DNA from: a phage
Assembly (NCBI GenBank): GCA_012060505.1
Contig: GCA_012060505.1_3027.1
Length of the DNA: 20,833 nt
Strand: one strand, 5' to 3'
Part shown: positions 1 through 20,833 of the stretch, one piece after another
How positions within the stretch are numbered: the first letter of the stretch is position 1
How the letters are laid out: each line of letters opens with the position of its first letter
The notes under the pieces: generated by a model
Told to the model about the DNA's origin: nothing
Database searches by the model: none
Seen by the model: the letters and a program-made list of their open reading frames with translations, nothing else
Translations under genes and position numbers: made by a program

Positions 1-935
1 GATGTCATTTGTTCTAGTTTAGAAAAACGTACATCATATTTTAAACGAAACGCCGGAAGACCGTATATTTCTACCAACGGAACATAATCCCAGACCTGAA
101 ACTTCATGCATTGAGCTTCTTTTTCTGAAATAGTTCCCTTTAAAGATTTATTAGCGATTCCATTAGAAGTAGTACGTGATTCAGCTACTTCGGCGAATTC
201 TTTAGCTTTACTAATTTCAGGATAAGCATCAAAAAGAAAATCTAGGCCTTCTGGCTCCTTTTCAACTTGCTCATGGTATACCAATTCGCCATCAATTAAC
301 ACACCTTCTGGATGAATCTGGCGAGCTTCTGCAGTCATTTTGATTAACTCTTCCTTGAGAAGATCTAATCCTAGATATTCATTACCAGCTCGTGATAAAA
401 GACGAACATCATCTAATTCATCACCTCTGACTTCAGCAAAGCACCGAGCTCCATCAGCTTTTAATTGGGCAAAGGCTGGAAATTTGATATTCTTATTAAT
501 GCCTTTTTCATCATAAGAACTTGCCAGCATTTGAGGTTGTTCAGGAATTAAACCTGGCCAAACTTTGTTTGCAATAGATACTGATGCACCGCATTCAAGG
601 TCTCGCGTCATCACCCGACGCAAAACTTCAACATCATCTTTTTTACCGTCAGTAATATATCCAGTTAATTCCTCAATTGCCGCATTTCCAGTCAATTTCC
701 GAGTAGCTAATGTGAATTCAATGAAGTCAAGCATATCGGTAAGAGTCAACATTCCAAAACTCTGGGTAGCAATACCAGGTTTAGGCCATTTCTTGATATA
801 ATACTGTAACCCACGAGAATAAGTCAGACGATATACTCGTTTGAGCAATTCATTATCTTTATTCTTTTCAAGAATTGCTTGCTTTTGCTTAGTTGAACCA
901 ATAGATGCTATTTCATTCAGAATTTTAAGAATCAT
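1..935 (-). CDS. 30: DNA ligase, N-terminal part; gene continues beyond window position 1
   Basis: Reverse-complement from 935 reads MILKILNEIAS..., matching my recollection of the T4 DNA ligase N-terminus; ATG overlaps the stop of the upstream ORF (ATGA). Not in ORF track because it is truncated by the window edge. Confidence 0.85.
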   Translation of the reverse strand, partial: MILKILNEIASIGSTKQKQAILEKNKDNELLKRVYRLTYSRGLQYYIKKWPKPGIATQSFGMLTLTDMLDFIEFTLATRKLTGNAAIEELTGYITDGKKDDVEVLRRVMTRDLECGASVSIANKVWPGLIPEQPQMLASSYDEKGINKNIKFPAFAQLKADGARCFAEVRGDELDDVRLLSRAGNEYLGLDLLKEELIKMTAEARQIHPEGVLIDGELVYHEQVEKEPEGLDFLFDAYPEISKAKEFAEVAESRTTSNGIANKSLKGTISEKEAQCMKFQVWDYVPLVEIYGLPAFRLKYDVRFSKLEQMT

Positions 936-1201
936 TGTTCATCCTTTAGAGTTTGGTTTACAGCTCTATTATAAATCAATTCATCATTAAGCTCAGTCAA
1001 AGACTTATGATATGTGGTTCTAACTTTATTTCCTTGCATCCAGTGCTTGACGTAAATGAAACCTTGCTCTACACATTTTTTAAAAATTCGTTCGTCTTTT
1101 TGAGCTCGGAATTCTGGATTGCATCTAAAAAATTGATTTACGTGACCGTAATCACGTGTAGTATTACCTTCATTTTCATAAATAGTATGAACAACAAACA
1201 T
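932..1201 (-). CDS. Hypothetical protein, 89 aa (position of T4 30.1)
   Basis: ORF track; ATG start; TAATG overlap with upstream ORF and ATGA overlap with ligase start. Confidence 0.6.
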   Translation of the reverse strand: MFVVHTIYENEGNTTRDYGHVNQFFRCNPEFRAQKDERIFKKCVEQGFIYVKHWMQGNKVRTTYHKSLTELNDELIYNRAVNQTLKDEQ

Positions 1202-2043
1202 TAGAATGCTCCTTGTAAAATATTATCACCACTAGTAGGTCTATTATACAAATACTCTATGCCACCAGGTTTAATATAGTTCCATGTATGAAATGGATGC
1301 ACATGATATGGATGTGTATAATATGGATGGTATGGATTTAATCCAGGAGTTCTCCAGGTAGTATTCCAACGAAAAGAATCGTTTTTAATCATCTTTTTAA
1401 TTACATCTTTTATAGCTTTTTCACTATCAAAACTTTCTTTATTTTCCTTCGATGGAAAAAGCTTATTCTCTACATCATTCCATGTATAAACTCGCTGTGC
1501 AGTTTTTGGAATACTGTCACGTTCCCCTCGAGCCATCCAATAAACAGGCACATTTAATATTTCACTCGCATGATCGCAGTGGTGAGCGAGATCGTCAATA
1601 TAACAAATTACGTTATATTTCTCTTTTGCCTTTTTGAACAACTCTTCTTTTGAAGAATCATGACCACACATCAATACTTCTGAGAAGGCACCAGGAAAAA
1701 GAGCATTCAAATTAAATTGACGATTCAACAGAGCGTCAATAGAATCACCCAATGCTGTAACAGCTACAAAATTATAATCTTCTTTTAATTTGTTAATTAC
1801 ACACAGTGCATCTTTATATGGAGACAAATAACGAATAAAATCTGAACGATTGTATTTTTCAATTAACTTGACGCCAAGTTCTTCGTCACAATTAAAGAGT
1901 TTACCTGGAGAAATAAATTTCTCATCTTGGATCATTTTTAAAATATGTTCTAACGGAAGATTATATTTCTGAGCAAAATAAGGAAGGCCTGATTGCCAGC
2001 TCAAACATACTCCATCAATATCAGTTAAAATAGTTGGCTTCAT
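1201..2043 (-). CDS. HAD-superfamily-like hydrolase, 280 aa (position of T4 30.2), with His/Pro/Tyr-rich C-terminal tail
   Basis: N-terminal LTDIDGV resembles HAD motif I (DxDG[TV]); C-terminus NPYHPYYTHPYHVHPFHTW; ATG start, coupled overlaps both ends. Confidence 0.7.
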   Translation of the reverse strand: MKPTILTDIDGVCLSWQSGLPYFAQKYNLPLEHILKMIQDEKFISPGKLFNCDEELGVKLIEKYNRSDFIRYLSPYKDALCVINKLKEDYNFVAVTALGDSIDALLNRQFNLNALFPGAFSEVLMCGHDSSKEELFKKAKEKYNVICYIDDLAHHCDHASEILNVPVYWMARGERDSIPKTAQRVYTWNDVENKLFPSKENKESFDSEKAIKDVIKKMIKNDSFRWNTTWRTPGLNPYHPYYTHPYHVHPFHTWNYIKPGGIEYLYNRPTSGDNILQGAF

Positions 2044-2498
2044 AGAGAGTCTCTTAATAGGTTTAACACATCAATAAATTCAGCTTCGGTTAGTATTGTA
2101 TCATCTTTTGTTAGACCACTAGCCATGCTGTGCTTCAAAACTTTTCCTTTCGAGGCTTGTAATGCATCGCGAAAGCCTCTGTTTTGAAGCGCTGCTTCAA
2201 AATACGCATTTGTGTATAATTCTTTCCAGGCTGGGGAGTATCTTGAAAACGGAACTCCAAGCCAGAAGAGGGTCCCACGGTCCTGAGCTCTAGCATAAGA
2301 CCTTCCAGCTTGTTGGGCGGCAAGCCCGGATAACCCAAATATACGACGTTGTTGTTCAACATTTTTCACCTTGCACCCTTGGAGGAATCCTTCAAGACCT
2401 CCAAATTGAATGCCATCCATAACGAAAGGCCATTGGGCGAAATTACTTAATGCACATGATGGCCATTTAAAATTGCTTCTAATCTCTAACTCAGACAT
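2040..2498 (-). CDS. NADAR/YbiA-like (DUF1768) protein (position of T4 30.3)
   Basis: Motif SNFAQWPFVMDGIQFGGLEGFLQGCK resembles the FSNF..WP...DG...E..Q..K core of YbiA/NADAR proteins as I recall it. ORF-track start at 2504 appears to be TTG; moved to in-frame ATG at 2498. Confidence 0.6.
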   Translation of the reverse strand: MSELEIRSNFKWPSCALSNFAQWPFVMDGIQFGGLEGFLQGCKVKNVEQQRRIFGLSGLAAQQAGRSYARAQDRGTLFWLGVPFSRYSPAWKELYTNAYFEAALQNRGFRDALQASKGKVLKHSMASGLTKDDTILTEAEFIDVLNLLRDSL

Positions 2499-2697
2499 TT
2501 TCAATGCTTATAATTTCAACATCAGCCCAATGACCATAGCAAGGAAGACGAAATTCAACTGGCCAGTTAGGGTCCTTTTCTAATATAATAGACTCAACTC
2601 GCGGTTCTTCATGTTCATCAGTATATGGATTTTTATCTGTTACTTTATATGTGACCTTAATGTACTGAATTCCAAAAATCTTATTAATTATATTCAT
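2491..2697 (-). CDS. Hypothetical protein, 68 aa (position of T4 30.4)
   Basis: ORF track; ATG start; ATGA overlap with upstream ORF. Confidence 0.5.
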   Translation of the reverse strand: MNIINKIFGIQYIKVTYKVTDKNPYTDEHEEPRVESIILEKDPNWPVEFRLPCYGHWADVEIISIENV

Positions 2698-2891
2698 ACT
2701 AATTCCTTTAATCCGTAGATAGGAGATAATTCATCACCCATACGAAGGTCTTCATTCCCATCTACCCAAGAAACAATATAAGCCTCTTTTATTTGAACAT
2801 TGCCCGATTTAAACGCAGGCAGAACCTTAGAAATTAATCCAGGTATACCAACTCCCTTTAATTCAACAGTTTGACCTAAAAAGAATTTCAT
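2694..2891 (-). CDS. Hypothetical protein, 65 aa (position of T4 30.5)
   Basis: ORF track; ATG start; TAATG overlap with upstream ORF. Confidence 0.5.
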   Translation of the reverse strand: MKFFLGQTVELKGVGIPGLISKVLPAFKSGNVQIKEAYIVSWVDGNEDLRMGDELSPIYGLKELV

Positions 2892-3178
2892 TAGAACCTC
2901 ATCTGAAAACCATGCGATTTAACATTCCCGCCGCCAATATCAGAAATATTAATTTCACTCGCAATTGAAGGGTCAATATCAATTTCACGATTGAGTTTAG
3001 TGATAGCTAAAGTATCACGCCCATTTACTGTACGGAATTCTAAAGGACAAACCACATCAACGTAATTTTTAATCGATTCACTGGTAGGCTGCAAATGAGC
3101 AGGAAGGTCTTTAGGTGCCTTTGAGAAAACCACTTCACAAAAATTTTTGCGGGTGTCAAAATAAGTAGTCATAAACAT
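2891..3178 (-). CDS. Hypothetical protein, 95 aa (position of T4 30.6)
   Basis: ORF track; ATG preceded by GAGGA Shine-Dalgarno. Confidence 0.55.
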   Translation of the reverse strand: MFMTTYFDTRKNFCEVVFSKAPKDLPAHLQPTSESIKNYVDVVCPLEFRTVNGRDTLAITKLNREIDIDPSIASEINISDIGGGNVKSHGFQMRF

Positions 3179-3194
3179 AATATTTTCCTCAGTA

Positions 3195-3210
3195 AGGGGC
3201 CGAAGCCCCT
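3195..3210 (-). other. Intercistronic GC hairpin with UUCG tetraloop between the 30.7- and 30.6-like ORFs
   Basis: Minus strand AGGGGC-ttcg-GCCCCT just upstream of the GAGGA Shine-Dalgarno; no U-tract in the sense direction, a T-run on the plus-strand side. Confidence 0.5.
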
Positions 3211-3219
3211 CATTTTATT

Positions 3220-3585
3220 TTAAATATCAAATTCGTTAAGAACTACATCAAAGATTGCTTCAAGATGCTCAGGTTTAGCTCTGTTACTCAGAATATGACG
3301 AATCCAAGTTTTAACCAAAAGCTTGCGATTATCACCATTCCAGCAAGGATGAGTCCCTAAATCGCGTTGACGAAAATCATCATCTAAAGCGATTTTAAAA
3401 TTTGAACCTTCCATTGTGATTGAAACCGTGATGCCATTTTCAAATCGCATATAAACGTAGTTAGGAGTCATATACTGTTCAATTTCGCATACTGATCCAT
3501 TTTGATGTTTCCAAAGGCAAATAGTATCAATAGAACCTGCAATACCATTAGAAACATATTTACGTTCAAAGTTGATGTAGTTCAT
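3220..3585 (-). CDS. Hypothetical protein, 121 aa (position of T4 30.7)
   Basis: ORF track; ATG preceded by GGAG; early-type promoter immediately upstream. Confidence 0.6.
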   Translation of the reverse strand: MNYINFERKYVSNGIAGSIDTICLWKHQNGSVCEIEQYMTPNYVYMRFENGITVSITMEGSNFKIALDDDFRQRDLGTHPCWNGDNRKLLVKTWIRHILSNRAKPEHLEAIFDVVLNEFDI

Positions 3586-3611
3586 TTTTGTTCTCCGAGA
3601 TGTTTAATTGC

Positions 3612-3651
3612 GGTACAGGTATATAATATCATATCCTGTACCAAAGTAAAC
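3612..3651 (-). promoter_or_regulatory. T4 early-type promoter upstream of the 30.7-like ORF, with the -10 inside an 8-bp inverted repeat
   Basis: Minus strand aaaataattGTTTAC-17 nt-TGaTATTAT; inverted repeat GGTACAGG...CCTGTACC flanks the -10. Confidence 0.6.
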
Positions 3652-3653
3652 AA

Positions 3654-3986
3654 TTATTTTACTACTTTCCAGTGCTTCATGTCAAGTTTACCAACTTTTT
3701 TCATCTTCTCAATCAAACGTTCGGCGCGTTGGCGAGCTGTAACATAATACCATTCACCTAATTCATTTTGTTCAATTTTTCCAACGATTACTGTATTCAA
3801 TTCATAAATCCAACCAGTAAAGAAATTATGAACTTGAATTGTAAAGGTGAAATCTGTTCCCATACCTTCTGTTGTTTCTACTTCAATAATATCACCTTCA
3901 ACTGCCATTAAGAACCACATAGTTTCGTTATATTCACCATTGAAGCATTTAGCTTTAACTGCAGCGTTCAGATTAATCGTTTTCAT
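3654..3986 (-). CDS. Hypothetical protein, 110 aa (position of T4 30.8)
   Basis: ORF track; ATG preceded by AAGGAG; lies just downstream of a terminator plus promoter. Confidence 0.6.
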   Translation of the reverse strand: MKTINLNAAVKAKCFNGEYNETMWFLMAVEGDIIEVETTEGMGTDFTFTIQVHNFFTGWIYELNTVIVGKIEQNELGEWYYVTARQRAERLIEKMKKVGKLDMKHWKVVK

Positions 3987-4011
3987 TTTATTCTCCTTTG
4001 TTTGTGTAAGA

Positions 4012-4044
4012 TAATACTATCACAAAGGAACCATACTGTAAACA
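4012..4044 (-). promoter_or_regulatory. T4 early-type promoter upstream of the 30.8-like ORF
   Basis: Minus strand GTTTAC-18 nt-TGaTAGTAT, just after the terminator; inverted repeat CCTTTGT...ACAAAGG reaches into the Shine-Dalgarno. Confidence 0.45.
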
Positions 4045-4057
4045 ACTTTATGCAATC

Positions 4058-4085
4058 TTTGGAAAATAAAAAAGGACTCCCGAAG
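4058..4085 (-). terminator. Intrinsic terminator downstream of the 30.9-like ORF
   Basis: Minus strand reads GGACTCC-ttcg-GGAGTCC (UUCG loop) followed by TTTTTTTATTTT. Confidence 0.8.
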
Positions 4086-4096
4086 GAGTCCTCAAC

Positions 4097-4273
4097 TTAT
4101 GCTTTCTGCTTACCAAAACGAGAAGCATCATCTCGAAGAACCGCACGTGCTCGGCGCATGATCTTCTCAACAGTTTGATTGATACGAGAGTTCGACCCAC
4201 GCTTGTAACCAGCGCGTTTAGAATCACCAACTTTCTTTTCAACTGCTTTCTTTGCTTTAGCTTGTTTTGCCAT
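4097..4273 (-). CDS. Small highly basic protein (position of T4 30.9); alternative longer start at 4315
   Basis: ORF track 4097..4315; product from second in-frame ATG reads MAKQAKAKKAVEKK...; intrinsic terminator follows the stop. Confidence 0.55.
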   Translation of the reverse strand: MAKQAKAKKAVEKKVGDSKRAGYKRGSNSRINQTVEKIMRRARAVLRDDASRFGKQKA

Positions 4274-4518
4274 TATAAATTCTCTTTTAAATGAAAATGC
4301 AGGACTTATTGGCATTGCCTGCGCAAGCCCTCAAGGGGAACATAGGTTTTTGGGTATTTAACGACCAGGATAACCATAAACCCGTCATCATTCACATTCA
4401 AGAGGTACACCATAAAACTGCCGGGGTCTTAAAACTATAATGATTCGCAAATCATTAATCAGACAGTTCGATGGCTCCTCGATTTTAGCTCACACTAAGG
4501 CAGTGAATCTCCAATAAA

Positions 4519-4767
4519 TTACTTCAATGTTACCACAAAGTGACGAACTGCTTTTCGTGCAGCAGAAGCCAGAGGCTTAGCATACTTAAGTTCATCTTTT
4601 TCCTGAAGCTCAGCAGCTAATGCAGTTTGAGCAGGATTTAGATGTTTGAAATAACGCAGGATTTCAAGAGCTTCGGCTTCAACATCAATAGATGCGCCAT
4701 AGTTTTCGTGACCATTATTCCATGCGTTTCGTTGCAGTTCAAGAGCGTGTTGTAATTGTTTAATCAT
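4519..4767 (-). CDS. rIII: rIII lysis-inhibition accessory protein, 82 aa
   Basis: Size, sequence MIKQLQHALELQ... and position (after gene 31) match my recollection of T4 rIII. Confidence 0.8.
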   Translation of the reverse strand: MIKQLQHALELQRNAWNNGHENYGASIDVEAEALEILRYFKHLNPAQTALAAELQEKDELKYAKPLASAARKAVRHFVVTLK

Positions 4768-4906
4768 TTAAAAATTCTCGTTAGAGATTAAAACTCGGTA
4801 GTCACGTTCTTCTGAATTTCATCTTCTTTCGACAGATCTCTCAGTTGTAGACTACCACATAGAATTGTTCGGTTAACTTATTATTCCGACACCCAATTCA
4901 TATTAT

Positions 4907-4914
4907 TATTTATA
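4907..4914 (-). promoter_or_regulatory. T4 late promoter consensus TATAAATA upstream of rIII
   Basis: Exact TATAAATA on the minus strand in the 31-rIII intergenic region, about 140 nt before the rIII ATG. Only exact match I found; the 8-mer is expected a few times by chance in AT-rich sequence. Confidence 0.4.
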
Positions 4915-5250
4915 TCACTTATAAAGACACGGAATAGCTTTATAGTGACAGGTAACGAATTTTTGTTTAATTTCTTTTGGCTGCTTAAGACCCAGAGCTA
5001 CAAAAGGATGCGGAACATTTCGAATTTGACCAACTGGAAGAGAAGTCAAATCACCAACTTCGCAGAAACCTTCAGGAACATCAGGACCGACAGAGTGAAC
5101 TACACATAATTCAGGAACTTCACCTTGAACACGTTTACCGATAATAAGTCCTGATTCTGTAACTTCTTCATCACCGGCTTGTGCAGGTTCAGAAACTAAA
5201 ATAACATATTCACCGACAGCACGAATTGGTAGCTGTTGTACTTCAGACAT
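4915..5250 (-). CDS. 31: Gp31 co-chaperonin (GroES analogue), 111 aa
   Basis: [22 protein letters not shown]... matches recollected T4 gp31; AAGGAAA Shine-Dalgarno; MotA-type promoter upstream. Confidence 0.9.
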
Positions 5251-5280
5251 CGTTTTTCCTTTTTGTTAACAGATGAATTA

Positions 5281-5309
5281 ATAATAACAAATAATTCTTA
5301 AAGCATTTA
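5281..5309 (-). promoter_or_regulatory. T4 middle (MotA-dependent) promoter candidate upstream of gene 31
   Basis: Minus strand aaaTGCTTTA (MotA-box consensus) - 12 nt - TATTAT, about 30 nt before the gene 31 ATG. Confidence 0.5.
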
Positions 5310-5615
5310 TTTACCAATAAATTGGAGTAAATGCTCAACTTTCATACCATTAACAGAAATCAATTTGTCAATAGAAAAACCTCGCCACTCGCCAAGCTCA
5401 ACATCAAATACTGGAATCATATCAGTAGATTCTTTCCGAGCAGATTCAGTCAATTTACCAGTTTGCATGGTTGGCATAAAGTCAGCATCGCGAGTACCTT
5501 TCATAGTACGAATAGTACCATCAGACTTTTCAAAAACTACGTTTGAAATACCCATGGACAATTTAGTTTTCAAAATTTCACGAATTGCTACTTTCTGTTC
5601 AGTCGTCAGTTTCAT
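5307..5615 (-). CDS. Hypothetical protein, 102 aa (position of T4 31.1)
   Basis: ORF track; ATG start; directly adjacent to upstream stop. Confidence 0.6.
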   Translation of the reverse strand: MKLTTEQKVAIREILKTKLSMGISNVVFEKSDGTIRTMKGTRDADFMPTMQTGKLTESARKESTDMIPVFDVELGEWRGFSIDKLISVNGMKVEHLLQFIGK

Positions 5616-5852
5616 TTATTTACCTATTACAGTTTTAATATGAGTTGTTCCACGTTCTTTAAGGGTGGAAAGTAATTTTTGGCATTTTTCTAAATCAGAT
5701 TTCCAACTATATGGTCTATCAATACAAACCCATTCTGACTTATAATACTGCTTCCATTTAGAGAAAAAATATTTCTTATACTCTACAGCAAATGAAATAT
5801 TCTCATTAGAATAAGAACTAATTGCTGTGAGCTGTACCAAACGAAATTTCAT
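5616..5852 (-). CDS. Hypothetical protein, 78 aa (position of T4 31.2)
   Basis: ORF track; ATG start; TAATG overlap with cd stop. Confidence 0.55.
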   Translation of the reverse strand: MKFRLVQLTAISSYSNENISFAVEYKKYFFSKWKQYYKSEWVCIDRPYSWKSDLEKCQKLLSTLKERGTTHIKTVIGK

Positions 5853-6433
5853 TATTCACCACAGAATTCGTTGATATTTTCCCAGTTTAACTTATTCAAG
5901 TTTTTCTTAGGAACATTAAACACTTCAATACCTGCATTTCGCAGAATATCATCCCAGCCAGGTTTATTTTTATCGTATGTTTCACAATAAACTAGCTTTT
6001 TAATACCAGATTGAGCTATCGCTTTTGCGCAATCTGGACAAGGAGAAAGTGTTACATACATAGTAGCACCTTCAATAGAAGAACCATTTCGTGCAGCAAA
6101 CAAAATTGCATTTAGTTCAGCATGAATTTCATTTTTAGACGACCATTCAGAGTGAGCGCTACGATGTTCTTTCGCCAAGACAAAACGATCAGTTGAACCA
6201 AATGATACACATTCGGGTTTATGACCTTGGATAATAGTATGTTTAGGTTTATTCAGCAACCAACCTTGCTCGGCAGCATAATCACAGCAGTTCACACCAC
6301 CAGCAGGTGAACCATTATATCCGGTAGAAATAATACGTCCATTCTTTTCAATTACTGCTCCTACCTTCCAGGAGCAACATTTTGATTCTTGTGATACTAA
6401 ATATGCAATTTGAAGTACTGTACTCGCTTTCAT
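5852..6433 (-). CDS. cd: dCMP deaminase, 193 aa
   Basis: Zinc-binding deaminase signatures HAELNAI and SPCPDCAKAI; size and sequence match recollected T4 Cd. Confidence 0.9.
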   Translation of the reverse strand: MKASTVLQIAYLVSQESKCCSWKVGAVIEKNGRIISTGYNGSPAGGVNCCDYAAEQGWLLNKPKHTIIQGHKPECVSFGSTDRFVLAKEHRSAHSEWSSKNEIHAELNAILFAARNGSSIEGATMYVTLSPCPDCAKAIAQSGIKKLVYCETYDKNKPGWDDILRNAGIEVFNVPKKNLNKLNWENINEFCGE

Positions 6434-6768
6434 TTCATAATCACCAGATAAGCAGATTTAGCAGTTTCAACACGATAAATTTCGTGACGAAGTTTAGTTA
6501 TACTTTTAATAACAGAACTAATTATATTCTGCCCATCTTTAAAGCGGTTTTTCTTGTCAATAAAAATTGCGCCAACCATCTTTTTGTGAAGCTCAACTGG
6601 ATACTTCGTCACAATAATAGCATCATATACAGAAGGATGAATACTATTTACTAGAGTGTCATTCATTAAAGTTATTCTAATGAACTGTGCTGTTTCAGAG
6701 TCAAGCGCTCTATGATCGCCAGTATCATTTTCAAGACAATTATCAATTATATCAGTTAAATTCATCAT
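6430..6768 (-). CDS. Hypothetical protein, 112 aa (position of T4 cd.1)
   Basis: ORF track; tandem ATG ATG start; ATGA overlaps. Confidence 0.55.
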   Translation of the reverse strand: MMNLTDIIDNCLENDTGDHRALDSETAQFIRITLMNDTLVNSIHPSVYDAIIVTKYPVELHKKMVGAIFIDKKNRFKDGQNIISSVIKSITKLRHEIYRVETAKSAYLVIMK

Positions 6769-7004
6769 AGTACGCCATACACCCTTTGTGCTTCAACTAA
6801 TCCATCAAAATCTAATTTAAGATGCGATATTTGATCGCCATCACCTGGATTCACAATTACTAATACTGAACGAGGAGTTTCGGTAATAACACGAACCGAT
6901 GTTTCAGGAAATCGTTCAGAAACCTTATTTACTAATTCCTGCGCAAATAGTTTAACTTTTTCTTGGAATTCTTTAACAGTAATTGGTTTTTCACTTAGCA
7001 GCAT
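6765..7004 (-). CDS. Hypothetical protein, 79 aa (position of T4 cd.2)
   Basis: ORF track; ATG preceded by GAGGAAA; early-type promoter upstream. Confidence 0.55.
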   Translation of the reverse strand: MLLSEKPITVKEFQEKVKLFAQELVNKVSERFPETSVRVITETPRSVLVIVNPGDGDQISHLKLDFDGLVEAQRVYGVL

Positions 7005-7025
7005 TTTGTTTTCCTCATTTGTTTG

Positions 7026-7064
7026 GTAGAGCTATAATATCACAACTCTACCGTAAAGTAAACT
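7026..7064 (-). promoter_or_regulatory. T4 early-type promoter upstream of the cd.2-like ORF, with the -10 inside a 7-bp inverted repeat
   Basis: Minus strand GTTTAC-18 nt-TGaTATTAT; inverted repeat GGTAGAG...CTCTACC flanks the -10. Confidence 0.6.
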
Positions 7065-7065
7065 A

Positions 7066-7341
7066 TTAAATTGCTTTGAATTCTGCTGTCTGCGATTCAA
7101 AACGAATATCGCCTTTGATGACTAGCTCAGCATCAAGACCGAATACGACAATGATATGCGCGGAACCTGGATACAACGTAATAGCAATAGAATCCACCTG
7201 GTCTGGAAGCAAAGTGTTCAATACATGAGTCACTTGAGCATGGATTCGAAGTTCAGCGGCGTTATCAAGCTTTTCAAACATATTATTAGCGATAATTTGA
7301 CTAAACACTACTTCTACGATTTTAGAATAAGTCGGAAACAT
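7066..7341 (-). CDS. Hypothetical protein (position of T4 cd.3)
   Basis: ORF track 7066..7371 appears to start at TTG; moved to in-frame ATG at 7341, which has a GAGGT Shine-Dalgarno. Confidence 0.5.
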   Translation of the reverse strand: MFPTYSKIVEVVFSQIIANNMFEKLDNAAELRIHAQVTHVLNTLLPDQVDSIAITLYPGSAHIIVVFGLDAELVIKGDIRFESQTAEFKAI

Positions 7342-7343
7342 AT

Positions 7344-7544
7344 TTACCTCACATAATTTTCTTCGAGCCAATCAATAACATCCAACGCATTATCAAAAGT
7401 TGAACCATCTACTTTGTCTTCTGTTTCATAATCAAGAACATCTAAGCCTACTCTTCCATCAACAATAGGCCATAAACAAAACAGGTATTTCTTTTCTTTT
7501 TCAATTTTATCGCAAAGATGATAAATTTTTTCTATGTTATTCAT
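7344..7544 (-). CDS. Hypothetical protein, 66 aa (position of T4 cd.4)
   Basis: ORF track; ATG start; overlaps upstream stop. Confidence 0.5.
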   Translation of the reverse strand: MNNIEKIYHLCDKIEKEKKYLFCLWPIVDGRVGLDVLDYETEDKVDGSTFDNALDVIDWLEENYVR

Positions 7545-7733
7545 AAGTTTTCCATGGTAAAGGCAGTTTAGTTTTCTTTACTGTTAGTTCAACATCAGGA
7601 TTCTTTTCTCTTAATTTAAGGCATTCCTCCCAAGCTCTGATTTCACTAGTGAATACACAAAATTGCCCATTACTAGTACCGACTAAACCACTATTTACAA
7701 TAATAATAGCCCAAGTTTCATGATGCCACGCCA

Positions 7734-7734
<1 letters not shown>
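7537..7734 (-). CDS. Hypothetical protein, 65 aa (position of T4 cd.5)
   Basis: ORF track; start overlaps pseT stop. Confidence 0.5.
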
Positions 7735-8938
<1,204 letters not shown>

Positions 8939-9166
8939 TTATTTTTTCTCAACCAATGATTGAATATAATCATGTAGGTCTTTAGATGCTTTACCCCACT
9001 TATTTTGATATTCATTTTTGAGATTAGCACGTGATTGAGCTAATAAAACATCATTAGTTGGAGGTAAAGATTCTAACCGCTGAATCTGGCGTCCGTAAAT
9101 CATTGCAGCCATCTCGGATTCATAAATCAATCCTTTGAGATGTTCAAATTGATACCATGAAATCAT
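8939..9166 (-). CDS. Hypothetical protein, 75 aa (pseT.1-like by position)
   Basis: ORF track; ATG start; ATGA overlap with the lipoprotein ORF upstream. Confidence 0.5.
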   Translation of the reverse strand: MISWYQFEHLKGLIYESEMAAMIYGRQIQRLESLPPTNDVLLAQSRANLKNEYQNKWGKASKDLHDYIQSLVEKK

Positions 9167-9462
9167 TTACATTTATCCTCTTTTAGCTCTTGACGATAAT
9201 AACATATCATAGTTTTCTGGTCATGTACATATCGTTTTACATCATTAAGCCAAATACGAAATTCCTGGGAATCTTCAAATGGCATACCGACCCAAGCTTT
9301 ACCATCAATAACTTTAACTTGCCAAGATAGTTTAGCTTCGTCATATGACTTTATTTGCACAGGCCAATTAGGATGAACTGTTTCTTTCTTTACTTCTAGA
9401 GGCTTTGTCGAACAACCAACTAGAAGACCAATAGATAATATTACTGCAGATAATTTAATCAT
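9163..9462 (-). CDS. Outer-membrane lipoprotein spanin (o-spanin), 99 aa; T4 pseT.2 equivalent
   Basis: Signal peptide ending in lipobox LLVGC; short mature protein with C-terminal Cys residues; immediately downstream of the i-spanin-like ORF with ATGA coupling. Confidence 0.7.
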   Translation of the reverse strand: MIKLSAVILSIGLLVGCSTKPLEVKKETVHPNWPVQIKSYDEAKLSWQVKVIDGKAWVGMPFEDSQEFRIWLNDVKRYVHDQKTMICYYRQELKEDKCK

Positions 9463-9812
9463 TTAGAAAGGTCCTGGATGTCTTCTGCGAACTTGTTGAA
9501 GGAGTTGTTGATTTGTTTTTCAACCAATCCTGGCTTACGAGCCACCACATCCGCCTTCTTTGCATCTTTGCGCAGTTTTTCATTTTCACGCTCAATAGCA
9601 GCAATCGCCTCACGATTTTTATTATTCATCGCATCAATATAATTATACTGAATTCGCAAATTATTTAATGCTAAGGCGTTTTCATTGGCCGTTTTTGTAA
9701 TTTCAGTAACTGATGTTTCTAATCTTTCTACCTTATTTTTTAAAATAATAGATGTTCCGCCAAATGCTATTACAAGTAATAGCAATCCAGCTGTAAAATT
9801 ACTTACATGCAT
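9459..9812 (-). CDS. Inner-membrane spanin (i-spanin), 117 aa; T4 pseT.3 equivalent
   Basis: Single N-terminal transmembrane helix (FTAGLLLLVIAFGGTSIIL) followed by a charged, heptad-like periplasmic region; start overlaps the alc stop. Confidence 0.7.
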   Translation of the reverse strand: MHVSNFTAGLLLLVIAFGGTSIILKNKVERLETSVTEITKTANENALALNNLRIQYNYIDAMNNKNREAIAAIERENEKLRKDAKKADVVARKPGLVEKQINNSFNKFAEDIQDLSK

Positions 9813-10309
9813 AAAGTTTTAATAACCTCTATAATATCGTCTTGAGAAAGACCGTTAATTAAAATATGATGTTCAGCCGGAGATTTAGAAATTTTAAAGC
9901 ACGCCGCAACATCTTCTGCCATATCCGATGCGCTACGATTTGGATTACTAATTCCAAGACGATGCTTTCCAGTCAAAGGATTAACGATGATATAGCATTT
10001 ACAGCTATTAATGTGAACATTAGGTTGAGTCTGATTAATGAATACTTCACAATCGTATTTCGCAAACTGATTTTCTAAAAAGACTTTCATCTCCTCAACC
10101 GCATCGGGAAGCATATCACGGGCTTGCTCAAGACGACGATTTCGATATTCTTTAGTGGTCGTTTTCCGCTTGACTTGCTTAGCTAAATCTTTCTTAAGAT
10201 CGGTGATATATCCAACTCGACGATTTCCTTTGAATACAGAAATCCCATCTGTAGTATCACCGTATGCTTCAACGACCATTTCAGTAGTAATAAGCTGCAA
10301 ATCCATCAT
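9803..10309 (-). CDS. alc: Alc, host transcription elongation inhibitor
   Basis: MDLQLITTEMVVEAYGDTTDGISVFKGNRR... matches recollected T4 Alc; tandem ATG start, may be 10306. Confidence 0.85.
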   Translation of the reverse strand: MMDLQLITTEMVVEAYGDTTDGISVFKGNRRVGYITDLKKDLAKQVKRKTTTKEYRNRRLEQARDMLPDAVEEMKVFLENQFAKYDCEVFINQTQPNVHINSCKCYIIVNPLTGKHRLGISNPNRSASDMAEDVAACFKISKSPAEHHILINGLSQDDIIEVIKTLCM

Positions 10310-10310
10310 A

Positions 10311-10368
10311 AAGTCCTCATGTTATGTCAGTAAGACTACTATAACACAACATGAGGGACTTGTAAACA
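10311..10368 (-). promoter_or_regulatory. T4 early-type promoter upstream of alc, inside a 13-bp inverted repeat that includes the alc Shine-Dalgarno
   Basis: Minus strand GTTTAC-AAGTCCCTCATGTT-gtgtTATAGTagtcttactgacat-AACATGAGGACTT-t-ATG; 13/14 arm match with one bulged C. Confidence 0.6.
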
Positions 10369-10370
10369 GC

Positions 10371-11958
<1,588 letters not shown>

Positions 11959-11985
11959 AATAAAATGGGCCTTGCGGCCCACTCC
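11959..11985 (-). terminator. Hairpin with GCAA (GNRA) loop between nrdB and denA; possible attenuating terminator or stability element
   Basis: Minus strand reads GGGCC-gcaa-GGCCC followed by ATTTTATTATG, the last ATG being the denA start. Confidence 0.5.
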
Positions 11986-13164
11986 TTAAAAGTATTTTTT
12001 AAAACTCATCATAACTTTATCATCAACATCATTATCAATCTGTGCAACAAGATAAGATGACAGCTCTACTTCTTGCGGTGCAGATTGAACATTATCAGAA
12101 TTAAGATATTCACGAATCCAAGGATATGGATGTTTAACCGGAGCATCGGTAATTGGGCATGGAAGACCACACTGTTTCATACGAGATACAGTTAAGTAAT
12201 CAATAAAGCTCCACATGCTATTTGTATTTAATCCAGGAACATCGCCATCTTTAAATAAATGAACTGCCCAATCTTTTTCTTGGCGGTTAACTTCCATGAA
12301 AATATCAACTGCTTCTTGTTCACACTCTTTGGCAATTTTAACCCATTCATCACCATCAGTACCGGATTGAAGTTGACGAATAATATATTGTGTACCTTTA
12401 AGATGAAGCTGCTCATCACGTGCAATAAATTTCATAATCTTCGCATTACCTTCCATGATTTCCATGTTCTTATGGAAGTTGAAAGTACATGCAAAGGATA
12501 CATAAAAACGAATAGCTTCCAGAGCATTGATAACGTGCAGACAGAGATAAAGCGACTTCATCAGGTCTCGTTTACATTCTTCCAAATGAGTGAGACTGTT
12601 TGAATATGCTTCTAAATCATATTCATTTTCAGCAAAATAACTAAAGTTTTCTTTGGCGTTTTCCCAAATACGTGTCTTGTCCAGAACATCATCATAATAA
12701 CGACCAATAGATTCAGCACGTTTCATGATAGCTTTATCTAATACAATCTCATCAAATACCTTTGACGGATCAGTATAAAGATTTCGCATAATATGAGTGT
12801 ATGAACGACTGTGAATGGTTTCACTAAAAGTCCATGTAGCAACCCATGTATCAAGGCTTGGGTCTGAAATCAATGACATAAGTACAGCAGACGGTGCACG
12901 ACCCTGAATGCTATCTAGAAGTGATTGATACTTCAGATTATTAGTAAAAATATTTTGCTGATACTGAGGAAGCTTATTAAATTGCGCAGCATCCATCATT
13001 AAGTTTACTTCTTCAGGACGCCAGAAAAATGACAACTGCTTTTCGGTTAAATCTTCAAAAACTTTATGACGTTGAATATCATAACGCGCAATACCAAGAC
13101 CTGAACCAAAAAACATAGGTTCTTTTAAAACATCAACTGGATTTGTATTAAAAACTGTGCTCAT
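11986..13164 (-). CDS. nrdB: Ribonucleotide reductase class Ia small subunit, uninterrupted
   Basis: 392-aa continuous ORF, ferritin-like R2; position after nrdA. No intron-like interruption. Confidence 0.9.
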   Translation of the reverse strand: MSTVFNTNPVDVLKEPMFFGSGLGIARYDIQRHKVFEDLTEKQLSFFWRPEEVNLMMDAAQFNKLPQYQQNIFTNNLKYQSLLDSIQGRAPSAVLMSLISDPSLDTWVATWTFSETIHSRSYTHIMRNLYTDPSKVFDEIVLDKAIMKRAESIGRYYDDVLDKTRIWENAKENFSYFAENEYDLEAYSNSLTHLEECKRDLMKSLYLCLHVINALEAIRFYVSFACTFNFHKNMEIMEGNAKIMKFIARDEQLHLKGTQYIIRQLQSGTDGDEWVKIAKECEQEAVDIFMEVNRQEKDWAVHLFKDGDVPGLNTNSMWSFIDYLTVSRMKQCGLPCPITDAPVKHPYPWIREYLNSDNVQSAPQEVELSSYLVAQIDNDVDDKVMMSFKKYF

Positions 13165-13215
13165 AAATTTTCCACTTAGTTAATAGATAGTGACTCGTCC
13201 ATGAGTCAAATTATA

Positions 13216-15480
13216 TCATAATTTACAGGATGAACAATCTTCAGCTTTTGGAGTTTCTATTTCATAATCATCAGTACCAGAACCATCACGGGTATTATGA
13301 TAATAGAAATTTTTAATGCCATAATACCATCCGTATAGCATATCATCAATCATTATTGACATTGGAACCTTTCCTTTTGGAAAAATCTGTGGGTCATAAT
13401 ATGTATTCGCTGAAGCTGATTGACATACCCATTTCAGCATAATAGCTACCTGCGTAAGATAAGGTTTATTACCTTTCTTAGCTAATTTCCATGTATAATC
13501 ATAAAGGTCTATGTTATGCTCAATATTGGGCACGACTTGATTAAAGGAGCCCTCTTTTGATTCTTTAACAGAGACTGGTCCACGTGGAGGCTCGATACCG
13601 TTTGTACTGTTAGAAACTTGGGAAGATGACTCACATGGCATAAGTGCTGATAATGTGCTATTACGGATGCCAAAGAGCTTAAGGTCTTCCCGCAGCGACG
13701 ACCAGTCACAAACGTATTTTGGAGCTGCGATTTGGTCAATCTTTTTATTGTACCAGTCGATAGGTAATTCGCCTCGAGACCAACGAGTGTCTGAATAATA
13801 TTCACAAGGTCCTTTTTCTTTGGCGAGCTTAATGGATGCTTTAATGAGTCCATACTGTAATCTCTCAAATAGTTCATGTGTTAAATCGTTAGCATCTTCA
13901 TAAGAAGCAAAGTTACTTGCCAGCCAAGCTGCATAGTTGGTAACACCTACACCAAGGTTACGACGCTTTTTAGCTTTTTCTGCTTCAGGAACTGGATATC
14001 CTTGGTAATCCAAAAGATTATCAAGAGCGCGAACTTGAACTTCTGCCAATTCATTAATTTTATCTTGGTCTTGCCAGTCAAAATTATCTAGTACGAATGC
14101 AGAGAGAGTACACAATCCAATTTCAGCATCAGGACTATTCACATCATTTGTTGGAATAGCAATTTCACAGCACAAGTTACTCTGGCGAATAGGTGCCTTT
14201 TCACGAATAAACGGAGTGTAGTTATTCGTATTATCAATGAACTGCACATAAATCCTTGCTGTTCCTGAGCGTTCAGTCATGAGCAATTCAAATAGTTCAC
14301 GGGCTTTAATACGCTTTTTACGAATATTAGGGTCTTTTTCTGCAGCTTCATACAATTCACGGAAACGGTCTTGGTCTTTAAAATAAGAATAATAAAGCTC
14401 TCCGCCCATTTCATGGGGACTGAACAAAGTAATGTAATCGTTCTTTCCAAAACGTTCCATCATCAAATCATTCAGTTGAACACCATAATCCATATGACGA
14501 ATGCGGTTTTCTTCTACACCTTTGTTATTTTTCAAAACGAGAAGATTTTCAACTTCCAAATGCCAAATAGGATAATAAGCAGTAGCAGCGCCGCCACGAA
14601 TTCCACCCTGTGAACATGATTTAACTGCAGTCTGAAAATGTTTCCAGAAAGGAATAACACCAGTATGGCGTACTTCACCCATGCCAATCTTAGAACCTTC
14701 GGCACGAATCATACCAACGTTAATACCAATTCCAGCGCGTTTAGAGATATATTCAACAATTGAAGCGGAAGCCTTATTGATAGACTTTAATGAATCACCT
14801 GCCTCAATAACAACGCATGAACTAAACTGTCGAGTCGGAGTACGGCAACCAGCCATAATAGGAGTTGGCAATGAAATCTGTCGAGTAGATACTGCTTCAT
14901 AAAAACGGATAACGTGTTTTAATCTATCAACAGGTTCATCTTGATGCAATGCCATTCCAATAGTCATAAATGCAAACTGTGGAGTTTCATAAATTTGACC
15001 AGTGGTTTTATCTTTAACTAGATATTTTTCTTTTAATTGCATCGCCCCGGAATAAGTAAATTCCATATCCCGCTCGTGCTTAATTTTTGATTCTAAAAAT
15101 GTAATTTCTTCTGCAGAATATTTTGACAACAATTCAGGGTCGTATTTACCTTCATTTACACAGTAAGAAATATGGTCAATAAATGAACGTGGTTCATACT
15201 GCCCATAAACATGCTTACGAAGAGCAAACATTAAACAGCGTGCAGCTACATATTGATAATCAGGTTCTTCAACCGAAATAGAATTCGCAGCGGCCTTAAT
15301 GACAATAGTCTGAATATCATCAGTTGTCATTCCATCACGGAGATAAGATTTAATATTTTCATATAATTCATAAGGATCGACTGATGTTCCTTCAGCTGCC
15401 CAAGATAAAACTTTAATAATTTTTTGTGGGTCAAAGCTCTGAGAAACACCACTACTTTTGATAACATTAATTAATTGCAT
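13216..15480 (-). CDS. nrdA: Ribonucleotide reductase class Ia large subunit, 754 aa
   Basis: Length matches recollected T4 NrdA; active-site region NLCCEIAIPT and C-terminal Cys pair (CSSCKL) typical of class Ia R1. Confidence 0.95.
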   Translation of the reverse strand: MQLINVIKSSGVSQSFDPQKIIKVLSWAAEGTSVDPYELYENIKSYLRDGMTTDDIQTIVIKAAANSISVEEPDYQYVAARCLMFALRKHVYGQYEPRSFIDHISYCVNEGKYDPELLSKYSAEEITFLESKIKHERDMEFTYSGAMQLKEKYLVKDKTTGQIYETPQFAFMTIGMALHQDEPVDRLKHVIRFYEAVSTRQISLPTPIMAGCRTPTRQFSSCVVIEAGDSLKSINKASASIVEYISKRAGIGINVGMIRAEGSKIGMGEVRHTGVIPFWKHFQTAVKSCSQGGIRGGAATAYYPIWHLEVENLLVLKNNKGVEENRIRHMDYGVQLNDLMMERFGKNDYITLFSPHEMGGELYYSYFKDQDRFRELYEAAEKDPNIRKKRIKARELFELLMTERSGTARIYVQFIDNTNNYTPFIREKAPIRQSNLCCEIAIPTNDVNSPDAEIGLCTLSAFVLDNFDWQDQDKINELAEVQVRALDNLLDYQGYPVPEAEKAKKRRNLGVGVTNYAAWLASNFASYEDANDLTHELFERLQYGLIKASIKLAKEKGPCEYYSDTRWSRGELPIDWYNKKIDQIAAPKYVCDWSSLREDLKLFGIRNSTLSALMPCESSSQVSNSTNGIEPPRGPVSVKESKEGSFNQVVPNIEHNIDLYDYTWKLAKKGNKPYLTQVAIMLKWVCQSASANTYYDPQIFPKGKVPMSIMIDDMLYGWYYGIKNFYYHNTRDGSGTDDYEIETPKAEDCSSCKL

Positions 15481-15797
15481 AAGTCCTCAACTTGAAAATC
15501 GTCTTTAAACAATCGGTTAACTATATGAGCTATTATATCACCATGACACGGCTTTGGTTTACATGTGCATCCTAGCCTCATTCCACGTAAAGGCTCTAAA
15601 TGTGCTTTAGTTATTTCTCCGGATTTAATTCGACGTATAAAATCTTTTTTGAATAATTCAATGGCAGCCTCCCGGCTGCCAGCATCTTTACCGACGTAAT
15701 TTCCCCAAAATGTACCACGGTGAATATTAACATCAAAGTCGGATTTATATTTATTTACTACTCGGCATATACGGCCTGTGCGGTTGTAAGTGTTCAT
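15471..15797 (-). CDS. DUF4326-like small protein (nrdA.1-like by position)
   Basis: FWGN...[11 protein letters not shown] pattern resembles the DUF4326 signature as I recall it; ATG start; 10-nt overlap with nrdA start. Confidence 0.55.
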
Positions 15798-16014
15798 ATT
15801 GTTCTTCCGTTAAAACAGTAATATCGTAGTAACAGTCAGAAGAAGTTTTAACTGTGGAAATTTTATTATCAAAATACTCACGAGTCATTTTATGAGTATA
15901 ATATTTTTTGCCATAAATGATAATAGGCTGATTTGGTCCTGGAACTTCTAACTCGCTTGGATTAGGAAGTGTAAAAAGAACTACACCAGAAGTATCTTTA
16001 AATCGTAAAATCAT
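15751..16014 (-). CDS. Hypothetical protein (nrdA.2-like by position)
   Basis: ORF track 15751..16026 appears to start at TTG; moved to in-frame ATG at 16014. Overlaps the downstream ORF by about 47 nt in another frame. Confidence 0.45.
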
Positions 16015-16034
16015 ATATCCTCGCAATAATAAAA

Positions 16035-16895
16035 TTACACCGCCATTTTTCCTTTAATTGGCGGATGAGATACATAGTTGTTAAGAACAAAATTATGAGG
16101 CTTTGCAAATTGACTCAACCAAAATACCTGCGATTCTGTGCCCCATTCATCAAATTCATCTGGAAATTTTAATTGTAATTCGCATAAATCCATAGGTTCA
16201 CGACATAAAATTTCTTTACATTGTTCTACGTGATTCATATAGATATGAGTATTACCACCAGAAAATATCAAATCTCCCGGAATAAGATTACACATCTTAG
16301 CTACAATATGAACTAACGTAGCATATGATGCAATATTAAATGGAAGACCGAGGAAAACATCTACCGAACGTTGATACCACTGAAGGTCAAGGTATCCATT
16401 ACGCACATTAAACTGATAGAACATATGACAAGGCGGTAATGCCATATATTTAAGTTCAGCTGGATTCCACGCAGAAACAATTTGACGCCTATCATTTGGC
16501 AGTTTTTTAATACGATCAATAACTTCTATAATTTGATCTACACCGCCAAAATCACGCCACTGTTTTCCATAAATTGGACCAAGTTCACCGCTATGGTATC
16601 CTAAATCTTTTGCTTGATTTTCGTAATTTTCATCCCAGACTGTTTTGCCTTGAATTAATGAATCATGTTGAATTAATCGCAAATCATTGACATTTGTGCT
16701 TCCTGATAAAAACCATATTAGCTCAGCAATGCATGCATTCCAGGCGAGCTTTTTAGTTGTTACTGCAGGAAAACCTTTGGTTAAATCCCAACGCAATTTA
16801 GTACCGAACAGAGCAATTGTTCCTGTGCCCGTTCGGTCATCGGTTTCATAGCCATTTTCAAAAATGTCTTTAATTAAATCTTGGTATTGTTTCAT
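16035..16895 (-). CDS. td: Thymidylate synthase, 286 aa, uninterrupted
   Basis: ThyA active-site motif PCH ([11 protein letters not shown]); one continuous ORF of the length recollected for T4 Td, so no intron and no I-TevI ORF. Confidence 0.95.
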
Positions 16896-16940
16896 TTAGT
16901 ACCTTATATAAATTATAATACATTTTATGAAGCTAAATAA

Positions 16941-17288
16941 TCAATACGGTTTAGCATCAAATTTTCTCTCAATTTCAGGCGTGAAATATAATTCTTTACC
17001 GCGTTTGGAAAAGCGACCAATAATATGATAATTATTCTCATCAAACGTGATATTACCAATATCCATAGCTTTCAACCAAATATCGATATTTCTATCCAGC
17101 TTTATGTCAAAATTCCAATACGGAGAACTATTACCGAAAATACTACAAGCGGATTCAGTGAAACAACTGCTATAAATCTTGTCTTTAGGAACTACTAATT
17201 GATAGACACCTTTAATAAACTGAGGACCCTGCCACTTTGGCTGTTTCTCATCTTTTTCTAATAGAATAGGGTAATAATTAAAATTCAT
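16941..17288 (-). CDS. Hypothetical protein, 115 aa, between frd and td
   Basis: ORF track; ATG start preceded by a GC-rich stretch (gcgcggcgg) unusual for this AT-rich region; no recognisable motif. Confidence 0.55.
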   Translation of the reverse strand: MNFNYYPILLEKDEKQPKWQGPQFIKGVYQLVVPKDKIYSSCFTESACSIFGNSSPYWNFDIKLDRNIDIWLKAMDIGNITFDENNYHIIGRFSKRGKELYFTPEIERKFDAKPY

Positions 17289-17307
17289 ATTTCCGCCGCG
17301 CGTTATT

Positions 17308-18130
<823 letters not shown>

Positions 18131-18134
<4 letters not shown>

Positions 18135-18490
18135 ATTATCTCCCATTGAAAAGAGTCATGAGCATATCCGCTAGCGTCAATCATTTTAACTAAAGTTACC
18201 ATTCCTCTGTTAACTGCTTGCGCGATTTCATCAAAAACTTCGTCACTATCATCGTAAAGATCATTAAAAAGTTCTAACACGTTCTTCTGAACTTTTAATT
18301 TACGGCCGACAATTTCGCCTACAGTAAATTCGTTTCCGCCAAATCCAGCGTAAAATGTAATTACACCCATTAACTGGCTTTCACGAGAATCTATGTCGTG
18401 TGATAAATTAATAAAAGCCGTCCCAGGCGCGGTTTTAAGTTGGCAACGAATTTTTACTTGGGTAATTCCAGTTATATGAATGTTAGACAT
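18131..18490 (-). CDS. Hypothetical protein, 119 aa
   Basis: ORF track; ATG preceded by GAGGAAA. Confidence 0.55.
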
Positions 18491-18500
18491 AATATTTTCC

Positions 18501-18743
18501 TCAGACAGACTTTTTCACAATTTTCCAATCAGCTTTAAACTGATCAACGTCAGAATGGTAAATCCAGAATCCTGCGCTTTCTCCGTCTTCATAAAGAGGA
18601 CATCCATCGCATTCATCTTCCCATCCCATATCACGTAAAAGATGTTCAGCTTTTTCAATGAGTTCAGAATCTTTACCGATGATATTAAAATACCATTTAC
18701 CTCTAACTTCTGAATCTTTAATGCTCTGGCGTTGTAATCTCAT
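18501..18743 (-). CDS. Hypothetical protein, 80 aa; first gene behind an early-type promoter
   Basis: ORF track; ATG preceded by GAGGAG; promoter GTTTAC-N18-TGaTACTAT about 30 bp upstream. Confidence 0.55.
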   Translation of the reverse strand: MRLQRQSIKDSEVRGKWYFNIIGKDSELIEKAEHLLRDMGWEDECDGCPLYEDGESAGFWIYHSDVDQFKADWKIVKKSV

Positions 18744-18765
18744 TTTATTCTCCTCAGTAGTTGAT

Positions 18766-18802
18766 AGGGTAATAGTATCACACTACTACCCTGTTGTAAA
18801 CA
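18766..18802 (-). promoter_or_regulatory. T4 early-type promoter upstream of the three-ORF cassette 17889-18743
   Basis: Minus strand aaaaataattGTTTAC-18 nt-TGaTACTAT; inverted repeat AGGGTA...TACCCT flanks the -10. Confidence 0.6.
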
Positions 18803-18803
18803 A

Positions 18804-19064
18804 TTATTTTTGAATTTTATCGAGCCACTTACCAAGCTTAATCATTTCTTTAGTAGCCTTTTCCATACTTCTGAACTTAACCAATAGAGGATAGGTATCG
18901 ACACCCATAACTAAATTGGTTGCAAGACTGTGTTCACCCACAAGCCATAACGAATACGTTTGAATATCGAGTCCGTAATTTCTGTCTTTATGGACCCGTA
19001 CACCCATCACTTCAAATTTCTCACTAGCTTTTTCTACCGCATCCAGGAAATCATCTTTAGTCAT
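18804..19064 (-). CDS. Hypothetical protein (frd.1-like by position); longer alternative start at 19106
   Basis: ORF track 18804..19106; start at 19106 would overlap the upstream ORF by about 41 nt with no Shine-Dalgarno, whereas the in-frame ATG at 19064 follows the upstream TAA. Confidence 0.45.
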   Translation of the reverse strand: MTKDDFLDAVEKASEKFEVMGVRVHKDRNYGLDIQTYSLWLVGEHSLATNLVMGVDTYPLLVKFRSMEKATKEMIKLGKWLDKIQK

Positions 19065-19065
19065 A

Positions 19066-19452
19066 TTAGGCCTTAAAAGTTTTTCGCAAAAGTTCAATGA
19101 TTTCATCTACATTGTTTTCATCAACAATGCAGTGAATTTTTGTTACGCCAGAAACTATACCTTCATTAGCGGATTGAGGCTTTTCTAAAGTTACCTCAGT
19201 AAAGTATTTGAATTCTTCAGAGTAAATCTCAAAATACGTCTCAAGTGGGCCACCCGCCATGTATTCAGTGCCGTCTTCCATAGTTACACGTACCACACAG
19301 TCACCAGCACAATCATCACTTTCCATTTCATCTACAACAAAACTAGGTCCGTGCTTCTCTATTAAATTTAGCATCATTACATTGCAACGGCACTCGTTAG
19401 CAAAGTCATTTTTAAATAAAGGGTTAATGATATAAGTTTTTCCAACTTCCAC
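19066..19452 (-). CDS. Hypothetical protein, 128 aa (frd.2-like by position); apparent GTG start
   Basis: ORF track; start codon reads GTG with GAGGAAA 7 nt upstream; a GC hairpin lies just upstream. Confidence 0.5.
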   Translation of the reverse strand: MEVGKTYIINPLFKNDFANECRCNVMMLNLIEKHGPSFVVDEMESDDCAGDCVVRVTMEDGTEYMAGGPLETYFEIYSEEFKYFTEVTLEKPQSANEGIVSGVTKIHCIVDENNVDEIIELLRKTFKA

Positions 19453-19472
19453 TTTGATTTCCTCATTTTAAC

Positions 19473-19489
19473 GGGGCTATAATAGCCCC
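19473..19489 (-). other. GC hairpin directly after the frd.3-like stop
   Basis: GGGGCT-attat-AGCCCC on the minus strand, followed by guuaaaau and the Shine-Dalgarno of the next ORF. Confidence 0.4.
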
Positions 19490-19496
19490 TTGATAA

Positions 19497-19727
19497 TTAT
19501 TGTTCAATCAGCCCCATGTAAAATTCTGCGTCTTCAGAATCCATGCCATCACAATATTCATTAGCCATAAAGCGGGTAAGGTCTTCAAGAGGACCTTCAA
19601 TGACAATAGAAAAATTGCAATAATTGGGATCATCATGAATACTTGTGATACTAAGTTCAGGATAACGATTACGAATAATCTCTTCAATATATTCAAAATC
19701 AACGAAGTCAATATCAACTTTAGCCAT
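19497..19727 (-). CDS. Hypothetical acidic protein (frd.3-like by position); 76 aa from ATG at 19727
   Basis: ORF track 19497..19748; the in-frame ATG at 19727 (MAKVDIDF...) has a strong GAGGA Shine-Dalgarno, the first ATG does not. Confidence 0.5.
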
Positions 19728-19767
19728 ATTATTTTCCTCTTTAATCATCAGCAGTATTGCCGATAGT

Positions 19768-19801
19768 TGTATAGTACCATAAAGCCTTATGTTTGTAAAC
19801 C
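19768..19801 (-). promoter_or_regulatory. T4 early-type promoter just downstream of the gene 32 terminator, upstream of the frd.3-like ORF
   Basis: Minus strand GTTTAC-18 nt-TGgTACTAT, followed about 40 nt later by GAGGA and ATG. Confidence 0.55.
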
Positions 19802-19810
19802 GTTTTGTGA

Positions 19811-19850
19811 AAAAATTTTTGAAATAAAAAAGGGGACCTCTAGGGTCCCC
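19811..19850 (-). terminator. Intrinsic terminator downstream of gene 32
   Basis: Minus strand reads GGGGACC-ctaga-GGTCCCC followed by TTTTTTTATTTC, 20-25 nt after the gene 32 stop. Confidence 0.8.
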
Positions 19851-19872
19851 AATTAATTAGTAATATAATCTA

Positions 19873-20781
19873 TTAAAGGTCATTCAAAAGGTCATCCAGG
19901 TCCGTGTCATCAGCACTAGATGAACTGCCAGAGCTTGAGCTCATAAAATCATCTTCAGTTTTTGTATTGAAGTCATCAACATTGAATGCATCCAAATCAT
20001 CAGCAACTTTATCAGCTTTCTTAGCAGCAGTTGCAGCGGCACCACCCATCACAGCAGTTCCCATAACTTGACTGAACTTAGTGCTCAGTTCTTCAAACGA
20101 TTTAAATTTGTCTTTAGAAGTCATTTCAGAAAGGTCAACCATTTGTTCGAACAGTTCTTTCTGGAAAGATTCATCGTCAATGTTTGGAATCGCAGATTGA
20201 TTCAGGAATTTAGATTCGTCGTAGTTACTAAAACCAGAAACTTGTTTAACTTTCAGTACAAAGTTAGCACCTTCCCACGGACAAGTTACATCAACCGGAG
20301 TTTCACCCATTTCAACATCAACTGCAATCATTGCATTGATTTTATCCCAGATTTTCTTACCGAAACGATATTTAAATACTTTACCTTCGTTTTCTGGAGC
20401 AGCTGGGTCTTTTACTACAAGAATGTTAGCCCAGTAAGAAGTTTTACGTTTAACAAGACCGTACTCTTTATTATCAGTGTTGTACAAATCATTTTTACTG
20501 ATGTACTGACATACTGGGCAAGAATCGTAATCACCATGGGTAGATGAACATGTTTCAATATACCATTTACCATTTTTCTTGAAACCGTGATTTACAAGAA
20601 TTGCGAATGGTGCTTGTTCATCATTTTTAGACGGAAGAAAACGAATTACTGCTTGACCGTTACCCGCATTGTCGAGTTTCAGTTTCCACTCGCCTTTATC
20701 TTCAGAAGAAAAACCACCTTTATTTCCAGCCAGTTTAGCCATTTGGGCAGCGAGTTCAGCAGTAGATTTACGTTTAAACAT
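19873..20781 (-). CDS. 32: Gp32 single-stranded DNA-binding protein
   Basis: [50 protein letters not shown]... matches recollected T4 gp32, including the acidic Ser/Asp-rich C-terminal tail. Confidence 0.95.
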
Positions 20782-20833
20782 TTTTATTTCCTTTTTAATT
20801 TAATTAACAGTTGGCGCTATGACGATGTATGAC
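20782..20833 (-). promoter_or_regulatory. Gene 32 mRNA leader with the A/U-rich autoregulatory operator (partial; upstream pseudoknot region runs off the window)
   Basis: Minus strand ...gttaattaaattaaaaaGGAAAtaaaaATG directly upstream of the gene 32 start; T4 gp32 is known to repress its own translation by binding an unstructured A/U-rich leader. Confidence 0.6.

Follow-up and report, generated by a model that had tools for sequence, protein, structure and literature searches.

Gene 30.2 of T4-like phages encodes a predicted capped HAD phosphatase with a fast-evolving disordered tail

Phosphatases of the HAD superfamily carry four hallmarks: DxDx(T/V) on strand 1, a Ser or Thr on strand 2, a Lys or Arg before a helix, and an acidic pair on strand 4. 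Within the superfamily, possession of a C1 cap is associated with small-molecule substrates; phosphatases of the PNKP type have no cap. The nucleotidases cdN and mdN (NT5C, PF06941; PDB 2jao, 2i7d and 1mh9) combine a HAD core with a four-helix C1 cap, whereas T4 PseT and the PNKP 3′-phosphatase domain (HAD subfamily III) belong to the capless type, which acts on polynucleotide ends. A phage enzyme with likeness to mdN has been described in PBS1, in which the HAD enzyme Dtm is a dTMP phosphatase serving dU-DNA synthesis (PMC12697855).

In T-even phages, AdfN, the product of gene 30.3, is an anti-DarT NADAR enzyme (PMC11825919). The activity of AdfN(T4) is reported to be confined to T-even infection, and a further phage protein has been suggested to be required (PMC11825919). 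Gene 30.2, the neighbour of adfN, is annotated as ‘hypothetical’ almost everywhere, and our search of the literature on its function found no characterisation and no paper on gp30.2 activity. Here we analyse the gp30.2 encoded in a 20,833-nucleotide stretch of phage DNA (contig GCA_012060505.1_3027.1), hereafter referred to as the window.

Gene identity and genomic context

The ORF list places a 280-codon ORF on the minus strand of the window, with its ATG at 2041–2043 and its TAA at 1201–1203; the first-pass annotation had reported this ORF and left the strand unstated. Tequatrovirus genomes share 96–98% nucleotide identity with it, and in RB32 and T4 the corresponding gene is labelled 30.2, hypothetical protein. 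The ORF matches PHROG 420 (E 3.7e-92) and is about 93% identical overall at the amino acid level to T4 gp30.2 (NP_049815, 278 aa), with 98% identity in the core and 86% in the tail, in which the present copy has one additional HPY-type pentapeptide. Both genes lie between 30.3 and 30.1, upstream of the ligase gene. Given this high identity and the shared order 30.3–30.2–30.1–30, the ORF is, as judged from sequence and synteny, the orthologue of T4 gene 30.2 from a T4-like (Tequatrovirus) phage.

1201..2043, minus strand: CDS, T4 gene 30.2 orthologue, 280 aa plus TAA stop (ORF list, nucleotide identity, PHROG 420)
2040..2504, minus strand: 30.3 (AdfN), NADAR DNA ADP-ribosylglycohydrolase, upstream (Pfam Phage_30_3, 1.4e-69)
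932..1201, minus strand: 30.1 (DUF3045), downstream (Pfam DUF3045, 1.1e-63)
1..935, minus strand: gene 30, ATP-dependent DNA ligase, 5′ part, cut by the window edge (junction encodes MILKILN; T4/RB32 synteny)

The adfN TGA stop overlaps the 30.2 ATG (ATGA), the 30.2 stop overlaps the 30.1 ATG (TAATG), and the 30.1 stop overlaps the start of gene 30 (ATGA). Together with adfN, 30.1 and the DNA ligase gene, 30.2 appears to form one co-transcribed, translationally coupled unit.

The 30.2 family is present in 1,453 phage records, falls into 1,506 clusters at 50% identity, and has members in phages of Escherichia, Acinetobacter, Aeromonas, Vibrio and other hosts. A scan of 185,579 species genomes returned one match, which is probably a phage contig; because this single locus from the bacterial scan looks like phage, it offers no cellular operon context. 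Three family members are fusions (P0232, P0102 and P0141), and their extra regions contain no Pfam domains. A 30.2–30.1 fusion (P0014) was set aside, as it looks like a read-through, occurs in a few short contigs and carries a G11D change.

Conserved HAD core and catalytic motifs

AlphaFold models gp30.2 confidently as a HAD core bearing a helical C1 cap, and the four HAD motifs lie at the canonical strand ends.

1459..2043, minus strand: HAD catalytic domain, residues 1–195 (Rossmannoid core plus cap)
2008..2022, minus strand: HAD motif I, D8-I-D10-G-V, residues 8–12 (conservation; predicted strand 4–7 just before)
1756..1758, minus strand: HAD motif II, Thr96 (end of predicted strand 91–96)
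1648..1650, minus strand: HAD motif III, Lys132 (invariant; directly precedes predicted helix 133–142)
1591..1596, minus strand: HAD motif IV, Asp150-Asp151, putative Mg2+ ligands (invariant; end of predicted strand 145–150)

Conservation was scored in two sets of homologues, one of 32 sequences reaching down to 34% identity and another of 21. In both sets, D8, D10, K132, D150 and D151 are invariant; G11 hardly varies among the 32. T96 is present in at least 90%, with Ser in the two exceptions read (P0084 and P0097); in profile alignments, Thr96 pairs with the Thr/Ser of the NT5C ‘FICT(T/S)’ segment. Across Straboviridae homologues, all four motifs show no or next to no variation. Among the orthologues, the core has dN/dS values of 0.00–0.05.

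These results confirm the HAD reading that the first-pass annotation had given to DIDGV, which corresponds to motif I. That annotation would have abandoned the reading had motifs II–IV been absent; all three are present and conserved. It had also called for structure prediction, which yielded a confident model with a fold matching HAD phosphatases. Thus, gp30.2 has motifs I, II, III and IV in a Rossmannoid HAD fold, as in the phosphatase branch of the superfamily, and the sequence and the model together support its classification as a HAD-superfamily hydrolase of the phosphatase type, from which we infer phosphatase activity.

A helical cap resembling that of small nucleotidases

The insertion between strands 1 and 2 forms a predicted helical cap, with helices at residues 16–26, 32–40, 46–49, 54–65, 68–72 and 77–86 in the AlphaFold model. 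The cap residues W16, S18, Y64, S67, Y76 and D78 are invariant, and F43 is nearly so.

1786..2004, minus strand: helical C1 cap between strand 1 and strand 2, about residues 14–86 (model, conservation, NT5C alignment)

The top Foldseek match of the model is cdN, and most of the named next neighbours among viral predicted structures are called 5′ nucleotidase or deoxyribonucleotidase. A PDB profile search likewise returned cdN as its best match (E 0.047), aligned from DGVlvkWqSgL through the motif II strand. An hhalign comparison of the family with NT5C gave 91.6% probability (E 8.4e-7) over 93 columns spanning motif I, the cap and motif II, that is, over the N-terminal half only and against a shallow alignment of five NT5C sequences. 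In both the PDB-profile and the hhalign alignments (the latter with the shallow NT5C set), W16, F43 and Y64 pair with cdN Phe18, Phe44 and Tyr65, which we take to be the nucleoside-stacking residues. gp30.2 and cdN/mdN share DxDGV, an aromatic residue at +8, an S-G-L segment and a DD-type motif IV, whereas overall identity is only 14–17%, the C-terminal half has no hhalign alignment, and the NT5C enzymes have no disordered C-terminal tail such as that of gp30.2. Compared by description, PBS1 Dtm has the same fold and comes from a phage that manipulates its nucleotide pool, whereas 30.2 homologues, unlike Dtm with its dU-DNA role, are found in T4-like phages of many host genera (PMC12697855).

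The HAD signal surfaced only through profiles, scans of individual members and structure. The query alone returned nothing relevant from Pfam, nothing from NCBIfam and nothing significant from PDB sequences. In per-member Pfam scans, NT5C was detected in 5 of 32 homologues (best E 1.2e-4, sub-threshold) and Hydrolase in 7 of 32; the best family member reached E 3.5e-4 against HAD family models, again sub-threshold, and P0200 scored 19.6 bits against the NT5C Pfam model, with a cut-off of 24.8. The curated HAD thresholds (Pfam PF00702/PF13419 and the NCBIfam HAD models) and the NT5C gathering score (PF06941) were not reached; the 30.2 family is too divergent for existing models. The profile search against HAD families proposed in the first-pass annotation thus gave a signal through family profiles, but no curated model reached threshold on the query.

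Among HAD phosphatases, gp30.2 most resembles the small nucleotidases, as far as the alignments and the model indicate. Of the earlier suggestion ‘phosphatase or nucleotidase’, the first part agrees with the HAD phosphatase type, and the second, which draws on the Foldseek match to cdN, the sub-threshold NT5C scores and the hhalign probability, is plausible but unproven. A nucleoside monophosphate is our best guess for the substrate. A 5′-nucleotidase would bring no obvious benefit to a phage that recycles dNMPs, which counts against a nucleotidase reading.

A disordered and lineage-specific C-terminal tail

Beyond the catalytic domain, gp30.2 continues into a linker helix and a disordered tail. 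The helix has per-10-residue block means of 63 (residues 201–210) and 82 (residues 211–220) in the AlphaFold model; the tail stays below a pLDDT of 50 in each of two AF2 runs, one of which used an alignment of tail-motif-bearing sequences only.

1384..1449, minus strand: linker helix, residues 199–220 (predicted; poorly conserved outside T-evens)
1204..1359, minus strand: disordered C-terminal tail, residues 229–280 (pLDDT, dN/dS, absence in homologues)
1276..1338, minus strand: His/Pro/Tyr-rich stretch NPYHPYYTHPYHVHPFHTWNY, residues 236–256, inside the last 45 residues
1234..1266, minus strand: C-terminal short motif G260-G-I-E263-Y264-L-Y-N-R-P269-T270 (conserved in motif-bearing clusters)

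The low-complexity stretch noticed near the C terminus in the first-pass annotation is real: 14 of the 21 residues of NPYHPYYTHPYHVHPFHTWNY are H, P or Y, compared with a frequency of 0.105 in residues 1–228, a composition far from chance (binomial tail probability 1.2e-9; about 3e-7 after correction for 260 window positions). At the DNA level, Tandem Repeats Finder detected a repeat at 1288–1329 with a period of 15 and 2.8 copies, encoding HPYYT/HPYHV/HPFHT. The tail is translated in frame in orthologues, with a dN/dS of 0.25–0.52 as against 0.00–0.05 for the core, and is therefore coding sequence under weak constraint. It is a fast-evolving disordered extension, real yet lineage-specific.

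The first-pass annotation had proposed that the tail might bind metal and had asked whether it is conserved in orthologues. The tail is indeed translated in T-evens, but its histidines are not conserved: the T-even relatives show indels and His-to-Asn/Gln changes in the HPY stretch, and the equivalent stretch NPYNPYHPYQTHPFQ of T4 gp30.2 contains two His, compared with three in RB32 and five here. The tail is at most 30 residues long after residue 195 in 41 of 101 homologue clusters and thus absent in about 40% of them. Longer homologue tails are Pro/Trp-rich and predicted to be disordered, and contain 1.6% His, compared with 2.5% in the cores. Because the tail is His-variable, often absent and His-poor in other genera, metal binding is unlikely. 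A functional metal-binding module that regulates the phosphatase or supplies it with metal could draw on the five His within 21 residues of this phage and their far-from-chance composition; given that T4, RB32 and others have Asn or Gln in place of His, that tails elsewhere are His-poor or missing, and that the motifs through which HAD enzymes bind Mg2+ (I and IV) are complete in gp30.2, we consider such a module highly improbable. The HPY repeats are instead a recent 15-nt tandem-repeat expansion of variable copy number, with no conserved metal-binding role. As a caution, a conspicuous low-complexity stretch rich in His may have arisen by recent tandem-repeat expansion and have no conserved function.

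The only recurrent tail elements are W230 and the motif G-[IL]-E-Y-[LWY]-x2-3-[QRN]-P-T, found in 18 of the 101 clusters. These 18 clusters span several genera; E263 and P269 never vary in them, and Y264 and T270 are kept in at least 90%. Outside 30.2 C termini, the motif occurred neither in the window nor in 1.06 Mb of loci searched in six frames (about 60 kb of them from T4). Docking of the tail onto its own enzyme was rejected, as AF2 with motif-bearing sequences only gave a tail pLDDT of 29–38. The motif is altered in two close relatives with identical cores (L007 and L008), which counts against a docking role. On its recurrence in sequence, the C-terminal peptide is a possible but unproven docking element: the earlier idea of an interaction tail may hold, because this short motif recurs across genera.

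Proposed mechanism and alternative readings

The reading that we favour, with somewhat better than even confidence, is that gp30.2 is an intact, capped, Mg2+-dependent HAD phosphomonoesterase with a disordered tail, likely acting on a (deoxy)nucleoside monophosphate or a nucleotide-like phosphoester. By analogy with all HAD phosphatases, Asp8 would attack the substrate phosphate to form an aspartyl-phosphate intermediate, and Asp10, as the Asp+2 general acid/base, would protonate the leaving group and then activate water. Thr96 and Lys132 would hold the phosphate, and Asp150 and Asp151 would bind Mg2+. The C1 cap would close over the active site, so that a small-molecule substrate is expected; the alignment of its invariant aromatics with the stacking residues of cdN/mdN makes a (deoxy)nucleoside monophosphate or nucleotide-like phosphoester the likeliest candidate. 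The tail peptide G-[IL]-E-Y-[LWY]-x2-3-[QRN]-P-T may dock the enzyme onto another protein.

The neighbourhood suggests other roles. gp30.2 could be a HAD phosphatase that serves the surrounding NAD/ADP-ribose conflict module and not dNMP metabolism, acting on a pyridine-nucleotide phosphoester or one derived from ADP-ribose (such as ribose-5-phosphate, ADP-ribose-1''-phosphate, NMN or AMP) that arises from NAD+ consumption by Alt or from ADP-ribose freed by AdfN from DNA modified by DarT. It is even conceivable that gp30.2 is the additional T-even factor on which AdfN appears to rely, given the dependence of AdfN(T4) on T-even infection (PMC11825919). The start of 30.2 overlaps the adfN stop, alt lies just beyond the ligase gene in the T4 and RB32 maps, 30.3 is directly upstream of 30.2 in 22 of 79 related loci and somewhere in 37 of them, and one KVP40 paralogue of 30.2 adjoins nadV. 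More than half of the loci, however, have no detectable 30.3 within 6 kb, including those of Klebsiella/Enterobacter-type phages that keep the tail motif; the homologue in Vibrio phage K566 again lies by the ligase gene and not by NAD genes; ADP-ribose itself offers a HAD enzyme no phosphomonoester; and synteny inside one virus family is weak evidence of common function. We judge this role possible but rather unlikely. A working partnership of gp30.2 with AdfN and/or the DNA ligase, as opposed to a housekeeping nucleotidase activity, perhaps as the T-even factor of AdfN in DarT1 reversal, is a distinctly long shot; if it held, the tail with its G-I-E-Y-L-x-x-Q-P-T peptide would be a tether between gp30.2 and either a host protein or the replication/repair machinery. 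Among the loci compared, tail presence did not track the presence of 30.1 or 30.3.

The adjacent ligase gene raises the idea of an end-healing 3′-phosphatase that prepares nicks for ligation, like the HAD phosphatase domain of PNKP. Of 79 related loci, 71 have the ligase gene immediately downstream and co-oriented (median gap 281 bp), and its proximity to 30.2 is kept in L080–L082, where the order is inverted. PHROG polynucleotide kinase profiles match weakly (query E 0.0044; P0155 5e-4), and P0155, a distant homologue, is a fusion with a Pol-beta-like nucleotidyltransferase (phrog_24943), which is also encoded close to the HAD gene in L080 and L074. Like PseT/PNKP, gp30.2 carries the HAD motifs, is the product of an early phage gene and is linked to ligation. 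Unlike the capless PNKP/PseT type, however, gp30.2 is confidently modelled with strands 1 and 2 separated by some 70 helical residues, the predicted C1 cap; the kinase matches are far weaker than the cdN/NT5C signals, and T4 already has PseT with 3′-phosphatase activity, so that we find an end-healing role improbable. That gp30.2 has lost catalysis and serves as a HAD-fold scaffold or binding protein, as the sub-threshold scores against curated HAD models and the lack of a reported activity might suggest, is scarcely credible: the catalytic residues are invariant or, for T96, nearly so in 32 sequences down to 34% identity, which together with the low core dN/dS is the pattern of an active enzyme.

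Significance

T4 is the best-studied phage, and 30.2, a gene widespread in phages and virtually absent from cellular genomes, can now be assigned, at the level of prediction, as an intact capped HAD phosphatase of the nucleotidase type. The assignment supplies what is probably a missing enzyme of T4 nucleotide metabolism. The tight coupling of 30.2 to adfN and the ligase gene also makes gp30.2 a candidate for the unexplained phage-dependence of AdfN.

Gene 30.2 and its neighbours

The window is a T4-like (Tequatrovirus) segment bounded by the 5′ part of the DNA ligase gene at one end and nrdA at the other, and several Escherichia phages are 96–97% identical to it. The HAD-like hydrolase gene proposed in the first-pass annotation corresponds exactly to one 280-codon open reading frame (ORF) on the minus strand, with the DIDGV sequence at residues 8 to 12 of the encoded protein. 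The gene, located between 30.3 and 30.1 and upstream of gene 30 (DNA ligase), is annotated in RB32 and T4 as 30.2, 'hypothetical protein'; its DNA is 96–98% identical to that of hundreds of Tequatrovirus genomes, and its product falls in PHROG 420 ('unknown function'; E = 3.7e-92). T4 gp30.2 consists of 278 residues, with a core (residues 1 to 195 here) 98% identical to that of the window protein. A few database records already name homologues HAD hydrolase or 5′ nucleotidase, and a literature search found no experimental work on gp30.2.

Genes of the 30.3–30.2–30.1–30 cluster
2040–2504, minus strand, 30.3 = AdfN (NADAR anti-DarT1 DNA ADP-ribosylglycohydrolase; Pfam Phage_30_3, 1.4e-69)
1201–2043, minus strand, 30.2
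932–1201, minus strand, 30.1 (DUF3045, function not assigned)
1–935, minus strand, DNA ligase gene, 5′ part

Overlapping stop and start codons join all four genes (ATGA between 30.3 and 30.2, TAATG between 30.2 and 30.1, and ATGA between 30.1 and the ligase gene), and no terminator-like site was found between them. AdfN strips phage DNA of the ADP-ribose added by DarT1; the study describing it reports activity only during infection by T-even phages and a possible need for another phage protein (PMC11825919). A 75-residue ORF lies inside 30.3 in another frame (2135–2362, minus strand), matching in position T4 30.3′ ('internal translation in a different reading frame'). Elsewhere, a strong terminator-like hairpin (4072–4093, minus strand; nine pairs, then a T-run) is found within the 3′ part of a 72-residue minus-strand ORF (4097–4315), which is 30.9 by position.

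A capped HAD fold

Single-sequence Pfam, NCBIfam and PDB phmmer searches with the 30.2 protein gave no significant match. Across 32 aligned homologues, the most distant at 34% identity, D8, D10, K132, D150 and D151 are invariant, as are W16, S18, Y64, S67, Y76, D78, R108, N111 and R172, and T96 is conserved in at least 90%, with Ser in the exceptions inspected; a second alignment, of 21 tail-less homologues, showed the same conservation. In the HAD superfamily, phosphotransferases are told apart from dehalogenases by Asp+2, the later of the two motif I aspartates. AlphaFold2 modelled residues 1 to 190 with a pLDDT of 92–98 (means of ten-residue blocks). In this model, the motif I DxD follows strand 4–7, T96 ends strand 91–96, K132 directly precedes helix 133–142 and the motif IV DD is at the end of strand 145–150, so that every HAD motif is predicted to be positioned as the fold requires. 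Strands 1 and 2 are separated by an insertion of six helices (residues 16 to 86), which forms a C1 cap. A Foldseek search of the PDB returned 91 matches at E ≤ 1e-3, and the best 50 of the 91 are nearly all HAD-fold enzymes, led by mouse cytosolic 5′(3′)-deoxyribonucleotidase (cdN; 2jao, E = 8.2e-8), with human cdN, its mitochondrial counterpart mdN and the Staphylococcus deoxyribonucleotidase-like 3bwv also ranking high. Conservation, model and structural matches thus agree on a HAD hydrolase, and the assignment stands because motifs II–IV are all present (T96, K132, D150–D151) and conserved.

Resemblance to deoxyribonucleotidases

The first-pass suggestion of a HAD phosphatase is supported, and that of a nucleotidase is plausible. 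When the 32 homologues were scanned singly, 5 matched Pfam NT5C, the cdN/mdN family (best 1.2e-4), and 7 matched Pfam Hydrolase, all below threshold. In a search of PDB sequences with a profile of the family, cdN ranked first (E = 0.047), with DGVlvkWqSgL aligned to DGVLADFESGL and the alignment continuing to the motif II strand. An hhalign comparison of the family alignment with a shallow set of collected NT5C sequences gave a probability of 91.6% (E = 8.4e-7) over 93 columns, which extend from motif I through the entire cap to motif II. W16, F43 and Y64, invariant or nearly so, align with Phe18, Phe44 and Tyr65 of cdN (Phe49, Phe75 and Trp96 in mdN), which we take to be the side chains between which the nucleoside is stacked in the crystal structures. 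Among viral predicted structures, the named nearest neighbours outside the family are mostly called 5′ nucleotidase or deoxyribonucleotidase. Phages offer a precedent in PBS1 Dtm, an mdN-like dTMP phosphatase (PMC12697855).

A disordered and variable tail

The low-complexity stretch NPYHPYYTHPYHVHPFHTWNY (residues 236 to 256) was correctly described as rich in His, Pro and Tyr (14 of 21 residues versus 10.5% elsewhere in the protein; P about 1e-9), and coincides with a 15-nt tandem repeat (2.8 copies, 1288–1329) encoding HPYYT/HPYHV/HPFHT. The metal-binding role suggested for it is not supported as a conserved feature. Among T-evens, insertions and deletions cluster in the repeat region (NPYNPYHPYQTHPFQ in T4, NPYNHLYHPYQTHPFQ in RB32 and NPYNPYHPYYTHSHQMHPFH in another lineage), where His residues are not retained. 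Across 101 sequences (the query and 100 cluster representatives), the part beyond position 195 is at most 30 residues long in 41 and longer than 60 in 50; Pro (11–14% versus 4% in the core) and Trp (3.5–4.6% versus 1.3%) are over-represented in the long tails, whereas His is not (1.6% versus 2.5%). Metal binding by the tail is accordingly very improbable. The dN/dS ratio is 0.00–0.05 in the core and 0.25–0.52 in the tail.

Residues 229 to 280 have a pLDDT below 50 in both AlphaFold runs; in the second, only motif-bearing sequences were supplied, giving co-variation a chance, and the tail still scored 29–38. The tail thus shows no sign of folding back onto the enzyme, and this arrangement was rejected. 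The recurrent tail elements are Trp230 and, near the C-terminus, the peptide G-[IL]-E-Y-[LWY]-x2-3-[QRN]-P-T. The peptide occurs in 18 of the 101 clusters, whose phages are of the T4, Klebsiella, Enterobacter and Citrobacter types, and E263 and P269 are invariant among the 18. A second class, of 12 clusters, ends in L-[RK]-A-Y-Y. The G-I-E-Y-L motif was not found outside 30.2 in a six-frame translation of 1.06 Mb. We infer, as the simplest interpretation, that the tail is a disordered linker bearing a putative docking peptide. In two close relatives (L007 6001–6846 and L008 3464–4315), the 195-residue core is 100% identical and the tail ends in KPGDAGYFNRLTSG, not KPGGIEYLYNRPTSG, so that even among T-evens the sole conserved motif of the tail is not always intact.

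Distribution, synteny and fusions

The family comprises 1,506 clusters at 50% identity (E ≤ 1e-3), with members in 1,453 phage records, and is almost exclusively viral. Among 185,579 bacterial and archaeal species genomes scanned, one locus was found (L086, Flagellimonas marina NZ_JBHSCL010000010.1); its contig has 30.3–30.2–ligase in T4 order and a T4-like size of 178 kb, and hence is probably phage DNA included in the assembly. In 71 of 79 related viral loci, the ligase gene follows downstream in the same orientation (median gap 281 bp), and it stays close in three with inverted order. Gene 30.3 occurs in 37 of the 79, directly upstream of the 30.2 homologue in 22, and 30.1 in 23. In Vibrio phage K566 (L087 4001–4582), the homologue is about 0.5 kb upstream of an ATP-dependent ligase and Alt; KVP40 (L003 4001–4573) has two homologues, one divergently adjoining nadV (nicotinamide phosphoribosyltransferase).

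The distant homologue P0155 combines the HAD domain with a Pol-beta-like nucleotidyltransferase (phrog_24943, which bears the label 'DNA polymerase') in one fusion protein, and two metagenomic phages encode this nucleotidyltransferase close to their HAD gene (L080 7336–8394 and L074 1041–2051). This nucleotidyltransferase matched nothing in Pfam or PDB sequence searches and is confined to 28 phage records, none of them T-even. P0014 (302 residues) is an apparent read-through fusion of a 30.2 core and 30.1 with a G11D change in motif I, and occurs on short contigs only. Another distant homologue, P0141 (365 residues), has a C-terminal extension with no Pfam match, whose NGRHRT segment recalls ParB/sulfiredoxin-type domains.

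Discussion

Gene 30.2 is already known; its product adds an unremarkable member to an established enzyme superfamily and has a lineage-specific, mildly curious tail. It is very probably an active HAD phosphatase; the chances that its substrate is a nucleotide are roughly even. As a whole, we favour as the probable explanation a capped, Mg2+-dependent aspartyl-phosphatase that would act on a small nucleotide-like phosphomonoester, and whose disordered tail would be largely dispensable.

A phosphatase serving an ADP-ribose–NAD module with AdfN and Alt is unlikely: the overlap of adfN with 30.2 and the position of nadV beside one KVP40 homologue favour it, but more than half of the loci lack 30.3. 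A 3′-phosphatase acting on DNA ends and coupled to ligase is distinctly unlikely: the ligase linkage and the nucleotidyltransferase fusion support it, but it conflicts with the C1 cap and with the existence of PseT. That gp30.2 is a dead scaffold is extremely improbable. We consider it highly unlikely that gp30.2 acts as the additional factor needed by AdfN or in repair linked to the ligase, but either role would be cheap to test.

Follow-up and report, generated by a model that had tools for sequence, protein, structure and literature searches.

Phage NADAR enzymes and DarTG1 defence

[quoted passage not shown] In that study, crosses between phages placed DarTG1 resistance in the 3′ portion of gene 30.3, deletion of adfN left T4 and T2 unable to form plaques on DarTG1 cells, and ectopic expression of adfN rescued phage RB69. 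Purified T4 AdfN stripped ADP-ribose from DarT1-modified DNA in vitro, the substrate being DNA purified from DarT1-expressing cells, and a two-hybrid assay detected no association between AdfN and DarT1 (PMC11825919). DarTG2 was not countered by AdfN (PMC11825919). NADAR proteins had been described to reverse the guanine ADP-ribosylation catalysed by DarT1, with a phage branch of the family being noted (Schuller et al., Mol Cell 2023, PMC11543638), and T4 gp30.3 was reported to hydrolyse G-ADPr and not T-ADPr in vitro (Toxins 2024, PMC11125620). Cytidine-linked ADP-ribose (C-ADPr) is likewise not removed by the T4 enzyme (2026, PMC12945103). The methods section of PMC11125620 gives the T4 NADAR construct as 'gp30.3; residues 1-208', as compared to the 152 amino acids of T4 gp30.3 (10308..10766 in the T4 record), and it is therefore uncertain which protein was assayed in vitro in that study; some members of the gp30.3 family are approximately 200 aa in length with an N-terminal extension, such as P0101.

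AdfN is the first reported 'orphan antitoxin' enzyme of a lytic phage, which repairs the DNA of the phage itself once this has been attacked by a defence toxin, and as such it shows that phages and bacteria actively contest each other through ADP-ribosylation of DNA. Two further phage proteins, AdfN-Bas32 and AdfN-Bas60 from T5-like and Vequintavirinae phages, also counter DarTG1 with the same guanine-specific activity, and were independently acquired from other branches of the NADAR family. The function of adfN is thereby that of an already characterised counter-defence gene, published between 2023 and 2025, and the allele described here represents no new biology.

A T4-like locus with an orthologue of gene 30.3

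The window (the whole stretch of DNA analysed, 20.8 kb) is a segment of a Tequatrovirus (T4-like) genome with all genes located on the minus strand. Its gene order is as in T4, running from the end of gene 30 via 30.1-30.9, rIII, 31, cd, pseT, alc, rnlA and denA to nrdB, nrdA, td and frd, up to gene 32, which agrees with the placement of the ORF 'among the 30.x ORFs' in the preliminary description of this DNA. The ORF at 2040..2498 (-) was confirmed, with an ATG startcodon at 2498..2496 and a TGA stopcodon at 2042..2040, and this adfN coding sequence (152 codons plus the TGA) is predicted to specify a single-domain, phage-type NADAR ADP-ribosylglycohydrolase of 152 aa. A TTG at position 2504, two codons upstream of the ATG, likewise opens the frame; the ATG start agrees with the T4 annotation and with the N-termini of the homologues.

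The neighbours of adfN are gp30.4, of unknown function, and the HAD hydrolase gp30.2. Gene 30.4 ends at position 2491, 8 nt within adfN, while reading of the sequence at the other end shows an ATGA junction (2040..2043, minus strand) where the adfN TGA (2042..2040) overlaps the ATG of gene 30.2 (2043..2041). The genes 30.4, adfN and 30.2 thus form a tightly packed, co-directional string, and the arrangement in T4 is identical. The order of the genes in this slot also agrees with that of RB69, and was the same in 13 close loci from IMG/VR. A 1.7-kb stretch around adfN gave megablast matches in 636 phage records, the best with 96-97% identity. A simple scan for promoters and terminators around adfN gave no more candidates than shuffled sequence, and nothing specific to adfN.

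The window protein is identical to T4 gp30.3 (NP_049816) at 148/152 positions (97%) over the full length, with the two differing by four conservative substitutions (K11R, L104I, R107K and M125I), none of which is at a conserved position; K11 and M125 are found in RB69 gp30.3 too. The protein matched the Pfam family PF08010 (Phage_30_3, 'Bacteriophage protein GP30.3') with E = 1.3e-69 and 232.8 bits as compared to a cut-off of 36, spanning positions 1-138 of the 138 positions in the profile, and matched phrog_652 with E = 3.9e-51; a Pfam match of this strength greatly exceeds what chance would give. Based on sequence and gene order, the gene at 2040..2498 is the orthologue of T4 gene 30.3 (adfN), located in the identical slot. 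The two proteins also share their length, the slot flanked by 30.4 and 30.2, the C-terminal helix and the residues E36, K43 and H123.

The window also contains features that differ from the T4 map at some distance from adfN. In the region of nrdB, nrdA and td (11986..13164, 13216..15480 and 16035..16895, minus strand), both nrdB (392 aa) and td (286 aa) are uninterrupted, and hence the window lacks the td intron as well as the I-TevIII-containing intron of T4 nrdB. The nrdA gene directly follows nrdB, without the T4 genes nrdB.1 and mobE. An additional ORF of 100 aa is present between pseT and pseT.1 (8636..8938, minus strand), which has no counterpart on the T4 map and matches phrog_2364 (unknown function), without a match in Pfam.

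Placement in the NADAR/YbiA superfamily

The preliminary description had recognised a NADAR/YbiA-like protein, and this assignment was upheld by a profile-profile match, the fold and the conserved residues E36 and K43. The proposed search against the DUF1768/NADAR family failed in its literal form, as the window protein used as a single sequence did not match the Pfam NADAR profile PF08719, even at E <= 10, but the profile of its family did match the YbiA family. An alignment of 69 gp30.3 homologues was compared by hhalign with an alignment of 35 YbiA-family proteins, and the two families matched over 126 columns (97.2% probability, E = 3.6e-11). A search of the PDB with the gp30.3 family profile also matched YbiA (E = 0.0024), and three relatives (P0073, P0184 and P0200) gave sub-threshold matches to PF08719, with E-values of 1.5e-7 to 3.8e-4. 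Sequence homology of the window protein to PF08719/NADAR is therefore found at the profile level only. Scans with NCBIfam and PADLOC gave no match, leaving PF08010 as the sole family found among Pfam, NCBIfam and PADLOC. A match to an ATP pyrophosphatase (E = 0.36) in the single-sequence search of the PDB was dismissed as a chance match, as the family profile was needed to find YbiA.

The AlphaFold2 (AF2) model of the window protein had a pLDDT of 93.4, and is predicted to display the YbiA fold, with an alpha-helical core and small flanking beta-sheets. The window protein belongs to the phage branch of the NADAR/YbiA superfamily, with its membership being based on profile-profile and structural evidence, since the single sequence does not score against PF08719. 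A 108-aa ORF located elsewhere in the window (15471..15797, minus strand), which matches Pfam DUF4326 with E = 5.5e-22, was considered as a second NADAR-like protein and rejected, with hhalign giving 0.2% against the gp30.3 and YbiA profiles.

Catalytic residues and the last beta-strand

The motif quoted in the preliminary description, SNFAQWPFVMDGIQFGGLEGFLQGCK, was found at residues 18-43 and is encoded at 2370..2447 (-). This S18-K43 core has the conserved pattern SNF...E-x6-K, is likely to form the ADP-ribose-binding and catalytic helix region, and aligns with FSNFA...SEHYFQAQKF in YbiA. In 69-70 homologues, no variation was seen at L17, S18, N19, F20, F25, E36, G37, F38, Q40 and K43. Alignment thereby confirmed the presence of both residues expected to be catalytic: the glutamate E36 (codon GAA, 2391..2393, minus strand) aligns with YbiA E48, and K43 (codon AAG, 2370..2372, minus strand), a catalytic or ADP-ribose-contacting lysine, aligns with YbiA K55, each being invariant in the 69 homologues. 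The mutations E36A and K43A each abolish the activity of T4 AdfN (PMC11825919).

The residue on the last beta-strand separates the NADAR subfamilies, with His in the phage proteins, Glu in YbiA and Asp in DarG1/BC4488 (PMC11125620, PMC11543638). In the window protein this position is H123 (codon CAC, 2130..2132, minus strand), on a strand which the model places at residues 120-123, and it is invariant in the 69 homologues. Where YbiA has VEHTEND, the phage family has L-x-HSMG, without a Glu at this site. The DarG1 proteins (such as the Geobacter/Trichlorobacter lovleyi NADAR, PDB 8bat; BC4488 family) are encoded next to the darT1 toxin gene and combine the last-strand Asp with N-terminal extensions which form a DNA channel, whereas the window protein carries His123 and is limited to the core domain (PMC12945103). 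No darT1 toxin gene was found next to adfN, and there was no PADLOC match, making adfN an orphan.

The same site bears on the metabolic role that had been offered as an alternative to counter-defence, in which the protein would be a YbiA-type N-glycosidase that cleaves reactive intermediates of the riboflavin pathway or another small-molecule N-riboside during infection, rather than a DNA repair enzyme. The fold and the E...K motif are indeed common to gp30.3 and E. coli YbiA (PDB 2b3w; PF08719), and YbiA is annotated as an N-glycosidase. Identity between YbiA and the window protein is about 18-20%, however, and the last-strand Glu which defines YbiA is replaced by an invariant His in the gp30.3 family. 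The ybiA gene is located in a LexA-type dinG/ybiB neighbourhood and has been linked to N-glycosidase activity on riboflavin intermediates and to swarming (PMC11125620), whereas there are no rib genes anywhere in the 20.8-kb window, where the genes around adfN are a HAD hydrolase gene and 30.x ORFs without an assigned function. With the T4 orthologue also being clearly active in removing ADP-ribose from DNA, and having a DarTG1 phenotype (PMC11825919), we regard a metabolic role as extremely improbable.

The C-terminal helix and the RB69 allele

The AF2 model shows, with high confidence, a C-terminal alpha-helix at residues 138-151 (2046..2087, minus strand), which is missing from the RB69 allele. 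At the same locus in RB69, a 1-nt T insertion creates a TGA directly after ILT137, which shortens gp30.3 by 15 residues with loss of the last helix. The remaining 137 residues of RB69 gp30.3 (NP_861905) are 95% identical to the corresponding part of the window protein. RB69 gp30.3 is a natural null allele and RB69 is sensitive to DarTG1 (PMC11825919), because the T insertion truncates the protein and removes the helix.

Truncated or frameshifted alleles of gp30.3 thus exist, in RB69 as well as in several database entries of T4-like phages with lengths of 86-109 aa, and the window copy could in principle have been a decayed, inactive gene of this type that gives no protection. It is, however, full-length at 152 aa and without a frameshift, its C-terminus has the intact T4-type sequence including the helix and lacks the T insertion of RB69, every invariant residue is retained, and just four conservative differences separate it from the functional T4 AdfN, so that we attach next to no weight to decay. 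Given the presence of all invariant residues and the intact C-terminus, and judging from the 97% identity to T4 AdfN, the window allele is expected to be active. The ORF is very probably an intact, functional-looking adfN allele, encoding a single-domain enzyme of minimal size, from the phage branch of the NADAR proteins, which counters DarTG1, and its enzyme activity and counter-defence phenotype would be the same as for T4 AdfN. The phage from which the window derives should accordingly be resistant when infecting hosts carrying DarTG1, unlike RB69.

For these shortened or frameshifted alleles of T4-like phages, the entries concerned are P0007, P0016, P0017 and P0044, together with 10268..10681 in L083. 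Unless sequencing errors account for them, the phages carrying such alleles may be sensitive to DarTG1 by nature. In one of these phages, vB_Eco_NR1, gp30.3 reads through into the frame of the nested ORF 30.3′.

Proposed mechanism and target range

The preliminary description had suggested that the protein could reverse guanine ADP-ribosylation by DarT-type toxins, a function that has been published for the T4 orthologue AdfN. Upon infection of a DarTG1 host, DarT1 would ADP-ribosylate the N2 amino group of guanines in the phage DNA, and this modification would block replication of the phage. AdfN would then hydrolyse the N-glycosidic bond between ADP-ribose and guanine, probably using E36, K43 and the last-strand H123 seen in the model, which would release ADP-ribose and restore unmodified DNA, allowing the phage to replicate. 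AdfN would thus act as an 'orphan antitoxin' by enzymatic reversal of the damage and not by binding of the toxin, and would be specific for guanine adducts, without acting on the thymine adducts made by DarT2.

A different main target may be considered, with DarTG1 as just one of several targets, such as RNA with ADP-ribosylated guanines, or the adducts made by pierisin/ScARP-like or YarT-like toxins. All NADAR families tested are reported to remove G-ADPr from RNA as well as from DNA (PMC12945103), T-even phages carry layered anti-DarT factors (PMC11825919), and the spread of the gp30.3 family, with approximately 1,500 phage records ranging from phages of Escherichia to those of Vibrio, Acinetobacter and Rhizobium, may exceed that of DarTG1. 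Conversely, T4 AdfN does act on DNA from DarT1-expressing cells (PMC11825919), and sensitivity to DarTG1 is the sole phenotype demonstrated for T4 and T2, with no other in vivo target reported in the literature examined. We therefore consider it very unlikely that the main target lies beyond DarT1-modified DNA, while a wider range including G-ADPr in RNA and the products of other guanine-directed transferases is possible as an additional role of AdfN.

Dependence on T-even infection and the neighbouring gene 30.2

Counteraction of DarT1 by the T4 enzyme depends on its setting. AdfN-T4 did not protect uninfected E. coli from DarT1 (PMC11125620) and was unable to replace DarG1 in uninfected cells (PMC11825919), while phages T5 and Bas25 were rescued only weakly, with full function seen during T-even infection only (PMC11825919). 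[quoted passage not shown] Hypermodification of the DNA was ruled out as the reason for this dependence, and the involvement of a further T-even protein was suggested (PMC11825919). The failure of AdfN-T4 in uninfected cells and its weak effect with T5 and Bas25 indicate that the picture of a lone enzyme is incomplete, and that a T-even factor or context is needed.

If the missing partner were encoded directly beside adfN, the translationally coupled gp30.2 would be the obvious candidate, and its role could be to convert the ADP-ribose set free, or a nucleotide product, or else to bring AdfN to DNA under replication; we consider this very unlikely. Gene 30.2 (1201..2043, minus strand; 280 aa) has a start overlapping the adfN stopcodon, and sequence motifs and the structural model identify its product as a hydrolase of the HAD superfamily, similar in type to 5′(3′)-deoxyribonucleotidase. 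A Pfam search of gp30.2 gave no match, but the HAD motifs D8-x-D10, K132 and D150-D151 are invariant in 49 homologues, and the best Foldseek match was the 5′(3′)-deoxyribonucleotidase 2jao (E = 2.7e-8). In the AF2 model, residues 1-200 are confident, with residues ~225-280 forming a disordered tail rich in His, Pro and Tyr. The protein is called hypothetical in most GenBank records.

The distribution of the two genes over the phage collection is similar (1,511 records with adfN versus 1,440 with gp30.2) with matching genus counts, which could reflect merely the shared T4 backbone. The two genes were within 3 kb of each other in 20/80 related loci, and adjacent just in the closer relatives of T4, and hence an obligatory two-gene module of adfN and gp30.2 was not supported.

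The nested ORF 30.3′

Within adfN lies an out-of-frame ORF of 75 aa, 30.3′ (2135..2362, minus strand), which belongs to PF11097 (DUF2883) and for which the T4 annotation gives an internal translation product. Among 13 close relatives, nine have lost or displaced its ATG and one has an internal stop, and its amino acid identity falls to 55-61% where that of gp30.3 is maintained at 84-86%. We rejected 30.3′ as the real functional unit of the locus, as it contains neither the sites of the published mutations E36A and K43A nor that of the frameshift in RB69. Judged by its sequence, 30.3′ is probably not a conserved gene, but a by-product of the adfN frame.

Distribution and unusual family members

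Homologues of gp30.3 were detected by tblastn in 1,511 of the 50,697 phage records searched, most of these being T4-superfamily phages of Escherichia, Klebsiella, Shigella, Aeromonas, Acinetobacter and Vibrio. Nearly all of these records have the gene annotated as 'hypothetical protein', a label which can now be corrected. Among 1.84 billion representative proteins searched with a profile, 1,684 clusters (50% identity) were found at E <= 0.001. Among the metagenomic proteins, the gp30.3-type domain was present in tandem or fused to other regions in P0134, P0169, P0196, P0200 and P0098, which could be either real cellular fusions or artefacts of gene calling; the fusion partners were Lgt, BspA-type leucine-rich repeats and a FtsW/RodA-like region.

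Follow-up and report, generated by a model that had tools for sequence, protein, structure and literature searches.

The inverted repeats that enclose the -10 element of three early promoters in the window (the whole 20,833-nt stretch of phage DNA analysed here) are, taken as a whole, probably best explained by a PeSL-type promoter/stem-loop element that acts in read-through RNA. Each of the three sites would be a composite in which a sigma-70 early promoter is laid over an intercistronic stem-loop, and such elements would occupy 60-70 nt between two small early genes. Free spacer positions of the promoter would provide the 5' arm, the stretch between the end of the -10 and about +5 the 3' arm, and TGn/-10 the apex. 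The hairpin would form in read-through RNA initiated at promoters upstream; the transcript of the nested promoter itself would start inside the 3' arm and be without it. We infer the biochemical role, the active RNA species and the position of the transcription start; the last was assumed from the usual sigma-70 spacing, ~7 nt after the -10. T4-type phages overlay signals densely, one 50-nt stretch here acting as promoter at the DNA level and as stem-loop at the RNA level, so that two mRNA populations over one gene can behave differently.

Three early promoters and their hairpins

The window represents an early region of T4-like (Tequatrovirus) type, and all its genes are on the minus strand. 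It is collinear with T4 from gene 30.x to gene 32, and Tequatroviruses of the RB51, wV7 and KMB42 type are 97-98% identical to it. The pattern GTTTAC-N16-19-TAnnnT has six matches, all on the minus strand, versus 0.98 expected, and the six are orthologues of T4 early promoters. GTTTAC-N17/18-TAnnAT accompanied by TGn is present at sites 1, 2, and 3, in keeping with sigma-70-type early promoters whose -35 and -10 are about 17 nt apart. Promoters of T4 were defined by pattern, because its records NC_000866 and AF158101 annotate none. For this, T4 sequence was assembled from four loci and 41 strict minus-strand matches were taken, six of which fall within coding sequence or run antisense to a gene. 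Counts of stem apices and G.U pairs are based on the 35 promoters left after these six were dropped, and Shine-Dalgarno (SD) accessibility on 34. The segment from -38 to +26 of each T4 promoter was used in RNA folding; an ambiguous N at ~70346 of NC_000866, in the 5' arm of the hairpin of the promoter upstream of e.7, was folded as A. A search of the window with Rfam 15 gave no match at the gathering threshold, and viral contigs scanned with a profile yielded the 14 loci also obtained with the single-protein query.

Site 1 (3623-3651, minus strand) lies between the homologues of 30.8 (3654-3986) and 30.7 (3220-3585), and the T4 promoter at 129918 is identical to it. GTTTAC (3651-3646) is followed by a 17-nt spacer and TATTAT (3628-3623). 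The 5' arm GGTACAGG (3635-3642, minus strand) is located in the spacer, at -26 to -19, and the 3' arm CCTGTACC (3612-3619, minus strand) at -3 to +5, with the expected transcription start inside it. The arms form a perfect 8-bp repeat, and the 15-nt loop between them holds TGATATTAT. The full hairpin predicted in read-through RNA (3601-3652, minus strand) is an irregular stem of ~22 bp with -20.1 kcal/mol that extends over the entire promoter, from the -35 as far as about +18 (z -4.3; 0 of 200 shuffles are as stable). In this fold GUUUA of the -35 is paired with a downstream UAAAC, the 8-bp arms are paired with each other, and at the apex the last 3 nt of the -10 are paired with the TGn region, leaving the loop AUAU. 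The SD sequence GGAG of the 30.7 homologue (3593-3596, minus strand) is outside the hairpin. Synteny around site 1 is kept in all relatives seen, including five distant phages described below. Among close relatives the arms are invariant while the flanks diverge: the 5' arm is unchanged in 10 distinct orthologous sequences, and in the 3' arm one orthologue carries a C to T change that turns a pair into G.U.

Site 2 (7008-7063, minus strand; T4 equivalent 133331) is positioned between the cd.3 and cd.2 homologues, with GTTTAC at 7063-7058 and TATTAT at 7039-7034. Its arms, GGTAGAG (7052-7046) and CTCTACC (7031-7025), are separated by a 14-nt loop. The sense fold reaches -18.1 kcal/mol (z -5.0) versus -9.6 kcal/mol (z -1.5) for the antisense, and the stem is lengthened by G.U pairs that are possible on the sense strand only. 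Site 3 (18766-18801, minus strand; T4 equivalent 146143) precedes the frd.1 homologue, with GTTTAC at 18801-18796 and TACTAT at 18777-18772. Here the arms AGGGTA (18792-18787) and TACCCT (18771-18766) enclose a 15-nt loop, and a 12-bp stem over 18792-18766, in which the -10 hexamer is paired with the spacer, gives -15.2 kcal/mol; the antisense fold of this site is slightly better (-16.4 kcal/mol). All three inverted repeats reported in the earlier note are thus present to within 1 nt; at site 2, where the 3' arm ends at 7025, its coordinates are off by one.

Several observations concern the surroundings of site 2. Its promoter and hairpin are missing in four of five related IMG/VR contigs, in which a different coding sequence directly precedes cd.2 (window 6765-7063). 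This gene-content difference falls exactly on the PeSL-type element. In the T4 record, a misc_feature at 133300-133313 (window 7032-7045) is described as [quoted passage not shown]. These 14 nt correspond exactly to the loop that the site 2 arms enclose. An earlier report must therefore have had the loop in flipped orientation, through either a hairpin sequencing artefact or a real inversion variant. In addition, the annotation of T4 cd.2 begins at a GTG (133261), with an SD-preceded ATG 10 nt upstream (133261-133271), and the window ORF begins at the corresponding ATG (7004), giving 79 aa versus 76 aa in T4. An insertion/deletion or a mis-annotated start may account for the discrepancy.

Site 3 is flanked by insertions and deletions between the window and T4. 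Three small ORFs (85, 119, and 100 aa; 17889-18490 and 18804-19106) that T4 does not have are found around frd.1. The window is without the td and nrdB introns, mobE, nrdB.1, and the I-Tev genes, and its td (286 aa) and nrdB (392 aa) are uninterrupted. Two IMG/VR relatives (~300-370) have, between the site 3 promoter and frd.1, an unannotated hydrophobic ORF of 22 codons (MFAPYIMAAVMLVCLYLLIKAC) with its own SD. The T4 sequence (~146010-146110) matches it over the compared part, ~30 nt past the -10. This ORF is not in the window, where the promoter directly precedes frd.1.

Strand asymmetry was assessed on the T4 early promoters. Their mean minimum free energy is -13.4 kcal/mol on the sense strand versus -10.3 kcal/mol on the antisense (Wilcoxon p=1.2e-4). 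When perfect seeds were extended in a strand-neutral manner, the transition mismatches in stems comprised 16 of the G.U type (sense) versus 3 of the A.C type (p=0.004). This excess is still significant with a null of 0.55 that allows for base composition, although strand-biased C to T mutation, rather than selection, could partly contribute to it. The G.U pairs of the sense strand and the stability of the sense fold point to an RNA hairpin in transcripts coming from upstream, and the structure is most likely selected as a single-stranded, sense-strand hairpin; that this hairpin belongs to the non-template DNA strand would be a less likely reading.

Relation to published elements and to recombination

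The earlier note knew of no description of the layout. It is of the published PeSL kind and not new, as PeSL cassettes have been reported in RB49/phi1 (Arbiol et al. 2010, PMC2839356) and in T4/PST (Comeau et al. 2014, PMC4122927). In RB49/phi1, the commonest layouts include stems “overlapping the -10 box” as well as stems in the interval from -35 to -10, and one RB49 stem-loop cut expression of downstream lacZ about as much as rrnB T1 (PMC2839356). The T4/PST cassettes combine the promoter TTTACW-N17-TAYWAT with variable stems (PMC4122927). [quoted passage not shown] At all three sites of the window the stem-loop is within or over the promoter, in an AT-rich intergenic position, with a stop codon upstream of it and an SD/ATG downstream. 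Differences are that RB49/phi1 stems are rich in G-runs and C-runs, with one terminator-like, whereas those of the window are mixed in sequence and have no U-tract, and any effect they have on expression is putative.

A promoter nested in a hairpin has also been described for the T4 late genes e, soc, 49, and I-TevI (PMC3014915, PMC2988022). As in these genes, and in segB and mobE, the promoter lies inside the DNA of the 5' part of the hairpin, long transcripts fold, and the nested transcript is devoid of the 5' arm; this last feature would be shared by sites 1-3 if transcription starts where expected. These T4 promoters are late (or middle) ones hiding the SD/AUG, whereas sites 1-3 are early and their SD is accessible. 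Intercistronic stabiliser hairpins are also known from bacterial polycistronic mRNAs, e.g. as REP elements. They resemble our sites in being U-tract-less hairpins located 3' of a cistron, which could block 3' exonucleases after cleavage downstream, and differ from them in that the window stems share no sequence family; a role of this type at sites 1-3 is putative. Cleavage of GGAG in the next SD is performed by the T4 RegB nuclease (PMC3014915).

Intrinsic (Rho-independent) terminators are similar to sites 1-3 in having a stem-loop directly after a stop codon, and a canonical one precedes the promoter in roomier intergenic regions. Sites 1-3 differ from them by larger loops and bulges and by the lack of a T/U-run. 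No U-tract follows the stems of sites 1, 2, and 3, where the sequences are GCAAUUAAAC, AAACAAAUGAGG, and AUCAACUACUGAGG, respectively, and the terminator scan omits all three, which makes canonical intrinsic termination unlikely; intrinsic terminators were accordingly rejected as an explanation of these sites. A literature search found no map of T4 3' ends or terminators. Beside early promoters of the window, the scan detected a minus-strand stem with a T-run only at 4093-4072 and 19850-19832, in both cases just upstream of a promoter that has room upstream and no stem enclosing the -10. The first (4072-4093, minus strand) is a canonical intrinsic terminator with a UUCG loop followed by a T-run, and together with the promoter at 4043 it represents the “separate” form of terminator-promoter pairing. 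The second (19850-19832) is the terminator of gene 32 and precedes an early promoter without a hairpin (19800-19771; whole region 19771-19850, minus strand).

The stop codons of the 30.8 and cd.3 homologues are followed 2 nt later by the -35, and the SD/ATG is within about 35 nt. In T4, the median distance from the upstream stop codon is 2.5 nt for hairpin-overlapped promoters versus 46 nt for the hairpin-less ones (p=0.024). This suggests one scheme, a stem-loop and then a promoter, compressed into an overlap where space is short. The -10 may be placed in the loop simply because the hairpin has to be accommodated in very little intergenic room, where only the spacer and the start region are free to supply arms.

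The promoter at 19771-19800 belongs to a near-identical early-promoter cassette of ~60 nt, aaaaattttttcacaaaacg-GTTTAC...TACTAT-acaactatcaactactgatac, represented by at least six copies in T4 (167086, 163673, 146875, 70696, 55384, 27080) and by this one in the window. The copies form no hairpin over the -10, and several come after terminators or long gaps. With its long A/T-rich upstream tract, the cassette constitutes a large part of the hairpin-less promoters of T4. A further observation concerns T4 ndd.4. Only ~7 nt separate its annotated ATG (166749-166764) from the expected transcription start, and this ATG overlaps a GGAGG located ahead of another in-frame ATG, 15 nt downstream. Probably, the annotation places the start too far upstream.

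The kinship with PeSLs raises the alternative that stem-loop and conserved promoter serve mainly as a recombination signal, for homologous or targeted cassette shuffling through PeSL mini-circles, with any RNA role secondary. We regard this as unlikely. It would accord with the mini-circles and the crossovers within PeSLs found in RB49/phi1 (PMC2839356), with the position of PeSLs beside insertions and deletions in T4/PST (PMC4122927), with the absence of the site 2 promoter from four of five related contigs, in which cd.2 follows another gene, with the gene-content differences between the window and T4 that flank site 3, and with the near-identical repeated cassettes that make up several T4 early promoters. 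However, shared promoter sequence suffices for such exchange and an inverted repeat is not needed; the variable arms are the least shared part of the element; and the sense-strand G.U asymmetry and the compensatory change indicate selection on folding. Recombination and RNA roles are compatible and do not exclude each other.

Shine-Dalgarno accessibility and the putative role in read-through RNA

As elements acting in read-through RNA, the hairpins of sites 1-3 would most likely be intercistronic punctuation that has no U-tract and leaves the ribosome-binding site open. They may attenuate read-through transcription and/or form a barrier to exonucleases and RNase E; such a barrier would protect the upstream cistron and hide AU-rich promoter sequence. 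For sites 1, 2, and 3, the SD in read-through RNA is predicted to be unpaired with probabilities of 0.72, 0.42, and 0.63, respectively; the T4 orthologues of sites 1 and 2 have values of 0.70 and 0.78. With the SD open, we favour the attenuator or RNA-barrier role for sites 1-3, for which the RB49 stem-loop that lowered lacZ expression (PMC2839356) provides indirect experimental support.

A different situation is predicted for two neighbouring promoters. In the early promoter upstream of alc (10311-10367, minus strand), the spacer pairs with the SD region in a fold of -27.7 kcal/mol (z -5.5), and the SD is unpaired with a probability of 0.03 in read-through RNA versus 0.77 in the promoter's own transcript. 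Upstream of the 30.8 homologue (3994-4043, minus strand), the spacer and the SD are linked by an 8-bp repeat, TCCTTTGT/ACAAAGGA, and the corresponding values are 0.03 and 0.78. At these two promoters the design would reach the SD, and translation would be gated by the promoter from which the mRNA originates. Together with the SD-hiding promoters of T4, they are the early-promoter counterpart of the device known from e, soc, 49, and I-TevI; SD/AUG sequestration in long transcripts is predicted here and is not seen at sites 1-3.

In T4, SD accessibility over the 34 promoters is 0.31 in read-through RNA versus 0.57 in own RNA (p=3e-4), and the difference between read-through RNA and a shuffled-upstream control over all promoters is not significant (p=0.10). 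The SD is hidden almost completely in read-through but not in own RNA in 12 of the 34. Predicted accessibility would accordingly divide early promoters into SD-hiding and SD-sparing ones, sites 1-3 being among the latter.

That the hairpins of sites 1-3 gate translation by hiding the SD, in the way predicted for 10367 and 4043, appears quite unlikely. The design is predicted to operate at those two promoters and at the 12 in T4, and the minimum-energy fold of site 2 has an outer helix between CUUUA, beside the -35, and UGAGG. Against it stand the SD values of the three sites and of the T4 orthologues of sites 1 and 2, and the stems of sites 1 and 3, which end 10-15 nt before the SD. With considerable doubt, the two classes could be seen as a genome-wide code, in which SD-hiding genes would be translated immediate-early from their own promoter and SD-exposing genes also from long delayed-early and middle transcripts. 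What retains interest is the function of U-tract-less, SD-sparing hairpins and the evidence for strand asymmetry; the sense-strand G.U bias and the split between SD-hiding and SD-sparing promoters provide testable handles.

Arm variation, the operator question and enrichment at the -10

The earlier note proposed that a GGTAnAG-type palindrome is shared by the three promoters as an operator or a processing signal. An RNA-level reading is compatible with the evidence, which speaks against a shared operator. What is conserved is complementarity, while the arms vary, as illustrated by the T4 examples GGTACAGG, GGTAGAG, AGGGTA, TGATGAGGTA, ATAGGCT, AATTGTGA, TCCTAGAATTGTGA, AGTTGACAAGATT, GACAAGACT, and GGGACC. 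The symmetry centre shifts relative to the -10 from promoter to promoter, orthologues swap arms, and neither promoters nor orthologues have a shared arm sequence at a fixed promoter position. The GGTA...TACC likeness is explained by a promoter subfamily sharing TACTAT-TACCCTATCAAC downstream of the -10, with the spacer as its complement.

Orthologous slots were compared by fold. Column-wise counting of covariation was set aside because the register of site 3 shifts by 1 nt and the arms of site 1 are invariant among close relatives. Orthologues of site 3 have three arm sets, and all of them fold (-14.7 to -19.3 kcal/mol); the arms in relatives are AGGGTAGTAG/CTATTACCCT, AGGCTATGGTA/TACTATAGCCT with the shifted register, and ATGGGGC/GGTCCCAT. 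The slot upstream of gp30.7 homologues was also followed into five distant phages with 45-56% protein identity: Moonvirus CF1, Gelderlandvirus S16, Karamvirus ZX13, Marfavirus PWKp18, and the unclassified Klebsiella phage Roth76. It contains a promoter (GTTTAC-N17/18-TATAGT or TATTAT) inside a hairpin (z -3.9 to -6.4) with unrelated arms. CF1, S16, and ZX13 share one sequence, so that the five phages amount to about three independent observations, which would be supportive and by themselves not decisive.

We consider it very unlikely that the palindrome, or a hairpin extruded from it around the -10, is bound at the DNA level by a phage or host protein that regulates the promoter, e.g. in early shut-off. 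In favour of such an operator or cruciform, the -10 is flanked by the repeats, the arms of the three window sites resemble each other, and the mechanism by which T4 early promoters are shut off is unexplained according to reviews, AsiA and ModA not being required (PMC2988021, PMC3014915). An operator would have been exciting because shut-off is unexplained, but the evidence argues against the palindrome as the missing one. Arm sequence and symmetry centre vary, and orthologues replace the arms altogether. The repeat is present in only about half of early promoters and is lacking in the cassette with the A/T-rich upstream tract, while reviews describe early shut-off as general. A G.U extension of the sense strand only is not expected for a duplex operator or a two-sided cruciform. 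Perfect arms of 6-8 bp with loops of 14-15 nt are also poor substrates for cruciform extrusion. It is extremely unlikely that, at some of the early promoters, a structure-specific factor aids early shut-off by targeting a cruciform or a hairpin formed by the non-template DNA strand.

Enrichment was examined in the window and in T4. Perfect inverted repeats of at least 8 bp with a 3-20 nt loop number 21 in the window versus 8.5 +/- 2.7 in dinucleotide shuffles, and a single 8-bp repeat by itself is not rare in this AT-rich DNA. For promoters, the -35 plus spacer was searched against the 30 nt after the -10 for the longest perfect repeat. In the cross-pair control, the left half of one promoter was combined with the right half of another, by which all position-specific consensus is kept. 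Five of the six strict GTTTAC-N17/18-TAnnnT promoters in the window have a repeat of at least 6 bp bridging the -10 (binomial P=1.7e-4, with the T4 cross-pair rate of 12.6% as null). Among the 41 T4 matches, repeats across the -10 reach at least 7 bp in 13 and at least 8 bp in 8, versus 2.3% and 0.5% in the control.

Apices of sense-strand stems of at least 8 bp in T4 accumulate in the 10-nt bin that has the -10 at its centre (13 versus ~1.6 expected), and those of Watson-Crick-only stems do so as well (7 versus ~0.3 expected); a minor cluster of apices is located 50-70 nt upstream. The fold has z below -2 in 19 of the 41 T4 early promoters, many between -4 and -6, with a single hairpin and the -10 at or near its apex. 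In the first 50 kb of RB69, to which that comparison was confined, 3 of 10 pattern matches have z below -2 and one more is borderline, numbers too few for statistics. Placement of repeats on early promoters is highly non-random and the enrichment is real. The suspicion of the earlier note that the layout exceeds chance is borne out, and on T4 the genome-wide enrichment surpasses the controls. Chance, or a by-product of the promoter consensus, has a practically negligible probability: an 8-bp repeat is common in the window and TGnTAnnAT is partly self-complementary with G.U pairs, but the consensus-keeping control yields 2.3% at 7 bp or more versus 32% observed, stem apices pile up at the -10, and orthologues keep the pairing with new sequence.

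The longest perfect inverted repeat of the window, 11 bp (GATTATGCAAT / 9 nt / ATTGCATAATC, 18068-18098), lies within a coding region, close to where the 85-aa ORF begins, and not at a promoter.

Follow-up and report, generated by a model that had tools for sequence, protein, structure and literature searches.

Comparative analysis of the spacer between the rIII and 30.9 genes of a T4-like phage shows that this DNA, presumably transcribed together with rIII from the minus strand, consists of successive RNA structure modules, each complete in itself. Two of these, a four-helix element that we denote B and an H-type pseudoknot that we denote A1, are RNA folds under selective maintenance on the mRNA-sense strand. 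That the spacer holds structured, functional RNA appears to us very likely. Moreover, and unforeseen by the first-pass annotation of this DNA, the spacer is assembled like a mosaic from modules that can be exchanged, and one of them is common to unrelated phage families: sequence comparisons indicate that B has passed between four E. coli phage lineages that are unrelated and have nothing but the host in common.

The rIII-30.9 spacer and its gene neighborhood

The window, that is, the entire 20,833-nucleotide stretch of DNA analyzed here (GenBank assembly GCA_012060505.1), comes from a Tequatrovirus; over positions 4097-4767 its identity is 100% with Shigella phage SfPhi01 and ~99% with T4. 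The genes of this region are arranged on the minus strand in the order cd (5852-6433), 31.2 and 31.1, gp31 (4915-5250), rIII (4519-4767), the spacer (4274-4518, bounded by the rIII and 30.9 ORFs), 30.9 (4097-4273; 58 aa), a strong terminator identified by the terminator scan (4093-4072, 3′ of 30.9), and 30.8. Element B falls in the 3′ untranslated region of rIII, the cistron located 5′ of the spacer. A match to the late-promoter consensus, TATAAATA, lies 5′ of rIII at ~4913-4906; within 4274-4518 the promoter scan returned no sigma-70-like site on either strand, and scanning combined with inspection by eye revealed no convincing sigma-70, MotA-box or late promoter. The translation start of 30.9 (4271-4286) consists of AAGAG at 4286-4282 and the AUG at 4273-4271. 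Among the relatives of 30.9, homology begins at this AUG and the sequence 5′ of it diverges, which supports the 58-aa gene over a 72-aa ORF.

The initial observation that an ORF-free spacer of 245 bp stands out amid the tight packing of genes is borne out, this being the longest internal stretch of the window without minus-strand ATG-initiated ORFs of at least 55 aa (203-245 nt; the runner-up has 147 nt). The relatively GC-rich patches noted at the same time correspond to a mild rise only, with a GC content of 0.396 in the spacer vs. 0.36 in the whole window. The T4 counterpart (NC_000866, 130541-130784; 244 nt) is also unannotated, and in hundreds of Tequatrovirus records the same spacer is either unannotated or annotated inconsistently, with depositors calling a 49-aa ORF on the plus strand, a 35-aa ORF named "protein rIII", or nothing.

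Covariation and invariant loops in element B

Covariation analysis, a check proposed along with the first-pass annotation, brought out B and the A1 pseudoknot as conserved RNA structures. B is a four-helix structured RNA of ~80-100 nt at 4491-4391 on the minus strand (130658-130758 in T4), as delineated by covariation and by the covariance model R1. Its helices, all on the minus strand, are P1 (4480-4477 with 4405-4402), P2 (4475-4471 with 4413-4409), P3 (4467-4460 with 4423-4417) and P4 (4456-4450 with 4445-4439, loop 4449-4446), and together they form a rod of three stacked helices, P1 to P3, capped by the P4 hairpin. Two motifs that had been singled out from the sequence find their place in this fold: the AT-rich hairpin AATGATT-tgcg-AATCATT is present at 4439-4456 and is helix P4, whereas the GAGGAG, although present (4480-4475, minus strand), is not a failed ribosome-binding site but the 5′ strand of helices P1 and P2.

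The nested four-helix model is based on an alignment of 19 distinct copies of B (alignment A2), in which 98.4% of the cells are paired and both sides have changed in 14 of the 24 pairs. None of 500 column shuffles, which ignore phylogeny, reached the observed covariation score or paired fraction, and in slid controls, with the 3′ partners moved by 1-3 columns, only 0-2 doubly changed pairs were obtained. The helices are also recovered by RNAalifold when run unguided. One G-U pair is invariant and ~10% of the paired cells are wobbles; thus, the fold fits the gene-sense strand only.

The unpaired stretches GGAGC, CGA, CUGAUUA, UAUAGUUUUA, UUUU and GUGUACC are invariant, or nearly so, in all lineages. 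The sequence of P4 varies, with AGCAAUC/GGUUGUU in Kuravirus and AUCGAUU/AAUCGGU in Mosigvirus vs. AATGATT/AATCATT here; between Kuravirus and T4, this helix is wholly re-written and CUGAUUA, UAUAGUUUUA and GUGUACC are identical. The helices of B are free to change in sequence as long as pairing holds, and the nucleotides of the internal loops and junctions are fixed across phage families that have nothing else in common.

The covariance model R1, which was built from alignment A2, has an effective sequence number of 1.34. This number of independent sequences is small because all copies of B come from enterobacterial phages and are ~70% identical or more to each other, and some of the invariance of the loops could reflect recent transfer. 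In the window, R1 detects a single copy at the above position with 117 bits, within the range of 89-121 bits that it assigns to the known copies from T4-likes, Vequintavirinae and Kuravirus. The Kuravirus sequence of B, taken singly, adopts the same fold (z = -3.7), and the whole spacer, folded as a single sequence, does not stand out on either strand (z = -1.2 and -0.9), so that the structures in the spacer are revealed by comparison only.

Modular composition of the spacer and mobility of B

The second conserved structure, A1, spans 4386-4341 on the minus strand (~130607-130652 in T4). Stem S1 pairs GACGGG (4386-4381) with CCUGGUC (4369-4363), stem S2 pairs UAUGG in the hairpin loop (4378-4374) with CCUAUG (4346-4341), and between them runs a conserved, A-rich loop L3, GUUAAAUACCCAAAAA (4362-4347); the conserved A-rich sequence preceding the 3′ strand of S2 reads GUUAAAUAUCCAAAAC. 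A1 is an H-type pseudoknot, with two helices, a hairpin loop that pairs downstream, and covariation in both stems. In an alignment of 25 sequences (alignment A3), the covariation score is 0.452 vs. 0.166 for shuffles, which ignore phylogeny and none of which (0 of 500) reach 0.452, and the slid controls give at most 0.125. Both sides have changed in four of the six pairs of S1 and four of the five pairs of S2; for instance, pair 15-37 is AU in 13 sequences and UA in 12, and pair 23-58 is GC in nine, UA in nine and GU in four. The paired fraction of 83.5% is a lower bound, the alignment being imperfect for T4-type rows, because S2 of the T4-type A1 requires one bulged U and a few rows were misplaced by MAFFT. 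A1 shares its topology, two stems and an A-rich L3, with the T4 gene 32 operator and the preQ1 and SAM-II aptamers, and by analogy its L3 could lie in the groove of S1. It differs from these RNAs in sequence and size, is not located beside a ribosome-binding or slippery site, and occupies varying positions in the spacers of different phages. A likeness of GACGAGG to the guanidine-III riboswitch is superficial, and this link was rejected because the respective nucleotides belong to a covarying stem.

Three smaller hairpins complete the spacer. Immediately after the rIII stop codon, module mod0 (4486-4512, minus strand) forms a hairpin with the stem CACU/AGUG (4505-4502 with 4496-4493) and the loop GCCUU; variants in P896, L342, L345 and L352 keep a 4-bp stem via wobble changes, and phages of the WG01/HX01 type have no mod0, so that this module is optional among relatives. 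Compared by eye with the type I-F CRISPR repeat, mod0 matches at 18-19 of 28 nt. A role of mod0 as an RNA anti-CRISPR was considered and rejected: judged by eye, the hairpin recognized by Cas6f is not kept, as its CUGCC/GGCAG stem would have two mismatches in five pairs, and the variants keep a different 4-bp stem. H0 (4328-4338, minus strand) is a CCC(C)-UUGA-GGG hairpin within the recurring motif GUACCCUUCGAGGGCUUG; it recurs, also as CCCU-UCG-AGGG variants, at the module borders of many T4-like spacers and may be a recombination joint. H2 pairs GCAGG (4322-4318) with CCUGC (4303-4299) across a 14-nt loop and is followed by the U-tract AUUUUCAUUU (4298-4289), directly 5′ of the 30.9 ribosome-binding site, all on the minus strand. 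H2 was missed by the terminator scan because its loop exceeds 8 nt. At the H2 position L356 and L360 have AACUGG/CCAGUU, a compensatory change, and other T4-likes have unrelated but always stable hairpins whose U-rich tract is equally far from the 30.9 AUG. Such a pattern would be expected if the hairpin terminates or attenuates transcription, or if it stabilizes 30.9 at its 5′ side.

Across the T4-likes, the module set comprises mod0, B, an optional C (44 nt), an optional D (~145 nt), A1, H0 and the hairpin/U-tract, which occur in varying orders and combinations in 25 T4-likes from IMG/VR. Module D (145 nt) is found in ~400 T4-likes of Klebsiella, Enterobacter and Escherichia, and A1 lies directly 3′ of the rIII stop codon in L342 and L355, and also 3′ of B in the Vequintavirinae A5-4 and LTH01. 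The conservation of these noncoding modules between T4-like genera at least equals that of the flanking genes: between Tequatrovirus and the sampled Mosigvirus, Dhakavirus and Gaprivervirus, the B, A1 and A2 modules are 83-97% identical, compared with 74-93% for rIII, 30.9 and gp31. Altogether, the original reading of the spacer is partly supported, and its suggestion of a small RNA or regulatory sequence gains in sharpness, with covariation providing B and the A1 pseudoknot in addition to the hairpin/U-tract.

A sensitive DNA search with the spacer alone matched 768 phage records, including the unrelated myovirus phi92 at 98.8% identity, and in the rV5-like phage W70 part of the spacer matched at 80% identity; the known distribution of B was then extended by searching with the W70 copy and subsequently with the Kuravirus copy. 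B is present after rIII in hundreds of T4-likes (Tequatrovirus, Mosigvirus, Dhakavirus and Gaprivervirus), in a 161-nt spacer between a TerS-like gene and terL in ~28 Kuraviruses, in the tRNA cluster just 5′ of tRNA-Met in four Vequintavirinae (W70, A73, A5-4 and LTH01), and, as a recent T4-derived insert, inside the tRNA cluster and on the tRNA strand in phages of the phi92/SD2 type. Its orientation is always that of the neighboring genes, and each genome contains a single copy, which argues against a repeat element. A link in the other lineages between B and proteins resembling 30.9 or rIII was examined and rejected, because the neighbors are unrelated: Kuravirus has a TerS-like protein there and the Vequintavirinae a Cys-rich protein of 57 aa. 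T4-likes of the PSGBLB0006/HY01 type have no B, and in VIPECOOM02 and L356 it is internally deleted, leaving degenerate matches to R1. No match to B was found in 5,426 E. coli genomes or in 72,556 PLSDB plasmids. Two loose pattern scans of metagenome and genome contigs gave almost only chance hits among the matches listed; when R1 was applied to these listed matches, two Kuravirus metagenome contigs were recovered, and among the listed matches from bacterial genomes R1 found no B. A stricter scan of IMG/VR yielded T4-likes and one phi92-like contig only. Hence B, as observed in these collections, is restricted to virulent coliphages, where it is autonomous, exchangeable and dispensable, moving as a unit and adjoining quite different genes.

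The phi92 insert offers a view of the exchange itself. The block, 98.8% identical to T4, is a circular permutation of the T4 arrangement: it runs from the spacer to the first four bases of 30.9 (ATGG), continues with rIII codons ~56-82 and the rIII stop, and is inserted at the 5′ end of tRNA-Gln via the 8-nt microhomology TGGAGATT. Such permutation is the expected outcome of the integration of a small circle. Short noncoding modules known as PeSL mediate modular shuffling in the intergenic regions of T4-like phages (PMC2839356, PMC4122927), and PeSL mini-circles are excised from T4-type genomes and apparently encapsidated (PMC2839356). The permuted block in phi92 resembles such a mini-circle product, and the parallel extends to the modules of the spacer, which have been gained, lost and re-ordered between T4-likes, at the borders of insertions, deletions or replacements, with a block transferred to phi92. 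However, a PeSL combines a strong sigma-70-like early promoter with a terminator stem-loop, whereas the spacer has the hairpin/U-tract H2 but no promoter; furthermore, B and A1 are multi-helix or pseudoknotted structures with invariant loops, and B enters other phage families.

Functional interpretation and rival explanations

Comparison with known RNA families returned no relatives. Rfam 15 contains no covariance model with a match inside 4274-4518 at E-values up to 10, and none that, in eight related loci, matches module B, A1, D or E at E-values up to 1; in particular, no class of self-cleaving ribozymes in Rfam (hammerhead, twister, pistol, hatchet and HDV-like) matches the spacer. ARAGORN predicts no tRNA in the window, and the best local alignments of the spacer with the eight T4 tRNAs and the phi92 tRNA-Gln extend over 6-8 nt only. 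The 8-nt TGGAGATT shared with the phi92 tRNA-Gln and a potential UGGAGAU/AUUUUCA pairing had raised the idea of a broken or giant tRNA, which was dropped because the spacer resembles no T4 tRNA and mod0 is missing in many relatives. The literature that we searched contains no description of this spacer, its transcripts or these motifs. Riboswitch aptamers and orphan motifs from comparative genomics (e.g., PMC10690425, a large survey of viral structured RNAs with ~10,000 unnamed candidates) are comparable to B in their covarying stems around an invariant core, size of 80-100 nt, intergenic location and discovery by covariation; B differs from them in having neither a consistent class of downstream genes nor an Rfam match.

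Another obvious comparison is with species 1 and 2 of T4 (rnaC and rnaD), phage noncoding RNAs of 120-140 nt that derive from a polycistronic tRNA-type transcript. The position of B in the Vequintavirinae is in a comparable tRNA operon, but rnaC and rnaD lie elsewhere in T4 and have no similarity to B in sequence or structure: R1 scores no better than 7.5 bits (E = 1.7) anywhere in the T4 tRNA/rnaC/rnaD region, and BLAST gives only chance words of 9-12 nt. To our knowledge, the classical studies of T4-infected cells reported no small stable RNAs other than tRNAs and species 1 and 2, in which case B would not be abundant as a stable RNA.

Given that the neighbors of B have no feature in common and that its invariant nucleotides are located in junctions and loops, we favor, tentatively and at somewhat less than an even chance, the interpretation that B is an autonomous, factor-binding, trans-acting accessory noncoding RNA. 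Under this hypothesis, B would be an RNA "gene cassette" whose source would be either the 3′ portion of a transcript or a precursor of the tRNA type. Its invariant junction would form a specific site for a factor present in all of these E. coli infections, be it a protein or RNA of the host or a small ligand, such that B would bind or sequester this hypothetical factor rather than control the adjacent gene. In the T4-likes the module array ends in a hairpin and U-tract, in Kuravirus an 18-bp hairpin and U-tract come next after B, and in the Vequintavirinae B resides in a tRNA operon 3′ of a sigma-70-like promoter; these three contexts, the rIII 3′ UTR, the 3′ region of terS and a tRNA operon, are suited to the production of an RNA species. 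A1 and related T4-like modules might be further cassettes of the same kind.

The same surroundings can be read as those of a cis-acting transcription element that would work on the transcribing RNA polymerase or on the nascent RNA, govern passage through the downstream hairpin/U-tract sites, and thereby set the rIII:30.9 and terS:terL ratios by put-type processive antitermination or by attenuation. We consider this possibility the main rival, though an unlikely one. B is co-oriented with the genes and lies at cistron boundaries, and its location 5′ of a terminator-type hairpin at such a boundary in two of the three lineages fits a cis role equally well. In Kuravirus, whose layout gives this reading its best support, it is found 7-10 nt 5′ of a strong hairpin/U-tract directly before the ribosome-binding site of the essential terL, and the 3′ strand of P1 (CCCUU) can pair with AGGG at the foot of this terminator, although this alternative pairing would leave a complete inner terminator. 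In the T4-likes both H2 and the terminator at 4093-4072 are downstream of B; however, 100-300 nt of variable modules intervene between B and H2, and phages without B retain the same hairpin and genes. W70 has a sigma-70-like promoter ~130 nt 5′ of B, but in Vequintavirinae a tRNA rather than a terminator comes after B; a promoter-like site 5′ of B is seen in W70 only, and the terminator-type hairpins 3′ of it in Kuravirus and the T4-likes. The phages that carry B presumably all use the E. coli RNA polymerase, which would explain the invariance of the loops across families, but the downstream genes share nothing. HK022 put and other cis-acting antiterminator RNAs are phage RNAs that act on the host RNA polymerase without a dedicated phage protein and, like B in Kuravirus and the T4-likes, are co-oriented with the genes and located 5′ of terminators. 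Put consists of two adjacent hairpins near a promoter; B, in contrast, is a single branched rod and has no sequence relation to it.

Still less likely, in our estimate, is a role in RNA processing or stability, as a site for a host RNase, a decay barrier or a new self-cleaving ribozyme that would separate cistrons or mature tRNAs. B is intercistronic in all lineages, in W70 only 14 nt 5′ of a tRNA, and its compactness and conserved junction nucleotides recall small ribozymes, examples of which are known to adjoin phage tRNAs; yet no Rfam ribozyme or leader matches it at E-values up to 10, and a plain decay barrier would need no invariant loops. The aptamer-like organization of B, with covarying stems round an invariant core, and the succession of B, terminator and ribosome-binding site in Kuravirus might suggest a ligand-sensing riboswitch controlling the downstream gene. 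Judging from sequence comparison, this seems very unlikely: the downstream genes (30.9, terL and tRNA-Met) are unrelated, there is no expression platform beside B in the T4-likes or Vequintavirinae, the terminator being adjacent in Kuravirus only, and no Rfam aptamer matches. We regard as a little less probable still the view that the spacer has no RNA function and is a decayed gene, a small protein gene, or a scar or site of DNA recombination. ORFs of 25-49 aa occur on both strands, including the one reported earlier, MVYLLNVNDDGF... (4306-4413, minus strand; 35 aa, without a Shine-Dalgarno sequence), and some are annotated in database records; short motifs are repeated at module borders, and the region clearly recombines. 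However, neither PHROG nor Pfam yielded relatives for the four small ORFs, and the 35-, 34- and 49-aa ORFs had no protein-family matches. Close relatives differ within the small ORFs by frame-breaking 1-nt indels (GACGGG/GACGAGG, CCTGGTCG/CCTGTCG, A5/A4), and inside B two insertions of 2 nt set W70 apart from T4. With these indels, no ribosome-binding site and no homologous proteins, a small protein gene or pseudogene was rejected, and the suggestion of a decayed gene or small ORF made at first reading finds no support. Moreover, substitutions in the helices are compensatory and show no third-codon-position bias, the G-U pairs are strand-specific, and B is single-copy, which speaks against a DNA-level repeat.

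Extending the interpretation of B as an accessory noncoding RNA to the whole locus, the rIII-30.9 spacer might be a cassette site of unrecognized RNA-only accessory genes, namely the unrelated and independently folding B, A1 and D, that are shuffled in order, gained and lost, and exchanged with Kuravirus, Vequintavirinae and phi92-like phages; we offer this as a conjecture that is possible, though on balance unlikely. Each cassette could then act against a host factor or immune signal as a decoy or sponge resembling an aptamer, a form of RNA-based counter-defense, or, alternatively, be a portable modifier of the host RNA polymerase.

Many records call for correction, given the ORFs called in the spacer and the labeling of 30.9 as a glycogen branching enzyme. 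T4, among the best-annotated viruses, still carries unannotated functional elements in a spacer that is featureless in the reference record, and B and A1 of T4 are small, concrete targets in a tractable system. More generally, the findings suggest that phages trade RNA modules as they do accessory protein genes. Should B indeed have a host factor or RNA polymerase as its partner, phage-host interaction would gain a further layer, and B would be a portable tool of a new kind.

Modules in the rIII–30.9 spacer of T4-like phages

In other T4-like phages, the spacer between rIII and 30.9 is a site that is also taken by a distinct element of approximately 145 nt, module D (ACGGCAAGUGCAUGC...GCUAACGGUGUGCAACAGAUAAGAG), which lies on the minus strand at about positions 830-985 of the locus of Yersinia phage fPS-2 (L095) and upstream of position 901 in the T4-like loci L342-L361. 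RNAalifold predicts 43 base pairs for module D, 20 of which show compensatory changes, and a comparison with Rfam yielded no match at E-values up to 1. Altogether, 403 phage records carry this module at 87-100% identity, including T4-likes of Klebsiella, Enterobacter, Edwardsiella, and Serratia as well as a 249-kb Enterobacter phage. Another module, C (UACUAUCAUGCGUCAGAAAAGUGUUAUCUGUGUAAGUCUUGGUGGUAU), is a 44-nt insert between the four-helix structured RNA (element B) and the H-type pseudoknot (A1) in T6 (L094), HX01 (L089), and WG01-type phages (L090), and the spacers of L344 and L358 contain a piece related to it.

With respect to the small minus-strand hairpin that follows the rIII stop codon (mod0, AUUCACUGCCUUAGUGUGAGCUAAAAU; window 4486-4512), 18-19 of 28 nucleotides are shared with the type I-F CRISPR repeat, and the mod0 variants of other T4-likes also resemble the 3′ handle of this repeat (GCAGCUAGAAA). 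Given that the Cas6f hairpin of the type I-F repeat is not kept in mod0, this likeness is probably due to chance.

Gene annotations and host labels

The product of 30.9 (window 4097-4273) is a very basic protein of 58 aa that belongs to phrog_1427, a family labelled as being of unknown function. In many GenBank records, it is denoted "1,4-alpha-glucan (glycogen) branching enzyme, GH-13-type", an assignment that cannot be right because a 58-aa protein is too small; other records lengthen the gene to a 72-aa ORF that starts at 4315 and overlaps H2, the hairpin with a U-tract upstream of the 30.9 ribosome-binding site.

In phi92 (L005, 2910-3257; likewise in SD2, L010), gp113, annotated as "putative rIII", is a chimera that combines the start of 30.9 (ATGG) with the last ~27 codons of rIII. 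It arose when the 5′ end of tRNA-Gln received an insert, a T4-type block in circularly permuted order.

Two records of "Pseudomonas phages", vB_PSGBLB0006 (L007, PV654520.1) and PsgM02F (OR584013.1), are T4-type genomes, near-identical in sequence and gene order to coliphage Tequatroviruses, and their host labels look doubtful. At the window edge, positions 1-931 contain no minus-strand ATG-initiated ORF of at least 55 aa; probably, either the edge truncates a gene here or the gene in this region lies on the plus strand.

Putative transcription signals near terL and rIII

In Kuravirus SU10 (L087), an 18-bp hairpin followed by a U-tract (909-958) is located between element B and the terL ribosome-binding site, a position ahead of an essential gene that calls for an explanation of terL transcription. 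In the window, the 147-nt gp31–rIII spacer (4768-4914) contains TATAAATA, the T4 late-promoter consensus, on the minus strand at approximately 4906-4913, ahead of rIII and immediately beyond the stop codon of gp31. This candidate late promoter would drive late transcription across rIII and the rIII–30.9 spacer.

Follow-up and report, generated by a model that had tools for sequence, protein, structure and literature searches.

The element at positions 7025-7063 of the minus strand is almost certainly a known T4 early promoter that lies within a dyad under selection. The window in which it was found, i.e., the whole stretch of DNA that was analysed (20,833 nt; assembly GCA_012060505.1, contig GCA_012060505.1_3027.1), belongs to a Tequatrovirus, and this region shares 98 % identity with many genomes of that genus. 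A sequence-only reading had proposed that a promoter nested in a palindrome serves the cd.2-like ORF, and this was borne out: the promoter is the orthologue of the T4 early promoter Pe133295, and the dyad is non-random and covaries. The composite of a T4 early promoter and a PeSL-type element is already described and is not new. Taken as a whole, the element is probably a sigma-70 early promoter whose dyad would give an insulating or stabilising hairpin on read-through RNA only, and which forms part of a PeSL cassette at an indel boundary.

The minus strand is the sense strand for all the genes in this part of the window. The gap between the cd.3-like ORF (stop codon TAA at 7068-7066) and the cd.2-like ORF (ATG at 7004) measures 61 nt and is wholly occupied by the element; on the minus strand it reads TA GTTTAC TTTAC GGTAGAG TTGTGATATTATAG CTCTACC AAACAAAT GAGG AAAACAAA ATG. 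Its parts and their surroundings are:

7064-7088, minus strand: AT-rich stretch 5′ of the -35 element, in an UP-element-like position, overlapping the 3′ end of the cd.3-like ORF.
7063-7058, minus strand: -35 element GTTTAC in the T4 early-promoter form, with the sigma-70 hexamer TTTACT at 7062-7057; invariant in 11 orthologues.
7052-7046, minus strand: 5′ arm GGTAGAG, lying within the spacer, roughly from -25 to -19; pairs with 7025-7031.
7045-7032, minus strand: 14-nt loop of the DNA dyad, TTGTGATATTATAG, which holds the extended -10 (TG at 7042-7041, TATTAT at 7039-7034).
7031-7025, minus strand: 3′ arm CTCTACC, spanning the discriminator and the predicted transcription start.
7052-7025, minus strand: RNA hairpin predicted for sense read-through transcripts, with 12 pairs (7052-7041 with 7036-7025), 3 of them G.U, and the loop AUAU at 7040-7037.
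7002-7016, minus strand: Shine-Dalgarno (SD) sequence GAGG (7016-7013) and ATG (7004-7002) of the cd.2-like ORF, outside the hairpin.
6765-7004, minus strand: cd.2-like ORF (DUF7320).

The order given in the earlier reading, i.e., GTTTAC, an arm, TGaTATTAT in a 14-nt loop and the second arm, was seen as described on the minus strand; the coordinates proposed for it, 7026-7064, were one base off, and the distance of about 20 nt claimed between the downstream arm and the SD had to be corrected, since the arm ends 8 nt before GAGG. The -10 is 17 nt from the SD, and the stem ends 21 nt before the AUG. On the other side, 2 nt separate the cd.3 stop codon from GTTTAC, and 13 nt separate it from the hairpin. 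The 25 nt upstream of the -35 contain 72 % A+T, compared with 64 % for the window; the enrichment is modest, and the 3′ end of the cd.3 coding sequence falls in the same stretch. From the usual spacing of sigma-70 promoters, transcription is predicted to start at about A7027, 7 nt past the -10.

The promoter motif, TTTACT-17-TATTAT with a TG, is that of a strong sigma-70 promoter and has the T4-type early form, (G)TTTAC(A/T), a spacer of 17 ± 1 nt, TGn and TAnnnT, and its parts match the T4 early-promoter class as described in a review of T4 prereplicative transcription (PMC2988021). In T4 itself an identical element lies between cd.3 and cd.2 (T4 133330-133290), with identity from GTTTAC through the end of the 3′ arm. 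The T4 GenBank record AF158101 carries at 133300-133313 a misc_feature whose 14 bases are exactly the loop, and whose text reads 'inverted complement of previously reported sequence; corrects the early promoter Pe133295 between cd.2 and cd.3'. This note, together with the identical sequence, identifies the cd.2 promoter as the catalogued T4 early promoter Pe133295 ('PE 133.3'). The neighbours (cd.3 and cd.2) and the UP/-35/TGn/-10 make-up are the same in both phages, and no substantive difference was observed: the leader is one A shorter in the window, and cd.2 starts with ATGCTG in the window and with ATGTTG in T4. The literature searched yielded no genome-wide map of T4 transcription starts, and a search on cd.2/cd.3 returned no relevant papers.

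The window holds a sibling of this element, which lies at the promoter of gene 30.7:

3612-3651, minus strand: sibling element, with GTTTAC at 3651-3646, arms GGTACAGG (3642-3635) and CCTGTACC (3619-3612), and TG plus TATTAT (3628-3623).

The claim that both elements have the same architecture held for the shared design and for the nearly identical arms; it failed for the loop of the sibling, in which the 8-bp arms enclose 15 nt rather than 14 nt. The arms had been said to differ by one or two positions, and over the 7 shared positions a single difference was found, which is compensated in the partner arm (C:G versus G:C). The sense RNA of the sibling folds at -19.4 kcal/mol (z -5.7), T4 carries an identical copy upstream of gene 30.7, and across 14 loci the 30.7 arms are invariant bar one G.T change. 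The pattern GTTTAC-N14-20-TATTAT occurs in the window only at these two elements (2 occurrences, 0.03 expected), and the arms of both account for 4 of the 5 occurrences of GGTASAG (1.5 expected). The longest exact run common to the two copies is about 10 nt, so that recombination between them is not evident.

Whether such a dyad exceeds chance was judged on the T4 genome. Once assembled, it yielded 41 candidate early promoters of the GTTTAC type, of which 39 lie on the early strand. At 7 of these 41 promoters the -10 is flanked on both sides by perfect arms of at least 7 bp: ipII (14 bp), mobD.2 (13 bp), ipI (10 bp), dmd (9 bp), 30.7 and ipIII (8 bp each) and cd.2 (7 bp). When the spacer and the downstream sequence were shuffled in 2000 trials, the mean was 0.26 promoters and the maximum was 2, so that the enrichment amounts to 27-fold. 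In this null a 7-bp perfect repeat arises around a given -10 in about 0.6 % of the promoters, and genome-wide 1.4 % of the T4 TAnnnT sites reach 7 bp. In addition, 17 of the 41 promoter regions folded as RNA with z <= -3. The T4 arms fall into at least four unrelated families (GGTAsAG, GACAAGAyT, AATTGTGA and TGATGAGGTA), and paralogous arm pairs were observed for GGTAsAG, GACAAGAyT and AATTGTGA.

We then compared 11 orthologous copies of the cd.2 element, from Tequatrovirus, Mosigvirus, Dhakavirus and Gelderlandvirus. These were taken from the phage GenBank collection, which supplied the diversity, as a single-protein locus search of IMG/VR returned close relatives only. The -35 (GTTTAC), the TG, the -10 positions and the SD are invariant; differences occur in the spacer, in the arms and in the leader. 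As for the 12-pair stem, 93.9 % of the cells in the alignment are paired, and 3 pairs, all at positions free of promoter constraint, show double-sided compensatory changes. Neither the pairing nor the covariation was matched by any of 500 shuffles, the paired fraction fell to 26-62 % when the partner was shifted by 1-3 columns, and RNAalifold independently predicted the same stem from the alignment. The Dhakavirus arms are GGTAGGAC/GTCCTACC and those of Gelderlandvirus AGGGTTA/TAACCCT; outside the arms, the homology of both copies is clear. The genera in which cd.2 overlaps the preceding gene have neither the intergenic space nor the element. Furthermore, the orthologous promoters of RB69 keep hairpins, often with quite different arms. 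The automatic T4-RB69 promoter alignment was noisy (50-60 % identity), and its reading was confined to six loci, those at which both phages have strong hairpins; the cd.2 promoter was outside this scripted set and was inspected by hand. The palindrome is thus real and non-random, and it is kept by covariation.

The folding of the dyad was then considered for RNA and for DNA. The sense RNA folds into GGUAGAGUUGUG / UAUAGCUCUACC with the loop AUAU at -16.3 kcal/mol (z -4.2), a value reached by none of 200 shuffles, and the antisense RNA folds at -9.6 kcal/mol. This sense-strand advantage is largely due to G.U pairs of the TGTG / TATAG segment, on which the promoter consensus itself imposes a constraint. 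Among the 11 sequences, the one-sided changes in the 9 outer pairs without promoter constraint gave 9 G.U cells versus 1 A.C cell, a suggestive excess that stems from few independent events. In the six T4/RB69 promoter pairs in which both members fold strongly, there were 3 one-sided changes of the G.U type and 3 of the A.C type, and with such a balance the strand-specific signature is weak. We therefore lean towards a role in RNA on the grounds of the predicted energies, and take the strand signature as no proof of it.

The alternative that the dyad acts as a DNA structure, by extrusion of a cruciform or hairpin that exposes the -10, by supercoiling-tuned melting, or as a structure-specific target (e.g., of endonuclease VII) that makes a recombination hot spot, appears unlikely. 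The covariation preserves pairing over sequence, as a DNA structure would also require, the balance of G.U-type and A.C-type changes between T4 and RB69 is in keeping with it, and some of the T4 siblings, with perfect arms of 13-14 bp and loops of 8-10 nt, could extrude. The cd.2 copy is a poorer candidate: as ssDNA its two strands fold at -5.3 and -4.9 kcal/mol (z -2.1), 6-7 of 200 shuffles being as good, and this marginal folding makes its extrusion from duplex DNA unlikely. Seven perfect pairs around a 14-nt spacer are far from extruding at physiological supercoiling. In addition, the Mosigvirus copies have a G.T within the arm, or just 6 pairs. The old T4 clone record X03007 has exactly this loop inverted, which shows that the repeat, as DNA, is able to bring about a strand switch. 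A naturally invertible loop (a 'flip-flop' -10) was rejected, however, as a loop-inverted synthetic 80-mer was best matched by X03007 alone, the 663 other records were normal, so that the flipped loop occurs in no natural genome among the 664, and an exact search of IMG/VR for it gave no match. Recombination targeted at stem-loops was also proposed by the authors who described the PeSLs (PMC2839356).

Some promoters work through DNA hairpins. Those for the virion RNA polymerase of coliphage N4 (early promoters) and Frpo of the F plasmid use an extruded or single-stranded DNA hairpin, with a dedicated polymerase or a reconstituted -35/-10. The cd.2 element resembles them in that an inverted repeat is tied to a promoter; it differs in that its duplex carries a complete sigma-70 promoter and its DNA hairpin is weak.

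The arms could instead be the half-sites of an operator, bound over the -10 by a dimeric phage or host DNA-binding protein that shuts the early promoter off, which we consider very unlikely. The geometry would suit such a protein, with arm centres about 21 bp (two helical turns) apart and the -10 at the centre of the dyad. Arms of the GGTAsAG type are common to the two promoters of the window and otherwise rare, and the 30.7 arms are invariant in sequence between Tequatrovirus and Mosigvirus while their flanks diverge; moreover, the explanation of how T4 early promoters are shut off is incomplete (PMC2988021). Against this, there is no candidate protein, the T4 arms belong to at least four unrelated families, and the orthologues of other genera change the arm sequence and keep the complementarity, which is the signature of a structure and not of one protein's site. 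The variety of arm families in T4 and the behaviour of the orthologues make a single sequence-specific dimeric protein unlikely.

In a translational switch of the kind found at T4 e, soc, 49 and I-TevI, the hairpin would mask the ribosome binding site on read-through RNA, so that cd.2 would be translated only from its own promoter. In T4, some promoters do lie in a 5′ strand that belongs to an inhibitory helix, and as in the cd.2 element the promoter lies in the DNA of the 5′ strand, so that the long transcripts fold and the promoter-proximal ones do not (PMC3014915). In those genes, however, the helices hold the SD and/or the AUG and the promoters are late or middle (PMC3014915), while at cd.2 the promoter is early and both signals are outside the helix. 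The cd.2 stem ends before GAGG and AUG, which remained unpaired in the MFE and centroid folds as well as in the folds of all 11 orthologues, and sequestration of the cd.2 ribosome binding site was therefore discarded. With the SD and the AUG outside the helix, the cd.2 hairpin is not a mask of this kind, and a switch of this type is highly improbable here. The description suits other promoters better, namely the neighbours at 10366 (alc) and 4042 (30.8), where the spacer and the SD downstream of it form a pairing of -23.4 and -12.1 kcal/mol, respectively, and several other T4 early promoters with the same pairing; the two neighbours resemble the e/soc/49/I-TevI class.

That the dyad has no function, being a by-product of the origin or spread of the cassette (duplication, gene conversion or hairpin-templated mutation) or a palindrome arisen by chance in AT-rich DNA, was already disfavoured and is scarcely credible, for although the inner stem TGTGA / TATTA is partly self-complementary through the promoter consensus and the cassettes have clearly been duplicated and moved between loci, this reading has against it the enrichment over the shuffle null, the compensatory double changes at pairs free of promoter constraint, and the persistence of hairpins at orthologous RB69 promoters with entirely different arms.

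A further comparison is with intrinsic terminators. The cd.2 hairpin is like them in being a stable, intergenic RNA hairpin right after a stop codon, and unlike them in lacking a U-tract and in having an upper stem rich in AU and G.U pairs. No U-tract is found 3′ of it, where AAACAAAUGAGG follows, and a terminator scan of the window did not return the element; without a U-tract, the hairpin is not a canonical intrinsic terminator. The form of such a terminator, a GC-rich stem with a U-tract within 0-2 nt, was seen at none of the 7 palindromic T4 promoters. Two terminator-like sites of the window (4093-4072 and 19850-19832) are quite different in look from the cd.2 hairpin. A search of the whole window against Rfam 15 gave no match above the gathering threshold.

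The spacer and the discriminator/start region are the stretches of a sigma-70 promoter with the least demand on base identity. In the mechanism that we propose, the dyad overlays the promoter there, with the 5′ arm in the spacer and the 3′ arm in the discriminator/start region. Initiation at the promoter itself would fall within the 3′ arm (at about A7027) and would give a short, unstructured, A-rich leader; a transcript that starts inside the 3′ arm cannot form the hairpin. A polymerase coming from the alc promoter (about 10366) through pseT and cd.5-cd.3 would copy both arms, and its RNA would form the 12-bp hairpin. The terminator scan detected no terminator-like site on the minus strand from 10366 to 7063, and as the next upstream early promoter is the one at about 10366, read-through into the element is plausible and indeed to be expected. 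The hairpin would then act as an insulator on the read-through RNA, either by attenuation, or as a barrier that would fix and guard the 3′ end of the cd.3 message and screen the cd.2 message on its 5′ side. To this part of the reading, in which read-through transcripts are the place where the dyad functions, as an RNA hairpin, we give somewhat less than an even chance.

At other T4 early promoters the place that the hairpin would fill is held by a separate terminator hairpin. Of the 6 T4 early promoters with a canonical terminator no more than about 45 nt upstream, 0 have a strong promoter hairpin, compared with 17 of the 35 that lack such a terminator (Fisher p = 0.03, Mann-Whitney p = 0.10), an exclusivity that depends on 6 promoters. 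This agrees with the view that the hairpin embedded in the promoter may act on the incoming RNA in place of a separate one. A wider and more tentative proposal, which we regard as rather doubtful, is that this is a general design: at about 40 % of the T4 early promoters the 17-nt spacer would encode the 5′ arm of a hairpin, and the 3′ arm would be provided by the discriminator/start region or by the downstream SD. Such a general design of spacer-encoded hairpins has had no systematic description so far.

The element also fits a class of mobile cassettes. Arbiol et al. (2010) described the PeSL of phages RB49 and phi1 as an intergenic AT-rich region with a sigma-70-like promoter, a stem-loop, and an SD plus ATG, the stem-loop lying mostly in the interval from the -35 to the -10 or overlapping the -10 (PMC2839356). 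For examples from RB49/phi1, promoter activity and a strong terminator-like or attenuator activity were shown, as were recombination between copies and mini-circles; the T-even analogues, first seen at the IP loci, are built on T4 early promoters and have weaker, AT-richer stems (PMC2839356). Comeau et al. (2014) brought PST and T4 into the PeSL class, gave the consensus TTTACW-N17-TAYWAT and related the elements to ORFs in which these two phages differ (PMC4122927). The cd.2 element, TTTACT-N17-TATTAT, fits this T4/PST consensus (PMC4122927). It is intergenic, between a stop codon and an SD plus ATG, and it has a stable stem-loop that overlaps the -10. It is also repeated in the genome, as is typical of the class, whose copies lie preferentially among small non-essential ORFs; this is attested by the sibling at 3612-3651 and by the 7 T4 promoters with arms of at least 7 bp, a survey that recovered the IP loci named in that work: ipI, ipII and ipIII (PMC2839356).

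The variable ORF was observed as well. In PST, ECML-134 and MLF4-type phages, ORF213 (175 aa) is located right after the SD of the element and before cd.2; it is absent from T4 and from the window. A single copy of the element flanks this indel, and Dhakavirus has an arrangement related to the ORF213 insertion of PST. The cassette GGTAGGAC...GTCCTAyC occupies different loci in RB69 and in MN04 (Dhakavirus), which agrees with cassette shuffling. The RefSeq record of PST has no annotated PeSL features. Judged by the published definition, the cd.2 element fits as one copy of the PeSL cassette family, having in common with it the AT-rich region, the sigma-70-type promoter, the stem-loop over the -10, the SD plus ATG, the repetition and the adjoining variable ORF. 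There are also differences: the stems of the RB49/phi1 PeSLs consist of a G-run and a C-run and were assayed as strong terminators, whereas the cd.2 stem is AT-richer and has no U-tract. Furthermore, according to a figure legend of 2014 the stem-loops of PST lie 'just upstream of' the promoter (PMC4122927), while the cd.2 arms bracket the -10.

This element leaves the known picture of T4 transcription unchanged. For annotation, it marks a predicted transcription start of the cd.2-cd.1-cd unit and a boundary of ORF gain and loss in T4-like genomes. The comparison across genera indicates that selection acts on the pairing of the hairpin in these promoter cassettes. The hairpin apparently stands in for separate terminators, and the long-standing, thinly tested 'terminator/attenuator' role of the PeSL stem-loops thereby becomes testable. 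If the general design were true, every early cistron would exist in two isoforms, folded when produced by read-through and unfolded when produced from its own promoter; the spacer-encoded hairpins would be RNA-level insulators that replace stand-alone terminators, and this would account for the 'extra' conservation in the spacer and start-region sequences of the T4 early promoters.

Base pairing between the promoter spacer and the sequence downstream of it is predicted at three promoters of the window:
10312-10366, minus strand: early promoter GTTTACA-17-TG-TATAGT, before the alc-like ORF (9803-10309)
3990-4042, minus strand: promoter GTTTACA-17-TG-TAGTAT, before the 30.8-like ORF (3654-3986)
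18750-18800, minus strand: promoter GTTTACA-17-TG-TACTAT, before the frd.1-like ORF (18501-18743)

At the alc promoter, pairing of the spacer (AGTCCCTC...) with the leader that follows extends over the Shine-Dalgarno (SD) sequence (…ATGAGGACT), with a predicted energy of -23.4 kcal/mol, and the SD of the alc-like ORF would be sequestered on a read-through RNA, i.e., one that enters from upstream, and free on the promoter-initiated RNA. The arrangement of the alc promoter is identical in T4, where spacer-leader/SD pairing is also present at the alt.-3 promoter. At the 30.8 promoter, which lies 30 nt beyond a canonical terminator-like hairpin (4093-4072), TTCCTTTGTG in the spacer pairs with CACAAACAAAGGAG, SD included (-12.1 kcal/mol). 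The spacer of the frd.1 promoter (GGGTAGTAGTG) pairs instead with its own -10 hexamer plus TACCC; the resulting stem has 11 bp, is capped by a triloop and has an energy of -15.2 kcal/mol, and its outer ends, GGTA...TACC, are common to the frd.1 element and to the promoter-in-palindrome elements that precede cd.2 and 30.7.

The 14-nt hairpin loop of the cd.2 element was located in three sequences:
Window 7032-7045, minus strand: loop of the cd.2 element
T4 genome (AF158101) 133300-133313: T4 loop
X03007.1 (L040) 71-84: loop in the older record of a T4 pseT clone

In X03007 the loop is in the reverse orientation (GGTAGAG CTATAATATCACAA CTCTACC), which would put TATAAT just 13 nt from GTTTAC and thereby kill the cd.2 promoter. 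The flipped loop was absent from 663/663 other phage records, and it was not found in a search of IMG/VR. The flip is likely to be either a strand-switch inversion that was selected when this strong, toxic promoter was cloned, or an artefact of gel reading.

Many Tequatroviruses (MLF4, ECML-134 and PST, where it is ORF213) carry a 175-aa ORF, without a Pfam match, between the SD of the cd.2 promoter and cd.2 itself:
L004, 918-1507; PST (L046), 598-1125; also in L034: 175-aa ORF insert

The junction of the insert lies between GAGGAAA and ATG, and the end of the ORF overlaps the start of cd.2. Dhakaviruses have a similar ORF at the same place, ahead of cd.2; T4 and the window are without it. The window differs from T4 in the following region:
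11986-13164, 13216-15480 and 16035-16895: nrdB-like, nrdA and td-like genes

Here, neither the nrdB-like gene (392 aa) nor the td-like gene (286 aa) is interrupted, nrdA directly follows nrdB, and no group I intron was found with Rfam in the window; thus, this phage lacks the td intron, the nrdB intron and the mobE/nrdB.1 insert, all of which are present in the corresponding region of T4.

Among 41 T4 early-promoter candidates (L029-L032), a small sample from T4 alone, a fold energy <= -14 kcal/mol was found in 0/6 promoters with a canonical upstream terminator vs 17/35 without one (Fisher p = 0.03), so that promoter-embedded hairpins and such terminators look mutually exclusive in T4. Two of the palindromic T4 promoters stand out by their arms:
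T4 65798 and 66497 (L030, about 15860-15900 and 16560-16600): ipII and ipIII promoters

Their arms are AATTGTGA ... TCACAATT, with an 8-nt centre. This arm sequence corresponds to the outer half-site of the symmetric lac operator and contains the CRP half-sites TGTGA/TCACA, a match that is probably a coincidence.

A further promoter-like site lies near the 30.7 element:
3656-3685, minus strand: sigma-70 promoter-like site TTGACA-18-TAAAAT, 11/12 near-consensus

This site falls in the 3′-terminal part of the 30.8-like ORF, 35 nt ahead of the 30.7 promoter element, and could represent either a second promoter in tandem or a chance occurrence in AT-rich DNA. The SD of the 30.7-like ORF (3595-3600) has GGAG in the leader, followed by an A-rich stretch, whereas the SD in the cd.2 leader (7013-7016) is GAGG. 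In early mRNAs, the T4 endoribonuclease RegB cleaves at GGAG; hence, judging from these leader sequences, the messages from the two sibling promoters may differ in their sensitivity to RegB.

Follow-up and report, generated by a model that had tools for sequence, protein, structure and literature searches.

In the first minutes of infection, Alc turns off host transcription, and its gene lies directly downstream of genes for late proteins. In time-resolved omics data for T4, alc is classed as an early RNA giving an early protein, rnlA as an early RNA giving a late protein, and denA as a middle RNA giving a late protein. The analysis concerns the short spacer between rnlA and alc.

The stretch of DNA analysed here (the window, 20,833 nt in length) is a segment of a Tequatrovirus (T4-like) phage that matches 499 phage records, with RB51 and RB68 as the best matches (97.5% identity). 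According to the open reading frame (ORF) list and the T4 annotation, its minus strand carries nrdB, denA, rnlA, alc, pseT.3–pseT.1 and pseT. The nrdB gene (11986–13164) is uninterrupted in the window and encodes 392 amino acids; T4 nrdB has a group I intron with I-TevIII. The rnlA gene, which encodes RNA ligase 1, occupies 10371–11495 (minus strand; ORF list and annotation of the homologous T4 locus), from an ATG at 11495 to a TAA at 10373–10371. The alc gene, which encodes the inhibitor of host transcription, occupies 9803–10309 (minus strand; ORF list and T4 annotation) and has in-frame ATGs at 10309 and 10306, the second of which is the start annotated in T4 and lies 7 nt from the Shine–Dalgarno sequence (SD). 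The spacer of 61–64 nt between the two genes reads, on the minus strand from the rnlA stop, TAA, GCT, GTTTAC, AAGTCCCTCATGTT, GTGTTATAGTAGTCTTACTGACAT, AACATGAGGACTT, T and ATG ATG.

An early promoter embedded in a hairpin

The promoter in this spacer is of the T4 early σ70 type. Its −35 element GTTTACA (10361–10367, minus strand; TTTACA at 10366–10361, GTTTAC at 10367–10362) begins 3 nt downstream of the rnlA stop and was identified by consensus scan, conservation and an existing annotation: the RefSeq record of phage Lutter carries a computationally annotated 'promoter' exactly on GTTTAC…TATAGT. Promoter features are absent from the GenBank record of T4. The extended −10 element, composed of TGt and TATAGT (10338–10346, minus strand; TATAGT at 10343–10338), is supported by the promoter scan and by conservation. 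Together, TTTACA and TATAGT match the consensus at 10 of 12 positions, with an upstream TG and a canonical 17-nt spacer. From this geometry, transcription is predicted to start at an A in CTTAC, the seventh nucleotide after the −10 element (10331, minus strand), yielding a 25-nt leader. Across the window, the pattern GTTTAC-N16–19-TAnnnT occurs six times, always on the minus strand, against 0.98 occurrences expected. A late promoter was considered for the same region and rejected, as TATAAATA is found in the window only at 4907 (minus strand) and 10907 (plus strand). We make no case for an UP element either: at about −60 to −82, the A/T-rich tract within the 3′ end of rnlA is too distant from the promoter.

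The promoter is interleaved with an inverted repeat. The 5′ arm, AAGTCCCTCATGTT (10348–10361, minus strand; sequence reading and fold), holds the anti-SD CCCTC and occupies the spacer between the −35 and −10 elements, a part of the promoter with little sequence constraint. The 3′ arm, AACATGAGGACTT (10311–10323, minus strand; sequence reading and fold), carries the alc SD, GAGGA (10318–10314). Between the arms lie the 24 nt of GTGTTATAGTAGTCTTACTGACAT (10324–10347, minus strand; sequence reading), which hold TGt and TATAGT (10346–10338). The arms form 13 base pairs with a single bulged C (10355/10356). A preliminary description of this DNA had placed GTTTAC, the two arms, TGtTATAGT, GAGGA and the ATG at these positions and had counted 13 of 14 matches between the arms with one bulged C, all of which we find to be correct. 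It had also described the promoter as lying in a 24-nt loop; the length and the TGtTATAGT content hold, but the loop is not open, as the fold adds a further 5 + 4 base pairs, giving a 22-bp interrupted helix closed by a 4-nt apical loop. The −10 element is thus partly within the helix, and the predicted +1 position, A10331, falls in the 3′ strand of the helix, past the apical loop. Folding, which had been proposed as a check, yields a stable hairpin: the 64-nt element (10367–10304) has an energy of −24.8 kcal/mol, compared with −10.3 ± 2.4 kcal/mol for shuffled sequences (z = −6.1; none of 200 shuffles is as stable), and a 101-nt context gives z = −5.3. By contrast, the leader of the promoter-started RNA, which would lack the 5′ arm, is essentially unstructured (−4.8 kcal/mol, z = −1.1). 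The hairpin has no family match in Rfam 15; membership of a known family was rejected because the lone hit, a chance microRNA match, scored 18 bits against a gathering score of 135 bits.

The two RNAs that could span this junction differ in the predicted accessibility of the SD. In a 180-nt read-through context, all five nucleotides of GAGGA are paired, with a computed probability of being unpaired, P(unpaired), of 0.028 (partition function); in the promoter-started RNA, this value rises to 0.71. Overall, the SD is computed as about 97–100% paired in the former RNA and about 60–70% free in the latter. These computed values (0.028 versus 0.71) agree with the earlier proposal that RNA reading through from rnlA folds GAGGA into the stem and that RNA started within the loop leaves it free.

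Conservation and compensatory change

Alc homologues are present in 1141 phage records. We compared the rnlA–alc junctions of 14 genera in GenBank and of 37 IMG/VR loci, the latter obtained with a scan using an Alc profile; a single-protein scan of IMG/VR gave just five near-identical loci. The promoter elements lie at a constant distance from the alc ATG in the 14 genera. The −35 element is TTTACA in 12 of them and TGTACA in Tulanevirus and in Gaprivervirus VR26, and TAnnAT follows after a 16–17-nt spacer in all 14, with a 6-nt discriminator. The predicted +1 is an A in 13 genera and a T in Mosigvirus PhAPEC2, and the predicted leader is 22–29 nt long (22–25 nt, except for 29 nt in Zedzedvirus). 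This common geometry provides strong comparative support for a functional promoter, and the match to the T4 early consensus at a fixed position before the alc ATG bears out the view that an early-type promoter is internal to the repeat. In PhAPEC2 (L017, 438–1001), the annotated alc start abuts the rnlA stop, so that the ORF would span the predicted promoter; the annotated start is probably over-extended, the conserved ATG being at 501.

Within Tequatrovirus, the hairpin is maintained. T4 has the same element, with a G instead of an A at the position equivalent to 10352, by which an A–U pair becomes G·U. None of the 11 Tequatrovirus copies that we read carries a pair-breaking change: substitutions in T2 and EO1 are located at the bulge, and in ACG-C40 a G inserted into the 3′ arm pairs with the bulged C. 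The terminal 54 nt of the GenBank record of Staphylococcus phage SAJK-IND (MG010123.1, 31824–31877) are 96% identical to a T4-type alc leader, which probably reflects contamination or a chimeric assembly.

Between genera, the arms differ in sequence and stay complementary, as in Karam (TCTCCATTTGGTT/AACCAAATGGAGA), Winkler (TCCTCATTTCGTT/AACGAAATGAGGA), Jiaoda (TCCTCATCAG/CTGATGAGGA) and Braga (CCTCTCGTTTTT/AAAAATGAGAGG). Alignment of 13 leaders with MAFFT followed by RNAalifold gave no consensus structure, the registers of the arms differing by genus. We therefore used a register-free covariation test, in which every promoter spacer was paired with every leader and own pairs were compared with cross-genus pairs by permutation. 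For the 14 genera, the duplex between a spacer and its own leader averages −16.6 kcal/mol, compared with −9.3 kcal/mol (s.d. 3.7) for cross-genus pairs, a difference reached in none of 100,000 permutations; 35 distinct leaders give −16.8 versus −9.8 kcal/mol, again with none of 100,000 permutations. Explicit double changes are also observed: UCUCC/GGAGA in Karam corresponds to UCCUC/GAGGA in Winkler, an A–U pair in Karam to G–C in Gelderland, and a C–G pair in Winkler to U–A in the IMG/VR locus L037. A compensatory series is seen at one position, with A–U in L046, G·U in PM2 and G–C in L048. The arms in related phages thus do show compensatory changes, the lack of which the preliminary description had named as evidence against its proposal. 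Judged by these comparisons, the alc promoter-hairpin is a real element under selection.

The relation of the hairpin to the SD varies among lineages. The computed P(SD unpaired) is less than 0.03 for the long RNA and 0.28–0.71 for the short RNA in Tequatro-, Gelderland-, Karam-, Jiaoda-, Roskilde-, Dhaka-, Braga- and Winklervirus, and further IMG/VR lineages show the same contrast; in about ten lineages, then, read-through RNA is computed to have its SD more than 97% paired, and promoter-started RNA to have it mostly free. Tegunavirus and Kanagawavirus have a hairpin that leaves out the SD, with a perfect helix of 10–13 bp around the −10 element that ends 2–5 nt before the SD (P(SD unpaired) 0.38–0.46). 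Two leaders from Acinetobacter-phage-like IMG/VR contigs (L063 and L065, at about 320–400) likewise have perfect hairpins that flank only the −10 element and stop before the SD, TTTGATAAGAC/GTCTTATCAAA in the one and TTTGATATGGCT/AGTCATATCAAA in the other; that these two covary shows that a hairpin leaving the SD unmasked is under selection. Finally, no such hairpin is found at alc in Mosigvirus, L061, Tulanevirus and Gaprivervirus, so the hairpin is dispensable. In Gaprivervirus, a truncated alc-like ORF is inserted between rnlA and alc (L014, from VR26, at 186–500, and also L040, L041 and L062), and this ORF is preceded by a terminator-like hairpin, GGGG…CCCC with a T-run, that overlaps a weaker promoter.

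A family of hairpin-embedded early promoters

The design is not confined to alc: T4 has a family of early promoters embedded in hairpins, and the alc element is one of them. A census of 140 kb of assembled T4 sequence gave 32 candidate early promoters close to a start codon. Their own spacer–leader duplexes average −11.2 kcal/mol, compared with −7.1 kcal/mol for cross-promoter pairs (reached in none of 100,000 permutations), and 13 of the 32 are at or below −12 kcal/mol, compared with 7.8% of cross pairs. At least 4 nt of the SD are paired in eight of these 13 hairpins (ndd.4, alc, alt.-3, denV, regB, mobD.5, nrdC.8 and motB.2), and only the −10 element is flanked in the other five (30.7, ipI, mobD.2, dmd and motB). 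The sequence upstream of alt.-3 (T4 AF158101, 123092–123036; L029) is a copy of the alc cassette, identical at 55 of 57 positions, that runs from GT-GTTTAC exactly to the SD GAGGA. A 90-nt alc leader query finds two matching places in nearly all of the 500 Tequatrovirus records, probably because of this copy. On the minus strand of the window, four other early-type promoters also have an inverted repeat that spans the −10 element: at 3651–3623, 7063–7034 and 18801–18772, the SD lies outside the repeat, and at 4043–4014, upstream of the homologue of T4 30.8, the 3′ arm has the SD AAGGAG.

For 12 of the 13 T4 hairpins, the sense RNA is more stable than the antisense RNA (mean difference 4.9 kcal/mol, p = 0.0005), owing to G·U pairs. 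Hairpins were selected for this comparison on either strand, as selection on sense energy would have biased it. The sense-strand bias argues for selection on the mRNA, not on a DNA cruciform.

SD accessibility was also computed for T4 genes in their read-through context. Of the 28 genes that have an early promoter 40–85 nt upstream, 10 have a masked SD (P(unpaired) < 0.05); of the 98 remaining minus-strand genes, 8 do (Fisher p = 0.0009). SDs directly downstream of early promoters that are more than 95% paired in this context include those of regB, denV, modB, motB.2, nrdC.8, 30.8, rnh, e.8 and 55.6. Among the eight other genes are e, I-TevI, I-TevII and segB, the masked sites of which are known from experiment, and their recovery together with alc validates the method; genes 3, 55, 42 and 26, which have no early promoter, also have an SD that is more than 95% paired.

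Two known kinds of element resemble the one at alc. In T4, the genes e, soc, 49 and I-TevI, and also I-TevII, I-TevIII, mobE and segB, have masked translation-initiation regions that are opened by embedded late promoters; the review that describes them does not mention alc (Uzan & Miller 2010). As in these late-promoter gates (Aeh1 for mobE), RNA started further upstream is computed to hide the alc SD in a helix, the promoter lies inside the structure, and transcripts from the predicted start would lack the 5′ strand. Unlike in these gates, which rely on gp55 late promoters, the alc promoter is a σ70 early promoter, TTTACA-17-TATAGT, with no TATAAATA nearby, and its 5′ arm lies within the −35/−10 spacer. 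The analogy with e, soc and I-TevI that had been drawn for this locus, with an early-type in place of a late promoter, therefore stands in silico: SD sequestration and an internal promoter are found, and a late promoter is not. As the embedded promoter is early, the gate would open in the first minutes and close later, and the temporal sense would be reversed.

The second kind is the promoter-early stem-loop (PeSL), described in RB49/phi1 and later in PST/T4 and nt-1/KVP40 (Arbiol et al. 2010; Comeau et al. 2014). A PeSL is composed of a σ70-like early promoter (TTTACW-N17-TAYWAT in T4/PST) and a stem-loop, most often between the −35 and −10 elements or overlapping the −10, followed by an SD and an ATG; PeSLs are intergenic and repeated in the genome, and their stem-loops have been interpreted as terminators or attenuators and as recombination sites, the SD being counted as a distinct 3′ module. 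The alc element shares the intergenic position, the early promoter, the stable overlapping stem-loop, the SD and ATG that follow, and the repetition in the genome (the 55/57 copy before alt.-3, and the same design at 13 of 32 T4 early promoters). It differs in that the 3′ arm holds the SD, that the predicted start and at least part of the −10 element lie in the helix, that there is no U-tract, and that it is located at a conserved, core-like junction and not in a hyperplastic region. The alc element is thus a variant of late-promoter hairpin gates and PeSLs, not a new category.

The literature that we searched contained nothing relevant on an alc promoter or hairpin or on maps of T4 transcription starts. 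The alc case and the general pattern of SD masking at early promoters are undescribed there, although older T4 literature may mention the element. Valerie and colleagues, in 1986, reportedly remarked on stem-loops upstream of ipIII, ipII and denV.

A model for alc expression and its alternatives

We propose that the rnlA–alc spacer is a hairpin-embedded immediate-early promoter that makes translation of alc depend on its own promoter, a reading to which we assign a probability of about 0.55. In this model, host σ70 RNA polymerase would initiate near A10331 from TTTACA-17-TGtTATAGT. The resulting transcript would contain the 3′ arm only, GAGGA would be free, and Alc would be made in the first minutes of infection. 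RNA entering from rnlA, whether early read-through, middle or later transcripts, would also hold the 5′ arm and would form the 22-bp helix that buries GAGGA, leading to poor translation of alc. Both the start at 10331 and the lowering of Alc synthesis by masking, and with it the translational effect of the element as a whole, are thus predictions of the model. Transcripts reading through from rnlA into alc are plausible because the published table of T4 middle promoters has no entry between PI-TevIII/PnrdB and Pcd and because no terminator is predicted. Just upstream of the rnlA ATG (11495) and overlapping the denA stop, the window has a MotA-box-like site (11549–11522, minus strand) composed of aTGCTTcc (TGCTT at 11547–11543), 13 nt, and TACTAT (11527–11522); it resembles a middle promoter for rnlA and is absent from that table. 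The omics classes given above for alc, rnlA and denA fit, without proving, a translation of alc that is uncoupled from later RNA containing rnlA.

Could the stem-loop instead act on transcription? As an insulator of the PeSL type, it would attenuate or terminate transcription from rnlA, the overlapping promoter would restart it, and inclusion of the SD would be incidental. Early promoter, overlapping stem-loop, SD and ATG follow one another precisely as in the published PeSL composite, one RB49 stem-loop has been reported to cut downstream lacZ expression as strongly as rrnB T1, and hairpins that exclude the SD covary as well. At the same locus, the ZZ1/L064 hairpin is followed by TTTATTCTTTTT and resembles a canonical terminator overlapping the next promoter, an arrangement of junction hairpin and immediate restart that the window element shares in outline. 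However, the alc stem is followed by UUUAUGAUGG in Tequatrovirus and by tracts rich in A in Karam, Dhaka, Jiaoda and Winkler, and most lineages thus lack the U-tract that intrinsic termination requires; a terminator scan found no sites in 9500–12500, and a Rho-independent terminator was rejected on these grounds. Insulation also leaves unaccounted for a 5′ arm that begins with an anti-SD in about ten lineages, and we consider it unlikely as the main function. The hairpin might also serve in RNA processing or stability, either protecting the 3′ end of rnlA mRNA after endonucleolytic cleavage or forming an RNase III-type site that separates the rnlA and alc messages. The helix is long (22 bp) and interrupted, selection acts on the sense RNA, hairpins occur at gene junctions with or without the SD, and RegB is known to cut T4 early mRNAs in intergenic SD regions (Uzan & Miller 2010). 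Yet the alc SD, GAGGA, does not contain the RegB target GGAG, and the presence of the promoter inside the helix in every lineage is left unexplained, which makes such a role quite improbable.

An element acting as DNA would leave the RNA structure as a by-product, the repeat being either a site of recombination and shuffling, through mobility of PeSL cassettes, or a cruciform that aids promoter melting. The 55/57-identical cassette copy before alt.-3, which extends exactly from GTTTAC to GAGGA, and the two matching places in almost every Tequatrovirus record are suggestive of mobility, and PeSLs are documented recombination points in the published work. But mobility accounts for the copies and not for the way in which compensatory changes have kept the arms paired at a single orthologous locus from genus to genus. 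In a cruciform, both strands would have to pair, whereas G·U pairs become A·C mismatches on the other strand and the sense RNA is the more stable in 12 of 13 cases; we regard a DNA-level role as very improbable. Least credible to us is translational coupling, in which the hairpin would keep the alc SD closed and be melted by ribosomes that terminate at the rnlA stop, with the result that polycistronic RNA would give Alc in proportion to RnlA. The distance from the rnlA stop to the 5′ arm is indeed just 6–10 nt in every genus, but in Tequatrovirus the UAA and the stem are 9 nt apart, which is generally out of reach of the helicase of a terminating ribosome, and Alc is an early and RnlA a late protein, the opposite of what coupling would give.

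Even under the promoter-dependent reading that we favour, masking of the SD may not be the sole selected function of the hairpin, or may not be the selected one at all. Covarying hairpins that leave the SD free, at alc in some genera and at five T4 promoters, mean that a function shared by all of them, be it attenuation of the PeSL type or a role in RNA processing and stability, could be primary and the recruitment of the SD secondary; with five of the 13 T4 hairpins making no contact with the SD, a function common to all 13 would not be SD masking. In this AT-rich leader, no part is richer in G than the SD, which any selected hairpin would tend to recruit.

A wider and more tentative possibility, to which we give rather less than even odds, is that hairpin-embedded σ70 promoters form a general immediate-early translational gate of T4-like phages, with about ten T4 early genes translatable only from transcripts of their own promoters. 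The genes concerned could be alc, regB, denV, modB, motB.2, nrdC.8, 30.8, rnh, e.8 and 55.6, and the small ORFs ndd.4, mobD.5 and alt.-3. If so, synthesis of their products would end once the early promoters are shut off, despite persisting read-through RNA. Such a gate would be a cis-encoded counterpart of the inactivation of early mRNAs by RegB and a partial answer to why early mRNAs give early or late proteins.

For alc, a cis-acting device that ties the protein to its immediate-early promoter would explain early synthesis directly downstream of genes for late proteins. The published PeSL stem-loops would gain a second, translational reading, and phage engineering would gain ready-made parts combining a strong promoter and an insulator. 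The occurrence of the design at about one third of T4 early promoters, and its maintenance by compensatory change across genera of Straboviridae, suggests a rule whereby translation proceeds from the proximal promoter only. The unexplained, abrupt drop in the synthesis of early proteins could follow in part from such a rule, as could the mismatch that has been reported between 'early' mRNAs and their early or late protein products.

Follow-up and report, generated by a model that had tools for sequence, protein, structure and literature searches.

The overlapping nrdA.2 and nrdA.1 genes of a T4-like phage and the DUF4326 protein NrdA.1

The DNA analyzed here (20,833 nt, referred to as the window) belongs to a T4-like phage of the genus Tequatrovirus, and a 901-nt stretch at its nrdA.2/nrdA.1 locus is 98.9-99.3% identical at the DNA level to RB51, wV7, and NiC89. 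The genes of this locus lie on the minus strand in the order td, nrdA.2, nrdA.1, and nrdA, with the following features:

16035..16895 (-): td, flanking gene
15751..16014 (-): nrdA.2, 87 codons and stop, encoding a DUF5496 protein orthologous to T4 NrdA.2 (from Pfam PF17600, phrog_2458, and the T4 annotation)
15804..15808 (-): weak Shine-Dalgarno-like GGAAG inside nrdA.2, 6 nt before the nrdA.1 ATG (from its duplex energy with the anti-Shine-Dalgarno)
15471..15797 (-): nrdA.1, 108 codons and stop, encoding a single-domain DUF4326 protein (from the ORF, PF14216, and phrog_464)
15795..15797 (-): nrdA.1 start codon ATG, made up of bases 2-3 of the NrdA.2 Tyr73 codon (TAT) and base 1 of codon 74
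15751..15797 (-): 47-nt out-of-frame overlap, a hypervariable island encoding NrdA.2 residues 73-87 plus stop and NrdA.1 residues 1-16
15756..15758 (-): nrdA.1 codon 14, GTA here and GTG in T4, RB51, and 11 others
15751..15753 (-): nrdA.2 stop TAA, spanning the final base of the nrdA.1 Asn15 codon (AAT) and bases 1-2 of Lys16 (AAA)
15484..15488 (-): nrdA Shine-Dalgarno GAGGA (-5.9 kcal/mol), within the Glu-Asp codons of the NrdA.1 C-terminal 'EDL'
15471..15480 (-): 10-nt overlap of nrdA.1 stop and nrdA start (ATGCAATTAA), identical in the 11 Tequatrovirus sequences scored
13216..15480 (-): nrdA, flanking gene

The initial annotation had described the 108-aa ORF beginning with this ATG as DUF4326-like. 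In a profile search it proved to be a full-length member of PF14216 (E = 5.5e-22, 78.7 bits at a cut-off of 25), and it also matched phrog_464 (E = 7.6e-49); the two motifs quoted for it were found at residues 30-33 (FWGN) and 77-87. Its identity of 94% at the amino acid level and the shared synteny td-(nrdA.2)-nrdA.1-nrdA identify it as the orthologue of T4 nrdA.1 (T4p235, NP_049846, UniProt P32279). Both proteins have 108 residues and differ only within residues 2-10 (the T4 N-terminus reads MTNYSSVGRL), and the two genes have in common the site directly upstream of nrdA, the 10-nt stop/start overlap, the ATG, and the 47-nt overlap.

The upstream ORF extends over 15751..16026 (-), and its ATG at 16014, which is equipped with a GAGGA Shine-Dalgarno, yields a protein of 87 aa. 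This protein matched PF17600 (DUF5496; E = 4.8e-53, 177.6 bits at a cut-off of 27) as well as phrog_2458 and corresponds to T4 NrdA.2 (T4p236, NP_049847, UniProt P32280), which also has 87 aa, is 86% identical, and is alike in its position after td and in its stop. The last 14 residues, however, are strongly different from those of T4 (there DELFQRGPSMPGSE), and td of the window differs from that of T4 in having no intron. The comparison with T4 that had been proposed for the two ORFs returned orthologues in the same gene order. Both nrdA.2 and nrdA.1 are real small genes of the T4 nucleotide-metabolism cluster, each translated on its own, and the pair with its 47-nt overlap is already known: in the T4 RefSeq annotation nrdA.1 occupies 142671..142997 and nrdA.2 142951..143214, which share the same 47 nt (142951..142997).

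NrdA.2 has a narrow distribution. The group is limited to Tequatrovirus and to homologues of 35-40% identity in Mosigvirus-type phages (assigned from record names), and a sequence search recovered only 12 near-identical clusters. The Mosigvirus-type homologue has 81 aa, is encoded downstream of nrdA.1, and its similarity to NrdA.2 stops at residue 73-76. The AlphaFold model of NrdA.2 was unusable (pLDDT 40.6), and non-conservation of the tail suggests that this part may be disordered. A search of NCBIfam assigned none of nrdA.1, nrdA.2, and the 115-aa ORF to a family.

It had also been noted that the nrdA.1 ATG lies about 47 nt inside the upstream ORF in another frame, and that this exceeds the overlaps elsewhere in the window. 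Both observations hold: exactly 47 nt are shared, and most same-strand junctions of the window share 1, 4, or 10 nt. Two other apparently long overlaps were traced to the choice of start codon. That of 41 nt at 19066..19106 is an artefact of taking the first ATG and is gone if Met15 at 19064 is used, which directly follows the upstream TAA, has an AAGG Shine-Dalgarno, and is the start annotated in RB51. With Met5 as the start, that of 16 nt at 18131..18146 shrinks to 4 nt (ATGA), as judged from the translation.

Sequence variation was compared among 14 Tequatrovirus sequences. Within the locus, variation is highest in the overlap, with 18 variable sites in 47 (38%) and a pi of 0.126, compared to 24 of 217 sites (11%; pi 0.0385) in the flanking part of nrdA.2 and 6 of 270 (2%; pi 0.0057) in that of nrdA.1. 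The excess corresponds to a hypergeometric P of 4e-9, a value to be read with the sample in mind, which holds about three haplotypes in the overlap, so that the variable sites are not independent events. Outside the overlap, variable sites fall on third codon positions in 18 of 24 cases in nrdA.2 and in all six in nrdA.1; the latter, together with the Pfam E-value, demonstrates that the nrdA.1 ORF is not a chance ORF. Within the overlap the variable sites are spread over the three codon phases as 7/6/5, and neither the phase bias nor the raised conservation or suppressed synonymous change of a dual-coding region was found in this most variable segment. The overlap encodes the NrdA.1 N-terminus, predicted with low confidence (mean pLDDT 62 for residues 1-10 in the AlphaFold model), and the non-conserved NrdA.2 tail, both of which appear unconstrained and dispensable. 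Judged from these sequences, it appears to be the least constrained part of either gene. The ATG at 15797 marks the end of the conserved NrdA.2 core (Tyr73/Glu74), beyond which the nrdA.2 frame runs on to the first stop it meets, the TAA made by the conserved Asn15-Lys16 codons of nrdA.1. This stop thus sits in the conserved VVNK motif of DUF4326, of which Asn15 is found in 139 of 145 family representatives. The overlap is therefore likely to be a by-product of placing the accessory ORF nrdA.2 before nrdA.1 rather than a regulatory or dual-coding device.

A density of variable sites 3.5- to 17-fold above that of the flanks, with almost all changes altering at least one of the two proteins, might also be expected if the island were functional and diversifying selection acted on the NrdA.1 N-terminus, the NrdA.2 C-terminus, or both, e.g., for escape from a host sensor. 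We consider this improbable, as the even spread over the codon phases is the neutral expectation, many other genera have a far shorter NrdA.1 extension, and distant NrdA.2 homologues end in an unrelated tail. In addition, the sample contains only about three overlap haplotypes, and no defence-related evidence was found in an analysis that did not include a PADLOC scan.

With respect to translation, nrdA.1 most likely starts independently, from the weak internal Shine-Dalgarno GGAAG. The duplex energy of this motif with the anti-Shine-Dalgarno (-3.5 kcal/mol) falls in the range of the neighboring genes, being similar to those of nrdB (-3.3 kcal/mol) and td (-4.0 kcal/mol), while nrdA.2 and nrdA reach -5.9 kcal/mol. 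Bacteria and phages are known to use bidirectional re-initiation over short distances, and the weak site would also be compatible with backward re-initiation at the ATG after translation of nrdA.2, or with a frameshifted NrdA.2-NrdA.1 fusion; a frameshift would need to fall in the overlap, as the nrdA.1 frame is open for just four codons before the ATG. Such coupled synthesis is, however, quite improbable, since nrdB and td manage with sites that are as weak, no slippery heptamer is conserved, and the bases preceding the ATG vary (GAAGAACAA, GAAAAACAA, GAACAACAA). Also a stimulatory RNA structure was not apparent: the fold of 15730-15870 is no more stable than shuffled sequences (z-score 0.58), and Rfam gave no match anywhere in the window, so that there is no indication of a programmed frameshift. 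Proteomics of T4 placed NrdA.2 in the 'middle' class like Td and NrdA.1 in the 'late' class like NrdA and NrdB (PMC9697503, supplementary files 4 and 6), a difference that speaks against a fusion or an obligatory coupling of the two. Sigma-70-like promoters and terminators did not occur above chance, and no MotA-box or late-promoter consensus was found near the locus. Repeats are present near the locus and are unrelated to the overlap.

The position of the nrdA.1 start was deduced from sequence and conservation. From the in-frame stop upstream to the conserved DUF4326 domain, ATG 15797 is the sole ATG, GTG, or TTG, and as the only start that preserves this domain it is probably the one used. 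All 14 Tequatrovirus sequences have this ATG and the 47-nt overlap, even though the codons after the ATG vary. The earlier proposal would have been disproved by a lack of DUF4326 similarity together with a start in orthologues that removes the overlap; within Tequatrovirus, the family match is clear and the orthologues retain the same ATG. With no other usable start before the conserved domain, re-annotation offers no way around the overlap.

In prokaryotic annotations, a long overlap between genes on one strand often reflects a wrongly called start, and in some GenBank records, namely those of RB51 and MLF4, the GTG at codon 14 is taken as the start of a 95-aa nrdA.1 product. Such a start would reduce the true overlap to 8 nt and turn the 47 nt into an annotation artefact, but although codon 14 is GTG in 13 of the 14 sequences this is very improbable, because the window has GTA instead (A at 15756, where the 13 others have G), because the shorter protein would lose Cys11-Val13, have Val14 replaced, and lack part of the first strand (12-15) and of the Pfam domain, which begins at residue 11, with Val13 and Val14 being conserved in 126 of 143 and 139 of 144 family representatives, because no Shine-Dalgarno motif was seen by eye, without scoring, before the GTG, and because the ATG is invariant within a stretch where 38% of sites vary. 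Taken together, we regard the two gene identities, a genuine 47-nt overlap of dispensable tails, and an independent nrdA.1 start as the probable joint explanation of the locus.

In other T4-like genera, the gene upstream of nrdA.1 differs from that of Tequatrovirus, and the overlap with it does not exceed about 14 nt and is mostly 4 nt. Many of these genera have the NrdA.1 start Met two to three residues before the Cys/Thr at position 11, and others have an N-terminal extension of up to 14 aa. As in the 'ATGA'-type coupled junctions of T4-like phages, the genes concerned here are tightly packed early genes on the same strand. Unlike at those junctions, the nrdA.1 start lies 44 nt upstream of the nrdA.2 stop, and classical termination-reinitiation does therefore not apply. 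At the other end of the gene, nrdA is located 0-580 nt downstream of nrdA.1 in all 38 T4-like loci inspected, and GAGGA occurs at the same place in most loci in which nrdA directly follows. In Aeh1-like phages nrdA.1 is found near td and nrdA is not adjacent. The linkage of nrdA.1 to ribonucleotide reductase genes among the T4-like phages is largely inherited synteny.

Two further features were assigned within NrdA.1:

15528..15767 (-): DUF4326 domain, residues 11-90 (Pfam envelope, profile positions 1-81 of 82)
15537..15575 (-): signature loop L-G-C77-T-C79-K-P81-K-P-C84-H85-G86-D87, candidate active or metal site, preceded by strand 74-77 and followed by helix 85-96

The DUF4326 family is large, comprising 9,623 clusters, and its CxCxPxxCHGD loop is invariant. 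Among 150 representatives, C77, C79, and C84 are present in 149-150, and H85 and P81 in 149 each. NrdA.1 has the family residues V14, N15, D22, R27, W31, G32, N33, L75, G76, C77, C79, P81, C84, H85, G86, and D87, and the sole family-conserved residue that is changed is Pro34, which is Tyr. The T4-like subgroup accordingly has GNY where the family has GNP, and it has His26 in place of the family's Gly. The T4-like proteins are stand-alone, whereas about a quarter of a bacterial sample, drawn by a degenerate DNA motif scan and hence selected for the motif, are mSLOG-DUF4326 fusions. Fusion partners across the family comprise SLOG, NADAR, and TIR domains, and a tandem triplication was also seen. 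DUF4326 adjoins ribonucleotide reductase genes in two phage lineages, the second being represented by an unrelated jumbo phage in which it lies between nrdD and nrdG.

The AlphaFold model of NrdA.1 (pLDDT 89.3) matched DUF4326 models in BFVD from phages, haloarchaeal viruses, and giant viruses, with 12 matches at E<=1e-3 and query-normalised TM-scores of 0.6-0.83. No solved structure was found to resemble DUF4326. When set against the CX4-5R loop of cysteine phosphatases, and more widely against cysteine phosphatases and rhodaneses, the CX5R P-loop enzymes (DUSPs, PTEN, Cdc25), NrdA.1 has a strand (74-77)-loop-helix (85-96) arrangement with invariant cysteines; the Arg, however, is absent, and the pattern is C79-x5-H85.

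Iyer, Burroughs and Aravind proposed that DUF4326 acts on ribose-attached phosphate, as a phospho-ribose or ADP-ribose phosphatase, and this putative activity is plausible. For NrdA.1, we tentatively favor a small cysteine-dependent enzyme that would act on the ribose-linked phosphate of a small molecule derived from a nucleotide or from ADP-ribose, an assignment that we hold to be possible, though at somewhat less than even chances. The CxCxPxxCHGD strand-loop-helix would then handle the ribose-attached phosphate, and in T4-like phages the protein would be expressed together with ribonucleotide reductase. The conserved Cys and His residues could instead form a small zinc-binding (Cys3-His) adaptor or regulator that binds ribonucleotide reductase, nucleic acid, or a nucleotide and has no phosphatase-like activity. 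This is somewhat less probable, as the further invariant polar residues N15, D22, R27, N33, R42, and D87 look like a substrate-binding or catalytic constellation, and as the repeated fusion to domains that process small molecules and the tandem triplication fit an enzyme. In addition, the adjacent Cys84 and His85 would be awkward for chelation of one ion. A search of the literature turned up no biochemical measurements of a phosphatase or sulfurtransferase activity; in the full texts searched nrdA.1 occurs as a table entry only, PF14216 gave no matches, and no function was found in the DUF488 literature.

A more specific version of the enzymatic reading is that NrdA.1/DUF4326 is an accessory enzyme dedicated to deoxynucleotide synthesis in the phage, i.e., a putative cysteine-based ribose-phosphate hydrolase co-translated with ribonucleotide reductase. 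We consider this role speculative and rather unlikely. If true, it would account for the place of DUF4326 immediately ahead of nrdA in T4-like phages and, in the jumbo phage, between nrdD and nrdG. NrdA.1 could then provide or clear away a metabolite derived from nucleotides, or neutralise a host immune signal derived from nucleotides or NAD that would otherwise halt dNTP production.

For genome annotation, nrdA.1 and nrdA.2 provide a clear example of a real, long (47-nt) same-strand overlap, which is biologically unremarkable, consisting of two unconstrained tails. In several T4-like genomes on deposit, nrdA.1 is lost or cut short by gene callers that put a penalty on overlaps; the annotations of HP3.2 and IME537 omit the gene, and those of RB51 and MLF4 start it at codon 14. 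The reference T4 annotation of nrdA.1 is the one to propagate. Moreover, nrdA.1 is the model-phage member of DUF4326, a family of about 9,600 clusters in phages, giant viruses, archaeal viruses, and bacteria, and T4 genetics could directly test the published ADP-ribose/ribose-phosphate hypothesis, and also whether the protein is linked to ribonucleotide reductase.

The window derives from a T4-like myovirus (genus Tequatrovirus). Positions 15300-16200 match 515 phage records, with 99.3% identity to NiC89 and 98.9% to RB51, wV7 and many others. The exact NrdA.2 sequence has also been deposited on a 20,833-bp contig assigned to Escherichia coli (locus tag EHD75_004811) and, therefore, the window seems to be a complete contig of phage origin within a bacterial assembly. 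The genes around the overlap are all encoded on the minus strand and are listed here in transcription order.

Genes of the locus
17308-17889, minus strand, frd, first in the locus
16941-17288, minus strand, 115-aa ORF between frd and td
16035-16895, minus strand, td, intron-less
15751-16014, minus strand, 87-aa ORF (nrdA.2)
15471-15797, minus strand, 108-aa ORF (nrdA.1)
13216-15480, minus strand, nrdA, followed by nrdB

The initial annotation, which described the 108-aa ORF as DUF4326-like and its overlap with the preceding ORF as about 47 nt and unusually long for this window, was correct in observation and interpretation. The 108-aa ORF matched the Pfam DUF4326 profile over the whole domain (residues 11-90; E 5.5e-22; 78.7 bits at a cut-off of 25 bits) and also phrog_464, and the 87-aa ORF matched DUF5496 (E 4.8e-53) and phrog_2458. 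With amino acid identities of 94% and 86%, the two are the orthologues of the known, annotated T4 genes nrdA.1 and nrdA.2, respectively. They share positions 15751-15797, i.e., 47 nt, in different frames. Exactly the same arrangement occurs in the T4 RefSeq record (nrdA.1, 142671-142997; nrdA.2, 142951-143214) and, therefore, the 47-nt overlap is already part of the reference annotation. Overlaps at the remaining same-strand junctions of the window measure 1, 4 or 10 nt. Two apparent exceptions resulted from choosing the first ATG: the 41-nt overlap at 19066-19106, between the frd.2-like ORF 19066-19452 and ORF 18804-19106, disappears when the latter starts at Met15 (ATG 19064), one base past the upstream TAA and with an AAGG Shine-Dalgarno sequence, as is annotated in RB51; the overlap at 18131-18146 becomes an ATGA junction with a start at Met5.

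Differences from T4 were observed elsewhere in the locus. Neither td (286 aa) nor nrdB (392 aa), both within 11986-16895, has an intron, and the nrdA-nrdB gap is only 51 nt; compared to T4, the window lacks the td intron carrying I-TevI, the nrdB intron carrying I-TevIII, mobE and nrdB.1. In addition, frd and td, which overlap directly in T4, are separated in the window (region 16887-17314) by the 115-aa ORF. The two copies of a 12-nt direct repeat on either side of this ORF (TTGTTTCATTTA, 16887-16898; TTATTTCATTTA, 17303-17314) cover the start regions of td and frd; the RB51 record describes the ORF as 'RB32ORF229c, flanked by 9 bp repeat'. No NCBIfam match was obtained for this ORF, which appears to be an accessory gene inserted at this site.

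The start of nrdA.1 defines the overlap. ATG 15797, which lies four codons after the upstream in-frame stop, is the sole ATG, GTG or TTG between that stop and the conserved domain. In the RB51 and MLF4 records, nrdA.1 begins at a GTG at codon 14, leaving an overlap of 8 nt. Codon 14 of nrdA.1 is GTA in the window and, therefore, the only alternative start is gone. A start at this codon would also truncate the first beta-strand (residues 12-15), with loss of Cys11-Val13 and substitution of Val14; conservation among family representatives is 126/143 for Val13, 139/144 for Val14 and 139/145 for Asn15. No Tequatrovirus orthologue provided a start that removes the overlap, and both the ATG and the 47-nt length of the overlap were invariant across the 14 sequences compared. 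The first two bases of the ATG are the end of the NrdA.2 Tyr73 codon (TAT in every case, not TAC), and its third base is the start of codon 74 (GAA, GAC or GCC, always with G); the bases just past the ATG vary freely. A GGAAG motif lies upstream with a spacing of 6 nt, and its anti-Shine-Dalgarno pairing (-3.5 kcal/mol) is weak but similar to that of nrdB (-3.3) and td (-4.0), compared to -5.9 kcal/mol for both nrdA.2 and nrdA. In a published proteome of T4-infected cells (PMC9697503, supplementary files 4 and 6), NrdA.2 belongs with Td to the 'middle' temporal class and NrdA.1 with NrdA and NrdB to the 'late' class; therefore, both proteins are made, and these classes argue against an obligatory NrdA.2-NrdA.1 fusion while leaving the N-terminus of NrdA.1 undefined. 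Public annotations of nrdA.1 are inconsistent: the ATG is used in T4, ECO07P1, ECO07P2 and UFV11, codon 14 in RB51 (L002) and MLF4 (L088), and the gene is omitted in HP3.2 (L090) and IME537 (L091, NC_054921). In IME537, a 2-nt insertion in an A-run, which is probably a sequencing error, shifts the nrdA.1 frame.

Sequence variation was concentrated in the overlap (hypergeometric P 4e-9, from sequences representing about three haplotypes).

Variable sites in 14 Tequatrovirus sequences (about three haplotypes)
Overlap (47 nt): 18/47 variable sites, pi 0.126
Rest of nrdA.2: 24/217 variable sites, pi 0.0385
Rest of nrdA.1: 6/270 variable sites, pi 0.0057

Outside the overlap, changes fell on third positions in 18/24 cases for nrdA.2 and 6/6 for nrdA.1, whereas those inside were spread 7/6/5 over the three codon phases, the even distribution predicted when both frames are free of constraint. 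The protein differences were located as follows: NrdA.1 residues 13-108 were identical among the intact sequences and NrdA.2 residues 1-69 differed at about four positions only, and the haplotypes diverged at NrdA.1 residues 2-12 and NrdA.2 residues 71-87. The structure model of NrdA.1 has a pLDDT of 89.3 overall and only 62 over residues 1-10. The nrdA.1 body (15471-15750) shows almost no variation, synonymous sites included; its low pi relative to the nrdA.2 body (15798-16014) suggests a recent sweep or a gene-conversion tract over nrdA.1-nrdA.

In other T4-like genera, many NrdA.1 homologues begin 2-3 residues before position 11 and others have extensions reaching 14 residues. Most of these loci overlap the upstream gene by 4 nt, and none by more than about 14 nt. 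By tblastn, nrdA.2 was found only in Tequatrovirus and putative Mosigvirus-type phages (35-40% identity). In one of the latter (L029), an 81-aa homologue is located downstream of nrdA.1, and its similarity stops at NrdA.2 residue 73-76, the position of the nrdA.1 ATG in the window. The nrdA.2 stop is the first available, a TAA made by the conserved nrdA.1 Asn15-Lys16 codons. From the variation, the tails, the homologues and the L029 locus, we infer that a small accessory ORF came to be placed before nrdA.1, that an ATG at the end of the conserved nrdA.2 core would have become the nrdA.1 start, and that the 47 shared bases would encode two dispensable tails. The overlap would then be a neutral, hypervariable tail junction, the opposite of a constrained dual-coding region. 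Neither a frameshift site, for which a conserved slippery sequence was missing, nor a sign of a regulatory RNA (fold z-score 0.58) was found at the overlap, Rfam gave no match, and promoters and terminators at the locus were not above chance.

At the other end of the gene, NrdA.1 terminates in a conserved Glu-Asp-Leu, whose coding sequence GAGGA(C/T) doubles as the nrdA Shine-Dalgarno sequence (15484-15488; T4-like loci L003-L040). Most homologues that nrdA does not directly follow have other C-termini (e.g., ...LDI, ...DKIYL) and no GAGGA; EDL is retained, but encoded by GAAGAC, in three loci where the spacer is 60 nt. Part of the C-terminal conservation may, thus, reflect a translation signal.

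The same 38 loci all have nrdA 0-580 nt downstream of nrdA.1 (38/38). Six loci from phages of 174-180 kb have the order td-nrdA-nrdB-nrdA.1, and in four loci of Aeh1-sized phages (221-233 kb) nrdA.1 is near td and nrdA is not adjacent. A second adjacency to ribonucleotide reductase (RNR) genes, independent of the T4-like one, occurs in a 348.5-kb jumbo phage (L066), where the DUF4326 gene (3983-4315) lies between nrdD (2106-3971), encoding the anaerobic reductase, and nrdG (4287-4754), encoding its activase. A divergent 1223-aa NrdA is the neighbour at L046; other phage neighbours are Td, Rnl1, Thg1, NAMPT, a CCA-adding-type nucleotidyltransferase and an RNA-repair HAD domain. Jumbo phages of 350-380 kb (L063, L070, L074, L075, L079, L081, compared to L066) seem to have two or more paralogues of DUF4326: one is probably located beside Thg1-like genes, as judged from Pfam counts that are pooled rather than assigned per locus, and the other between nrdD and nrdG.

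The family is large: the DUF4326 profile search (E<=1e-3) gave 9,623 clusters at 50% identity, BFVD matches of NrdA.1 included phages, haloarchaeal viruses and giant viruses, and scanning bacterial and archaeal genomes with a degenerate motif gave at least 120 loci, with 117 ORFs from many phyla confirmed as DUF4326. At least six copies occur on one MAG chromosome (OZ241875.1). Family-wide invariant residues are V14, N15, D22, I25, R27, G32, N33, L70, L75, G76, C77, C79, P81, C84, H85, G86 and D87; conservation does not extend to Cys11. In the NrdA.1 model, the CxCxPxxCHGD segment is placed between a strand (74-77) and a helix (85-96). Fusion partners are mSLOG or YAcAr SLOG, NADAR, TIR, T7-type RNA polymerase and PolA, and tandem DUF4326 repeats also occur; mSLOG fusions made up 29/59 long bacterial members and 29/117 (about a quarter) of the motif-selected sample. 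Among bacterial neighbours (L095-L214), DUF488 was the most frequent (20/150 neighbouring ORFs), followed by YAcAr SLOG (8). The DUF488 gene often abuts an mSLOG-DUF4326 fusion (e.g., L109, 2825-3873), which suggests a conserved two-gene module. The fusions and neighbourhoods found here thus reproduce what Iyer, Burroughs and Aravind had observed on the context of the family.

Modestly new are the loss of the alternative start through GTA in the window, the inconsistent treatment of nrdA.1 in public records, and the reading of the overlap as a probably neutral junction rather than a functional dual-coding element. The same applies to the tight and wide nrdA.1-nrdA linkage, together with the unrelated phage whose class III RNR genes enclose a DUF4326 gene. 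The function of DUF4326 could be tested in T4.

Follow-up and report, generated by a model that had tools for sequence, protein, structure and literature searches.

In bacteriophage T4, the td gene (NC_000866 143235..145112, a span of 1878 nt) is interrupted after nt 549 by a 1017-nt group IA intron that contains a 245-aa GIY-YIG endonuclease gene. The endonuclease, I-TevI, has a 38-bp recognition site with a 20-bp binding region centred on the intron insertion site, and it cuts 23/25 nt upstream of that site (PMC2988022). Within the cleavage motif, CAACG, C1 and G5 are critical (PMC5009752), and cleavage depends on the distance of the motif from the insertion site or binding region (PMC2988022, PMC5009752). 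The enzyme has otherwise been called sequence tolerant (PMC2988022, PMC4065259). Co-conversion of the flanking exons is established in homing of the td intron, and in T2 × T4 crosses T2 is a classical example of a phage that receives T4 markers (PMC2988022). Among T-even-type phages, intron-encoded homing endonuclease genes have been tabulated for T4, T6, RB3, and LZ2 only, with none tabulated for T2, RB14, RB15, RB18, RB26, RB32, or RB51/RB70 (PMC2993671, Table 5). In RB51, td is annotated as one 861-nt CDS, and the gene order is nrdB, nrdA, nrdA.1, nrdA.2, td, a 115-aa ORF, and frd.

We analyzed a 20,833-nt stretch of phage DNA (the window) that is 96–97% identical to RB51, RB68, wV7, and KMB42 over 99–100% of its 20.8 kb; judged from these alignments, its source is an RB51/wV7-like Tequatrovirus. 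RB51, RB68, and wV7 have the same td gene as the window, annotated as a single CDS for thymidylate synthase, at the same length and with the same neighbours (frd, 115-aa ORF, td, nrdA.2, nrdA.1, nrdA, nrdB), and the genes around td in the window all lie on the minus strand. A handful of point differences separate the RB51 and window td genes, one example being G252D in RB51. The features discussed below are collected in Table 1.

Table 1. Positions in the window of td, of its I-TevI target, and of neighbouring features.
Feature	Position	Strand	Basis or remark
td, thymidylate synthase, 286 aa, uninterrupted	16035..16895	minus	ORF list, Pfam, 1TIS, T4 alignment
Empty intron insertion site, td nt 549|550, GGT|CTT on coding strand	16346..16347	minus	Exon splicing and alignment
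I-TevI target region, −30..+21	16326..16376	minus	7 synonymous differences from T4
CAACG, I-TevI cleavage motif, −27..−23 from insertion site	16369..16373	minus	Identical to T4, native distance
Exon-1 flank, −49..−1	16348..16396	minus	11/49 positions differ from T4
Divergent C-terminal cassette, Td residues ~231-268	16090..16207	minus	58% nucleotide differences from T4
115-aa ORF in 416-bp frd-td insertion	ORF 16941..17288 (insertion region 16887-17314)	minus	phrog_1928, function not assigned
nrdA.2 homologue (DUF5496) and nrdA.1 homologue (DUF4326, 108 aa)	15471-16026		Between td and nrdA
nrdB and nrdA-nrdB spacer	11986-13215		nrdB is an uninterrupted 392-aa ORF

The six-frame ORF list of the window contains td as a single unbroken ORF of 286 aa with an ATG start. 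The Pfam family PF00303 (Thymidylat_synt) spans residues 2-286 of the product (profile positions 1-266 of 266, E = 2e-93) with a score of 312.9 bits, as compared with a cut-off of 24.3, and among solved structures the best match is T4 thymidylate synthase (1TIS), which aligns 1-286 on 1-286 with E = 4e-179. In a residue-by-residue alignment with T4 Td (1TIS), the segments containing the PPCH cysteine and the YQRS arginine, which we take to be active-site residues, are identical. By sequence the window Td is a thymidylate synthase, and it is expected to convert dUMP to dTMP.

The first-pass annotation had claimed that this ORF is unbroken at the length of T4 Td (286 aa), and that T4 td itself is interrupted by an intron in which I-TevI is encoded. 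Both statements hold. The NC_000866 record gives td as a two-piece join with I-TevI annotated inside, and removal of the 1017 nt after nt 549 yields an 861-nt, 286-aa ORF (spliced T4 td), to which the window gene, also of 861 nt, aligns with 0 indels and 87.1% nucleotide identity. The T4 exons are colinear with the window gene, and the two proteins are identical over residues 54-230. The explicitly spliced sequence was used in place of a plain global MAFFT alignment with unspliced T4 td, in which the intron gap was scattered. A hidden intron-like insertion, for which alignment to spliced T4 td had been proposed as the test, was sought in this way, and none of any size was found; in particular, nothing is inserted between td nt 549 and 550 of the window, where GGT|CTT runs on unbroken. 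The window td is full length, splicing is not required, and the I-TevI gene is absent.

Similarity searches of the window gave the same picture. The T4 td intron, used as a blastn query with 7-nt words against the whole window, produced chance-level matches only, and tblastn searches of the whole window with I-TevI, I-TevIII, and MobE produced nothing beyond chance (the best E-value for I-TevI against the six-frame translation was 0.12). A scan of the window with Rfam yielded no family at the gathering threshold and only noise near td at E ≤ 10. This empty scan carries no weight because the positive controls were also missed: Rfam did not find the td introns of T4, ECO4, and ACG-C40 or the T4 nrdB intron, and in our controls RF00028 (the Rfam group I intron family) found just the ORF-less 320-nt td intron of Pinarejo (63.7 bits; L085:1271-1552). 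We therefore dropped Rfam as an intron detector, and the valid tests for intron absence in the window td are the T4 alignment and the blastn search. For annotation, the point is that the Rfam group I model passes over td and nrdB introns that hold an endonuclease ORF, and that the intron-free state of a phage gene cannot be declared from an empty Rfam scan.

The intron-free allele is common. With the window td as a probe, 601 phage records were matched, and in 407 of these a single match spans at least 80% of the gene; a 160-nt probe centred on the insertion site matched 581 records (401 in one place). The T4 I-TevI gene and adjacent intron, used as a probe, found matches in 256 records, and in 197 the match spanned at least 80% of the probe. 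Among the matches of the 160-nt probe, about 4 of 60 evenly sampled rows are interrupted at the site by 320 bp, the length of the ORF-less intron that these rows contain. Altogether, roughly 60–65% of records are intron-free at td, some 30–35% contain the complete intron, and a few percent have its ORF-less form, percentages that are approximate and include duplicate GenBank/RefSeq entries. The IMG/VR collection is dereplicated and returned few Tequatrovirus loci, which served chiefly as outgroups. Most records thus have an intron-free td, and the situation in the window is already documented for RB51, its nearest published relative.

Relatives illustrate the other states of the site. In Pinarejo, PYps55T, MLP2, HP3, and U115, the ORF-less intron occupies the insertion point that is empty in the window, and these alleles are another stage of the same mobile-element cycle. 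UPWr_E2 is also among the records with an ORF-less td intron, which make up several percent overall. The 320-nt intron of Pinarejo (L085:1281-1600) corresponds to nt 1-106 of the T4 intron joined to nt 796-1017, with 95–98% identity. Exon 1 of Pinarejo is 1 nt shorter, which frameshifts td from approximately residue 130; a sequencing error is possible. In two IMG/VR loci (L039:3049-4062 and L067:3055-4079), td is split at the same codon, 183/184, the encoded Td being 78% and 59% identical, respectively, to that of the window; both insertions have a T4-like intron 5′ end and encode homologues of I-TevI with 76% and 67% identity to that of T4.

T2 td resembles the window gene in being unbroken, 861 nt long, and in keeping CAACG, but it differs in lying nearer the intron-linked haplotype at −49..−19 (see below) and in having the T4-type C-terminal cassette. 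RB32, G9062, and RB14 td are intron-free like that of the window, with an ORF at the same place upstream of td. RB32 and G9062 share the window-type C-terminal cassette, and RB14 has a third type. The RB32 target (L084:2358-3218), in contrast to that of the window, has CAAAG at the cleavage motif, departs from T4 at 15 of 51 positions, and has a serine codon changed to AGT, with the protein unchanged. The flanks in G9062 (L091) and RB14 (L088) are recoded much as in RB32, whereas the window has no such recoding.

Another divergent segment of td encodes a C-terminal part of the protein. Outside the C-terminal cassette, td is 2–4% different from T4, and T4 has another cassette at residues 231-268. 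We found three cassette types among 16 td alleles: one in T4, T2, and RB3; one in the window, RB32, T6, and ECO4; and one in RB14. The idea that the cassette travels with the intron was rejected, as both main types occur with and without it. The substitution R231C is present in the window and RB51 only and is absent from the other 14 alleles.

Several neighbouring features were also compared with those of T4. In T4, frd and td overlap directly (TAAATGAAAC), without the 416-bp insertion that separates them in the window. On both sides of the insertion stands a 12-nt direct repeat, TAAATGAAA(T/C)AA, which is a duplication of the frd-stop/td-start junction; at the upstream copy, ATG-AAA-TAA remains as a relic. 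The 115-aa ORF within the insertion has no Pfam match. Annotations of RB32, RB51, and RB14 include this ORF (“flanked by 9 bp repeat”), as does that of T6; T2, RB3, and ECO4 have an ORF at the matching position upstream of td, T4 lacks the ORF, and in pSs-1, fPS-90, and ACG-C40 another, shorter ORF takes this position. On the other side of td, nrdA.1 has 108 aa in the window and in T4, compared with 95 aa in the shorter RB51 annotation, and the nrdA.2 and nrdA.1 homologue ORFs overlap by 47 nt as listed. The T4 nrdB intron of ~600 nt, with its I-TevIII relic, is absent from the window, where the junction lies near 12488-12491. The nrdA-nrdB spacer is just 51 bp, and T4 mobE and nrdB.1 are therefore absent. 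The identity of nrdB to its T4 counterpart is 82.8% in the 5′ part and 96.4% in the 3′ part.

An empty homing site that is intact and contiguous had also been predicted at td. The site is contiguous, with no indel between −27 and +21 relative to T4 and with CAACG at the right spacing; it is not identical to that of T4. The T4 target reads TATCAACGCTCAGTAGATGTTTTCTTGGGT|CTACCGTTTAATATTGCGTCA, and the window target reads TATCAACGTTCGGTAGATGTTTTCCTCGGT|CTTCCATTTAATATTGCATCA. The differences (T4>window) are −22 C>T, −19 A>G, −6 T>C, −4 G>C, +3 A>T, +6 G>A, and +18 G>A. In the 20-bp primary binding region, 16 of 20 positions match T4 (the exceptions being −6, −4, +3, and +6), and in the stretch comprising the cleavage site and spacer, 18 of 20 are identical, the differences falling at spacer positions 1 and 4. 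Over −30..+21, the sequences of the window, RB51, and IMG/VR locus L004 are identical. The possibility that the window shares the RB32 target was ruled out, as the RB32 site is quite different and heavily recoded.

Published tolerance data bear on these changes. In a single-substitution scan of the spacer, positions 2, 6, and 8 were sensitive and C3T was nearly inactive, and natural phage td cleavage-site/spacer sequences that were 53–87% identical to T4 were cut about as well as that of T4, with the exception of RB32 (PMC4065259); these measurements were made with an engineered TALE fusion of the I-TevI nuclease-linker, not with native I-TevI. Neither spacer change in the window falls at a sensitive position or equals C3T. 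In exon 2, +3T, +6A, and +18A are found beside the intron in ECO4, ACG-C40, and fPS-90, and they also occur in ~6 of 60 evenly sampled records. The −6C and −4C changes are not checkable against natural intron-carrying alleles because homing overwrites both. From the sequence of its target, the window td is very probably a substrate for I-TevI.

To place the differences from T4, we compared 16 td alleles. Ten are intron-free (window, RB51, RB32, T2, RB14, teqhad, pSs-1, G9062, and two IMG/VR contigs), and six (T4, T6, RB3, ECO4, ACG-C40, and fPS-90) carry an intron of 1016-1017 nt at td nt 549|550. All six carriers share a single haplotype over −49..−1, except at −22 (C in T4 and A in the other five), whereas at least four haplotypes occur among the ten intron-free alleles. 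A haplotype common to the carriers is what homing would be expected to leave, since the cut at −23/−25 forces the copying of donor exon sequence, and resection extends the copied tract upstream. Exon 2 of the carriers is not uniform: T6 and RB3 have +3A, +6A, and +18A, and +6G and +18G are found in T4 only. T4 differs from the window in its exon-1 flank haplotype, and so does ECO4, a carrier that is otherwise among the closest relatives of the window overall.

The exon-1 haplotype may also matter to the intron itself. In the carriers, exon 1 ends in TTGGGT, which can pair with intron GCCUGA to form P1 (six pairs), and folding of 10 nt of exon with 22 nt of intron recovered the P1 helix for the T4-type exon at −7.3 kcal/mol. 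With the window exon-1 end, CTCGGT, two of the six pairs are lost and folding predicts a shifted helix. Because the I-TevI cut is upstream of the P1-forming exon bases, those bases are replaced during homing, and we infer that a window-type exon invaded by the intron would receive the matching P1 bases along with it.

We put the probability at about 0.9 that the window td is an ordinary intron-free allele of an RB51/wV7-like Tequatrovirus with a target that I-TevI is likely to be able to cut. A first alternative is that the site is partly resistant to I-TevI, synonymous recoding having been selected to lower cleavage while the protein sequence was kept. Divergence from T4 is indeed locally high at the target (22% over td nt 501-549 and 14% over nt 550-570, as compared with 4% over nt 1-500 and 1.7% over nt 571-688), every difference in the target is synonymous, and four lie inside the primary binding region. 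Less readily cut, recoded alleles exist in the group: the intron-free relative RB32 differs at 15 of 51 positions and has CAAAG for CAACG, and its cleavage-site/spacer showed reduced activity with the I-TevI nuclease-linker fusion (PMC4065259). In the window, however, CAACG and its spacing are unchanged, and the spacer changes miss the sensitive positions. The local excess is accounted for from the T4 side, as the −49..−1 haplotype hitch-hikes with the intron in six of six carriers, and the cluster of differences near the site is best explained as the intron-linked haplotype of T4 rather than as special recoding of the window, as far as sequence comparison can tell. In exon 2, most outgroup phages and several of the intron carriers have the same bases as the window. 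At 7 differences, the window target is nearer to that of T4 than are those of nearly all the more distant relatives compared that have a contiguous site (7 to 15), and this fits plain third-position drift. We consider selected resistance unlikely.

A milder form of protection would concern the RB51-type target as a whole, in which CTCGGT in place of TTGGGT and the two spacer changes might weaken I-TevI binding and impair P1. We regard this as quite improbable. If it were true, intron gain with a short copied tract would lead to a mis-registered P1 and poor splicing, and invasion would be selected against in the lineage; this would help to explain how a large clade stays intron-free despite co-circulating intron carriers.

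A further alternative is that the window td formerly carried the intron and then lost it precisely. Possible intermediates exist in close relatives, namely Pinarejo and the other phages whose 320-nt td intron lacks the I-TevI ORF. The intron-linked haplotype is, however, missing from the window at every diagnostic position (−49, −46, −45, −43, −40, −39, −37, −22, −19, −6, and −4), and the mispairing predicted for its exon-1 end also makes a recent ex-host unlikely. Nor does the comparison of haplotypes nest the window allele within a clade of intron carriers. Loss via recombination with an intron-free allele looks the same as never having had the intron. Since the exon-1 haplotype of the carriers is absent, the window td appears not to have been a recent host of the intron, and we consider precise loss very unlikely. 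The last alternative, that td merely seems continuous, owing to an assembly artefact or to an intron-like insertion that is hidden or degenerate, is refuted by the gapless 861-nt alignment to spliced T4 td. The blastn search also speaks against it, as do the unbroken td genes of independently sequenced phages: that of RB51 matches the window exactly over −30..+21, those of NiC89, Sf23, and EC.W14-2 show no difference in the central 160 nt of td, and those of Sf23 and NiC89 are 99.0–99.8% identical to that of the window across the whole gene.

The ordinary, cuttable intron-free allele that we favour leads to a specific expectation for mixed infection with a carrier such as T4, T6, RB3, or a similar phage. 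I-TevI would bind the window td around the empty insertion site and cut it near the CAACG motif, and double-strand-break repair from the donor would copy the intron into the gene. Donor exon 1 would be co-copied from the cut to the insertion site, a minimum of 23 bp, and over ~49 bp going by the natural intron-carrying alleles. Local td markers of the window phage would then be excluded from the progeny.

By itself, the intron-free td has little significance, as it places this phage with approximately two-thirds of the T4-like coliphage records. Its td region would be predicted to act as a recipient, not as a donor, toward phages of the T4, T6, and RB3 type, and the comparison of its exon 1 with those of the carriers offers a natural illustration of a known principle, that the exon bases forming P1 always move with the td intron.

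Follow-up and report, generated by a model that had tools for sequence, protein, structure and literature searches.

The window, by which we mean the whole analysed stretch of 20,833 nucleotides (contig GCA_012060505.1_3027.1), is a segment of a Tequatrovirus genome, and over the 801 bases queried its identity is 99.6% to phage wV7 and about 99.4% to RB51 and RB68. Its minus strand carries, in this order, gene 32, frd.3, frd.2, frd.1, frd, ORF115, td, nrdA.2, nrdA.1, nrdA, nrdB, denA and rnlA. The dihydrofolate reductase gene frd (17308-17889, minus strand, 193 aa; PF00186, E = 1.3e-19) is the upstream neighbour of ORF115, and the thymidylate synthase gene td (16035-16895, minus strand, 286 aa; PF00303 over its full length, E = 2e-93) is intronless and lacks I-TevI, in contrast to the split td of T4. 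The gap between these two genes (16896-17307) extends exactly from the start codon of td (16895, minus strand) to the stop codon of frd (17308), and according to the ORF list the sole long open reading frame within it is ORF115, which begins with ATG, encodes 115 aa and occupies 16941-17288 on the minus strand. The T4 record (NC_000866) places the end of frd at 145109 and the start of td at 145112, with an ATGA overlap of the two genes (145109-145112). An earlier note on this DNA had thus correctly described both the direct overlap of frd and td in T4 and the presence here of a 115-aa ORF that T4 lacks. The comparison of base composition with the flanks, which the same note had proposed, does not mark the ORF as foreign: its GC content of 30-34% is the same as that of the neighbouring DNA.

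The surroundings of the junction differ from T4 in other respects as well. Every mobile element of the region is missing from the window (11986-13215 and 16035-16895): nrdB (11986-13164, 392 aa) is uninterrupted and lacks the I-TevIII intron, and just 51 bp separate nrdB from nrdA at the place where T4 has mobE and nrdB.1. Between frd and gene 32, where frd.1, frd.2 and frd.3 are the only annotated genes of T4, three ORFs of the window have no annotated counterpart in this T4 region; they encode 85 aa (17889-18146, no Pfam match), 119 aa (18131-18490, DUF7247) and 100 aa (18804-19106, no Pfam match). T4 looks reduced across the whole gene 32-frd-td region, beyond the frd-td junction alone. A scan of the whole window with Rfam detected no RNA family.

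Two short spacers flank ORF115. The first, of 19 nt (17289-17307, minus strand), leads from the frd stop codon to the ORF115 start and holds the GC run CGCGCGGCGG (17293-17302, minus strand), which had been described earlier as unusually GC-rich. The run is indeed there, but it is not unusual, as the window contains two runs of at least 9 G/C where 1.3 are expected from shuffled sequences. In T6 and F2 only its 3' part, GGCGGA, is kept (with GGCGGAAA conserved) and the 5' GC bases vary, and the spacer forms no stable RNA structure (fold z-score +1.56). We therefore rejected the GC run as a special element. The conserved GGCGGA is located at Shine-Dalgarno distance from the ATG and is probably the Shine-Dalgarno sequence of ORF115.

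The second spacer, of 45 nt (16896-16940, minus strand), leads from the ORF115 stop codon to the td start and contains AAGG, a ribosome-binding site for td, together with a sigma-70-like match, TTGATT-18-TATTAT (16944 to 16915, minus strand; 9/12 consensus matches), which starts 4 nt upstream of the spacer within the last codons of ORF115. A promoter-like sequence before td, as noted earlier, is thus present, but it does not stand out from chance: nine sigma-70-like sites were found in the region, whereas 6.7 +/- 2.7 are expected in shuffled sequence. As phage F2 in addition lacks a 32-nt segment holding most of the site, the candidate promoter was rejected. A resemblance to a MotA box (AGCTTCA versus TGCTTTA) is imperfect and was judged by eye only. 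The RNA fold of this spacer was not significant (z-score -1.2), and we found no terminator-like site near ORF115. Since ORF115 is read in the direction of frd and td, carries a ribosome-binding site of its own and has no terminator in its vicinity, it is presumably expressed together with dihydrofolate reductase (DHFR) and thymidylate synthase (TS). The locus of F2 (MN864145, L019:1394-2362) is peculiar in that a longer frd frame overlaps the start of ORF115 by 11 nt and only 13 nt separate ORF115 from td. Compared with the proteins encoded in the window, Frd and Td of F2 are just 80-81% identical and ORF115 is 92% identical, a contrast that suggests mosaic recombination around ORF115.

ORF115 is a genuine gene, as is evident from its match to a protein family, from clusters of homologues, from invariant residues and from low dN/dS values. 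The sensitive profile search that the earlier note had called for assigned the protein to PHROG 1928 (E = 3.1e-36, 124.9 bits; residues 4-111 aligned to positions 2-125 of 126). A HMMER search of 1.84 billion representative proteins retrieved 18 further clusters with proteins of 95-116 aa and one match that we take as spurious, the 838-aa TPR-repeat protein P0021, which was matched in five stretches. With only 19 clusters at 50% identity among these 1.84 billion proteins, the family is confined to T4-like phages. Residue conservation, scored across alignments of 21 and 33 family sequences, revealed Q16, W19, G27, G91, K95 and G97 as invariant and L9, Y29, N79, R92, F93 and F102 as nearly invariant, and two family motifs are found in ORF115, an N-terminal L-L-x-x-D-x-x-Q-x-x-W and a C-terminal G-R-F-x-K-x-G-x-x-x-x-F. 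No Asp, Glu or His is invariant across these alignments. The ORF115 product has a mass of 13.7 kDa and a calculated pI of 7.7, and the members of the family are mostly basic (pI 7.7-9.5, with one exception at 5.2). Pairwise dN/dS of ORF115 is 0.107 against TadeuszReichstein and 0.061 against F2, which is as low as for td (0.07) and below the values for frd (0.15-0.20); the gene is under strong purifying selection (dN/dS 0.06-0.11). As a feature it is already known, since identical proteins have been deposited as 'hypothetical proteins' for many phages; those annotated in JK1, REP3, Sa45lw and others are 100% identical to ORF115.

When 50,697 phage records were searched by tblastn, the ORF115 protein was detected in 590 of them. 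Identity was at least 90% in 363 of these records, including T2, T6, RB3, RB6, RB18, RB32, RB51, RB68 and AR1, and below 60% in the other 227, which represent phages of Klebsiella, Enterobacter, Salmonella, Citrobacter, Serratia, Erwinia and other hosts. ORF115 is the majority state in Tequatrovirus. Diverged homologues (27-46% identity) directly follow frd in at least seven other genera of Tevenvirinae, so that the arrangement is syntenic in at least eight genera overall; a homologue between frd and td was present in each of the annotated genomes inspected, those of Kanagawavirus ZX14, Mosugukvirus PM2, Jiaodavirus KP17, Gelderlandvirus CGG4-1, Moonvirus Merlin, Marfavirus R3_1 and Winklervirus CHI14/Kc304. 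The homologue is likewise located directly after frd and before td on three metagenomic contigs, and the order Frd-ORF-Td was seen in 15 of 15 IMG/VR loci picked up by a family motif. Relative to the copies in the window, the ORF115 homologues of these phages are 27-63% identical, Frd 40-52% and Td 69-77%. The divergence of ORF115 thus tracks that of Frd, which together with a GC content equal to that of the flanks indicates vertical inheritance and not a recent insertion. The description of the ORF as inserted between frd and td therefore has to be reversed, given 363 records with highly similar proteins and homologues after frd in seven other genera. The pattern that the earlier note had named as speaking against an insertion, with the ORF at this position in T4 as well as in every relative, was found in part: most relatives, T2 and T6 included, have the gene there, but T4 does not.

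In most other genera a second ORF of 113-124 aa follows between the first ORF and td. It is a paralog of the first, with which it shares a QKKW motif near the N-terminus, a GRFxKxG motif near the C-terminus and membership of PHROG 1928; comparison of the pair by hhalign yielded a probability of 99.3% (E = 4.5e-20), and the second paralog is present in 129 phage records. The codons of the homologues in other genera usually overlap those of frd and td, and the tandem paralogs also overlap each other, for example at loci L003 (2498-2833 and 2817-3176) and L004 (2498-2824 and 2808-3155) and likewise at L006, L007, L008, L012, L015 and L017. Tequatrovirus and Jiaodavirus have one copy and T4 has none. 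Judging from this distribution, the ancestral frd-td junction probably carried a tandem pair. The sole exception to the frd-td position within the family is a member with 30% identity (P0016; L014:1248-1577, ENA metagenome contig k141_230232), which is located away from frd and td, upstream of an RlaP-type nucleotidyltransferase gene, on a T4-like contig whose other products include RegB-like and ValRS-modifier-like proteins. At another locus (L028:2060-2500; IMG/VR UViG_2974736276, a genome of 175.8 kb) a gap of ~440 bp lies between frd and the homologue, and td directly follows the homologue; this arrangement would imply a further insertion, on the frd side of the junction.

The alignment of the junction with T4 and its relatives, also proposed earlier as a way to define the boundaries, identified these as two copies of the 9-bp direct repeat TAAATGAAA, and the event that they delimit as a deletion. 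The upstream copy, found by pattern search and in the T4 alignment, spans the frd stop codon (17306-17314, minus strand), and the downstream copy, found by pattern search, spans the td start codon (16890-16898, minus strand). The copies are 416 bp apart in the window, and T6 has the same two copies with the same spacing. When positions 16899-17314 are removed in silico, the result is the ATGA junction of frd and td in T4, with 118 of 120 bases identical. A 60-nt probe representing the T4 junction found a contiguous match in only 32 records. These comprise isolates of T4 and phages derived from it (T4T, RB55, RB59) as well as about a dozen isolates of independent origin, among them vB_EcoM_112, G28, F1, FN, FL12, HY03, SG1, G2133, JEP6 and FL18. 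The direct frd/td junction is a natural minority allele. Because it is rare and is reproduced by a deletion of 416 bp between repeats, we regard the arrangement of T4 as the derived state. In addition, a search of all six-frame ORFs of the complete T4 genome with the family profile detected no member (best E = 0.56), whereas ORF115 of the window scored E = 9e-38 in the same search. T4 has lost PHROG 1928 entirely and has no paralog elsewhere. We are thus highly confident that ORF115 is a real ancestral gene that was deleted in T4.

The succession of events is then as follows. The common ancestor of the Tevenvirinae already had a PHROG 1928 gene at the frd-td junction; most genera retained two tandem paralogs overlapping the frd stop and td start codons, and Tequatrovirus one. 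In the lineage of T4 this single copy was lost via the 416-bp deletion between the TAAATGAAA repeats, and this deletion created the ATGA overlap of frd and td. The data themselves document this succession. The repeat is also found elsewhere in the window, with six copies where 1.3 are expected, a number that no shuffled sequence reached. The further copies are located at 5610-5618 and 8933-8941 (minus strand) and at 1053-1061 and 4288-4296 (plus strand), and those on the minus strand sit on stop/start junctions between genes (TAA-ATG-AAA). Motifs that recur at gene junctions in this way could provide the microhomology by which whole genes are deleted from T4-like genomes.

Within Tequatrovirus the junction has a third allele, as in about 130 records the T4-junction probe is matched in its frd half only. 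Here ORF115 is replaced by an ORF of 68 aa belonging to PHROG 9550 (L009:3059-3265 in Paracelsus, MZ501096), which overlaps the frd stop codon (ATGA), abuts or overlaps the td start and has no Pfam match. The Paracelsus record does not annotate it, and elsewhere it is entered as a 'hypothetical protein'. We considered it as a degenerate remnant of ORF115; despite a short DNA resemblance, hhalign gave a probability of 0.08%, and the two are unrelated. The absence of ORF115 from T4, JEP6, FL18 and Paracelsus, all of which have the td intron, first led us to suspect that its loss was linked to this intron by I-TevI co-conversion. We tested this with a probe running from the 3' end of frd through td exon 1 into the beginning of the intron and with a spread sample of 60 records, and rejected the link, as all combinations occur: ORF115 with the intron in T6, RB3, IME340, KMB39 and others, ORF115 without it in T2, AR1, RB32, RB18 and others, the third allele with the intron in fPS-90 and SHFML-26, and the third allele without it in SH-1 and Sfk20. 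Gelderlandvirus CGG4-1 has both paralogs and the intron. FL18 (L011, PP400780, locus 3059-4364) is labelled Mosigvirus yet shows the T4-type junction (98.3% over the 60-nt probe), and of the homing endonuclease its td intron contains no more than a remnant of 55 aa, annotated as such; FL18 thus appears to have a degraded I-TevI.

An ORF that some close relatives have and others lack, and that has known homing sites on either side (that of I-TevI in td, and that of SegG, which acts near gene 32 and whose gene is seen in the T4 record), might be a free-standing homing endonuclease, or the remnant of one, that invaded the frd-td junction. Indeed, four BASEL genomes, TadeuszReichstein (L002:3242-3589, bas43_0069), FriedrichMiescher, KarlGJung and WilhelmHis, annotate the ORF as 'putative homing endonuclease'. 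However, neither ORF115 nor 33 members of the family showed a GIY-YIG, HNH, LAGLIDADG or PD-(D/E)xK domain in Pfam searches with E values up to 1. At this threshold ORF115 matched no Pfam family at all and no family was shared among the 33 members, ORF115 matched no NCBIfam family, and PADLOC-DB contained no family for it at E up to 1. Its family alignments also show no invariant Asp, Glu or His, the protein reaches only about half the size of the Seg and Mob proteins of T4, its distribution across genera is vertical and syntenic, and it is found in phages that have the td intron as well as in phages that lack it. The earlier statement that the ORF, lacking GIY-YIG and HNH motifs, does not look like a homing endonuclease is thus confirmed, and we consider such an origin exceedingly improbable. 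In the absence of a nuclease domain or catalytic residue the label in the BASEL genomes is without sequence support; it would seem to be an annotation error, and one that could spread to other records. In line with the earlier note, PHROG 1928 has no function assigned to it, and it has neither a Pfam nor an NCBIfam model; among PDB sequences no solved relative was detected by phmmer or profile search, and searches of the accessible literature brought up nothing relevant on ORF115, PHROG 1928 or the frd-td junction, the accessory-gene screens that we checked making no mention of the ORF.

Structure prediction offers some indication of what the protein might do. The AlphaFold2 model based on the 21-sequence alignment is of high confidence (pLDDT 90.9, pTM 0.84), and DSSP assigned strands to residues 6-12, 27-34, 62-64, 80-82, 86-96 and 99-104 and a helix to residues 68-77. 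The predicted order of elements, b1-b2-b3-helix-b4-b5, is compatible with an OB-like five-stranded barrel, although the model showed no significant structural similarity to solved OB domains. In a viral structure library, significant matches were restricted to uncharacterised proteins from other phages of the T4 type. Among them are longer proteins of Muldoon, Cronus, Ah1 and phiAS5 and a PM2 protein whose length of 115 aa makes it the probable paralog in that phage. Invariance of side chains is limited to Q, W and K, with L, Y, N, R and F nearly invariant, and these residues do not make up a catalytic set. The product of ORF115 may thus be a non-enzymatic beta-barrel binding module whose ligand would be a nucleic acid or a partner protein of nucleotide-precursor metabolism; it would be useful enough to remain under purifying selection, yet dispensable, since T4 lacks it. 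Taken by itself, the assignment as a non-catalytic binding protein is tentative and open to considerable doubt. The account as a whole, an ancestral gene that T4 has lost and that encodes a non-catalytic binding protein, appears likely to us.

Alternatively, the protein might interact with the host, binding a host factor or a defence sensor and thereby neutralising it as a counter-defence protein, in which case its position between frd and td would be of historical significance only. The junction behaves like a cassette site with three alleles (ORF115, the 68-aa ORF of PHROG 9550, or nothing), copy number varies and other genera have tandem paralogs, one member is found in a different context, the family occurs only in T4-like phages, and T4 is fully viable without the gene. 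Arms-race genes, however, would not be expected to show a dN/dS of 0.06-0.11 and such slow change within Tequatrovirus, strict synteny across genera would be unusual for shuffled cassettes, there was no match in PADLOC, and the ORF is not mentioned in the papers on accessory-gene screening that we checked. A role in counter-defence is therefore rather unlikely in our view.

The location of the gene invites yet another explanation, an adaptor of the thymidylate cycle that bridges DHFR and TS, or tethers them to gp32 and DNA, and thereby channels folate and dTMP. In nearly all cases the gene lies between frd and td, a position kept across genera that are ~50% apart in Frd sequence, and the overlapping codons in other genera imply coupled translation; the predicted OB-like fold would be compatible with the binding of a protein or of ssDNA. 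Overlapping codons are, however, the rule in the early regions of T4-like phages and hence not specific evidence, and with regard to a physical association with components of the T4 dNTP-synthetase complex (DHFR, TS, RNR, gp42, gp1 or gp32) what the data show is gene adjacency. Moreover, T4 has neither the gene nor a paralog, many phages carry an unrelated cassette instead, and the member at L014 is located outside the frd/td context, which all argues against an obligatory role in DHFR-TS function. We thus consider an adaptor of this kind distinctly unlikely, and that PHROG 1928 represents a new class of small OB-like thymidylate/folate-module adaptors, acting in DHFR-TS coupling or in tethering to ssDNA or gp32 at the replication fork, is a very doubtful proposition. 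If the adaptor existed, T4 would be atypical and reduced in having lost this component, although it served as the model phage for defining the dNTP-synthesising complex.

The reading we prefer, an ancestral gene deleted in T4, corrects the frame of reference for this locus: T4 represents the derived, gene-poor state at the frd-td junction, and the ATGA overlap of its frd and td genes is not the ancestral arrangement but the scar left behind when 416 bp were deleted between 9-bp repeats. As an accessory gene, ORF115 is ordinary and widely conserved among T4-like phages, and in the annotation of T2, T6 and RB-type genomes the ORF should be labelled neither as an insertion nor as a homing endonuclease. 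Being conserved, often present in two copies and confidently predicted in its fold, PHROG 1928 is a reasonable, though not an urgent, target for study.

Several known systems can be compared with ORF115. Closest are the members of PHROG 1928 themselves (RB32ORF229c, ar1_242 of AR1 and KMB99_gp163 of T6), which are the same protein without differences and which in the genomes of T2, T6 and the RB series are annotated as 'hypothetical protein'. The seg and mob homing endonuclease genes of T4 are inserted amid conserved genes and missing from close relatives, and in this they resemble ORF115, which lies between two conserved metabolic genes and is found in some close relatives but not in others; ORF115 differs from them in its lack of a nuclease domain and catalytic residues and in its half size, and in contrast to a patchy invader it represents an ancestral, vertically inherited majority state. 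For the adaptor discussed above, the fused DHFR-TS of protozoa was proposed as a functional analogue. OB folds (SSB, RPA, the RecO N-terminal domain, HIN, S1, Cdc13 and Teb1) make up nearly all weak structural neighbours of the ORF115 model and appear to share its order of elements; like the OB domains that bind nucleic acids, the ORF115 family is mostly basic and has conserved aromatic and basic residues (W19, Y29, R92, F93, K95). The other small ORFs of the gene 32-nrdA cluster (frd.1/DUF5417, frd.2, frd.3, DUF7247, nrdA.1/DUF4326 and nrdA.2/DUF5496) belong to different families without detectable homology to ORF115, and frd.1 to frd.3 have been kept in T4, whereas ORF115 is missing there. 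They are nevertheless like ORF115 in being small, uncharacterised genes that lie on the same strand amid genes of nucleotide metabolism and are conserved across the genera of T4-like phages.
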